Assembly: GCF_002113885.1 (NCBI RefSeq)
Contig: NW_018408909.1
Location: 842,005-901,206 of the forward strand
DNA: 59,202 nt
Direction of reading: 5' to 3'
Origin: Mizuhopecten yessoensis
Taxonomy: Eukaryota
In this document: positions 1 to 59,202 of the stretch, piece after piece
Position numbering within the stretch: position 1 is the first letter of the stretch
How the letters are laid out: the number at the start of each line of letters is the position of its first letter
The notes under the pieces: generated by a model
The model's input: only the letters and a program-made list of their open reading frames with translations
Databases searched by the model: none
What the model was told of the DNA's origin: nothing
Made by a program: the position numbers and the translations under genes

Positions 1-122
1 GATTGGTTAATTATTGGATAGTAGAGGCTGACTTGTGTGTTATGTCACATAAAATTGCCGGTTACATCCTACTTCCTCCACCAATATTTCATCGGCAAGC
101 CTGATGACAGGTTTTCACTTAC

Positions 123-440
123 TGCCTGTGGAAGTTTGGGAGCTGCTGCTCCTACATGGATTGCATCGTAAGGACCAGCATCAATGTAACCCTGGCGACC
201 GTCTCCACTAACAAGCTTCATCTGTCCAGTCTCGAGTAACTGACCAATGGCAGGATCCTTCTTCACATTTTCCACAGACATACTGACCAGCTGATCCATG
301 TGGTCGATTCCCACGGCCAGTCCGGTCTTGCCAACCATAAGGGCCATGCAAGCCGTCAGGTAGCCACTCCCTGACCCCACATCCAATGCCACTGACCCCT
401 CTTTCAGATGGTCAGACAGCAGTTCTAGGGCGTGGGCATG
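123..440 (-). CDS. PCMT1: Protein-L-isoaspartate O-methyltransferase, coding exon 3 (gene continues beyond the left edge)
   Basis: Acceptor tttcag| at 441-443 and donor |gtaagt at 122. 318 nt, phase 0/0, encoding [48 protein letters not shown], the SAM-binding and PIMT signature motifs. Confidence 0.96.
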
Positions 441-723
441 CTGAAATTTGATACAGTATGTCTCGCAAATCTAAAGTAAATCAACTTTTATATCCAACAA
501 AATAGTCTGCAAACAAGTAAAACACATGTCTAAACATTTTCTTCATGTTGGTAAGTATGGATTACAACAAAACAATAAAATAGAATTGTTATGGAATCAT
601 GCATACCAGTGTTTATTTGATACTAGGAATTGCATTGAAACAAAACACTACAATATGTTAAGATGTTTTAAGATATTTGATCCCAGTGACTTTGGAGGTG
701 TGTCAAGGTCATTAATTTGAAGA

Positions 724-1996
724 AAACAAGAGGCCCAAGAGGGCCTGTATCGCTCACCTGAATATTTAAGCAGTCATAGCAAAAAATTCTCATTAAATAT
801 TATATTGCACTAAAAATATTTCCCTCGCAAACTTTGTTGGCTCCATCTATTATAACTACCAGCAAAATATTATTATAAGATTCTATGCTTTTTGATTCTT
901 CTTCAGAAGTTGCCGACATATTTTTCCCTGTGACCTTGTAAGTAGGTCAATGTCATTTTCCTTTTCCAATTGGTTCCTTAAAGCTACTATATTATATATT
1001 ATAACTGTATGCCTTTAAATTCTTCAGAAGTAGTTTGAACTATTTGACATATTTGAATGCTGTGACCTTGAAAGTAAGTCAAGGTCATTTTCATTCACAA
1101 ACTTTGTTTGGCTCTTTCCCAGGAAGCCACCTGCGAAATATTAAGATTCTATACCTTTCAGTTCTTCAGAAGATGTCGTTTGAAGTGTCTGACACATTTG
1201 ACCCCTGTGACCTTGAAAAAAGGTCAATGTCATTTTCATCCTCTAAGTTTGTCAGGCTCTATCCCAGGAAGCCATCAATCAAATATAATGATTCTATACC
1301 TTTCAGTTCTTCAGAAGAAGTCGTTTGAAGCATTTGACATATTTGACCCCTGTGACCTTGAAAGTAGGTCAAACTAATTTTCATTCTAAAACTTTGTTGG
1401 GCTATATCCCAGGAAGCTACCAGCCAAATATAAAGATTCTATACCTTTCAGTTCTTCAGAAGAAGTCGTTTGAAGTGTTTGACACATTTGACCCCTGTGA
1501 CCTTGAAAGTAGGTCAAGGTAATTTTCATTCTCAAACTTTGTTGAGCTCCATCCCTGGAAGCCATCAGCCAAATATGAAGATTCTATACCTTTTAGTTCT
1601 TCAGAAGAAGTTGTTTGAAGTTTTTGACATATTTGACCCCTGTGACCTTGAAAGTAGGTCAAAATAATTTTCATTATCAAACTTTGTTGGGCACTATCCC
1701 AGGAAGCTACCAGCCAAATATAAAGAATCTATATCTTTCAGTTCTTCAGAAGAAGTCGTTTGAAGTATTTGACACATTTGACCCCTGTGACCTTGAAAGT
1801 AGGTCAAGGTAATTTTCATCCTCAAACTTTGTAGGGCTCCTACCAACAAAGCTTTCAGCCAAATATCATGACTCTAGGCCTGTCCGTTCTTCATCAGAAG
1901 TTGTTTAAAGGAAAAGTTGACGGATGAGGACGGACGGACGACGGACACCGCACCATGACATAAGCTCACTTGCCCTTCATGCAGGTGAGCTAAAAA
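724..1996. mobile_element. Non-autonomous Helentron-type (HINE/DINE-1/pearl-like) element with an internal ~145-bp tandem array, in a PCMT1 intron
   Basis: Left end aaacaag-aggccc..gggcct hairpin plus gctcacctg subterminal repeat. About 7 units marked by tgtgaccttgaaagtaggtcaa. (GACG)n microsatellite at ~1919-1946. Right palindrome agctcacttg..caggtgagct followed by aaaaa. Confidence 0.8.
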
Positions 1997-2576
1997 TGGT
2001 AACCCTCATCGAAGCAAGCTACTGGTTAATGGGAAGAAGTTATTCAAAGAAAAAGGTTGATGCGGGACAATGGCCTACATAGTGCCACAGCATAGCTTTC
2101 AATTTTGTCATGACATATTCCAAGGATGTAGAAAAGTTATGTATTTTGAGAGCATACCCCTTGGATTTTGAAGATGGCACCTCCAAAGCCACTACTGTAC
2201 AGAGTATATTTATCATTGTTCAAAAGAGATGGGACCTAGTAACAAGGCTGAACTACAGAATACATTAAGTCTGGTGTAGTCAGAGTTTGAAAACAACTAA
2301 ACAAGCTTAAGAGGTTTAAGCCTTACCTCTTGCTCCCACATAGAACAAAATCAGAAAATTACTATAACTACACTAACAACAATTCCACGGAATCATATGT
2401 CTGGCTTACTTTACTTCTGCTTTGATCATCAACAGTGGTTGGTAAGAGAATAAGAGCAAATTAAAGAAACTTCACAATTCTGATGACCTAACTTTAACTT
2501 TACTGATGTTTACTGATTTCAAACTTTAAAATTCAAATTAAATTGGAATATAAAATACAGATTTTTTTTTATTTAA

Positions 2577-2659
2577 CCCTTTCACCCCTATGTAACTTTA
2601 GTAGACTCTACCATGCATTGATGGGGATGCATCCGTTATAGTCTACGGTTGTGAAAGGG
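2577..2659. mobile_element. 83-bp piggyBac-type MITE
   Basis: TTAA|ccctttcac ... gtgaaaggg|TTAA, with an inner inverted pair gtagact/agtctac. Confidence 0.7.
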
Positions 2660-3128
2660 TTAAATATCAAACTTTTGAATATAACAAATTTAATACGTTT
2701 AAAATAATGAAAAATTTAAATGATGTTTTCTACATTAAGATTTACTGTCTATGATGTAGCTATTTTGTAGAACTTGACCTTTTTGAGATACAACACATAA
2801 ATAGTTTTTAAATGCACAGCTAAACGCAAAAACTTGAAACTGATGAGGATGATTTAACAGTTACTGGCCCAGGTATTGTAGCCTTATTCAGTATCTGATA
2901 CATAGATTGCAATGAGGATGCTAAGATGAAACTATGGTCCAAGTTTGGATGGTGTAGCACATATGCTTTGGTAAAAACAGAGCTAAATGCAAAAAATGAA
3001 ACGTTGACACCGCTGGAGAAGTGACACTTATGTCTCGCCTCTGTGACAACTGTTAGATAAACAAATCATTAAATCAAAAATAAACATAAATAATTGTATT
3101 GCCACAAAGGCTTGTGTTTTTAAGTTAC

Positions 3129-3271
3129 CATATGAGGAGCGCTGATGGTGACGGAGAAGCCGATACTTTGTGGAGAGTCAGCATAGGCAGACATAGGATT
3201 CTTCACATAGTTCTGTCTGTCTACCTGGAGCATGGCCTGAACCACCCTGTCAGACTTTAAAATACCATTCA
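3129..3271 (-). CDS. PCMT1: PCMT1 coding exon 2
   Basis: ccccag| acceptor and |gtaact donor. 143 nt, phase 1/0, encoding (L)[41 protein letters not shown]. Joins in frame with both neighbours. Confidence 0.95.
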
Positions 3272-3622
3272 CTGGGGACAGAGAGGTAAGCATTCTGAAT
3301 ATGATGTACCTTACTTACATGTCAATATCAGTACAAGTATTATGGATCATATTTTCTCTAACCATTATATGAAGTTTTCAATAATGCCATTTTGAAATAG
3401 GGGTGTTCAATTTCATATTAGATTAATAGCCTGCATTAAGATTTTGAAAATTTCTGTTAGCCCAACCTATAATTTCATTAAATACACATAATAATTACTG
3501 AAAATGTTCACAAGCATCTGCTCCCAAATACTATTTACTAGCCCTGGTATCAATCTGATAGAATTGTACACCCTTGTGAAGTCTATAACAACACGTTGCA
3601 GTGTATTGTCGTACATACTTAC

Positions 3623-3677
3623 ACCTTAAGTTTTCCACAAGGTTGGCGTTGGTGTTACCACTGGATCGCCAAGCCAT
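3623..3677 (-). CDS. PCMT1: PCMT1 coding exon 1
   Basis: ATG at 3677, MAWRSSGNTNANLVENLR plus 1 nt, then |gtaagt. Matches the conserved PIMT N-terminus MAW(K/R)S. A cag acceptor at 3692-3690 suggests a further non-coding exon upstream. Confidence 0.93.
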
Positions 3678-3962
3678 AGTGGCCACAACCTGACGTGACA
3701 CAAGTCCCACAAAAAAACACAAGTTACGAAAGCTCTTTGCGACCAGTCTCTGTAAAACCATTACCCTCAAACTCTAAACAGAGTTCAGGCAGGTAAGGTT
3801 GTGGTCATCAAGGTCAATTGTCAGGATGTTGTCCACACTTGAGATGCTGGTCACTAGTTATGTGGGGGAGACAGCTGGTAGGTCCATCACATACTAAAAG
3901 CAAGAAAAGTTTACAATATATTCATGTGTAACAGGGAGAGGGAAAATACAAAGGACCTGTAT

Positions 3963-4017
3963 GGTTCAAACCCAGGAACTTCTAAATCTAGACAGATGCC
4001 TAACCAATTGAGCTACC
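3963..4017 (-). repeat. Degenerate tRNA-derived (SINE-head-like) sequence
   Basis: Reverse complement reads ggtagctcaattggttag..gggtttgaacc: A-box and B-box-like, same family as the copies at 4400 and 4644. Confidence 0.55.
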
Positions 4018-4399
4018 TTTTCAGCTGCATATATATAATCACTCGGTCCTGAGGCCCGCTACACACCTCTCTTATTTCCCTTGTTCTTTCATAGCAGAAC
4101 TGGACTAGGTCAATCATCGGCGACCAATTACAAGTAGCTTAATTGTTATTTGGTAGTGCAGATGTCTGAGAGTTTGGAGGGTCTCTTCCTCAAATCCCAG
4201 CTAGCTGTTGCATTTCTCTTTCTCCTAGCTGTTACAAAATATGAAAGCTTGCCAACACTTGTTTCAAGCACAGGGGATCATGCTTGGCAAGGGGGTACCC
4301 AAGCCTGGGTTGTAAATAGTGATGTCTTTGGGGGCCAAGACTTAAAAAAAGTGGGGAGGAATGTATTTGAGCTGATCTGGGTCGATCGTCAGCGACAAG

Positions 4400-4881
4400 G
4401 TAGCTCAATTGGTAAGAGCATCCGTCTAGAGTTTGGAGGGTCCCTGGTTCGAATCCTGGTCTGGCACAACACTGTACAGCACTACTGTACAGATCGTGTA
4501 CACAACACTACTGTACAGTTTGGGTATACAACACTACTACTGTACAGTTTGTATATCTGCTTTGAAATTATATAAGAATAATTATTTTCAGTGTTTATAA
4601 TAGTTCATTTTTTAAACAGTAATGGCTGTTGTATCGCTCAATTGTAGCTCAATTGGTAAGAGCATCCATCTAGAGTTTGGAGGGTCCCTGGTTCGAATCC
4701 TGGTCTGGCACAACACTGTACAACACTACTTTACAGATCGTGTACACAACACTACTGTACAGTTTGGGTATACAACACTACTACTGTACAGTTTGTATAT
4801 CTGCTTTGAAATTATATAAGAATAATTATTTTCAGTGTTTATAATAGTTCATTTTTTAAACAGTAATGGCTGTTGTATCGC
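4400..4881 (+). repeat. Tandem duplication of a 238-bp segment starting with a tRNA-derived (pseudo-tRNA/SINE) head
   Basis: 4400-4637 and 4644-4881 are near-identical. Each begins gtagctcaattggtaagagc..ggttcgaatcc (Pol III A and B boxes) but has no proper acceptor stem. Confidence 0.85.
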
Positions 4882-5197
4882 ATTTTTCGATATGTTATTC
4901 TACACATCTGTCGTTCACAGTAAATCCAGGTTTTTTTTTCGCCCTGATTGAAGACAATACTTTTACAAACCAATTTCAGGAAAACCTAGCTATGCCAAGA
5001 AGACGCTCGAAATAACTGCGCTACCTGGTCACTGGCACTAAAGGAGCACAGTCCCACTACACATAGAACACTAGAATAGAAAATAAAACTCTTAGCATGG
5101 ACATCAATGGACATTCCAAGTCAACAGGTCAATGTGTAGTAGAAGGAACAACGAACTCAAACAGTTTTCACTAAAACGGTTAAGGTAATTGTTCAGC

Positions 5198-5244
5198 ACT
5201 TGCCATTAACATTATTACTGTCAGTAATAATGTTAATGGCAAGT
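5198..5244. repeat. Perfect inverted repeat, 23-bp arms with a 1-nt spacer
   Basis: acttgccattaacattattactg-t-cagtaataatgttaatggcaagt. Confidence 0.95.
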
Positions 5245-5689
5245 TAACTGTGACAACTTAAATTTGTCTACATATCGCCTTCTCCTAGACAGTGATCTGT
5301 TAACACTAGCCTGACTAGGATTAGGCCCAATAACAGTGCCAGTGGATTATGGAGTTCCAGACTCAGATTTTAGTGCATGCTCTAATTTACAAATGAAATG
5401 GTGGTTTAACAAGACAATCATGGACAGAAAAAATGGTAAAAACAAAAATGCACTGATTCTTGTCTCGCTGTCATCATACATTACCAATATAACAGCGAAA
5501 AGAAATAGAAAATTCTGTTTCTGTGCTTCTGGACAACGTACTGACCTTACGGTCAAATCAGAGAGGTATCGAAAACACTATGATAAGGCGCATTCGGTTA
5601 GGGAAAAGTGTACGTTTACACGAGTTGTCTCTCTTGTCACTAGTTCCTTTATTTAATTTTCTTTAAAAAAAAAAGGAATTATTTTCATG

Positions 5690-7590
5690 TAGTTTTGCAT
5701 GTAGTGTCGACGTCAATGTAAGCTGATCCAGCTTCTTGGGATGTATCTTGCTATTGTTAATCATGTCCGGTTGTGAGTAACATGTTGGTACAAATTTGGT
5801 GATGATGACGCCAGTGATTGTTTAGCCGAGATTTAAAACTATTCAGGGAGGGGACCTCTACAACTATGTTTGGGAGATAGTTCCACACGTCCACGACCAT
5901 ACTACTGTACAGGTTCTGGGTTACGTTGAGCCTCATCTTTCTCTTGAAAAGCTTTTTTGGAATATCCTCTTGTTGGAACCAATGTTGCTATTTTAATAAT
6001 TTTGTCCTTGTCCAAAATGTCAATGTCATACATGATTTTAAAGATTTGTATGACATCTCCTCTCAATCTTCTATATTCTAAACTGGGGAGGCCCAGCGTA
6101 CAAAGTCTTTTGCTGTAGGATTGTCTTTTTTTAGAATGTCCTGCGTTGGACATTTTCAATGGCAATTTGATATTTTTTAAACATTCCAAGTGTGGCCGCA
6201 TTACACTTTTAAACAGTTGGATAAAAATGTCTTTGTTTATAAATGTGAATGTCCGAAATATTAGTCCGAGGATTCTGTTGGCTTTGGAAACACACTCGTT
6301 GACATGGTCAGTAAAATTTAGTTGATGGTCAAATACTACTCCCAAACCTTTTCTTTGATCACTTTATCAATGGTTACTTCAATTTGTCCATTTTTTGTTG
6401 TGTAAGCCGAGTCCCTGGTTTGATTACCTACTGACGTGTGTTTACATTTTTTTCCATTTAGTTTCATGTTCCAAACTTTTGTCCGGTCACATAATCTGTG
6501 GATATCGTCCTGAAGAGTATTCCTATCATCGTCATCCGAAATTCCGGAGTATAACTTTGTATCATCAGCAAATAATTTAATTATGGATTGTACGACTTCC
6601 GGCATATCGTTGACAAATATCAAGAACGAAAGTGGTCCTAGGACACTCCCTTGTGGGACACCACTGGTTACATTCCTGGTATTGGATATTTCACCATTGA
6701 TCACCACCTTTTGCTTCATCCCGCTTAGAACATTGGAGTAGCTTCCCCTGGATCCCATAATGTTCTAATTTAAACAGCAGTACCGTTTGTTAGGGACAGT
6801 GTCAAATGCCTTGTTAAAGTCAAGGTATATAACATCCATCTGTTGTCGATTGTTTATTTGTTCTGATCAATCTTCAATGGAACCTCTAGCAGCTGGGTAA
6901 CACAAGATTTTCCCTTGGTGAATCCATGTTGACACTTGGAGAAAAGATTGTTGGTGTCCATATGACGCACAATGGCATCCTTGATAATTCTTTGCATTAA
7001 TTTTCCAAGAACTGATGTTAAACTGATTGGTCTGTAGTTTTCTGGGCTGGTTTTTGATCCAGATTTATGTATGGGGGCCACAATGGCATTTTTCCAATCC
7101 TGGGGTAGTTTACCATCATTTAAAGATTTTTTAAGAAGATGATAAATTGGTGTGACACGCTCGTTAGCCGACTCTAATAGTAGTTTTGGATGGAATAGGT
7201 CGGGACCTCCTGACTTGGTAGGATTTAGTAGCCTTATTGCCGATAGTATCTTGTTTTCCGTGATGTCAATATCGTTGATTGGTTCCGGCTAGATAGTTTC
7301 TTCTATTGAACACTGGCAGTGGTTCATTTGTTTCGACAGTGAAAACACTTGTGAAGTAGTTGTTCATGATCTCAACTTTGTCTCTATTGTTAGATGTCAA
7401 GTCACCATTGGCGTCTTTGCTATTTCCTATTGTACTTTTAGTCTTGGTCTTTGACCTAATGTATTTCCAGAATGTCTTACTATTTGATTTGGTGTCCATG
7501 GCCATGTTCCTTTCATAATTGTATTTTGATGCTCTAATTTGTTTCAAAGCTTGGTTTCTAGCTTTTTTTGTATTCATTCCAGTTCTTTTA
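5690..7590 (-). mobile_element. 5'-truncated, decayed CR1-group LINE (reverse transcriptase region)
   Basis: Broken ORFs carrying NYRPISLTS, QHGF, GVPQGSVLGP, LFADDTKLY, RPHLE and YRRLRGD. Boundaries approximate. Confidence 0.9.
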
Positions 7591-7697
7591 GAAACGTTGC
7601 TAGCTGAAATAATTACGTTATTTTGAGGCTTCTACTTCAATAAAATCCCATTACATGTTCTATATAATTATACTACTGTACGTCTCTGGTCTCTGGG

Positions 7698-7810
7698 TAG
7701 TCCGAATTATTCTGACGTTTTATCAACTTTTTTCCTATCGGTCTGTCGTTGATTATCGACGACAGACCGATATGAAAAAAGTTGATAAAACGTCAGAATA
7801 ATTCGGACTA
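7698..7810. mobile_element. 113-bp foldback MITE with a 9-bp target-site duplication
   Basis: Near-perfect palindrome TAGtccgaatt...aattcggaCTA flanked by gtctctggg at 7689-7697 and 7811-7819. Confidence 0.85.
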
Positions 7811-10169
7811 GTCTCTGGGTGGAGTGCTATCATTTGTTCAAATAAAGTATTGTTCAAATATCAAATAAAGTATCTATAGTGACCAGCTTTTTAGTACATG
7901 AATCAAAGGTATTAAAAAGTTTAAAAAAAGTTTGTATGGTGTTTATTCATGATATTTTATATGGTTTGAGTGACTTTCAAATTTACTGATGGTTGCTCAA
8001 ATGAATTACCTTGACCCCTTTTTGGGACATAGGATTTAAGTGAACTAAAAAGGTTCGAGCGAATTCTATCAAACTTTTTAAGGTTTAGTAAAATGGTATT
8101 TGGCCTGTAAGCTTGCTGGTATGATAGCCTATCGAGCTGGCACGAATTAGTTACATTGACCCGCTAAGTATATAAAGCCGTGTCATTCATACTATAAATG
8201 CCATATCAACTCAGTAATGTTCAGTGCTTAATTATATGGTATCCGGTAGAAAATATAGACTATATTAGTATTATTCATGATGAATTTAACGATACTAAAT
8301 TGTTAATGAATTGCCCAATGACCCCTTTCATTTGTACGTCCTTATAAAAAAAAATCCAGAACAATTTAGAGGTGATCTGACGAATAAAGGCCAGATTCAG
8401 ACTGGTTATTTCCTTATGTTTTACAATACATTGGTGAGCAGACATATACCATAAGTACAATATTTTTAATAAACAATGTATTGAAAATAAATTTTGGCCA
8501 TTTTTTCCGACTTTGCTTCCTCTTCTCAGACCCCGAAAAGGGTGTGTGTATTTGATCACGAACGTTTCATGCAAATTAGTTTTTAAACACTCCGTTTGTG
8601 AACAAAACAAATATATATCTTATATATGTCAAACTTGACGAATTGCAAGTAAGTATAACAAAAAACTAATTGACAAAAGAATGCGTTACATTTGCACGAA
8701 GGTTTTCACTGTATTATATCTGCGATTTATAAAGTGCATGGAGATGCACATGAAAGACATAATACAGTAAAACAGTAAGAGCAAAATGAAACGTCTTCAT
8801 TTGTCAAATAACTCTTTATTTTTCTTATTGTCCTGTCGTTTCCCCAAGGAGATTGTTAATTAAGAGAAGACAGCCATGCAGTTCACAACATGTACTTTTA
8901 TACAAATTATCTATTTATTAGACATTGTAGCATCTCATTAAGTGGACATACATGTAGGTCAGTGTATATTGTAACATACTATATTTGATTTTCTCCTAAT
9001 GAATTCGTTAACAGTATGTACTGTACAGATGCTGTAATCATATCGATTCATTAGACATCTCTGCAAGTCCCCTTCGTCAATTTAGTTAATGATGTACTGT
9101 AATATGATTTTATATAGATTATAACGGAAATTCAGTTTGTTCTCGGCGACAATAGATCTGACCATCCTATTTCCATAGTGGTTCCAATGGATTGGTCAAG
9201 TCTGCCATTACATTGATGACTTCAGTTGACCGCACTTCACCCATGCTTTAGTATGTTGACATGTAGTTTACCTCTCTCCGTTCTGTAGCATATATAAAGT
9301 GAAAATCGTGATATAAACTTCTACCATCAGAAATAGACCTTTGATAAGCCTGTTTGATTCTTCCTTCATTCGTTCGTTCATAGTAAAAGACATAATAACA
9401 CATTTACGAAGAGACAGATATTCTATCAAATTATCTCAGATTGAATTGGAATAATCAACGTTGTCAATGAAATGAACACAGAGTAACCATAGCAGTAATA
9501 TGTTTATGGTTCCATACCCGACGGTAGATCTACTCTACTTTTACTACAGAGAAAGCTGATCTGTACACTACAGCTTAGGGAAAATTACATACCATTCAAC
9601 TGCTAGATTTAAGGGGAACCAGAATGGTATAACCAACACAATGACAAAAGTCCAGGGTAAACAAGATCGGGTTTTGTTTCTATAACAGGAGCGACGAAGG
9701 AAACAAATGTTTTAAAGATTTTCTTGAGATATTTTGTTTGTTTGGGGTTTAACGTCCACGCAACAGCCAATGTCATATAAAGTCGGATCTATGGACACAA
9801 GGTACCACAGAGATACCTGTCTCTCAATCTTAAAAACGATAAGGGAAGGAAGAGATAGAGTGAGAAAAACGGACATACTCAATTAGACATATGATTGTTT
9901 GTTTAGACTACTAATAGATGACTACATGAAGTACTATGTAGTCTATGTTATATATGTTTACAAGTTTATTACTACTTTAAGTCGTCCGACTTATCACTTA
10001 CAACATATATACAGTACAATACAATATACATCCATGTAAACATAATATGTCTAGGTATTATATTTGTATATATGAGAACCAGCTCTGTACCGCCTTCTCA
10101 CCACTACTGAGAATGCCATTTATCTCCCCCTACAGAAACTGACCGTCATCAAGACTGTTACACCAATTT

Positions 10170-11780
10170 GATTCGATTAAGAGGTGACAATGAGAGTGTT
10201 CCTATTTCTTTCATTTATTTTCCGAGCTATTGAATACTGAATCAACAGCAATATGCCAACACTGTAGATTGGGGACGCAGGCAGGTTATTATCAAGAAAG
10301 GGAAGGTTAAAGATAAGAAAATCAAAATCGTCCCGCTTATCGTTCATCTTAGTGGTACGATGAGCCGCCATTGTTGGTAATGTTGTAAGTTAAGATTGAG
10401 GAAAGCGGCTGAAGAATCTTCAATTTCAGGCGTAGGAGGGTATATGCGATAGACGTGGTCAATATATATATATATATATATATATATTTTTGAAGACATC
10501 GTCGATGTATCTCTGTATGAAATTGAAGGTCATTGTAGCTTTTTGTTACAAGTCCTGATAAGCTCATCAATAAATTCAGACTCATAGAAATAAACAAAGA
10601 AGCGCATAGTCTGATGGAAAATCTTTCCATCGAATTTATCCAAGATATTTTCAACCTGAAACTTTACCATTCTTGCAATTTCATCCTTGGCATTTTTCAT
10701 TGCGGCCATGTTTGTGCTTTGTACAAAATATGCTCCAAAATACTTTACAACCATATGTTTATATCACCATTCGCCTTTTCTTGGGAAAGAAAGCTTCCAT
10801 AATAAGAGAACGATTGCGTTGATATAAACAGTCAAAAAGTCCAAAGTTTTGATAAAAGAAACATGTTTGAGGAGATGATGTTCGAGATCCAAAATCCACA
10901 TACCGTTAATGCCACTTCTAAAGCGTGTGTCACCTAACGCCTGTAACCTTGATTTAATGGTACTGAGAAGTACTTGGTTAAGTAACTTGAAGTGGCAGCG
11001 ATCAAACGTTGATTTTAATGATTCTTGTTAAGTATCGGAATCTTAGTTTCTTTTTGCAAGGAGACAATGCAATAGTGAAGATAAAGATAAAGTTGTGAGA
11101 TGCCTTGTCTGCAAACACGACTAGGTAGCTATCATGTAGATCATTAAGTGCGAGTGCCTGATAAATATGACCCACTCTGAAAGTGAAACTGATTCAGAAT
11201 ATTATCGTTTTACCCATTTTCTAGAGACGTCTTTCACAGAATCCAACAATATTTTGAAAATTACGTTCCAAATGACAGTAGGATTCTGTCGATATTTACA
11301 TAGGTCCTTTCATGAAAAGCTCTTGTAGCTTTGCATTATGGATACTGTCTTGATCGTCAGTTACTGCATGTCCAGACTTTAGCGGGGAATACCGCCGACG
11401 GATCATTCACTATTAGGTCTACCAACAATGTGCGATGCCACCAGTGAATTTCAAGATGAACAGTAGAATGTTTTAGAGTTTGCACATGATCGTTCAGTCA
11501 ACGAATTGTTTAATAAATGAGATGAAGAAAAGTGCAGGCGCCTTCAACTTCCATACGATATGCTACCAGTTGGTTGGTGACAACACTAGTACTTTTACCA
11601 TGGAGCAGAATGGTCAGACAATTTCAAAACGGGCCACGTCGAGTCAAGAAGTCAAATAAACATTACGCAAAACATGGAGAAACCTTCAGAAGCATCACTA
11701 GGAGCGTATAATAGATCCTACACGGATAGGCTGCGGCCACCGTGTATAGGATGAAGATTTTGACACCTTCTGGTCTTGAA
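10170..11780 (-). mobile_element. Highly decayed Penelope-like retroelement (RT region)
   Basis: Minus-strand fragments in the expected order: GHAVTDD, KGP.KYR, FADKASHNFIFI, IPILNKN..RLIAA, TLDFLTVY, F.VENI..KFDGKIFHQT, DKRDDFDFLIFNLPFLDNNLPASPIY. Boundaries approximate. Confidence 0.7.
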
Positions 11781-12219
11781 AGTCATCAAAACAAGTGAAA
11801 TGACAATCAGATACTTACCATATCTATCTGTTGTCTGTTTCTATCTTCACTCGTGGTCATTAGAATCGTTTTGAAAAAATGCTGTCTTCCAAACACAACG
11901 GGCACCACCAGTGCGTGACAGATGCCGACTGATGACGGACAAACATGCAGCACAAGGTTTCCAAAGATGCAAGTTGATGAAGACAATGGACAATAGTCGT
12001 TTGCCCAATTTTTATCGATTTGGAGTTCGAATTACGTTTTTTTTAACATTTATGTATTCTCTGATTGATTTGTTTTCAATTCTACCGTAAAATCGACTCG
12101 CATATTTATTATGCCGACTACAGCGATATAGTGACTGTATTCAAGCACAAGACATGATACAAACTAAAATGTAAATTATCTCTACCCACTGGGTATAGTG
12201 TTATCTCTTAGTTATTAGC

Positions 12220-14160
12220 AGACGAGAGATTCATCATCTAGAGCCTTCAGGTATGGTTTTATCTCCAGGTCATTTTCTTATTGACAGACGGGAGACTCAT
12301 CATCTAAAGCCTTCAGGTATGGTTTTATCTCCAGGTCGTTTACTTATTGACAGACGGGAGACTCATCATCTAAAGCCTTCAGGTATGGTTTTATCTCCAG
12401 GTTATTTACTTATTGACAGACGGGAGACTCATCGTCTAGAGCCTTCAGGTATGGTTTTATCTCCATGTCATTTACTTATTGACAGACGGGAGACTTATCA
12501 TCTAGAGCCTTCAGGTATGGTTTTATCCCCAGGTCATTTACTTATTGACAGACGGGAGACTCATCGTCTAGAGCCTTCAGGTATGGTTTTATCTCTAGGT
12601 CATTAACTTATTAACAGACGGGAGACGCATCATCTAGAGCCTTCAGGTATGGTTTTGTCTCCAGGTCATTTACTTATTAACAGACGGGAGGCTTATCATC
12701 TAGACCCTCCAGGAATGGTTTTATCTCCAGGTCATTTACCTATTGACAGACGGGAGACTCATCATCTAGGGCCTTCAGGTATGGTTTTATCTCCAGGTCC
12801 TTTGCTTATTGACAGACGGGAGACTCATCATCTAAAGCCTTCAGGTATGGTTTTATCTCCAGGTCCTTTGCTTATTGACAGACGGGAGACTCATCATCTA
12901 GAGCCCTCAGGTATGGTTTTATCTCCAGGTCATTTTCTTATTGACAGACGGGAGACTCATCATCTAGGGCCTTCAGGTATGGTTTTATCTCCAGGTCCTT
13001 TGCTTATTGACAGACGGGAGACTCATCATCTAAAGCCTTCAGGTATGGTTTTATCTCCAGGTCCTTTGCTTATTGACAGACGGGAGACTCATCATCTAAA
13101 GCCTTCAGGTATGGTTTTATCTCCAGGTAATTTACTTATTGACAGACGGGAGACTCATCGTCTAGAGCCTTCAGGTATGGTTTTATCTCTAGGTCATTAA
13201 CTTATTAACAGACGGGAGACTCATCATCTAGAACCTTCAGGTATGGTTTTATCTCCAGGTAATTTACTTATTGACAGACGGGAGACTCATCGTCTAGAGC
13301 CTTCAGGTATGGTTTTATCTCCAGTTCATTTTCTTATTGACAGACGGGAGACTCATCATCTAAAGCCTTCAGGTATGGTTTTATCTCCAGGTAATTTACT
13401 TATTGACAGACGGGAGACTCATCATCTAAAGCCTTCAGGTATGGTTTTATCTCCAGGTTATTTACTTATTGACAGACGGGAGACTCATCATCTAAAGCCT
13501 TCAGGTATGGTTTTATCTCCAGGTCAGTTACTTATTGACAGACGGGAGACTCATCATCTAAAGCCTTCAGGTATGGTTTTATCTCCAGGTTATTTACTTA
13601 TTGACAGACGGGAGACTCATCGTCTAGAGCCTTCAGGTATGGTTTTATCTCTAGGTCATTAACTTATTAACAGACGGGAGACTCATCATCTAGAACCTTC
13701 AGGTATGGTTTTATCTCCAGGTAATTTACTTATTGACAGACGGGAGACTCATCGTCTAGAGCCTTCAGGTATGGTTTTATCTCCAAGTCATTAACTTATT
13801 AACAGACGGGAGACTCATCATCTAGAACCTTCAGGTATGGTTTTATCTCCAGGTCATTTTCTTATTGACAGACGGGAGACTCATCATCTAAAGCCTTCAG
13901 GTATGGTTTTATCTCCAGGTCATTAACTTATTGACAGACTGGAGACACATCATCTAGAGCCTTCAGGTATTGTTTTAATTCCAGGTCATGTACTTTTTGA
14001 CCGACAGGAGACACATCATCTAGAGCCTTCAGGTATGGTTTTATCTCCAGGTCATTTACTTATTAACAGACGGGAGACTTATCATCTAGACCCTCCAGGT
14101 ATGGTTTTATCTCCAGGTCATTTACCTATTAACAGACGGGAGACACATCATCTCCAGGTC
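12220..14160. repeat. 66-bp minisatellite, about 29 copies
   Basis: Unit gagactcatcatctagagccttcaggtatggttttatctccaggtcatttacttattgacagacgg. It produces the spurious 22-aa-repeat ORFs. Confidence 0.97.
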
Positions 14161-14885
14161 ATTTACAGATTTGAGAAAAACTCCCGGATGAAGAAATTCA
14201 AACATCCAATTCAGGTTTTTCCGAGGGAGTGTGTGGTAGTTCTACTTGATGCGAGAATGATTAATTGTTTTATTCGATTCCTAATAACGTTGACCAAGCG
14301 TTGTTTTTCTAAGCAGCTTGTACCTGCCTGCACTGATTGACGTGCACGCTAAAAACATATCTATAATTATGTATTCTTGGAAGCAGATAAACAACACGAC
14401 ATAATGATTACTCTATCTCTGCCTCTGATCAAAGGCTCTTCACATTAGTTGTTATTGGAATAAACCATTCTTACTACGGAAATATGAAATTGGAAATGAA
14501 CCTGTTATAATCTATACGCAATTTTACTAGTTCGCTTCAGGCTCTTGTTCCCCAGCGTCTTGTATATAATCGTGTACATTTTATTATCTGCTTGTGTAGC
14601 TATATAAATGTAAATGGTAAAATCGATATGTGGCAAATAGTATGGCTTTAAAGCTCAACATGTTCCCTCAAAGACAGTAAGGTCACCATCAATTTCAGCC
14701 CCACGGTAGGTCATCTTTAAAGGAAATTAAACATAAGATTTATGTAGTGGATGCCAACCCCTCAAAAAGATGGTTGGGGCAATGTTGCGTTTCTTGATAT
14801 TCAGTGTTGTTAGATATGACATTGATATGTTCAATTGTGAACTCATTTTACCGTTTAGGATAGATACATAACTGATTACAGTTCT

Positions 14886-14979
14886 GTACATGTTAGACAC
14901 TGGCAAAGAACCTACTCTGGTTTCAAAGTGTCTTTACCCAACCAGATTCTTTTGATATCTATCATCATCATCATCACCA
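14886..14979 (+). repeat. Dispersed repeat 3' end with a (CAT)n tail; second copy at 23621-23720
   Basis: acatgtt.gacact..aaagaacct.ctctggtttcaaagtg.ctttacc...ttcttttgatatcta(cat)n occurs at both positions. Confidence 0.65.
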
Positions 14980-15695
14980 TATGTCCACATAATGTCACTT
15001 TAACTACAGCATCAAATACATTTATAAAGGCAAGATAAGGAGTGCTATATATAGTGCATATTACTTCCCATAATATTCCACGTAACGAGGAAACAGATGT
15101 ATGCTGCAGCTGTATCTATTACTAAATGTTAAAGACGCAGTCCCATGTGTGTGTCTAAGGTTCATCTCACGTGGTAGAAGTACGGATAGGGAAGACCGAC
15201 AGTGCCTAGTTTTCTGTGATATTTCCGAAGTATTCGATATAGTGTGGCATAGGGGGTTGGAAATGATTGGACTGTTTAATGGATTATGTATCTGGTAGAA
15301 AACAGCAGTTATTTTATGGATGTAGCAAATCTACAAACGCTGGGGTGCAACAGGGCTCAGTTCTTGGTCCTCTCTTGTTCATTATATATATTAATGATAT
15401 AACGGACAATATAGAGAGCCTAATGAAACTTTTTGCGGATGATACTTCTCTTTTGTGCTCGGATAAATGTCCACAGGTAATTGAACAGAAAATTAACAAT
15501 GATCTTTTAAATATCCAATCTTGGGCTGATAAGTGGTTGGCTAAGTTCAATCCTGCAAAAACAGAGGCAATGTTTTTTTCTTATACTGAACTGGATCACA
15601 TAATTGAAATAAATTTTAATGATGTAAGTATTGAATTTGTAGACTACCATAAGCATCTAGGAGTATTCATCGACTCAAATTGTATATGGAGCTAT

Positions 15696-15840
15696 TAGAG
15701 GATTGTATGTTATGATTAGTTTCTATACGTAATTCATGCTAATTATCATTGTGCAATTTACCACTACTTTGTGTGTCTTTTCAGACCGTGTTCATTGCCG
15801 AATAAACATATTTAAAGTAAACGGAACAGAGTCCCATTTA
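15696..15840 (+). repeat. Extra copy of the 5' LTR inside the duplicated segment 15423-16116
   Basis: Identical to 16391-16535. Part of a 694-bp duplication separated by a single N. Confidence 0.85.
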
Positions 15841-16390
15841 TGAACACGGTCGGAATACTGAACTCCATCATTGCCACATCACCACAATGCCAGCTGTAGC
15901 CTGCCCTATCACAGACTGCGACTATGTCACGGATGACCTGGATGCCACTATCGTCGCGGAACTCATCACGGCTCACTCCGCTGTACACATACCCAAACGA
16001 GAACACGCTGCTAAAGTTGAGAAAGTCAAGCGACCCACGCTCAGTGCCGCAGGATCTAGCGAGGAGTGGACATATTTCCAATCTCGGTGGTCGGACTATG
16101 TCAGTGCCACGAAAATNATGAAACTTTTTGCGGATGATACTTCTCTTTTGTGCTCGGATAAATGTCCACAGGTAATTGAACAGAAAATTAACAATGATCT
16201 TTTAAATATCCAATCTTGGGCTGATAAGTGGTTGGCTAAGTTCAATCCTGCAAAAACAGAGGCAATGTTTTTTTCTTATACTGAACTGGATCACATAATT
16301 GAAATAAATTTTAATGATGTAAGTATTGAATTTGTAGACTACCATAAGCATCTAGGAGTATTCATCGACTCAAATTGTATATGGAGCTAT

Positions 16391-16535
16391 TAGAGGATTG
16401 TATGTTATGATTAGTTTCTATACGTAATTCATGCTAATTATCATTGTGCAATTTACCACTACTTTGTGTGTCTTTTCAGACCGTGTTCATTGCCGAATAA
16501 ACATATTTAAAGTAAACGGAACAGAGTCCCATTTA
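16391..16535 (+). repeat. 5' LTR (145 bp)
   Basis: tagagg...cattta, with aataaa at 16496-16501. Direct repeat of 21009-21152. Confidence 0.93.
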
Positions 16536-16581
16536 TGAACACGGTCGGAATACTGAACTCCATCATTGCCACATCACCACA

Positions 16582-19077
16582 ATGCCAGCTGTAGCCTGCC
16601 CTATCACAGACTGCGACTATGTCACGGATGACCTGGATGCCACTATCGTCGCGGAACTCATCACGGCTCACTCCGCTGTACACATACCCAAACGAGAACA
16701 CGCTGCTAAAGTTGAGAAAGTCAAGCGACCCACGCTCAGTGCCGCAGGATCTAGCGAGGAGTGGACATATTTCCAATCTCGGTGGTCGGACTATGTCAGT
16801 GCCACGAAAATCACTGGACGCGATAAAGTAATCCTGCTACTAGAATGCTGTGACGAGCCATTACGGAAAGACTTGACACGATCAGCCGGTGGTAGCCTCG
16901 CTGACAAAACCATGGATGAGGTTTTAGCTGCAATTAAAAAGCTCGCAGTACGTGAGGAAAACACTATGGTTGCAAGAGTGACGCTACACAATATGCGACA
17001 GGATCGTGATGAAACTGTCCGGAGTTACGGTGCTAGACTTAAAGGACAGGCCGGTATATGCAAGTTTGTGATTAAGTGCCCCGGATGTACAGCCGACGTC
17101 AATTACACTGACGCTATCATGCGTGACGTACTCACCCGGGGAATTGCCGATCCGGAAATACAACTTGATCTGCTAGGACACAAAAATCAGGACATGAATC
17201 TTGAGGATGTATTTCAATTTGTCGAATCAAAGGAAGCCGGTAAACGTTCAGCTTCTAGACTTTCAGATTCTCATCCAGTTGAGGCTGCCAGCAGCTCATA
17301 CCGGAAAAGCAAGGCTGACAGACCGTCGTCCAAAGACACCTCCAACAAAGCAGAGCAATGTGCATATTGCGGAAAAAAGGGACACGGCAAGTCTGCCCTT
17401 GCTCGCATACGTAAAACAGAGTGTACAGCATATGGACACATATGTGGGCATTGCCATCGCGAACATCATTTTGAAATTGTATGTAGAAGCAAGGACAAAC
17501 CCAAAGTGACAGACCGTGATACACTTTCCGGAAGTGCTTTGTTCGACGCATTGTGCTCTGTTCATGATTCTCTACAACATCACCACTGTACCGTTAGTGA
17601 TTCTGGCATCGAACGCTCAATCTGCATCGACCACCATGTCTATGACGAACTGACGAATTCCTGGGTGAAACAACGCTCCAAGCCTCAACCATTCGTGAAC
17701 GTGACGGCTAAAGTTACTGCTGAGGACTACGCCGCCCTAGGCTTCAGACTAACACGAGACACCAGCAACGTCTCAATACAGGCTATGGCTGACACGGGAT
17801 GTCAGAGTTGCCTCGCTGGCTTGAAAGTAATCCGCCGCCTTGGTCTACGAGAATCAGAACTCATACCTGTAACGATGCAGATGCACACGGCTACATACGG
17901 TGGTATCAAAATTCTTGGGGCGACCATCCTTCGCTTGATTGGTAAAGACAAGGCAGGAAACACCAAGGAGACCAGACAGATGACATATGTCACAAGCTCA
18001 ACAGACAAGCTCTTCCTCAGTCGCGAAGCCTGCGCTGCATTAGGTATTATCCACGATTCATTTCCAACCGTCGGAGCTCAAGTCCCTTCAGCTAGCATAC
18101 ATGTCGATGCTACTTTCTCCTTACCGGATCACCAAGTCAAAGCATGCGATTGTCCTACACGCCAACTGCCACCACCGCCTCCGACAAAACTGCCTTTTCC
18201 TGCTACAACGGAAAACGTTGGTCACTTAAAAGGTTACCTTCTTGACCACTACAAGTCTAGCACATTCAACACATGTGAACACCAGACTTTACCACTCATG
18301 AATGGACCTCCCTTGAAGCTCATGGTGGACTCCAACGCGAAACCTGTCGCTCACCATACACCAGTACCCGTTCCAATCCACTGGCAGGGTGCAGTAAAGG
18401 CTGGACTAGACCAGGATGTTCGTTTGGGGGTTATTGAACCTGTTCCGGTTGGTGAGCCTGTCACTTGGTGCCATAGAATGGTTATTTGTGCGAAAAAGAA
18501 TGGTACACCTCGGCGCACTGTTGACTTCCAACCCTTAAATGCACATGCCACTCGCGAGACTCATCACACCCCTTCGCCATTCCACCAAGCCCGGTCTATT
18601 CCACATGGAAAGAAGAAGACATTATTTGATGCATGGAACGGTTATCACAGTGTACCCATCTGCAAAGAGGACAGACACTTGACCACGTTCATTACTCCTT
18701 GGGGGAGGTACCGTTACAAAACTGCACCCCAAGGCTACATTGCATCGGGCGACGGATACACCAGGCGCTATGACGAGCTTGTTTCGGACATCCCCAACAA
18801 AACCAAATGTGTCGACGATGTTTTTTTATGGTCAGACACTGTTGAAGAAAGCTTCTTTCAGGCAGTCCAGTGGCTTGACATATGCGGCCGTAACGGTATA
18901 ACGCTGAACCCTGACAAATTTGTATTTGCAGAGGACACACTCGAATTCGCTGGGTTTGAAATAACCAACGATAGTGTACGGCCTTCACAGAAATACCTAC
19001 GCGCCATCCTGGATTTTCCGACACCCAGGAACATCACAGATGTGCAGTCAATCAGGTGTCGTATGCCTTCAGTATGA
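16582..19077 (+). CDS. Gypsy Gag-protease-reverse transcriptase polyprotein (frameshifted at the end of RT)
   Basis: 831-aa ORF with two Cys/His knuckles (CAYCGKKGH..C; CGHCHREHHFEIVC), protease ADTGC, and RT motifs RRTVDF, DAWNGYH, TTFITPWGRYRY and CVDD. Confidence 0.9.
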   Translation: MPAVACPITDCDYVTDDLDATIVAELITAHSAVHIPKREHAAKVEKVKRPTLSAAGSSEEWTYFQSRWSDYVSATKITGRDKVILLLECCDEPLRKDLTRSAGGSLADKTMDEVLAAIKKLAVREENTMVARVTLHNMRQDRDETVRSYGARLKGQAGICKFVIKCPGCTADVNYTDAIMRDVLTRGIADPEIQLDLLGHKNQDMNLEDVFQFVESKEAGKRSASRLSDSHPVEAASSSYRKSKADRPSSKDTSNKAEQCAYCGKKGHGKSALARIRKTECTAYGHICGHCHREHHFEIVCRSKDKPKVTDRDTLSGSALFDALCSVHDSLQHHHCTVSDSGIERSICIDHHVYDELTNSWVKQRSKPQPFVNVTAKVTAEDYAALGFRLTRDTSNVSIQAMADTGCQSCLAGLKVIRRLGLRESELIPVTMQMHTATYGGIKILGATILRLIGKDKAGNTKETRQMTYVTSSTDKLFLSREACAALGIIHDSFPTVGAQVPSASIHVDATFSLPDHQVKACDCPTRQLPPPPPTKLPFPATTENVGHLKGYLLDHYKSSTFNTCEHQTLPLMNGPPLKLMVDSNAKPVAHHTPVPVPIHWQGAVKAGLDQDVRLGVIEPVPVGEPVTWCHRMVICAKKNGTPRRTVDFQPLNAHATRETHHTPSPFHQARSIPHGKKKTLFDAWNGYHSVPICKEDRHLTTFITPWGRYRYKTAPQGYIASGDGYTRRYDELVSDIPNKTKCVDDVFLWSDTVEESFFQAVQWLDICGRNGITLNPDKFVFAEDTLEFAGFEITNDSVRPSQKYLRAILDFPTPRNITDVQSIRCRMPSV

Positions 19078-20640
19078 CTGAGAATATGCTTCCTTTCCGT
19101 CAGTTGCTCAAACCAGATCAACCGTTTCAGTGGACTGAAGATCTCCAACGACTTTTTGAGGAATCTAAAATTGTCATTGCCAACGAGATTGAGCAGGGTG
19201 TACGGATTTTCGACCCAAGCAAATTGACGTGTCTCGCGACAGACTGGTCAAAGACTGGCATTTGATTTTGGTTGCTACAAAAACACTGCGCTTGTGCTAA
19301 TGAAAGCCTGCTATGCTGCCGTGATGGTTGGAAAGTTACACTCGTGGGTAGTCGGTTCACACATGCGGCAGAGACGCGTTACGCGCCGGTTGAGGGCGAG
19401 GCCATAGCAGTAGCAGATACCCTTGATAAAGCTCGCCACTTCGTTCTTGGGTGCGACAACTTGATCATAGCTGTTGATCATAAGCCATTGTTGAAGTTAT
19501 TTGGCGATAGATCACTGGAAAACATTCCTAACAACAGACTTCGTAACCTCAAGGAGAAAACACTACGATACCGCTTTCGAATGCTTCATGTGCCTGGCAT
19601 ACGACATCGTGCTGCGGATTGTATCTCCCGACATCCTATTGGTGAGCCTGAGAAACTTGTGCTCGAGGACGACATTGCAGCACTGTCATTTTCTGCCGTC
19701 GACATCGCCCACTTTGGTCTAATGAGTGGTCTACGCATGCCTTCATCAGGACTAGCATTTGTCGAGGAGCATGTCGTGGCATCAGCTTCTTCAACACTAG
19801 ATGCGATCAATTTACGATCCGTCACCTGGGAGCGCGTTAGAACCACTACTACCAGCGATGACAACATGCAGGCGTTAATCGCTCTGATAGAGGCCGGTAT
19901 ACCGGGAACCCGTCACGAGCTGCCTAGGCCACTGTCATCTGTAGCTTTTCCCCATAGTAACTGCCGTGCTGAAGTGGGAGTCAAAACAGTGAAGCGTCTG
20001 ATCACTGGCAACACCAGTCCCAATAGCGACTTAAACACCGACGCACTATTCTCCAGTATCGTAACACACCTGACAGGGACACAAAACTATCCCCTGCTAT
20101 GTGCGTGTTCGGTCGTCCTATACGAGACTTGATTCCTATACTACCCGGTCGGTACATTCCACACAACACTTTGCTGGAGACTTTAGCAGCTCGCGAGGAG
20201 GCTTTACAGAATCGTCACATGCGAGAAAGTGAACATTGGTCTGAACACACCAAACGCCTCTTACCTCTTGCAGTTGGAGATCATGTACGCATCCAAAATC
20301 AAGTTGGTCCTCACCCCCTTAAATGGGACAAGACTGGAATCATTACCGAAGTTCGCCAGTTTGATCAATATGTAGTTCGGGTTGACGGATCTGGCCGTGT
20401 TACTTTACGCAACAGGAAATTCCTCAGGAAGTATATCCCAGTCGGTACACCACCAGCGCGCTACACAATTGACAATCAAATTGGACTCTCCCATCGTACG
20501 ACGTCTCCTGCTTCTAACGCCCCAGACACCGTCGTCGGTGAAGAAAGCAACCCTCCCCGTAAGGATACGAGTCCTCCACCACCCTTCACCACCATTTGGT
20601 ATTCGAGACATCTTCAGTCGACGTCATCTAGCGTTTGATT
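19056..20640 (+). pseudogene. Disrupted Gypsy RNase H and integrase remnant
   Basis: LATDWSKTGI*, RYAPVEGEA, VDHKPL and AADCISRHP, then a jump to integrase PHSNCRAEVGVKTVKR and the C-terminal GDHVRIQNQ..KWDKTG..RNRKFLR. Contains an in-frame stop, frameshifts and lacks the HHCC/D,D region. Confidence 0.85.
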
Positions 20641-21008
20641 CTCCTGCAACCCCAGTGAGCAAAATCACCACACCCCCGGCAACGATGCAACCTATCTCGA
20701 CACATACGCCACAAGCAGTAGTTCCGTCCCCTGCACCGATCCGGACTTCTGGTCGTGCAACAAAGAAACCAGCTTGGCATTCAGATTATAAAATGGCCAA
20801 AGAACAATTGACTTGTTTCTACTTGGAACATTTCCTAAGTGTTATATCTGTTGTGCGACTTTTCACGGAGACTCAGTGCTACATTTTGTTTATTTTAGGA
20901 CAATTAGTCGGACATTTCTTAATAATTCTCATATTTCATATCAGTCTTTGTTCCTAGGACTAATACGAGTGACCCTATTACTTACGTGTACCAAAGACTT
21001 GGGGGAGA

Positions 21009-21152
21009 TAGAGGATTGTATGTTATGATTAGTTTCTATACGTAATTCACGCTAATTATCATTGTGCAATTACTACTACTTTGTGTGTCTTTTCAGACCG
21101 TGTTCATTGCTGAATAAACGTATTTAAAGTAAACGGAACAGAGTCCCATTTA
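21009..21152 (+). repeat. 3' LTR (144 bp)
   Basis: Follows the PPT. Differs from the 5' LTR by 4 substitutions and 1 indel. Confidence 0.93.
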
Positions 21153-22325
21153 GCTATCACATAGAACATATTAGTAAAAATGTAGCGAAACAATTAGGTG
21201 TCCTTCGTAAATTGAAATATATCCTTACTAGACGTACATTAAATAGAATATATAGAACCTGTATTCTTCCGGTTTTAGAATATTGCTGTGAACTCTGGGA
21301 CGGTTGTTCCGTTGCTGATGCAGAAAGGTTAGAAAAAAATACAACTTGAGGCTGGCCGTATAGCCACTGGTTTACCTTCTTATACCAGCAGACAATCTCT
21401 TTATAATGAAACGGGATGGGAACCTTTATCCCAACGACGCTCTCGTCGAAAGCTTCATTTGTTCTTTAAGATACACAACAATTTTACTCCTAACTATCTA
21501 AACACCCTACTCCCTCATGTTGTTGCTAATATTTCTCAGCACTATCTTCGCAATGCATCAAACTATAATTTGCCTGATAACAGACTAGAATCATCTAATA
21601 TATCGTTTCCCCCCTCTACAATAAGGTAGTGGAATCAATTACCCTTAGATATCAGGCACGATGTATCATTTTCAGCTTTTAAAAATTACATCCGTAACAC
21701 AGATTTACCCCAGGTACCTAACTTTTATTTCTATGGAGAAAGAAAAAAATATATCTTACATACAAGATTAAGAAATCAAGCAAGTGCATTGAAAAAACAC
21801 TTATTTAGATCTAATCTTGTCGCTGATCAAAATTGTCGCTGTGGCTATCCTAATGACGATAATTACCATTTCCTTTTTAACTGCAATACTTATGCTGAAC
21901 AAAGAATAACCCTCTTCCGTGAACTTAATGCATATATTCCTCTCACCGTTAATCTACTCTATTTTTGAGATACTAAATTATCTGAGCAGGAAAATGAATT
22001 AATCTTCATGCATACTCAGCAATATATTCATGATTCTAACAGATTTAAACCTCCCCTGCTCCCTCCCCTTCTTTCTATCTCTCTGTGCTATAGTTAAAAA
22101 TCAGGTTGTAATATAAGTTCAAATGTTTTTGTACCGATCCTTTCCGATGCTGACGGCACAAGAGAAACGGATATTCAAGGAAGAACGGAACGACAAGGAG
22201 GAAGCAAACCAAGGCAAGGGAGTGATGGACAATAGTACAAGCAGAACGTTTAGGAAAGTGTATAGTGTCAACTTCTGCCGTCAGTGTCGGAAAAGATTGT
22301 CCACATTATGAAAAAATGCATATTT

Positions 22326-22364
<39 letters not shown>

Positions 22365-23899
22365 TGTATATGCCATCTTGAATTTTGTAAGTATATACAG
22401 ATGTTTAATTTAGGGAAAGGGCCTTAAAATAAGTTGTACAACTTGTGCCCAATCCTGTTGCTTTAAAGGCAATAAAATATGTTTAAATAAAAAACCAACA
22501 GTTTTTGATTGAAATTGGCCTCTTCGTTTTAAGTCATTTAAACTGATGCTATATCATTGTAAAATCGTATATATCAATACTCTAGATATAATTTGATGTT
22601 GTGTTATGTTTGTAATGTGTCCGTATACTGACCAGCATACAGCACGTTATATCGATGTAAAATTCGTAAAGTTGAATGAACTAATAACGAACGTCTCATA
22701 CAACCCAAAGACAAAGGCCATGCTGATGTTTCCAGTTCACAATACCGATAATGATGTGTTCATATCAAAACAGCTAGATAGAGAATACCAAAGTGTTGAC
22801 AACACTACAATTCTAACTCAAAATCGATGACAGTTGACAAAAGATGAACAAACACGATATTTACATATACAGAACGTGAAGAATGACATCGTTTCTTGTT
22901 CAAACTAAAATTCTGATTTCAAGCCTAATTTTTCTTTTTCAGTGATAGATGATTCAGAAGAAAATTTGTCGATGCCTCAAGCTAAATATCAATCTAAATC
23001 TAATTCGACTTTGTGACCGAGTCACGTGATTTAAGCGAGCTACAAGGAAGTTGGTTTGAGCACAGAATGCAGGCTTGAGCATGAGAGCTTCAATTACAGT
23101 TCTGTTTGCAAGCAAGCAATGTAATAATGTTTGCCGACAAGAACCAAAATATAAAATACTTTGTCTGCTACACAACTACATACTCGTCATGCGACTAGAC
23201 GAATGTCGTTTTAACATCTAGTTTAAGAAATACAAAATTGTGGTTGGTGTTCATGTTTCAAGCTCTTAACAGACTTGTTATACTAACGTGACCATATGAC
23301 AATGATGATACCGTTGTGTACATGATGTACTTGTTTATAATGCGTTTAGAAAGACTCGCGTGTTCACGATTATACTTTAAATTCCCTTGTTCCCTTTTTT
23401 CTCAGTATATCGTAGACTTAACCTTTTTATTGCCATAGTTTGTTATCGTTGTTTTTTTTAAATGTGCAGTGTTTTTGTCTCCTCAGGCGTTGTGAGAAGT
23501 TTAAAAAGTTAACAGAAAAACTGCCCGTGGATTGGATCATGAAAACGGTCTCTTTTACATCAAGTATGAGCTCCTTTTACTGGTTATGATAGCTAATTAT
23601 GATGTGCTAATAACAGTGTTGCACATGTTTGACACTAAAGAACCTGCTCTGGTTTCAAAGTGACTTTACCTAATCATATTCTTTTGATATCTACCATCAT
23701 CATCATCATCATCATCATCATAAAAGTGTATGTAAACATCATATCAGTTACACTGCAGTATTAAATACAAGTTCATAGACAATCTATACAAAGTACCTAT
23801 ACTATTGTATCATGTCTACTTACAGAAGATATACCAGGTTACAAGATAAAAGTCATGACAGAAAAAGAGGTAGAAACCCATCTCATGCATTAGATTTGG

Positions 23900-24420
23900 G
23901 TTTATATTGTTTAACGTTCAGCTCAGATCATTTCAGGACGTGCCTCAATGCGTGTTGTGTATGCGTGCATGTGTGTATGTGTGACGAAGACAGGGTATGC
24001 TGTCGTATTTGCCTCCTTGTGATAGCGCGGAGCTGATGCCGACTTTATAGTGCTATCTCTTTGTGTATACCTTGCCGAAGGCACTCATCACAGCATTCCA
24101 TCCGGTCACATTATAGTAACAACGGATGAACCAGTTGTTGCCATTACCCTAAATACTGAACGTTGAACAGGGAATAGCAACTACCATTGTTAAGGACTTC
24201 GGTATGTCCCGGCCTAGGGACAGAACCCATTGCCTTCCTCACCTGGGCAAACAATCAATGCTAAATCACAAAGTGACCAAGGCGTTAAGAAATAAATAGT
24301 AGTAAGAAGGAGAGAGAAATCTAAAGATCCAGGATATTGAAAAGGGTGCTGCATATTTATTTTGGTCACTTTTGTGTCCCCGAGTAGAGGACACACGAAC
24401 AATTCCCAATTCTGCAGGAG
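23900..24420 (-). mobile_element. Degenerate SINE copy (same family as 52549-53091)
   Basis: Reverse complement aligns by eye with 52549-53091 (gatgccgactttatagtgcta, ccggtcacattata, actaccatt..aagac, gggacagaaccc). Confidence 0.7.
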
Positions 24421-25849
24421 GTTTTCACATTAGTCACCTGTTATTCTTTTCTCGATCCCGTCCTGCATGGTGCTAATGAAACAAAAACGTTTTATTAACA
24501 GGGCCTCCGGAAAACAAGATAGTTGGTACACTACAAACATATCATCAAAAACAGAAAATTAAATTAGAAATAAATTTAAGTTTAACTATGAGCAGAATTA
24601 AATCTCAATATTAAAACAAACTCAATATATCTGAGCTCAAACATGCAAAACGATCTCATTCTCAATTATCAGTCTATCCTTATATTCAGCTTTGATACAT
24701 CTATGTCCTCGTCCTCCATGCATTCCTTTTTTTAATTTTGCCCCCATGTTCATGCAGTGTTTGAAAAAGGTATATTTCTTTGCTGTATCCTATATCATAA
24801 TAATGCAACAAATCGGTGACCGTTGTAGAATCAGATTTTTTTTTACCTTTCTTTTTCTTATATGGCATTGCAGATACCAGTCTCGTCCTTGTATCATATA
24901 TTGCCCCTTTTCTAAATTCATCCCTTTATTTTATATGTTTTAGAATAATACTTTTTGTCCGAACCCTTTGTACGTTGAGAAACAAAGCTCAGTTGAATTG
25001 AAACAACATCTCTATTCGATTCTAGAAGTCACAGCATCGGCGTCAATAAAACGCTTTATCACTAAGGTCGTTTAACTGTGTCGTACGTCTCGCTGATAAC
25101 AGTTATCACAGGGGGAAACCTGCAATAATTTAATCTACGGCTTTATACTGTAATCATTATCCACTTTTCACACGTAATTGGTGATTGTGTGCACGTGATG
25201 TAATATGCCACCTGGGGGGTAATGTCATCTGTCCTGTCACGTGATGTAATACACAACCCGGGAGGTTATATCCTGTCTTGTCACGTGGTACTTAATCAGT
25301 TCAAGGTCTCTAGGATACAAACTCATATTGTAAACCAGTTACCTGCTGTGGTTTTCCAGTAATCATAAATTATGATCCGTCAACAAGCAGGCGAGGAGGA
25401 TGCTATTATATGTGTGCTAAGTTTACTAAAAGGCAGTGATAAATCTGAGTAGATATTATACAATAGAGATAACAGTTGTAACGTATATTAAATTAAACAT
25501 TTCCCTCACTGCCCTACTACCACTTCATCGTACTGCTTATTTCCTTGTACAGCATGTTCCTTCTCTGTGTCATAATGAGTTATATATAGTTCTAATATTA
25601 CTTGTCTGTTTAAGTTTGCAGGTATATAGTTTAGTGATCATATTACTCGTTTCCAAGTACATTTATATAATCTAGTATTGGAATTACTTGTTTGTTTGCA
25701 TAGACTTGTATAAAAATATTAACATTATTTTTTATGTTTCAAATTAAGTAATCGTATTGCTTCTCGTTTGGATACACTCTTATGAAAGGCAAACGACCTG
25801 GACTAAGATAATACAAGTAAGCTAAAAACTAACTGTACTGTTGTTGTGG

Positions 25850-28338
25850 TCTGTGTGTAGGGGCTGACCTGCGGAGGGTCGTGATAGAGGTGTTTGGTTT
25901 GGGGTGATATGGGGAGGGATGTGACCGAGGCCTGTGGAAAGGAAGTGTGACACGGGGAAGGTTTTGATACAGGCCTGTGGGTAGCGGCTGATACAGAGAG
26001 GGTTGCGATAGGGGCCTTTTGGTAGGAGCTGATTGTGAAATGATGCCTGGGGGAAGGGACTGATTATGAGATAAAGGCCAGTGGGTAGTGGGTGACATGG
26101 GGAGGGTTTTGATCACGGTCTATCGGTAGTGGCTGACATGGGGAGGGTTGTGATAGAGGCCTGTCGGTAGGGACTGACATGGGAAGGGTTGTGATAGAGG
26201 CCTGTCAGTAGGGGCTGACATGGGGAGGGTTGTGATAGAGACATATTGGTAGGGGCTGATTGTGAATGGAGGCCTGTTGGTAGGGGCTGATTGTAAATGG
26301 AGGCCTTTGGGTAGGGGCTGATTGTGAATGGGGGCCTTTGGGTAGGGGCTGATTGTGAATGGAGGCCTTTGGGTAGGGGTTGATTGTGAATGAAGGCCTT
26401 TTGGTAGGGGCTGATTGTGAATGGATGCCTTTGGGTAGGGGTTGATTGTGAATGGAGGCCTTTGGGTAGGGGCTGATTGAGAATGGATGCCTTTGGGTAG
26501 AGGTTGATTGTGAATGGAGGCCTTTGGGTAGGAGCTGATTGAGAATGGATGCCTTTGGGTAGGGGTTGATTGTGAATGGAGGCCTTTGGGTAGGGACTGA
26601 TTGAGAATGGAGGCCTTTGGGTAGGGGCTGATTGTGAATGGAGGCCTTTGGGTAGGGGCTGATTGTGAATGGGGGCCTTTGGGTAGGGGCTGATTGTGAA
26701 TGGAGGCCTTTGGGTAGGGGTTGATTGTGAATGAAGGCCTTTTGGTAGGGGCTGATTGTGAATGGATGCCTTTGGGTAGGGGTTGATTGTGAATGGAGGC
26801 CTTTGGGTAGGGGCTGATTGAGAATGGATGCCTTTGGGTAGGGGTTGATTGTGAATGGAGGCCTTTGGGTAGGGGCTGATTGAGAATGGAGGCCTTTGGG
26901 TAGGGGCTGATTGTGAATGGAGGCCTTTGGGTAGGGGCTGATTGTGAATGGAGGCCTTTGGGTAGGGGCTGATTGTGAATGGAGGCCTTTGGGTAGGGGC
27001 TGATTGTGAATGGAGGCCTTTGGGTAGGGGCTGATTGTGAATGGAGGCCTTTGGGTAGGGGCTGATTGTGAATGGAGGCCTTTGGGTAGGGGCTGATTGT
27101 GAATGGAGGCCTTTGGGTAGGGGCTGATTGTGAATGGAGGCCTTTGGGTAGGGGTTGATTGTGAATGGAGGCCTTTGGGTAGGGGCTGATTGTGAATGGA
27201 GGCCTTTGGGTAGGGGCTGATTGTGAATGGAGGCCTTTGGGTAGGGGCTGATTGTGAATGGAGGCCTTTGGGTAGGGGCTGATTGTGAATGGAGGCCTTT
27301 GGGTAGGGGCTGATTGTGAATGGAGGCCTTTGGGTAGGGGCTGATTGTGAATGGAGGCCTTTGGGTAGGGGCTGATTGTGAATGGAGGCCTTTGGGTAGG
27401 GGCTGATTGTGAATGGAGGCCTTTGGGTAGGGGTTGATTGTGAATGGAGGCCTTTGGGTAGGGGCTGATTGTGAATGGAGGCCTTTGGGTAGGGGCTGAT
27501 TGTGAATGGAGGCCTTTGGGTAGGGGCTGATTGTGAATGGATGCCTTTGGGTAGGGGTTGATTGTGAATGGAGGCCTTTGGGTAGGGGCTGATTGAGAAT
27601 GGAGGCCTTTGGGTAGGGGCTGATTGTGAATGAAGGCCTTTGGGTAGGGGCTGATTGTGAATGGATGCCTTTGGGGAGGGGGTGATTGTGAATAGAGGCC
27701 TTTGGGGAGGGGCTGATTGTGAATGGAGGCCTTAGGGTAGGGGTTGATTGTGAATAGAGGCCTTTGGGTAGGGGCTGATTGTGAATGGAGGCCTTTGGGT
27801 AGGGGCTGATTGTGAATGGAGGCCTTAGGGTAGGGGCTGATTGTGAATAGAGGCCTTTGGGTAGGGGCTGATTGTGAATGGATGCCTTTGGGAAGGGGTT
27901 GATTGTGAATGGAGGCCTTTGGGTAGGGGTTGATTGTGAATGGAGGACTTTGGGTAGGGGCTGATTGGGAATGGAGGCCTTTGGGTAGGGGCTGATTGTG
28001 AATAGAGGCCTTTGGGTAGGGGCTGATTGTGAATGGAGGCCTTTGGGTAGGGGCTGATTGTGAATAGAGGCCTTTGGGTAGGGGCTGATTGTTAATTGAT
28101 GCCTTTGGGTAGGGGTTGATTGTGAATGGAGGCCTTTGGGTAGGGGCTGATTGAGAATGGAGGCCTTTGGGTAGGGGCTGATTGTGAATGAAGGCCTTTG
28201 GGTAGGGGCTGATTGAGAATGGATGCCTTTGGGTAGGGGTTGATTGTGAATGGAGGCCTTTGGGTAGGGGCTGATTGTGAATGGAGGCTATTGGGTAGGG
28301 GCTGATTGTGAATGGAGGCCTTTGGGTAGGGGCTGATT
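25850..28338. repeat. G-rich 31-bp minisatellite (about 67 units from ~26250) with a degenerate longer-unit left edge
   Basis: Unit gaggcctttgggtaggggctgattgtgaatg. It explains the 757-aa minus-strand repeat ORF. Confidence 0.97.
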
Positions 28339-28784
28339 GGTACGTGGTTTCAAGAGGCAGCAGTCGAGGCAAAACGTTCCTCCTGACTGTCATCGCTATT
28401 TCACAGCTGATACTGTCAAGTCGGGTACAGGATCGATATTAGTAACCCACAACCTCGGGCGTGCAGAGTGTCGGCAGAAACCGGTAAATTGGTCTATTTA
28501 CTTATTCTTTAGGCGCCTAATTAGTGTTCATTAGAGACATTCATTACCATGGACATATATCACGCTCAGTTTCACACATTTATGTCAACAGATGCGGCCG
28601 CAAACATATGGTCAATGCTACAATCAATCCTGTTGAACTAGGAATGTCAGAAACACGTGCAATGGACTCGACCGCATCTATAACCATCAATAGCGATAAA
28701 GCCGTTATAGTTAGATCACTGACCGCCGTAACAGGGTGGGCAGTTTAGCATGGTGTTTCGTACGTGAGGAGGCCAGACCTGGCT

Positions 28785-29006
28785 ATGACAAGGGCCACGT
28801 GGAATGAAAAATACCCCGAGCAGGAACCCCGTCCTCCGGCGCTGGATCTTTCCACGGCGATTCTAGGGGCGGGGATTTTTATTGTTGCGCTCATCATTTT
28901 GGCGGTCGGACTGATTATCGGACTCCAGTTTCCAGACTTCGCCCAAAATCGTGTGATTGAAGAACAATGTGTGACCAGTACAGAGCACGAACTATTCACC
29001 GAATGG
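28785..29006 (+). CDS. CD36/SR-B family receptor, exon 1 (cytoplasmic N-terminus and TM1)
   Basis: MTRATW..AILGAGIFIVALIILAVGLIIGLQFP..ELFTEW|gtaagt. The TM helix followed by a Trp is typical of the family N-terminus. The start codon is inferred. Confidence 0.82.
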
Positions 29007-32000
29007 GTAAGTACTGTTTCTCTTTACACACAATTTGTGTCCTGTTTTAAAGGTTGATTTAATATAAAACAGAGTATAGGGCGACAAAGGCCGTTACAAG
29101 CACTCACTTCGTTTGTGAGCAAACGTATATAAATTGTGTATTTCAGACAAAATTTAAGATATAAGTAACAGGAATTTGCATTTACAAATAACTTTTATTA
29201 AACGCGATTGTGCTTTAAAGAGTGGATTGTGGGCTATGAGCTACACACACTAATCACTCAGTACTATGTACGGTGTATTACCACAGCTGTAAATATGTCT
29301 CCTATTCATTAATTTATTGTACTGCTGGTCGCTGAACATTCACTTGAGGTATTTCATAATTGTAATATTTCTCCTTTTGATTTTCATGTTGAATACAGTT
29401 CTGTGTTTATGCTGATGGCAGTTTACTTGTGGTATTTCATACCGTTTATATTTCATGTTGTAGCCATGTTCCTGTGCTATTTCATATTGTTGATATTTCT
29501 ACTTTAATTGTTGTGTTCATTACAGCTAACTATTTTTTTGAGTTGATGACAGTTTCTTTTGGTATTATTCGGTTAATATCTAGGTTTTTCCTGTTGTTGC
29601 CAGTACCCCTGAGGTATTTAATGTCCGTATTTATCACCACATGAATTCATCTTTATACTTCTATTTCGTTCTTTCATCTCCAATCGACCGTTCAATGTTA
29701 TCAAAGTGTAAATCTGATTATTGAATGTTGTATGCGACATTTTGAACTTTCTAACACACTGTTATTGAATATCGCAAAATAGGCGTCAACAACATCAGGT
29801 ACATTTCTAAATAGCAGAATTCCATTTCATTTGATTAATTCATCAGCAGTGAACGCCGCTAGACAATTCTAGTAAAAGGATGGTCAAACAATTACAATTA
29901 TCTACGTTATTCTTCTAGGATCGTGACCCAGTCTCGGCCATTCATGTTAATACATTCAACACGCTACTGTTTATGGGAGAGACTGGTGTCATTTCTATTG
30001 TCCAGATCTGTATTAGTTGTCAGGTTTTGTCTCTACATCACGATTCGCTCTCACTGATTTTTACATCGCATTGTTTCCCCCCGATCCCGTCTATGAATAA
30101 TTTATCGCGATTTGGTCCACAGTTCAGGAAGCTATGAAACACTAATGAAAAATTAATGACTGGCAGGCGATTTCCAATTCTACCAGGTTTAAAACATTGT
30201 GGTACCTATATCGACATTCACCTTTAGAGCCTATATATTTACCTGTACCAAGGGGACTATCTATTTAGGCCATCACGGTACAAATCAGCATTGCTTCGTG
30301 TTCAAACGCGATATTTGTCTTGTAATGGTCTTAGCATGATTTTCAACAATTAAGTAAAGTACGGCCATGCTAAGGTAGATATGGAATTGACCTACACCTG
30401 CTGACATCTCCTACATACCACGTATGCATGATCCCTAGTTGAAATTACAGTTGGAAAACACTAAACAAAGGACATGCGATACTTGTGGGACTAAACTGCG
30501 CTGATGTTGACAACGGATATATACAGCTGGGATTGGAAACGTATATACTATCCAACACAGGGGAATTAATTATCCTCCAATATGGTGCAAAATCCAACAA
30601 ATCTTTATAAAATATCAGAGCTACCCTTAGTGGGTACACTCAGAATTACTTACAATACTCTTACATGTATGTAGTACTACACACAGTCATAATCCATTAC
30701 TATATTAACACACCCTTATCTTAGCACGTACATGATCAAAATTTATTATTACAATATTTATCTTAATAATAAGAATTTCCGCACTTTGTGTCTGCCGGCT
30801 ATGTTTCCTTTTTTCACAATTGTTAAGTATATAACATAAAATTTTATACTTAACATACAGAGTATTGATCAAAAATTGCATCTATAACTATGCAACGATG
30901 AAGTATTCCAAAACAGCATTTAAAAATGCCTACAATTCCTTTGGAATATTTCTTTTTAATATGAGCCTACATGCTTAAACGCCAACCGGAATTTAAACTG
31001 ACACACTGGGAAAGAAAGCTTTCAAAATTAAACAAGGAGAGCGTTGATACATTTTTGAGGAGAGGATGCTCAAGATTAATCGAAAGATTGTTCGAGTTCT
31101 CCAAAATCCACATTCACTTAATTCCACTGCTAGAGTATTTATTGTCACAATGCTACTGTTACCCTGATAGAATGGTACTGAGAAGGAAAGAAGGAAATAC
31201 ATTTGGATAACGGCTTAGTTGAGCAACTAGCAGTCCCGTCGATGACACGTTGTAATGGGAATTCTTGTGAAGTTTTTAAATCCAATGCAAACAAGGAATG
31301 TCCATGTTTTTATCATTAATTGGTATTCGGATATATGATTATACATAAGCATGATTTGATAGTATTTTTTCTTTCAAAAAACCCGAAGTTTAGTAGGTAT
31401 GGTTTCCTTGGTTATCAAGCAAAACCTAGTGTTATTTTTACAAACAGAAAATGGTATAGTGGCTGCAGGCAAAGTATAAGTTAGACGCTTTTTCTGCAGC
31501 CACAACTAAATACAGATCGTTGAGTGTGGTTAAGACATCGGGGTCAAGAAATACTGTGTCTTGTGTTTTAAATTATTTTCATTTTGGACTCGAGCTGTTA
31601 ATTGTTTTTGAATGATGGAAATGATATATCAAACACACTATGAAAGTGAATCGAATTCAGCATGCTTTCGTTTTGCACATTGTCTGGCGTAGTCTTCCAC
31701 AATAAAACATTAGTATCTTGAACTTCGCATTCGAATTCAAGTAGGATTTTCTCGATATTTTGATCCCTTTATGAAGGTACTCATATCTTTGCATATGGCT
31801 AATACCTAGATCGCAAGGCACTTAGGAAATTTAATCAGCTGGACCATAGTTGTATTGGGATGTGAAATAAGATGATGCAGAAATCTTGAAATTATTCTCA
31901 GTCATCTAAATTGAAATTTTGTAGCATTTTTCTTGTTTATAAAAAGCTTGGGTTTAGAATATCTGTAAGAATTTATCTGGGTATTATTTATCTGAAGTAG

Positions 32001-33294
32001 GATGGTATGTTTCCCAAACTATAGCTTCTCTCATGTCTTGACTGGGGTTGAAAACAGTCAATCATTTGTCTATTATGAGTTAGCCGCCATTCGTAATTAC
32101 TCAAATTGCAATCAGAAAGAAGTGGTGGCGAGGTTCAAAATTTCGTACTGGGATCGCATTGATTTAATACTTAACATTGAACATGTCTGATTTTAACTGA
32201 CAACAGCTGTTATAGCTAACATTTTCCCTAAAAGATAAAACATAATGAAAACAGATTGCAAATATAGGGATATCAATGCAAGATATGCTATTAGCACATA
32301 CGAATTTAATAATATAATGATACCTACACACTCTACATTTTAATATTGCAAATCCACCGTAGAATGTTATTTAGACGAAGCTCAGTTAAAACAAATGCAG
32401 TTGATATAATGTCACAGAATTACATCTTTGTTTTTAAAGCAAACTCTACATAGAGAACCTTCTCATACTTTACAAATCCCAACTGTGTACGGTGCAGGTG
32501 CCTGTCCGGTTCATCGTCGATTCCGATGCAGCTGAGTGTGAGGGTGTACATGTAAAAATATAAACTGATGCATTGAGAGACTCAATTGTTTTAATTTGTT
32601 AATAAATTTAATTATTTGTCCACCAAGCCGTTTTTATTGACATTTCTATAACATCGCCACGTTTTCTGAAAGGACAACGTCATTTCAATGATGAGCAGGT
32701 CTACCGGACATTGCGTCGGACATTGTAAGCACAAGTTAGGTCAGATTGAGCCGGTTTTTTTAGTGTTTTGTTTTCGTTTACAAATTAATGAGTTCTTAGT
32801 AAAAAGACTATTACTATTTTGAAAATGTTTGTAGATTTGTAGATTTGTATTTGTAGATAAAGTTCCCACCTTTCGATCCGTATAACATAAGAATATATTG
32901 TATTCCCTACACACACGAAGACATTGATTGGTGTATCAACCCGGAGAGGGTGGTTGAATCACCAGAAGTAGACATATATTTGAACAATGATTGCCTATGT
33001 GACTATTCAGAATAACTACCTAACAATCGACTTCTTTGCATACCAGGCTATATATTTTCTCATGTTGTATTACTCTTAATACACATGCTATACATTTTGC
33101 TATTCGTTCTTACGTTTAAATGAACACGGATAAATAAATCTTTTTTGACAGATATTCAAGACCTTCTTGTTTTTTGGTGTTTTGTGTGTTATTTTAATCA
33201 CAAAACAGCTGTTGAACTTTTTCATTTAAATTGTTTTATCAATGCAACGCTATTGTGGTAAAACTGAAGAGAATCGTACAAGCTACGAGGTTTT

Positions 33295-33880
33295 TAACCT
33301 CGCCATGTTTCCTCCGACTCACTATGGGCTATGGACTGTTAACATCTCCATGTTTCCTCCGACTCACTATGGGCTGTGGACTGTTAACATCGCCATGTTT
33401 CCCCCGACTCACTATGGGCTATGGACTGTTAACATCGCCATGTTTCCTCCGATTCACTATGGGCTATGGACTGTTAACATCACCATGTTTCCTCCGACTC
33501 ACTATGGGCTATGGACTGTTAACATCGCCATGTTTCCCCCGACACACTATGGGCTATGGACTGTTAACGTCGCCATGTTTTCTCCGACTCACTATGGGCT
33601 ATGGACTGTTAACATCGCCATGTTTCCTCGGACTCACTATGGGCTATGGACTGTTAACGTCGCCATGTTTTCTCCGACTCCCTATGGGCTATGGACTGTT
33701 AACATCCCCATGTTTCCCCCGACGCACTATGGGCTATGGACTGTTAACATCCCCATGTTTCCTCCGACTCACTATTGGCTATGGACTTGTAACATCGCCA
33801 TGTTTCCCCCGACACACTATGGGCTATGGACTGTTAACATCGCCATGTTTCCTCCGACTCACTATGGGCTATGGACTGTT
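33295..33880. repeat. 45-bp minisatellite, 13 copies, in CD36-like intron 1
   Basis: Unit cgccatgtttcctccgactcactatgggctatggactgttaacat. Confidence 0.96.
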
Positions 33881-34122
33881 GTAAGTGAAACTAAATTTAG
33901 CTCGCCTGGCTTCTTCATAGATTAAATAAAATTTCAAATATTATTTTTTTAACTTCGTATTTCTATTGCTCATTTACTGTTCAGACCCTCAATATTGATG
34001 TTGTCTAGCCGGACATACATTTTGTAGCTCTCATTAAGCTAAATTATAGAATTTCCCTAGGGAATGTGTAAAAGCATGACACCAATGTTATTAATGCCAA
34101 CGGTTAATTACAGTGAAAAGTC

Positions 34123-34329
34123 TGTCTTCGGCAGTATGTTTCAGTGAGGTAGCACTATAGAGTCGGCATCAGTTCCGCCCTATCACAAGGAGACAAACAC
34201 GAACATATCGCAGCCTCCCAAAATACACACACATACACTACACGCATGCATCTTGCACACAGGGGAGGCCGTCCTTAAATGACCTTAGCTGTTAATAGGA
34301 CGTTAAACAAAATCAAACAAACAAACAAA
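34123..34329 (+). mobile_element. 5'-truncated SINE copy
   Basis: Nearly identical to 52884-53090, including the gttaataggacgttaaacaaaatc(aaac)n tail. Confidence 0.88.
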
Positions 34330-35832
34330 GTCTAGCATTTAATGTCGTTTCAAACAGGAATAAGAATTAAATTGTTTTCGTCATTTATGATCTGTTGAGT
34401 AAATTAAGTGACAATTAAGGTGAACTAATAGAACAAACGAGGAGAGAGCAAAGTTAATGGTTCTCTAAATACCGGCCAACTAACTCCTGCACGCTGCCTA
34501 TTTTACCATCAATATACGTTTACATGACTTCCGAGATGCCATAATTAGCTCCCATACTGCATACCTGTGTAAGTAGGGGATTACTTGATTTAAGGTCACC
34601 GTTTGATCAAACCCGGGATGAACATTTTAGACATCTAAAAACGTCGATATTCCGAGGCTAATTCCACTGGATCCGCATGTTGTTTCATTAGCTTCAAACT
34701 GACCTAAACATCTAACAGGCTTATTTTTTATTCAATTTGAATCTAACCTATCACCGGCAGTCTAGTACCTGTACATTGTATATGAAAGGATTAATTAATT
34801 TTTGTAAGATTGTAATTTATTTGTATTCGAAGATCAAATTTCTAATATCAGGGAAATTGCTCTTCAGTGATTAAAACCTCTTTTATGCATCTAAAATTAA
34901 CCCTATAATGATCCTTCACCATATTGCGTTATCACTTAAATAAGCAAATTCTTAAAATTTGCGTGTATGAAACTTGAGGTTTACCTGGAGTCTGGTTAAC
35001 CAACAGAGTTTATATACGATGTCAGTCATCTGGACAGCTCAATGTAATGGACTTTTAATACAACTATATTCGCCCGAGTGTTTCTGACCCACACGAGTGG
35101 AAGAGCAAAGCTGACAGCTCCCATGGGACCCATGCAGCAAATGTTGATGACGACATATATGAGTCAGTTATTTTCTGTGAACACGTGACCGGAGGGTACA
35201 TAATGGGTACATCTCATGCATCTATATCCTACAAAAGTGATTAATTGCGCATATCTGTACATGTATATCTGATTTTATAAAGAACATTGTAACATTGACA
35301 TGCAGATTAAGACAACACTTCAATAGCGTGTGTTTATCCAAAACATACCGACGTTATGAATAAATCTTGTTTATTCAGTAAACGCGCTTAATTTTTGTTT
35401 GTTAAACAGTCCTCTAGTGTTTTCTTTCCTGTTACGTCATTTCCGGGATGCAGGACATTCTATTTCTGACATGTAAACATGTTTATGATTCCTGAAGAAA
35501 AAGAGAGGGTGTCAGTCAGTTAAATGACCAACTTTTAAGAATTCATTTTGTGTGTGTTGCAAAGAGTTAATGCTTGAATTTAAGGAAAGTTAAAAAATTG
35601 AAAATTTATTTATATTGCAGCTTTCATTGAGTGAAAGTATTTATTTTTGGTATTTTGTTACAGCTTTCGATAATCGAATGAAATTGAGTGTGTGAATGTT
35701 GGAATTGATATCTTTGCCTGCTGCAGATTTTCGAATGTATGATAAAGGTTTTGGAGAGTGGATTGAATTGATAAGTTGTCACGTTTACCGGTTCGGAAAG
35801 AGAATAGAACTGATAAGTTTTGTATGTTACAG

Positions 35833-35925
35833 GTTACGGAGAGTGAATGGAACCGCTATAACAAACTATATTACTGGGTGGTCACAAACCCATCCGGAGT
35901 CCTGTACAACGGTCAGAAACCAGTG
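35833..35925 (+). CDS. CD36/SR-B family receptor, exon 2
   Basis: ttacag|VTESEWNRYNKLYYWVVTNPSGVLYNGQKPV|gtcagt, matching the family motif y.F.vTNP..vl.gG.kP. 93 nt. Confidence 0.85.
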
Positions 35926-36726
35926 GTCAGTACATTTATTAACACTGGCAATGGTCAGTATCAACTGAGTCTTATCAAAATCTTTGGTAAAAGTAGAAGA
36001 AAAATGTCAATAATGAAGAGGATATGGAAATCCCAAATCCTTGATATCTACATATGATAAACTCTATTGATCTTAGATGGTATATCATATATTATTGTAT
36101 ATATAATATATCTGATGTCGTATATGCTATATAATATATCAAATATAACATTTAAGATATGTAATATTTCAAAACAGATATGTAACATCATATTATGAAT
36201 TTTAAAATCGACATCGCTCATTGGATAAGTTGTGTTGCCATAATTAAATACAGCGGATGGTGAAAGTATAAATAAACCCGGAACTCCTTGAATTTGCATA
36301 ACGGCAATCTCCTCCTAATTAGATTGTAATCCGTTAATTTGGTGTATACTTCGTAAGTCAATAAAATTGTGGACATGAAATATCATCGTCTGTCTATGTG
36401 TAACTTATCAATTGATTTGGACTTAAATTAGGGCATTTATAATAATTTAACATGTTCGACATTGAGCAGATATCTTTTGACAGAACATGGTATATTTAGC
36501 GACAAGTTCTATGCTTCCGAGTTTCATCAAATCTAAGATATTTTTTAATATCTTAAACCACTAATATTTACTTGAATTTTTCGCGTTAGCTATCAATTAA
36601 CCCGAGACAAGTCATAAAAGTTAATCCATTAATCGTGACCACAAAATGAAAATTTAATCTGCTATTGTAACTATACAAAATACGTAAGAAATATTTGAGT
36701 CAACAAATTTTGTTCTTGTTTTTCAG

Positions 36727-36882
36727 CTCTCACAGCGTGGCCCATATGTATATCGTGAATACCGACACAAGACGGCCATTTTGTTTTCCAAGTCACGTGT
36801 TAGTTTCAGCAATAACATCAGTCAGATTTTTGACGTCACTGCTACAAAGTCTCAGTGCGCCGACTGTTCGGAGACTGATACG
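36727..36882 (+). CDS. CD36/SR-B family receptor, exon 3
   Basis: tttcag|LSQRGPYVYREYRHK..SETDT|gtacgt, containing the hallmark GPYVYRE. 156 nt. Confidence 0.9.
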
Positions 36883-38006
36883 GTACGTACTCCAGATTTA
36901 ACGCTACCATGTTATTCAGTTAATATGCATGTCGCATATTTTGGCGTATTAGCTCATTTAAAAGCACCCATAATGACGTCAAATTGAAACAATGGACGTG
37001 CCGTCATGACAGTGAGACGTCACAATGACATAAAAACATGACAACATTAAATACTTGATGATAGCCAGATAAAATCCGTTTTCAAAGTAAAGGGGAACAT
37101 AAAATAGACCAAAGAATCATTCGTTACCCAACAATCTTTCTGTCTCACCTACAAACTGTTTTCTTTGCAATTTTGTTTCTCCTGTCTTTCAATGATCTTA
37201 GCTATTTTGAGGACATAAACCAAGACAAAAGCAAAAAAACACATATTTAAGACCTTGATATGATATAAACTGCATCTGGCGACTTTGGGGTCGAAACACC
37301 TCCGTACTTTTGCTCGCATTGAGTCTGCAGCATTACTAGTTAGTGGACAAAACAAAACATGTCACGTTAGATGTTTGTCTTACTGCATTGTTGTTTATTT
37401 AACATTAGTAACAAATCAGGACGTTAGCGAAATAAGCGAGCACGAACCGATTAGAAATACATTCAAATACTCGTGTAGTCATTCTAGGAAATGCCCCCGC
37501 AGAGAGATTCTCGAGCACGTATATTGACTGGTCTAATCACTTTGCACGATGTATGGTGTTTGTGTTGTTTTGCTGTGAAAAGTGGCTGTTATGCAATACC
37601 ATTATTCTGCCGTGGTTTGCGTCTTACGAAATTCCTTGATCTCTTGATGCCACGAGATACAAAGACGAAGACGGTTTAATTCTGGTTAGCTTGACGTAAC
37701 CGTGATATTATTCCAGCAGTTCGTATGTTCTACTTTAATTCTAATTCAAATTTTCAAAAGGTGTATTTCAGTATTAAAAATACTAAAATTAGGACAAAAA
37801 TGGATATCGAAGAACTTTTTTTTAAGATAAGAGAATAAAATCTTTGCCCTTTTAGATTATGCAGTTGTTAACTCATACACACGATGCTGTTTATCGGTGA
37901 TGTAATCAGCTGTTCCTGAGTTGACATAAGATTTACGGGTAACTGGGATACTGACGCCCTTTACACCATTAATCAATAGACGTTAAACGGTTTGTCTCTG
38001 TTACAG

Positions 38007-38889
38007 ATTACAGTTCTCAACACAAGGCATCTTCAGCTTGTCGACAGGGTAAATGGCATGGAAAATTATATTTATAGCCAAATACCGGAAGTACTCAACA
38101 ACACGTTGTGGGCATCAACATCAAAGCAAATTGGATTTAATGCAGACGTTTTAAAATTGTTTGGATGCCTTAGTAGCACGTGCGTGAGTGCTTTATCTGG
38201 AAATGTCACCAGTTTTGATAAGTTGCGCAATATCTCCATTGGGGAGTGGATACAAGTGAACGATTCTGAGTATAAAGCTGCCATATTGAACAAAAGATCA
38301 GGGACCGGTATACTTGAAACAGAGGTGAACGCTTTATACCAAACTGTTTTAAATTCCAGTCTTCTCGGAGTGTCTGATGCACAACTTACAAATCTACAAC
38401 TACAAAACATATGCGACAGTTATGTTTTAGATACTATTTGTAATTCTGCAACAGGAAGTAGTTCTAATAAATTTACTAGCGATGAAACATTCTTCGCATC
38501 TTGTGGGTTATTGCCGCTTATGCGAATTAAAAACATAACAAATACACCATGTTTAGTTCGAATATCAGAACTGTTTTTAACTTTCATGTGCAAAAATGCC
38601 AATCCCACATGTAATTTTGAAAACGATATTTTGGAATCGTTTTACTATTCCTTCCGAGACTTTGTACTACAGACCCTGGCGGGTGTTGTGTATGAGGCTC
38701 TTTTCGTTAGCGGAGTTCATGGGATGCTTGAAACCCGACCCCAGCGAGACATCGCCCTTGGGTACCGGACTGCGGACGGGATGGACATGTCGGGACTGCT
38801 ACCCCGCACCATCGGAAATATCAACCCACAGTCCTACGACATGTCCACGTGTCAAGGGGATACAGCCAATGGCAACATGGATGTCAAAG
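38007..38889 (+). CDS. CD36/SR-B family receptor, exon 4 (large, contains the insert)
   Basis: ttacag|ITVLN...MLETRPQRDIALGY...GNMDVK g|gtaagc. 883 nt open frame, phase 0/1. Confidence 0.88.
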
Positions 38890-41800
38890 GTAAGCTATTT
38901 ACAGCAACACTGGTGTGTTTATTTCAGTTTTCACATGTCAGGTAATCAATCACAACTACATTGTTCGCATGAATCTGACTCGAGTCTTTCTGTTTTCTTA
39001 ATAATCAGGGAGTTGTCTCAGTTTTCAAATCACATATTTTAAATAGAAACTTGGATTTTCAAGTGTAACATAATCTTAACTGAGACACGATAGAGTGCAG
39101 TCTTTCTAAAACATCCTTTAAATGTTGAATAAGGTATGACACTTGAGCTAGATCTAACGCATAGCAATTAGTGGCATATACATAATGTATTGTTGAAACG
39201 TTAGGACCAAAAGCCAATCATACCTGTTGAAGTTACTATGATGAGCAAAGAATGGTGCCAAATAGAAGGCCAGCGGAAATGATGACAAAATGATAAAGAC
39301 TGAACTTAAGGTTTTAAGGAAAATATGCAAATTATATAAATGACACAATCATATTACACATCATCTACATAATCGGCCTAATGGGGTAACAAGAAATGGG
39401 CCATAACAGAGAAATAGCCATCGACCACGTCAATATCAGCTTGTAGTACAAAACGATAATGTCCCTTACGTTCTTATAGTAGAGCGAAAATACATCAGCT
39501 TAACTATCCATGTAACTGTACAGACAACGAAACGGACTGAATGTTTCCGGAGTTCTTTTGAATAATCTGAAAATGACAATTGAAGATCAAAAAATACTTA
39601 TCAGGCATATCTAGATATCACACCTCTGCCTAGTGTCCCCTTATCTCATTGGCTAACGCGTGTCACGTGTTGACGTAATAAATCTCGCACAATGTCCGTA
39701 TAATTATGGGAATATTGACGTATATTGATTGTGTTAATCATCAAATACCCTGCAAATGTTGCTCTCTAACCTTCCATTTTCCGTTCTACCCTCATTTCAA
39801 TGTCGTTATCCTTTTAGTGTCTAGATTACTGTTGGCATACCTACCATGTGCCCATTTTCTAACATATGAGTTACCTGCCCTTGTTGTGTTATCACGTCAT
39901 TCCCTTCAGCTGTCTTTGGAACGATAATGCTCATATCAAATCCTGTCATTTTAACAAATATAATTCATACATGCATGTGATGAAGGTATATATCACTAGC
40001 GGGATAAACATTATATCTATAACCTCTCATTATAATACATAAAGAATACAATATGTGTTGTGACTTTGTAACACCATTTGGTCGTGTGATCACCATAGTG
40101 GCGTGACCGATCGGATTGTACCAATACTTGTTTGAATATATTCTAAAAACAACAGGGACCTGAGCTTTTGTTTTGACCTTAACTGAGGTTTTTCGAGTAA
40201 TATTATGCAATTGATGCCCTCAATATGGGATGACATGACGACTTGACCACCTGAGAGTCGTTATGTCACACCTGAGGGTGGACCAATTTTCCCATATCCC
40301 TTCTTTTTCAAATCACAAATTACGGCTTTGTACATGATGGACGATGATAAGAACTCGTGTCCGTCACATATTTCTTTAGCCCGTTCTTTAGGCTGTGCAT
40401 AGACAATATCTCGGTGAACACCAGCACAAAATGCACCCAACCGACGGACTAAAGTTCAATTATCAAAGTTCTCAAATACTTAATCACGGCCTGTTGACTG
40501 CAGAAAGTTTTTAGAATGACTCCACTGACCCGTTAATTATTCTTTTCGTATTCTTCGAATCCATTTCCTGCACCTTAAGCATTCCTTCCTCAGACGGCAG
40601 ACGTTACCTACCAGAAGCAGCCATCTTTGTTGATAGAAACGCTTACCGGAAACTCTCTAGGAATATCGTATGCTAGTACGTTACTTCTAGAGACTATCGG
40701 GAGAGGCTCACGAGAGGGTGACAGAAGAGGCTCACGAGAGGGCGTCATGACGAGGGCAATATAACGATTTCGGGGCGACATAACGAAAGTAGTAGTAATG
40801 CAGCACTACTGTGGATGACATAACGATTGTTTTTAGTCACGTGATATCGTATTGACTAATCAGAAACAAGAACACATGGATGATGTATAATACTACACAT
40901 TTAGGGGTTATGAACAATTTTCGGTAAAAAGTGCCTCCCGCAAATCTCTCGATGACAAAAATTGACCACACCGAAACTCCCTCGAATAAAAAACCCCCAC
41001 ATTTCTAGTTGATCTACGAGAAAAAGGATGGGTACTGTTTTAAAGATGGATACCTTCTCTTTTATTTAACCACGCATACAGCATTTATTCACCTTCCGCG
41101 TTCCCCTCGACATCACACACAATTTCGATCTTTCGAAGATTTTCCTAGAAATACAGCAACTTTTTCGATATGCATGAGGTTAACGTCATGCTCTAGCGAA
41201 CACGCAACAATGCTGTTGGCTAGTGTATTGTTGTGAATTTAAATATGGATTTCCCGAAACAGCGTGGCTGGAGGTGTTTGCTATAGCTCGACGTCATCCT
41301 TATGCGATACGAAGGTCAATGGTTGTCTTTGTGTTGTTACTCCCTCTATCTCACATTGTGGACGAGACGTTAATTGGACATGACCTTGATTCATATGGCG
41401 GGCGTTGTTTACTTCCAGAATACCTGGATATTATCCTTAATATCTATCCTTGATACTTTCAAGGTAATGATATATCAGATATTTACTTGGGGAATAATTT
41501 TCGTAGTTTCACAGAGGGACCCATCTTCTCGTGCGTACATGAATTCGTGGGTTTTATGGCAAACTTGTAATTACTTTGTGGAACTATGCTTTGGTGGATG
41601 GAGAGCACTCACAAATTCAACGTAATTAAAAAACCCGCGATAGTTATTGATTTCACAGTATTTCTAATTACAATTTTGTGTACATTCCAGTAGTCAATTT
41701 TACGTGTTGTCACTTTCCACGGCAATAACATACCAGACTGCCAAGCTTATGGTGTTTTCATGTCACATTTGCTCAAGAGCCAATCCTAAGGATTCGTTTT

Positions 41801-44800
41801 TATATCTGGATAGATGCGTTCTCTTGACGTAGCTAATAATTTCTACCGAACATGCTCCAATCTACTGTAAAATATTGCGGTTGTCATTAGGACATGACTT
41901 TTTGGGGATCCTTGGGGTTCTATGTACAAGTCATCTTCATCACAAGTTAAAATGTTGGTTATCGACATTCTGTCATGGATAAGATGGGAGAAGTCAATAA
42001 GAGTGTCACATGGGATACAGAAAACGCTTACCCTTCCGGAGCATACGGTCTCCATTTTAGGGGGTTACCTTCGATTTCCTATTGTTTTGATGTCGATGAT
42101 CCTATTGTTGTCTTTTTTGTATTGATTTTTAGAACTGTTTACCTGGACATACATGATTGATATACTAGAAAATTGAAATGTTAACTGCTGTTGTCTATTC
42201 ACTCTTCCTTCCTTGGATAGGATGACCAAGAAGACCAAGCCGTGTGGATATTTCTAAGCTAATTGTATAAAGGAAAACTTTAAATAAAGTTCCTGATTTG
42301 TATTTGCGCGTTGACTCTGGGACACACCTATAACTTTAGACTCATATTGATAATGTTTCGTGATTGACTGTAATTACTTTAGAGGTTAATATATCTACAA
42401 GCTGTCATGAAAAGAGCCTTAACACAACTATTCGACATGAACAAGGTACATCAATCACGAAAAAACAGTCAAGCATGACTTTGCTTCCGTATATCGTATT
42501 AAGCACATATCTAACGATTTATTATTTTCTGTATATATATATCAAACCTCTTTTTTAAAATGATCTTGACGGGTTGGTTGTTGACTGAATGAATCCACGC
42601 GAGTCGTAAAACTTAGTTACACATGTGATGTATAGATTGTTTTTAACCTGTCAGTTTTAAACCTCATAGATGAGTGTGTTAAGAGAGCATTGATGGCGAT
42701 CGTGAGACGCTTGTACGGTGGAGATTGAATGACGATAGTAATGTCGATCGATGGTGGATCGGTGTTAAGCAGTACACTGTAGACGACAAACACGGATCTA
42801 TACGTACAGTATATCGACTGATGATGGACTCCCTGATCACAGAGATCACCGTTTTATTAATTGATAACAGGATACAACCTTTACATCCTGATCTATACTA
42901 TCTGACGTTGACCAATACCAGTAACGAAGTAGGTCAACTAGACGAATACTTAGATAATATATTGATTTATCTTTTTATTTATTTATATAAAAGTTGCTCG
43001 CTTTTTGGAACGATTGAAAAACTATGTTCTATTCATAATGTTCAAATAAAGTACAATAATATTTTATCTTACTGATCAATGGTTTCATCGACTCATGATT
43101 TCATCCGTTTATTAACCATTTTATGATTTTTCCGAATTCAAACGTTTCATCATCTCCATGGTTTCTTACGCTTCTGCTTTTACCCCGATTCAGTGGTTTC
43201 AAAGGTGTTGCTCTCATAATGATTTTGTCTTCATTCTGCGTCTTTAGTTTTTTCCTTTCTGTGGTCGCTTGTGTATTTCATCCCTATTCTATACTTTCTT
43301 CCCCTTTATGTATTTATCTCACTCTGTGGTTAAGCACCAATTACATGTGTTCAGGTCTTTTGTAAAATTTCCCTCTTCTCTAGTTTTCTTCTCATTGCGC
43401 TCAAGTTTAAAGTTTCATCCTCTCTATGGCTTTATCATTTTTATCGGTTTGTCTATAAGTAATATTGATTTTTTAGTTTCATTCTATATCGATTTCAACT
43501 GTTAATAGTTTAATACCCTCTAATGTTCTGTTCTTCACATTGGATTTCCACCCACACCTAAGTCTCCACCCGTCTTTGATCTTGTCGCTATGGTATGTTT
43601 TTCACAATCCCTTTTTTTCCAAATCAATTATTTTGTCCTCTCGTCCTCTAAATGGTTTGTTCGTCAATGGTTAATTTTGTGCTACCCATGATTTTGTCCC
43701 CTCAATGGTTTGTTTTTACTGCCCATGGTGTCGTCCCCTCTATTTATTTTGTCCTCTCTTTAGTTTTTATGACCGCTTCACGTTAACTTGTCTGGGTTTT
43801 CCGTATTCATTGACTTGATCGACCGTATAATAATTAGTAATTAACGACGTTCAATAAGCCGAGTTGTCCCTTTACCTCTATAAAACGGTAATATATCACC
43901 CTCTTAACACTCTCATCCACCAGTTTCCAATAAACTTGATATGGATTGTTTTTGTTTTACAACCATTTTGTACTATAATGTACATGCTGGTCGCTATCCC
44001 CACGTGACCTATGCGTTGCTACGATGTAAAACCCAAATCAAACAAAACATATCGGGTGTACTGAGCACGATCAAGTAGGACTGTCTCGCCAAAAATTCCT
44101 CCACTGTAAAGAATACGTTTCCGTTGTCAACCTTGACTACGTCTTAAATGATCAATAGGAGATAAAAAAAAAATCGTATACATATAGGGAAGCAGATGCA
44201 ATCAAACTTGTTATACCTGATACATTCCTGCACTGGGAAAGAGTAACCCAGAAACGAAACAAAAATACATAAAACCATAACCTCATAACAGACATGCAGG
44301 TAAAATGTATGTAAATGTCATAGAAAGTTCATATAATATTCAGACCAGTTTCAGGGAAAGTTTGTGTAAAAGTTTAGGTAAAGTTCCTTTAAAAACTTTG
44401 TTAGATACCTAATATTTTTACAAAATATTCAGGCAAAGTTCAATGAAAGGTTAGATAAACGTCATGCAAAAATCAGCTATTCTTCCTTTAACGTTGAATT
44501 AAAGCCCATGATGATACACGTTTAAAGTAGACTATTCGATATATCAGGTTTACAGAAACAACCACTCGCGGAGCATGCAACATCTCACTTATCTCTTAAA
44601 ACGCGTATATAAGTTATATACGTTGAACATCAAAACCTACATCATCTCTTAATGGCTTATGAACCATTCATGGAAGTTACATACGAGCTGTTATAAGTTA
44701 TCTTACCGCTAATTACTGTCCTAGAGATACAAGGTAAATGTCAAATTCGACCTCAACACATATTTAGTATAATTTTAGTATATGTATTGCATACTGAACA

Positions 44801-44899
44801 GAACAAGTGGGTATGTCTATCAACAAAAAGAAAAATGGCAATACAGACATAATCAGCTTACAGGTGGAGCATCCAATATTACTCAAAGAAAATAGTAAT

Positions 44900-45365
44900 T
44901 GTTGCCATTGCTGTTGTTGGTGTCAGCTGTATTATTGTAGAAGGTGTAGATTGTGATGGTGTTTTCTGTTTTTGTTGATGGTGAAGTTGTTGGTGGTTGT
45001 GCTGTTGTTGTGGGTGTTGATGGTGTTAGTGTTTATGGTAGTGTAATTGTTGCTGTTTGTGTTGGTGGTAGTATATCTGTTTGCGGTATTATTGTAGAAG
45101 GTGTAGATGGTGATGGTGTTTTCTGTTTTTGTTGGTGGAAGTGGTGAAGTTGGTGGTGGTCGTGTTGTTGTTGTGGGTGGTAATGGTGTTGGTGTTTACA
45201 GTGTTGTTGTTGTTGTTTGCGGTGATGGTAGAGTAAGTGTTTGCGGTATTATTGTTTGAGTTGTTGTTGGTAATGATGTTTTTTTGCGGGTGGTAATGAC
45301 TGTGTAAGTGATGATGGTTGTTGCTGTTGATAGTAGTGCTTTGTTGTTGTTGATGATGGTGTTTT
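44900..45365. repeat. GTT/GGT low-complexity tract with an internal ~50-bp duplication
   Basis: gtattattgtagaaggtgtagat.gtgatggtgttttctgtttttgttg occurs at ~44929 and ~45086. Confidence 0.75.
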
Positions 45366-45399
45366 TATTACTGGTACTGATGATGCAGAGATCCACCAA

Positions 45400-48300
45400 T
45401 TTGTGTGCATATCTAAGTTAACGTCTGTCAAAGTTTGAAAATATGGTAACCAAAACATACCTGACATACCTGTGAATGTAGCCTGTATACAGGAAAATTG
45501 TTATAAAGAGAAGTTATGGTCTGATTCAAGTGGATTGTAAATTGTGTTAACAAGTGATCAGTTCTCATAGAGTACCCATGCCTAGGAAAAAGGGAAACCT
45601 TCCAAAAGGAAATTCAGGGGAAGCAGTCTGAAGGATATTCAGTCTACCAAAAGGAGAAAAAAGTAAGTGAAACTGCTAGTGACTCAGAATCCGAACTTGA
45701 GTTCACTGAATGTGCAGACACTGTTATAAACTTTCCAAATATGGCTGCCATTGATTCCACACAAAAACACACACATGTAGACTCTATTATCTCTGCATTA
45801 CAAAATCCAAAGGTTCTGGAAAGTATTGCCAATGCTGTATATTCAAAAGTAAACCAGAAAAATGGAACTATGCAAAATGAACTAAAAATCAGGGATCAAA
45901 GGATAAATGAACTTGAAAACAAGATGGATGACCTTGAAATGTACAGCAGGAGAAATGGTATAAGAGTACACGGCATACCTGAAATAGAGGGTGAAAACAC
46001 TGATAAGATTATTCTGGACATCGCAAGGGAAACTGGTGCCAAGGTTCCAGAGTTTGGAGTCACCGTGTGGGACGCAAACAAGAGGGGAAACCAAGGCAAA
46101 TTATTGCAAAGTTTATCTCGCACAACTTGAAAGTTGAAATTCTACGGAATAAAAAACACCTGAAAACCATTGACACAACCAAATAGCCCCTAGATGTAAA
46201 AAAATATATATTTATCAATGAGGACCTATCCAAAACCAGAGCTAGCTGGGCCAAGAAAGCCAGGAAAATGAAATTTGACGGCAAGTGTACCGATACATGG
46301 ACAAGAGATGGAGTTATCTTCGTTAAATCTCGCGAAAATGTAGTCTTCCGCATCAACACACTTAACGACCTGAGAGAAGTGTCCTGTGAACTTTATGGTG
46401 AACCTTTTCTGTAACTCATATTTGTCTGAGTTATGTTTTCAAACTGTGACAGAACTATGGATATCTAAACACATGTAACCAATATCAGCTCAACTACTTT
46501 CGCCTTCTATTGAACTGACATTATGACAAGTGTGAAAAACTCATTTACATCAAACATGACCTGCAAGTTAAAAATGCAGTTTAATGCAATTTGTAAAAAT
46601 AAAATGTATGTTGATGTTTCTTTACAGAAAAACTTTATCCATACGTATCATGTAATGTAATTAAGATATAACACATGCTATGAAAGGTAAACTGTATCTA
46701 AATATATCATATATCCTGTAATGTTATTAAAATATAACACAACATACTATGTAAGGTAAACTGTATCATATGGCATGACAAGAAATGTATCTTAATTACT
46801 TATAACCATTCAAGGTTAACCATGTCTTAAATGAACTATGACCAACAAGCAAGGTAAAAATCGTATCTAAATGTCCATTTCTGACATTGACTTTCGATCA
46901 ACCCAAATGTGGCAATAATATAGCAGCTAGTGAAAATTCCAACAATTCAAGAAAATACTACACAATGATTATAGTGTTACAGACTGTTAAAACTCTAGTT
47001 GAATATCTTTCATATTGATGGTTAACTTATTGTTTATATTCTACCTACATATATGTCATTGAGTTTGTCATCCCAGATGATGTATTCACCGACAGATTGC
47101 AGATGATTGGTCATTAGTATACAAACCTCTTCAGACAGCAGGTTTTAGACTAGTTTCACTTCTACAGGAAGTTTACACAGGAAGTTCATAACTCACCCAT
47201 CTGAATCATTTGGAAGTTTTACGCCTTGCTTATATTTTAGTGTAAGCGACAAGCTCTTTAAAGAGTAAGAACATAGGTTTTTGTCTGCAGACACATGGAA
47301 GTGTACTATAAACCAAGTTATGTATGTCAGTTTCTCACTTAATTATTCCAAATATATGTTACAGTTAAGGTAATCTTACATTCTTACTTGCATTTAAAAT
47401 GTATGTGCATTATATACATTGTAATGATATCAGTATATGCAAGTAATATATTCCTCTTTATGATTCATACCGTTACAGTGTTGAAACTCTTCTTGATTTA
47501 AATTCTATCTATGTTTACAGTTCAGATAATCTTTTATACATATATATATGTAATAGCAGTTGGAAAAAAGTATATATATAATTTGCCATTACATCAACAT
47601 AATTTATCAACTCAGCATATTTCTCTGACCATGATTAGAAGTTCTTGTAGACTATAGAATACCATAATTCCTAAAAAACTTATTAACCAGTATTGTATAT
47701 TCCTTAGCATACAATTATTTTCCGCAAATTGATGTTAATTATCTGTTTGTGTATTGTACACACAAGAAACTATGAATTCTTACGTTCTTTGTACATAACC
47801 TGTTTCTTTATTTTTGTTTATATTATGCTTTTCCTTTATGAATTAACTACAATGTTGACTGTTGTTTCTCTTTTCACCCTGTACCATATCAATGTATATA
47901 AGCCACCATTTTACTGTCTTATTATTGTGCTACTTAATTTAGATAATGGGTAATTCCTTATTGCAACATAGAGTGGCTATTGGCATGTTTTACCTGGTTT
48001 GTCACACAAACGAACATTCATCTTTCATACATACAAACCGTTTACACTGGCTTCTCAAAAATCTTAAAAATATGATATTCCAAGCTCACAGACTTGTCCC
48101 TAAACTTGGTATTCTGATTCACAAAATTAATTTATATAGCATTATTTTATCACTTTTATTAATCATTGCAGGAGATGTTGAATTAAACCCTGGCCCTGAA
48201 CCGTAAAGTTCTTCTGATGCTTCTATTGCCCTGAAAACTCTGGATATTTTACATCTTAATATTCGTAGTATTAGAAACAAAATAGATTATTTGTACGCAT

Positions 48301-51300
48301 TAGTTTCCGATTATGATATTTTGTGTTTTACAGAAACACACCTGGATGCAACTGTTACCAATAACTATCTACCTTTAAGTGATCATAGTCAAATCTATAG
48401 ACCTGACAGGAATGCCTTTGGGGGAGGTGTAATGATATGTATATCTGATTCAATTAGGGCCCAACGACGTACAGATCTTGAACATCATAACCTGGAAGCA
48501 ATTTGGGTGCAAATTGATACACCAACTCTTAATATATTACTGTGCAATATATATCGTCCACCAAATGCACCCACCAGTTTTTGGGCTAACTTTGAATGGA
48601 CAATTGAAAAATCACTTGAAATCAGCGATAATATCATAATTGTAGGTGATCTCAATTGTGACCTCACCGCTGCAACATTATCAAATCCTCTTGTAACCAT
48701 ATGTGAATCATTCAGCTTGTTAAATCTAATTACAGATCCAACTAGAGTCACTCAAGCAACACCTACCCTTATTGATCCCATCTTGGTTAGTTCTGCCTTT
48801 TCTACATGTGAAAGTGGGGTTATCAGTGTTGATCAACATCTTAGTGACCACAGTGCCACTTATACATTTATTCCTGTACATTTTAGATGCAAAACCTACA
48901 TCTTTTCACCGTACCATTTGGTTATATAAAAATGCAGATTTTGCTGAATTAAACAATAAAATAACTGATGTAGATTTGGATTATATAATTAACACTCCAG
49001 AAAATATAGATAAATCTTGTTCCATATTTACACAAACTTTAATGAAACTTATAGAACAATGTATACCTCACAAACAAATTACTATTCATCCAAGAGACAA
49101 ACCTTGGTTAGATTCAGCATTAAGAAGTCAAATTCGTCTCAGAGACAAATTAAGACAAAAAGCCCAATCTACTCATACCTCCAGATTTTATAATATGTAC
49201 AAAGCAGCACGGAACAAGGTGTGTAATATGAAAAACACATGCTATTTCAAACTATTATAATAATATAGAGTGTAAAATTACTGATGCATCTATCAACAAG
49301 CAGAAACTTTACTGGAAAATGTTTAAACAGCTTATATCACACAAGTCATCATCATCAGAAATTCCTCCATTACAATCCACAAATACTGATGGCAGCTCAT
49401 CAATCTCATACTCGAACTCTGATAAGGTTAATGCTCTAAAAAAAATGTATCAATATCAACAATAGAAGAACCTAATACTGTCCTTAATCCGTTTCCACAA
49501 CAAACTTTCTCTCTTACAGATATTCATATAGATCAGGATGAGGTTGAAGACGTTTTAAAAACTCTTGATATAAATAAAGCTGTTGGTCCAGACTCAATTA
49601 ATAATAGGATGCTAAAAAAAATACAGCTTCCTCTGTCTGTAAACCTTTGTAAATCCTCTTTAACAGATCTCTTTCAGAAAACTCCTTCCCTAGTATGTGG
49701 AAATTAGCAAATGTTGTACCTTTATTTAAGAAAGATAATCCCAGTATGGTTTCAAACTATAGACCAATATCTCTGCTAAGTTGTATCAGTAAGGTGTTGG
49801 AACGTTTAGTTTTTAAGAATATTTATAACTTCACACCAATAATTTATTTTACAAATATCAATTAGGGTTCTTACCAGGCCACTCCACCGTATTCCAACTT
49901 TTGGAAATCTACCATAGTATTGTCTCTGCTCTGGACAACCAACAAGACTGTTGTATAGTCTTTTGTGATCTATCGAAAGCTTTTGATAGGGTATGGCATA
50001 GGGGATTGTTGTACAAATTAGAAAAATATGGTGTAACAGGTAATATTTTGAATTGGTTAAAAAGCTACTTATTAGATAGAAAACAAAGAGTTGTTTATAG
50101 ATCCTGTCAATCAAACTCACTTAACCTATCAGCAGGAGTGCCCCAAGGGTCATTACTGGGTCCTATCTTATTTCTTATATATGTAAATGATATTGCTGAA
50201 AATATGATAAGTATAAGCAGATTATTCGCTGATGACACATCCTTGGTTAAATAATCTGCAACCACCGGATAGATGGAAACTTGTATAAATCATGATATAT
50301 CTATTTTGGAAAATTGGTCAAAGAAATGGTTAATGAAATTCAATGCAGAAAAAACAAAGATGATCTTTATTTCAAAAAGACGAAATACTACATTACCTGA
50401 TATTGTATTTCATAAACATCTAGGTCTTAATTTCTCCAGTGATGGCAAATGGTCATACCATATTGACTGTATTGCCAAGTCAGCATACAAAAAACTAGTA
50501 TTACTCAAAAAACTTAAATATTCGGGTTCTAGATATTCTTTATCTGTTCTTTATAAAACATATATTCGTCCCTTATTGGAGTACGCATCGGTAGTCTGGG
50601 ATGGATGTTCTCAACAAGACTCTGAAAAACTTGAAAGAGTTCAGTTACTTGCAGCTCGAGTAGTTACCGGCCTACCTGTATATGCATCAAGAGAATCGCT
50701 TTACTTTGAGACGGGATAGGAACTCTTATCCGAACGTCGTAAACATATTAAGCTATCAACCCTTTTCAAAATAAAAAAACGATATGACACCAAATTATCT
50801 GGTGGAAATCCTTCCTAGTCTCCGTCCTGAAACATCAACATATGCTACTCGTAACCAAGACGTTTTTACTATCCCACGATGTAGGACAGAACTTTTTAGA
50901 AAATCATGCATACCATCATCTGTAACACAATGGAATTCCCTCAATTCCTGTATAAAGTCAACCCATTCTCTTGTTGCATTTAAAAACTGTTTCAAACATG
51001 ATGTTGTTTCTATTCCAAAATTTTCTTTATGTTTATGTGGAGAAGTAGAAAATGTACATCACTATTTCTATACATGTCCAAATTACTCAACTGTAAGAAA
51101 TCACCTGGTAAGAAATCTTAGGAACTTAAATTTTCCAGAGATCCACACAGACAAACACACTTCTCTGGGGTAATCATGATCTCACTTTTGAACAAAACAG
51201 TAAAACCTTTAACTATGTATGTAAGTACATTAAGGATACAAACCGCTTCTAGTGAGTAGTCTTAATTACAACAATTACATCATGTTCGAAGAATTGAATT

Positions 51301-51552
51301 TTCTTTATCTGTGTGAAAACCTCGTTTAATTCTCTATGAGTAGGTCGGGGTACAGAGAAACAGTCGTCAACAACCTATTTTAATAATTCAACTTAAATTT
51401 AAAAAAATAAAATAAAAAATGAAATGTACATGTTAAGACAGCTATGATGTACGTAAACTGTATTTAAGTTAGGAGAGGGCTTAATTAAGTTGTAAGAACT
51501 TGTGCCCAGTCCTTTTTGTCATTTTCAAGGCAATACAAATATGTTTAAACCA
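45400..51552 (+). mobile_element. Near full-length decayed CR1-group LINE in CD36-like intron 4
   Basis: ORF1 relic from ATG 45578 (coiled coil, LEMYSRRNGIRVHGIPE, FINEDL, TWTRDG). ORF2 relic 47946-~51250 with APE (HLNIRS, CFTETHL, IYRPPN, VGDLN, SDH) and RT (NYRPIS, DLSKAFD, GVPQGS, FADD). Ends in a 3' stem-loop. The 5' boundary is approximate. Confidence 0.92.
48171..48197 (+). other. 2A/StopGo ribosomal skipping motif GDVELNPGP at the start of LINE ORF2
   Basis: Exact D(V/I)ExNPGP consensus preceded by a hydrophobic helix (IILSLLLIIA), in frame with the APE domain. Confidence 0.85.
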
Positions 51553-52214
51553 AGGTGAAGTTTATGTTGTTGTTCAATATAGACATTAAAGAATCTTTAT
51601 AACTTATAAATATATAATCTGAAACTAATAAGTGTCTGATCTGTAATTTATTATTATCATTTTTTTTTTACTAATAATTGTTATCTTACTTGTAACTAAA
51701 TTGCATCTTATCTGTAATTTATAAGTAGCTTATCTGTAATTAATTAGTATCTATTATGTAACTGCTAGTAATTAATATCTAATATGTATTTAATTAGTGT
51801 CATTTCTGTATATACTAGTAATCAGTATCTAATCTGTAAAAATAAATGTAAGAAACACATTTGATTGCAAAATTTGGTAATAGTTCCATCATGCAAAAAT
51901 ATATTTACGCAGCACCATACAGCTGTTCCATCCTCCTATGGCTCATCGTCGATGCTAGGGACCAAAAAGGAGGAAATTCAAGTTGGTCTATACTACATTT
52001 GAAATGGTTCATTAGACTTTGAGACTTCGTGAGAACGAAACAACAAATTGATTCTGACATTTTTTCTTACCTCACTTTACTCAGATTGCATCTATAGTTT
52101 TATTTATTAGAGTCAAATGTAATCAGATTTGTAAAAAAAATATATAAACGATAATCTAGTTCATTTCTGACTCTGACTATGACCATGATAACGCAAACTT
52201 TAATTATTTCACAG

Positions 52215-52454
52215 TATTTCGAGACACCATCCTGGATTCTCTGTGCGCTGTAAGTGTGGACCCAGCATGTGACAGCACAACAGGACATAGTTTATTTTCT
52301 ACACCGGCTTCATCTTATAGCGCATGCGTAAAGCCGAATCCAAACTCAGATGTTTCGATGTTTGAGGAAAATATACACGACACACTGTCTTTCGTAAACC
52401 CGGTGGAGATCGACATGTTCGGTATCCGGGTTCATCGTTTCCATCTGGACACAA
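52215..52454 (+). CDS. CD36/SR-B family receptor, exon 5
   Basis: tcacag| phase 1 ..FRDTILDSLC..MFGIRVHRFHLDT a|gtaaga, with the family-like GI...RF. 240 nt. Confidence 0.8.
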
Positions 52455-52548
52455 GTAAGATTTTTCTAGTCATAAATCTATATTTGTCTCTTCCTTTTCA
52501 AATCATAATTTAACTCGACGTTCTATTTATAGCTGCAGTAAAATTGTC

Positions 52549-53091
52549 ATACCTTATCTTCAGCAGGTAGGGCGTAAGAATTGTACCTGCTGCCCCCAAT
52601 TGCATGATCGGAAGAGGCGACTAAATTTGGGACCTTATCTCTTCTCTCCTTTCTAAATAACTTTCTTCTTCCTAATGTCTCCCTTGACAATGCCTCACTT
52701 TCGGCCATTTGTTGAGCGTTCGCCCCTGTGAGGAAGGTTTTGGGTTCTGTCCCCTGGCCGAGACCTACCAAAGTCTTTAAAAATGGTAGTTTCTCCTCCT
52801 GCTTAACGCTCAGCAAATTAAGAGTGGGACGTCTGGTTTGCCCGTTGTCAGTATAATGTGACCGGGTGGGGCGTCCTGCTGGGTGTCTTCGGCAGTATGT
52901 CTCAGTGAGGTAGCACTATAAAGTCGGCATCAGTTCCGCGCTATCACAAGGAGACAAACACGAACATATCGCAGCCTCCCAAAATACACACACATACACT
53001 ACACGCATGCATCTTGCACACAGGGGAGGCCGTCCTTAAATGACCTTAGCTGTTAATAGGACGTTAAACAAAATCAAACAAACAAACAAAC
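52549..53091 (+). mobile_element. SINE (eroded tRNA-like head, MetaSINE-like body, (AAAC)n tail) with a 5' extension
   Basis: Three copies in the window. The body ccaaagtctttaaaaatggtag..gctcagca..ataatgtgaccgggtgg..tcagtgaggtagcactataaa resembles mollusc Meta-domain SINEs (from memory, not searched). Confidence 0.78.
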
Positions 53092-53457
53092 AAGCTCCAA
53101 TAGACACTTCTGTAGAAAATAGAGAAACAATGCTAATATAACGCAATTTTGAACTGAAATTAACCATTTGACATATATGATAGAATGCATGTAGCACATG
53201 ATGTACTTACGTTTGAACGGAAATATGTTACATACCATCACCTTACATGTTTTTATATTAAAAAACAAAATAGGCACGGATATTTGCAGATTATTTACAG
53301 ATGTCATATTCTATTCTATGGCCGACAGATTTTAGTAGAGCAAGACACTAACAAATTCTTCAGGGTGAGTTATCGGCAGTAAATGGATGTACATCCGAAC
53401 TATATCTTGGTTTATTATTAAGAGTGACATAATATAAATACTGTCTGCCTTTTACAG

Positions 53458-53591
53458 ATAAGTACAACACGTCCATTATGTACCCGTGCCTGATACATAA
53501 CGCCACATCATTACTGCAGTTCCCTGCAATCATCAGTGAACCCAATGCTGGTCCATGCTCTGCTGAATCGCTGAGTTCTTTAGACTCATTT
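53458..53591 (+). CDS. CD36/SR-B family receptor, exon 6
   Basis: tttacag| phase 1 KYNTSIMYPCLIHNATSLLQFPAIISEPN..LDSF|gtaagt, corresponding to the P...S.P motif. 134 nt. Confidence 0.82.
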
Positions 53592-54153
53592 GTAAGTAGT
53601 GTAGTTTGTGTGTCACAGCATCTGCTAAAAGAAAATATATTCCAATCGTTATTTGGGTCTCAAATACGATGACACATACTCCTATACATTTTATACTGTT
53701 TTGAAACTGTTTGCATTTTACACCTCGCGTTGCAAATCTTCCACTAATTGGGTTTCATCGCATAGTCGTTTTATGGACGAGAACGCAAATATTTTCGATA
53801 ACAATCAATATTTACTTTTTAAAACAACTGCAGCAGGTCTGTATATTCGTACTCGAAAAAGAGAAACATCAAACCAGTGTTATGATATGTATTGCTTCGA
53901 CTATCTCTATCATACATTTCGTGGTACGAAATTTTGGTGTGGTCTGGAGCAGAACCCATGTTATGTCCAAAATATCGTAATGTGTCGTATCGAAACCGCT
54001 GTTTCGTGAAGATAGTAGCCACTTTGCGGAATAATTTATCTTCTGCTATAAGAAGAATGACAATCTTGGCCAAATTCAAGAAGAATGTTAAAACTAGCCT
54101 GTTTACGTTTGCATTTTATTCTATTTTATACGCTATTTATTTACCTTTTATAG

Positions 54154-54354
54154 GTTGACGTTGAACCCTTCACTGGAAAAGTGTGGCGGAAAGTCACCAG
54201 GCTTCAGACAAACGCGCTGTTGCAGGCCAATGACGTCAACGCTCGTGGCGTGCTTCCATACAATGTGTCTGTGAACGATGATCCTTTCCCTATCTACTGG
54301 AGGGAAACAGTGATACACCTTACGGAAGCCGCCAGTAACCACCACCACGAAAAA
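54154..54354 (+). CDS. CD36/SR-B family receptor, exon 7
   Basis: tttatag|VDVEPFTGKVWRKVTRLQTN..FPIYWRE..HEK|gtaata, with the hallmark EPxTG, RLQxN and PxxW. 201 nt. Confidence 0.9.
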
Positions 54355-54802
54355 GTAATACTTTATAATGATAGTTTCCTTAATCAAAGATCATGCTTGT
54401 AGTTTACCACATAATATGTGAACGGTAGTTATGATACATTGCTCTGCCATAAAAGTGAAAGCTATTATCCAAATCTGATGTTAAGTTATGAAAGCTATCA
54501 GTTTTTATTAAGAAGTTAATCCTTTGAAATATAGGGACTTTCACGGGTTTAAGGGTGAGTTTATTGTAAAGGAGTTTTCAATTGCTTGTTATGTCACGCC
54601 TAACACTTATTATTCTCACAAAGACTTTTAGCCTTAATAACCGCTGTCACTTTTTAACAAGTATGTAGTCGATTGAAAAAAGAAGAATGTACTCGGGTCA
54701 ATTCTTCATTATATTTAATACTGATTTGTCGGTTTACATACACAAATCTGATCACGTCTTTCTGTATGCATGTAGATAACATTAATCCATATTTGTTGCT
54801 AG

Positions 54803-54991
54803 GTCACCAAACTAATGGACGCTTCCTGTGGTGGATTAGTCAGCCTCAGCATCATATCTTTGATCGTTGTCATCATCAGTGTTTTTATTATCATTAGACC
54901 CCATCGGATGCTAAGACGGGTGGCTCCAGTCCCGGAAGTAGCGGAAGACGACGTCTCACATATAACTAACAACAACAACAACAACAACTGA
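54803..54991 (+). CDS. CD36/SR-B family receptor, exon 8 (TM2, tail and stop)
   Basis: ttgctag|VTKLMDASCGGLVSLSIISLIVVIISVFIIIRPHRMLRRVAPVPEVAEDDVSHITNNNNNNN*. Confidence 0.85.
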   Translation, partial: VTKLMDASCGGLVSLSIISLIVVIISVFIIIRPHRMLRRVAPVPEVAEDDVSHITNNNNNNN

Positions 54992-57900
54992 TGGCTTAAT
55001 ATTGTTTGTATTTGAAACACAATGGTTGCTGTATCACTATTATAACGGTATTTTTCTTGGTTCAAATTTGTGGCATTATTCTGGAAATACACATTTAATT
55101 TTATGCAAGTCCGGTTTATGCAAGTCTGATTTTCTTGCTTTCCGGTCACTATTCCGAGGATGTTGAGGAAACGTAAATTGCAATCCTGAATATTAATTAC
55201 AAGTCTAGTTGTCTCAGTGTCATACTCCGGTCGGCAGTTTTGGAGATGTGTTCCGATTCTCTCATTTAAAAAAATGATTTATTATGAAATATAGTCACAT
55301 TGGATCACAATCTTTTTCATTTTGATGTACATTGTCTAGGGCATTACATGCAGTTTCTGCTTCTTATTTGTGCTGTTTAAATATATTGTATAAAATAAAG
55401 TATTTTTAATTTGATCATGTCAAAATTAGCAGGTGAAAATCATCCATAACATATTTTTATATCGGTTTAAGTGTTGTGTGCGTTCTCTATTTTCGTACAA
55501 ATTTTATGAGCCCCCGTCTGTGATATTTCATTGTGATTGTATACATCAAATTTTTCTTTGATCGTTTAAATAGAATTACAATAAAACTAAAACCATAGCC
55601 ATGTGTTTTTTCGTTAGAAATTTTAAGTCAAATATACTTTACACGGTACATATACCCAACCAAAACCTCTGAAGTGGCTGATTAGAAGTTACCTTAACCG
55701 TCATGTTGTTTTTGAATAAGTTTATCATTTATTTTACTTAAAAGTAGCATGTTTTAAGTTTTGACGAATTTTAAAGCTTGTTTGTAATTATAAGATTATG
55801 CAAAGGGAATCTAATGATGTATCTATTATATATATGTTACATTCCAGAGTTAGCTCACGCGAAACAGTGCAGACTTAACATCGTCTTCTTTTGTTTTTAA
55901 TTGGAAGGATTGGTGTGATAGTGTTTACTGTTTTGTTTGATTATTTAATCCAAGAGTTGTTATGGTAGCTGACTTTTTTTATAAGAATGTGTTTGAATAA
56001 CTTTCTGTTGAACGACTAGTTCACAAGAGGTAAAGTAAAAGTAAAGGTTTTTCGTTGTGACACTGAGCTAAGGATCTTTGTCCAACTGCCCTGTGGTATT
56101 TCCTATACACAGTAACCTCCCCTTACCGTCGTTTAGATATACATTTTTCTTCCACTGACCAGGTAGGTAACCCAATTGGTTAGAGCGATAGTACATTAAT
56201 CTGAATAATTGTTCGAACCCTGGTCTAACCACGCTTAATTTTAAAACTCAGTTTATTACATTTTCTTTATTTAATCTTCATTATTTTTCAAAGGTATTCT
56301 CGCAAGGTATGGGTTTCTTTTCGGAAATGATTTGTCAGAGTTATAGTGAGGCCAAGAAAAACACTTTTCAATTATTTATTTCAGCTTTGGCAGTTGTACG
56401 GGGATCCTTTAACAGAAGAACTCTTTAAGGTCATCTTTCCATGCTATTACATATCTACAATTTCAATAAATGACGTTTTAAACTCCTGTTTTGAATTATT
56501 TTTATGAAAATGGAAAATCTTCAAGAGGAAAATCGTTCTATCAGTAAAAGTATTTAACATCAGAATATAACCAAATACAAAACTTAATTGATATTCTATA
56601 TTTTAAAGTGTTTTTGTTTTAAACAAAATGCGTGTGTATCAAAACCCAAGAGATCAAGATCCTTGCGGTGTTTGCAGTTTCATTTAGGAAGAATACGAAC
56701 TTACTTCAAAATGAACCGGACCGAGATTCAAAGTGACTGTATATATAAACTGTTAGCCTCTGAGCGTTATTTATGCAGTGATCAGTGATGTTTGTTAGGA
56801 GATGTACATATTCTTACCTGCTGAAACAAATATGCATTGTGTACAAATTATAAATGCTCTGTGATATCTTAATATCAAGATACCGATAAAAACCTGTGTT
56901 ATTATATAACAGCCTTATTTAAATAGCTTTCACTACAATTGCACTGAAACGAATGTTAGTGAAAAAACTGACGACTTACTCATATTTGTTTTCTAGATAT
57001 ATGCGCTTTCTAATGCTCACAATAAGAACATATATTGTAAAAGACAAGCGGAATCCAAAACAGATATTTGTTAGCATACCTAAACTTTTTGTTAAATGTC
57101 TTACATCTTTATTTGTTAAACTGGACGTGAACTACATAATTATATTGCACTTGATCGACAACATTGTGTCTGTAATGCTCTAAAGACTTTTTTTTATCAC
57201 TGGGCTACGGATAAATTCAAGGTTACACCAAAATACAAAATGTCTTAATCTGATGTTACAGAAAGGGAAACCAAGCGTTGAAGTAGACTAAAGCATTGAC
57301 ATCTGACTTCAGTGACTTTTAAAAATGATCTATAGTGCTGTAGACACATGTCTGCAGATGCCGTGTATGGGAGACAAATATTCTCCAACCACAATATTGA
57401 TGATGTCATACGTTATCGTGTACGTTTACTATGACGTAACGATTACTGTTTCTCTTCCAAATAATCTAGTGAAGTACCTCTGAAGAGGGTGATCTGATCT
57501 GAGAAAAAGCTATTTACATATTGTCAATAGTGATCTATATCAATATATAATAACACTGTGTCGACGTGATGCGTATCGGTAAGCAAAGTGACATATAATT
57601 CCACTAAGCCAAGTGCACAGATGGTTGTAGTTTTTTTTATCAACGAGATATTGTAATAGATTAGTTAATGATTCATAACAACATAACACAAACAACAAAA
57701 TACACTGTAGCCTTGGATAATTTCTGGCCGCAGTTACGATTTACGAAATACTTCAAATTCAGATTATAAAAAGGACCCCCCCAACCTGGCCAACACTAGC
57801 ACGAACATAGGCCTATATCCCCTTGCGAAAGTCCAAATCACCTTCAGCGTTGTTGTGGTGAACCAGTCCCTCTGAATCTTTTCCTTGTAAACAGCATAGA

Positions 57901-58721
57901 TCCAGAAATATCATGTGGACAACAAACACAACAGCAGAGTACTGTCCAGTAATTATTTAAATGGTGTAGTTGGGGCTGTGGGTGGGTAAATTGTTCAACA
58001 GGATTCGAGCAGCCACATCCTGGACAGAGATATTCAGGGGCATGGATACGCTTAAAATTCATAAGCGCAAAATTAGTAAATAAAGCGTCTAGCTTAGTTA
58101 AGATTTTCATTTTAACTAAACTGGTGTTATCATATAATTGATAAACCTTATTATAATGCACATGTCACTAAAAACAAGCAATGTAGATCATTGACAAAGA
58201 TGAAGTCAACGATGTAGCACAAGTGTATTTTGTTGATATTAAATAAAGAAAACAAACGTGGGAATTTGTTTGAGGATGTTTCTGGTTTTAGATATCTAAG
58301 CAGAATTCTTTGGAACAAGAACAATGTGCATAACATTATTAGTGATATTTAATAGAAATTATAAAATAGTCTGTTTTGAATTATTGGCAAGGTTTCTATG
58401 TTTTAATAGATTTTGGTATTTGATATTGATTACTTTTTGAATCAATCTCTGTTGTTTGAGTTTTTAATAGTATTTTTCTGAAAGTCAACAGTATCGAAAT
58501 TAAGATATAAAATTTTGAGAAAAGATATCACCAATTAAATTTACAGTTCGATGACACTGCCCAGAAATAAACATTTTCTCTGAATACGTCTGAAAGATAC
58601 CAATTGTTAGCGGCAAACCTCGAATGTCAATATACATGGTGTATTACCTACATAATGATCTTACATCTGTTTTGATCGTTTTGTTTCTCCGTACAATATA
58701 GAGTTTGAATAATGAGTAGAT

Positions 58722-58798
58722 ACTCAGAATTGTTCCTCTCCACGGAAATCTTTAGTAAAAGGCGAAAGATGTATTCGTGGTTTTGAGGAGAAACCAGA
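58722..58798 (-). ncRNA. U5: U5 snRNA-derived sequence, 3'-truncated (probable pseudogene)
   Basis: Reverse complement tctggtttctcctcaaaaccacgaatacatctttcgccttttactaaagatttccgtggagaggaacaattctgagt contains the invariant loop I GCCUUUUAC and stems Ia-Ic. No AUUUUUUG Sm site follows. Confidence 0.88.
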
Positions 58799-59202
58799 TC
58801 AAATAGCCAACACCATGTTTTAGGTCATAAGTTATATTTTGAATCATTTGAATCGGTGCGTCGTTACAAAGACAGCTGATTTCCTTCTTTGTTTTTCAAT
58901 TTTACCAAAAAATACACCATATTTCAACGATATCATGTAAAAGGGTGTTTTAAACATTGTTAAAAATAACGTTAACTAAAAGGTGACGATTGTTTAACGT
59001 TTTGTCTCACGATTTCCAATTTCCTTTGTTATAAACGTTTCGGGAACGTTTCGTAATCATATTTGATGTTGGAAAGAGAGACGCAAGATGAATGTCTGAT
59101 GTTTTGTCTTTAAATTGGGACTTATTAAGGAAATATTATCAGAAGAATTACATTTTTAAAAGTATTTAATAACCGACAATAATTTTACGTGATGAATCCT
59201 AA

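What the first reader, a model, noticed from the sequence alone, without database searches (positions are those of the whole stretch)
16475..16550. Gypsy element whose primer-binding site is complementary to its own LTR: predicted tRNA-independent self-priming
Seen: directly after the 5' LTR there is no TGG-starting tRNA PBS. Instead atgaacacggtc (16535-16546) is the exact reverse complement of gaccgtgttcat (16479-16490) inside the LTR, extendable to 15 of 16 pairs. The LTR partner begins right after an initiator-like ttcA and just upstream of the aataaa (16496), where the transcript 5' end would be expected. Established: S. pombe Tf1 self-primes by pairing the first 11 nt of its RNA with the PBS, and similar complementarity is described in related chromoviral elements. 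Inference: this element has a Mag-like double-knuckle Gag and no visible chromodomain, so it may represent a separate self-priming lineage in molluscs.
Basis: partly seen in the sequence, partly recalled or inferred. Interest (0 to 1): 0.82.

Follow-up and report, generated by a model that had tools for sequence, protein, structure and literature searches.

The report
Self-priming gypsy retrotransposon clade
This gypsy-type jumping gene appears to start copying its RNA into DNA with a piece of its own RNA instead of a host tRNA, a trick known from the yeast element Tf1; 13 related families in this genome, a mussel, a sea urchin and unidentified public samples carry the same signature.

Summary
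The element has 145-nt LTRs (16391-16535 and 21009-21152), a 5-bp target duplication (GCTAT) and a GGGGGAGA polypurine tract. The 11 nt directly after the 5' LTR (TGAACACGGTC, 16536-16546) are the exact reverse complement of LTR bases 16479-16489.

It is not chance. I found the same arrangement in 14 families in all:
- five more in this genome;
- one in the sea urchin Diadema antillarum;
- one in the mussel Mytilus edulis;
- six on public contigs of unknown host.

In each family the first 10-14 nt after the LTR pair with a segment 32-73 nt before the LTR end. The sequences differ between families. Nine of the 11 pairs show compensatory double changes, and 97% of cells are paired against 63% after shuffling. 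No primer-binding site starts with TGG. The partner always follows a pyrimidine-rich CAG that resembles an initiator.

The best reading is Tf1-like self-priming (about 0.8). The transcript start, the RNase H cut and the primer itself were not observed. The clade has no chromodomain and its LTRs are TA...TA rather than TG...CA, so it is not Steamer and does not look like Tf1/sushi. I could not build a labelled tree, so "Mag-like" remains untested. I found no report of this in the searchable literature.

The parts
16386..16390 (+). Target-site duplication GCTAT, left copy
   Evidence: The same 5 nt follow the 3' LTR at 21153-21157. All related elements with both flanks also have 5-bp duplications.
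16391..16535 (+). 5' LTR, 145 nt, starting TAGAGG and ending CATTTA (TA...TA termini, not TG...CA)
   Evidence: 96.5% identical to 21009-21152. The boundaries are set by the target duplication and the polypurine tract.
16473..16479 (+). Pyrimidine run plus CAG (TTTTCAG). Initiator-like; the predicted transcript start is A16478.
   Evidence: A pyrimidine run plus CAG lies 10-15 nt upstream of the primer's 3' end in all 14 families; one decayed 5' LTR copy reads CAT, with CAG in a sister copy's 3' LTR. The start site itself was not mapped.
16479..16489 (+). Predicted self-primer: GACCGTGTTCA in the LTR, followed by a conserved TTG
   Evidence: Exact complement of 16536-16546. It covaries with the primer-binding site across families.
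16496..16501 (+). AATAAA polyadenylation signal, between the primer segment and the LTR end
   Evidence: Read directly. AATAAA or ATTAAA lies in the same place in 8 of the 13 families tabulated.
16536..16546 (+). Primer-binding site TGAACACGGTC, abutting the LTR; no TGG
   Evidence: The anchored Watson-Crick run is 11 nt; 0 of 20,000 LTR shuffles reach it.
16582..19077 (+). gag-pol reading frame (Gag with Cys/His knuckles, protease, reverse transcriptase), open for 831 aa and then broken
   Evidence: A fuller copy (L032) has one 1516-aa frame with RVT_1, RNase H, Integrase_H2C2 and rve.
19272..20957 (+). Remnants of RNase H and integrase in shifted frames. Relative to copy L032 this copy lacks about 527 bp and about 60 bp.
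20993..21008 (+). Polypurine tract region AAAGACTTGGGGGAGA, ending at the 3' LTR
   Evidence: A G-rich purine run of the same kind (GGGGGAGA, GGGGGA, GAGGGGAGA and similar) precedes the 3' LTR in the related families.
21009..21152 (+). 3' LTR, 144 nt; carries the same primer segment at 21096-21106
21153..21157 (+). Target-site duplication GCTAT, right copy

Best explanation
This is a decayed copy of a Ty3/gypsy LTR retrotransposon belonging to a clade that primes minus-strand DNA synthesis with its own RNA, as Tf1 of fission yeast does.

The model runs as follows (every step is inferred from sequence; none was observed).
1. Transcription starts at or next to the conserved CAG in the LTR, predicted at A16478.
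2. The first roughly 12 nt of the RNA (GACCGTGTTCA, 16479-16489) fold back over a 46-nt loop that holds the rest of R and U5, including AATAAA.
3. They pair with the 11 nt immediately after the LTR (16536-16546).
4. The element's RNase H cuts after the ...CA of the 5' arm, before the conserved UUG.
5. The freed 3' end is extended into U5. That is why the LTR ends exactly one base before the helix.
6. Strong-stop DNA then transfers to the 3' R through the remaining roughly 30 nt of R.
7. During plus-strand synthesis the primer is copied back into the primer-binding site, which keeps the two arms perfectly Watson-Crick complementary.
For: 1. The inverted repeat is exact and anchored at the first base after the LTR.

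2. The same anchored complement (10-14 nt, 32-73 nt of loop) occurs in 14 of 14 families examined:
- A, this window;
- B, C, D and F in the same genome;
- a Logan contig, E;
- Diadema antillarum;
- Mytilus edulis;
- six other public contigs of unknown host.
In 11 of the 13 families tested the exact run is reached by at most 15 of 20,000 shuffles of that LTR. The two exceptions each have one mismatch in the 5' LTR, at a site where the 3' LTR copy pairs with the primer-binding site. In one of them the 3' LTR arm is a perfect 18-nt complement; in the other it carries a different mismatch.

3. Covariation, counted on MAFFT alignment A2:
- 97.2% of 143 cells are paired, against 62.9% after shuffling (0 of 500 shuffles reach it);
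- the covariation score is 0.918 against 0.21 (0 of 500);
- 9 of 11 pairs have changes on both sides;
- partners slid by 1-3 columns give 22-46% paired.
Pairs 1-10 are essentially always paired, pair 11 in 9 of 12 families, and pair 12 only in 6 of 12. The helix is therefore 10-11 bp long, like the 11 nt of Tf1 (PMC7175516).

4. Pairing is Watson-Crick only. There is one G.U in 143 cells, in a decayed copy. This fits a templated copy of the primer better than a merely structural helix.

5. No family has TGG; the sites start TGA, TGT or TGC. The 15-mer made of the primer-binding site plus 4 nt occurs 14 times in the 988-Mb genome: 13 are copies of the element and one lies on a small contig I could not inspect.

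6. The minimum-free-energy fold of the predicted leader contains the helix in all 12 families folded: 10 of 10 pairs in 11 families and 9 of 10 in one.

7. The flanking motifs are conserved: pyrimidine run plus CAG before the arm, CA|TTG after it, and ...TTA|TG at the LTR end.
Against: - No transcript 5' end, cleavage product or primer-linked cDNA was observed. The only public runs were unitig contigs, which cannot show starts.
- In one family (L057) the complementarity runs 6 nt upstream through the CAG. Either the start there lies further upstream or the extension is chance.
- Five of the 13 families tabulated have no canonical AATAAA or ATTAAA between the arm and the LTR end.
- A variant of this family with an imperfect helix (A at 16479, A at 16537, GT at 16546-7) is present in contigs of two runs guessed to be RNA.
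Internal tRNA fragments are excluded only by argument and by the 15-mer count.
Confidence: 0.8

Rival explanations
1. The helix is a conserved leader RNA structure with another role, such as packaging, dimerisation, or control of translation or polyadenylation. The real primer would be something not yet identified.
For: Covariation shows that the pairing is selected, not what it does. Retroviral leaders do contain conserved helices around the primer-binding site. The transcript start and the cleavage are unobserved.
Against: One end of the helix coincides to the base with the LTR/internal boundary in all 14 families. That boundary is where the primer's 3' end must sit in any LTR element. No other primer-binding site exists there, since none starts TGG. 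Pairing is almost exclusively Watson-Crick with no wobble, which is unusual for a purely structural RNA helix. The helix length (10-11 bp) matches Tf1's primer (PMC7175516).
Confidence: 0.1
2. Priming is by a host tRNA, a tRNA half or a tRNA fragment. The LTR segment would then be a mimic or a coincidence.
For: Copia and Ty5 use internal tRNA segments (my own knowledge). Half-tRNA primer-binding sites are also reported in plant copia lineages (PMC6317226). The host tRNA set was not fully checked.
Against: The sites differ between families (for example TGAACACGGTC, TGATCACAGTCA, TGACTGCTAC, TGTTTAATGTG, TGAAGAAGATC, TGATAGATATAAC), and each matches its own LTR. None starts TGG. Several are too AT-rich to look like tRNA. 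The 15-mer of this family is found only in element copies, apart from one site on a small contig I could not inspect. No tRNA lies in the window. The single tRNA in all fetched loci does not match.
Confidence: 0.03
3. Priming occurs in trans. The 5' segment of a second, co-packaged copy of the RNA, or a short LTR-derived RNA, anneals to the primer-binding site. This is a variant of self-priming, not a different class.
For: Sequence data cannot tell pairing within one molecule from pairing between two. The loops are short (32-73 nt).
Against: The minimum-free-energy fold of a single leader forms the helix in all 12 families folded. Tf1 is described as folding back on itself (PMC7175516).
Confidence: 0.06
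4. The inverted repeat is a chance match.
For: None beyond its short length.
Against: Expected 0.01 times per window. 0 of 20,000 shuffles reach it. It recurs with different sequence in 13 other families.
Confidence: 0.005

Closest known systems
Tf1, Tf2 (Schizosaccharomyces pombe) and Tj1 (S. japonicus): self-primed Ty3/gypsy elements
   Same: The primer-binding site abuts the 5' LTR and is complementary to about 11 nt of the element's own LTR transcript. In Tf1 these are the first 11 bases, and RNase H cuts between bases 11 and 12 (PMC7175516, PMC4600332). There is no tRNA complementarity, gag and pol are in a single frame, and the target duplication is 5 bp. Here the helix is 10-11 bp and anchored in the same way.
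   Different: No chromodomain was detected. The LTRs end TA...TA, not TG...CA. The loop between the arms is short (32-73 nt). The pairing seems to begin 1-5 nt after the predicted start rather than at base 1. The hosts are marine animals. Nothing here has been tested biochemically.
Sushi-group chromoviruses of vertebrates, the Tcn1 clade (fungi and non-seed plants) and the plant Ty1/copia TAR lineage: all predicted self-primers
   Same: In each, self-priming is inferred from sequence complementarity between the site after the LTR and the LTR (PMC6317226, PMC4600332).
   Different: Sushi LTRs are TGT...ACA (PMC3601003, Table 3), and that group carries chromodomains. TAR belongs to a different superfamily. 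None of these reports covers molluscs or echinoderms, and I found no such report in the library.
Steamer and Steamer-like elements (Mag lineage, C-clade) of bivalves
   Same: They are compact, about 5 kb, with a single gag-pol frame, two Cys/His knuckles, LTRs of 150-220 nt and hosts in marine invertebrates (PMC11046912, PMC8905726). Cross-phylum transfer of Steamer-like elements is from my own knowledge.
   Different: Steamer LTRs start TGTAACA and end AAACA. Its primer-binding site is TGGTGTCAGAAG, which matches tRNA-Leu (PMC8905726). The clade described here has TA...TA LTRs and no tRNA site.
Copia and Ty5 (priming by an internal tRNA segment) and GalEa 'conserved hairpin site' elements
   Same: These too lack a canonical TGG site that matches a tRNA 3' end.
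   Different: They still depend on a host tRNA fragment, or have an unexplained internal hairpin (PMC6934838). Here the partner of the site lies inside the element's own LTR and covaries with it.

Membership tests
Self-priming LTR retrotransposons (functional class defined by Tf1) | The sequence directly 3' of the 5' LTR is complementary to a segment of the same element's LTR transcript | tested here: met
   11 of 11 pairs in the window. The same holds in 14 of 14 families, with compensatory changes.
Self-priming LTR retrotransposons (functional class defined by Tf1) | No complementarity to a tRNA 3' end (no TGG site) | tested here: met
   The sites start TGA, TGT or TGC in all families. The 15-mer occurs only in element copies in the genome, apart from one site on a small contig I could not inspect. 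The full tRNA set was not checked.
Self-priming LTR retrotransposons (functional class defined by Tf1) | The complementary segment lies at the 5' end of the mRNA | tested here: inconclusive
   An initiator-like pyrimidine run plus CAG is conserved directly upstream. The public runs are contigs only and show no starts.
Self-priming LTR retrotransposons (functional class defined by Tf1) | RNase H cleaves the RNA duplex to release the primer, and the cDNA is joined to that primer | not testable with these tools
   This needs biochemistry. The only indirect hints are that the LTR boundary coincides with the helix end and that CA|TTG is conserved.
Tf1/sushi chromovirus clade (phylogenetic membership) | Chromodomain at the integrase C-terminus | tested here: not met
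   There is no Chromo hit in the 1516-aa, 1588-aa or 1600-aa polyproteins, nor in the last 309 aa, even at E up to 1.
Tf1/sushi chromovirus clade (phylogenetic membership) | LTR termini TG...CA (sushi: TGTYANR...CNTNACA; PMC3601003) | tested here: not met
   All 14 families have TA...TA termini, fixed by the 5-bp target duplications.
Tf1/sushi chromovirus clade (phylogenetic membership) | Groups with Tf1 and sushi in a reverse transcriptase/integrase tree | not testable with these tools
   No labelled Tf1, sushi or Mag sequences could be obtained. Searching solved structures finds only Ty3 as the best hit.
   The LTRs are TA...TA and there is no tRNA site.
   The frames are single, 1516-1600 aa long. 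Gag has CX2CX4H-type and CX2CX4HX5C motifs. These features are not exclusive to the Mag lineage.
Ty3/gypsy (Metaviridae) | Domain order protease, reverse transcriptase, RNase H, integrase; LTRs; polypurine tract; short target duplication | tested here: met
   Pfam order RVT_1, RT_RNaseH, Integrase_H2C2, rve. The best solved-structure hit is Ty3. For the LTRs, polypurine tract and target duplication.

The most novel reading that the evidence does not exclude
The TA...TA clade may lie outside the Tf1/sushi chromoviruses. In that case tRNA-independent self-priming either arose independently or survived from an ancestral state in a large, currently active group of marine-invertebrate gypsy elements. 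Freedom from a host tRNA primer would also make these elements blind to defence by 3' tRNA fragments. It could help explain why near relatives (66-83% amino-acid identity across reverse transcriptase to integrase) sit in molluscs, echinoderms and cnidarians. The bivalve 'TRIM' elements that lack a recognisable primer-binding site and share the GGGGAGA polypurine tract could be its non-autonomous riders.
Probability: 0.35. Interest if true: 0.75.

Novelty: new member of a known kind. Interest (0 to 1): 0.58.

Why it matters
Self-priming has been shown experimentally only for Tf1 and its fission-yeast relatives (Tj1 was shown to be active in S. pombe). Elsewhere it is inferred, mainly for the Tf1/sushi and Tcn1 chromoviruses and for one plant copia lineage.

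Here the same signature, with unusually clean covariation, marks a diverse clade: 67 clusters at 80% identity among only the 78 best full-length hits. It occurs in marine invertebrates and includes very young insertions.

Three consequences follow.
- It gives an animal setting in which the mechanism, the RNase H cut of an RNA duplex and the re-copying of the primer-binding site can be studied.
- It gives annotators a rule for elements that LTR finders flag as having no primer-binding site: TA...TA LTRs, TG(not G) after the LTR, and the complement about 45-85 nt upstream.
- It bears on whether tRNA priming or hairpin priming is ancestral for LTR elements, a question raised in PMC3601003.

Tried and rejected
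1. Mapping the transcript start from public reads. The search for runs found 20 holders, none on record as RNA, all kept as Logan contigs. Laying four of them showed only contigs that run from the polypurine tract through the LTR to the primer-binding site, as expected when a repeat collapses in assembly. A contig break at 16478/16479 is explained by a G/A variant, not by a start. There was no verdict on the start or on the polyadenylation site.

2. Fetching the host tRNA set. ARAGORN on the window and on all loci found one unrelated tRNA.

3. Lineage assignment.
- Pfam has no models at lineage level.
- Solved structures give only Ty3.
- Source names of homologues are 'uncharacterized'.
- The ESM Atlas gave only generic gag/protease clusters below the reliable score.
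No labelled tree was built.

4. More distant relatives in this genome (40-52% identity: L043, L044, L049, L048, L040). Their 5' ends are decayed or missing and gave no readable LTR or primer-binding site. L046 turned out to be another copy of family D, with a truncated 5' LTR. The sea anemone locus L055 also lacks a recognisable 5' LTR. How far beyond the clade the trait reaches is therefore unknown.

5. Variation among the 23 copies of this family. It is mostly scattered decay and says little about selection.

6. Rfam. There was no match in 16300-16700.

7. Steamer identity. Rejected from the published LTR and primer-binding-site features.

8. I considered reading the pyrimidine run plus CAG as a 3' splice acceptor rather than an initiator. 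I cannot exclude it, but it would not explain why the complementarity begins there.

Full report
**1. What is at the coordinates**

Self-comparison of the window gives one LTR pair, 16391-16535 and 21009-21152 (145 and 144 nt, 96.5% identical). The pair is flanked by the 5-bp direct repeat GCTAT (16386-90 and 21153-57). The tract AAAGACTTGGGGGAGA ends at 21008, directly before the 3' LTR. The element is therefore 4762 bp long, with LTRs that start TAGAGG and end CATTTA. It lies inside a LINE-like reverse transcriptase gene.

Its coding region begins at ATG 16582 and is open for 831 aa. After that it breaks into shifted pieces. Compared with a fuller 5381-bp copy elsewhere in the genome (L032), it lacks about 527 bp and about 60 bp. 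L032 has one 1516-aa frame with reverse transcriptase, RNase H, the integrase zinc domain and the integrase core, in the Ty3/gypsy order. The best solved-structure match is Ty3.

The stretch 15423-16116 is an exact duplicate of 16118-16811 on either side of a single N. I take it for an assembly artefact.

**2. The observation**

GACCGTGTTCAT (16479-16490) and its exact reverse complement (16535-16546) are there. A 12-mer is expected 0.01 times per window. The LTR ends at A16535, so the primer-binding site proper is TGAACACGGTC (16536-16546). This 11-mer is complementary to 16479-16489.

There is no TGG. AATAAA is at 16496-16501. The LTR arm directly follows TTTTCAG.

**3. Is it selected?**

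The family has at least 41 LTR matches in the 988-Mb genome, 87-100% identical. Differences among these copies look like decay and say little.

Other families are more informative. A protein search of the same genome found sister families at 76%, about 70%, 58% and lower identity. I fetched them and defined their LTRs by self-alignment and by their 5-bp target duplications. In each, the bases right after the LTR are the exact complement of a segment near the 3' end of that family's own LTR, and the sequence differs from family to family:

| Family | Primer-binding site | LTR partner |
|---|---|---|
| A (this window) | TGAACACGGTC | GACCGTGTTCA |
| B | TGAACACAGT | ACTGTGTTCA |
| C | TGATCACAGTCA | TGACTGTGATCA |
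| D | TGACTGCTAC | GTAGCAGTCA |

A search of the large protein collection showed that the clade is very diverse. The 120 best hits are 66-83% identical to the query, and the 78 full-length ones fall into 67 clusters at 80% identity. I fetched the DNA around ten of these hits. Nine of them carry the same arrangement; the tenth, the sea-anemone locus L055, has no recognisable 5' LTR (section 6):
- Diadema antillarum: TGAACACGGTAT pairs with ATACCGTGTTCA, and the two LTRs are 100% identical.
- Mytilus edulis: TGATGGAGAT pairs with ATCTCCATCA.
- Seven contigs of unknown host, for example TGTTTAATGTG, TGATGACAGTAC, TGAAGAAGATC, TGCTCACATCT and TGATAGATATAACT.

Two families show one mismatch in the 5' LTR. 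In both, the 3' LTR copy pairs with the primer-binding site at that position. These are private substitutions of old copies.

The numbers:
- The anchored Watson-Crick run is 10-14 nt in 11 of 13 families. It is reached by at most 15 of 20,000 shuffles of the same LTR.
- On a MAFFT alignment of 13 leaders, 97.2% of 143 cells pair, against 62.9% after shuffling (0 of 500).
- The covariation score is 0.918 against 0.21 (0 of 500).
- Nine of 11 pairs have changes on both sides (49 cells).
- Sliding the partner by 1-3 columns drops pairing to 22-46%.
- Pairs 1-10 are essentially always formed, pair 11 in 9 of 12 families, and pair 12 only in 6 of 12.

**4. Anatomy shared by the clade**

- The LTRs are 93-391 nt long with TA...TA termini.
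- The target duplications are 5 bp.
- A G-rich purine run (GGGGGAGA or a close variant) lies before the 3' LTR.
- The 5' arm ends in CA and is followed by TTG in most families.
- The 5' arm lies 10-15 nt after a pyrimidine run plus CAG. This fits the metazoan initiator pattern with the A as +1.
- The loop between the arms is 32-73 nt and often holds AATAAA.
- The LTR ends ...TTA, CTA or ATA, and the next bases are TG followed by A, T or C, never G.
- The minimum-free-energy fold of each predicted leader contains the helix.
- Rfam has nothing there.

**5. Mechanism**

In any LTR element the base after the 5' LTR is where the 3' end of the minus-strand primer anneals. Here that base is the first base of a helix whose other strand is the element's own LTR, and the two strands covary.

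The simplest reading is the Tf1 mechanism. [quoted passage not shown]

The near-total absence of G.U pairs fits a site that is re-copied from the primer at every cycle. That point is inference.

What is shown: the complementarity, its anchoring, its covariation and the absence of a tRNA-type site.

What is inferred: the transcript start at the CAG, the cut after CA, and strand transfer through the remaining R.

**6. What could not be settled**

- Transcript start. The public runs that hold the sequence are kept only as contigs and are not on record as RNA.
- Host tRNAs. The 15-mer made of the primer-binding site plus 4 nt occurs 14 times in the genome: 13 in copies of the element and one on a small contig I could not inspect.
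- Lineage. No chromodomain was found, and the LTR ends are unlike those tabulated for Mag A, Mag C, CsRN1, sushi and rGmr1 (PMC3601003). Steamer has TGT...ACA LTRs and a tRNA-Leu site (PMC8905726). The clade is therefore not Steamer and does not look like Tf1/sushi. I could not bring labelled references into a tree, so 'Mag-like' is untested.
- Outer limit of the trait. More distant relatives in this genome and the sea-anemone locus had no readable 5' end.

**7. Comparison with what is known, and novelty**

Self-priming has been shown for Tf1. It has been predicted for other fungal elements, for vertebrate sushi elements, for the Tcn1 clade and for the plant copia TAR lineage (PMC6317226, PMC4600332, PMC6934838).

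Full-text searches found no paper that links self-priming with mollusc or sea-urchin LTR elements. The library lacks most subscription journals.

An earlier first-reader note of this scan (s1-508001) reports a gypsy element with 93-bp TA...TA LTRs and an apparent self-priming site elsewhere in this genome. That matches my family D, though I did not check the same locus.

I class the finding as a new member of a known kind: the same mechanism in a large clade that had not been recognised for it.

The copies were only compared.

Noticed in passing
window 15423-16116 and 16118-16811: Two stretches of 694 bp, 100% identical, flank the single N at 16117. This looks like an assembly or scaffolding duplicate of a contig end, not a real tandem copy. 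It duplicates the LINE fragment, the 5' LTR, the primer-binding site and the start of gag.
   Followed up: partly
window 16118-16390 and 21158 onward: The element sits inside a reverse transcriptase gene of non-LTR (LINE-like) type. The frame with an FADD motif continues across the insertion once the element and one copy of GCTAT are removed.
   Followed up: no
window about 26110-28200: A long satellite with a 31-bp period: at least 67 copies, about 90% alike.
   Followed up: no
window 12208-14153; also 996-1910 and 33292-33880: Three further tandem arrays. Judging from self-alignment offsets, the periods are about 66 bp, about 145 bp and about 45 bp.
   Followed up: no
proteins P0009, P0082, P0011 and P0110; locus L054: Polyproteins 66-83% identical over reverse transcriptase to integrase occur in Diadema antillarum, Mytilus edulis and a sea anemone (Actinostola). 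The Diadema copy has 100% identical LTRs. Others are filed under bacterial symbiont bins (Candidatus Thiodiazotropha endolucinida; an endosymbiont of Escarpia), which are probably host DNA binned by mistake. Identity this high across phyla suggests horizontal transfer, as reported for Steamer-like elements.
   Followed up: partly
literature: PMC6934838 (biv-TRIM): The bivalve TRIM elements have no identifiable tRNA primer-binding site, no known autonomous partner, and the polypurine tract GGGGAGA. That is the same tract that precedes the LTR in this clade. They may be non-autonomous riders that use the same self-priming. I did not compare the sequences.
   Followed up: no
window 16479, 16537, 16546-16547; locus L012: A variant with A at 16479, A at 16537 and GT at 16546-7 has a weakened helix. 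It is the only form, or the major form, in contigs of two independent runs guessed to be RNA (X4, X8), and it matches genomic copy L012. It may be a decayed copy transcribed by read-through.
   Followed up: partly
all 14 families: Just outside the helix, CA|TTG after the 5' arm and ...T(T/C/A)TA|TG at the LTR end are conserved. Many predicted leaders also contain two small hairpins inside the loop, which recalls the U5-IR stem-loop required by Tf1. I did not test these hairpins for covariation.
   Followed up: no
locus L015 (copy of this family): One copy has an 8-nt duplication (GTGTTCAT) inside the primer segment of its LTR.
   Followed up: no
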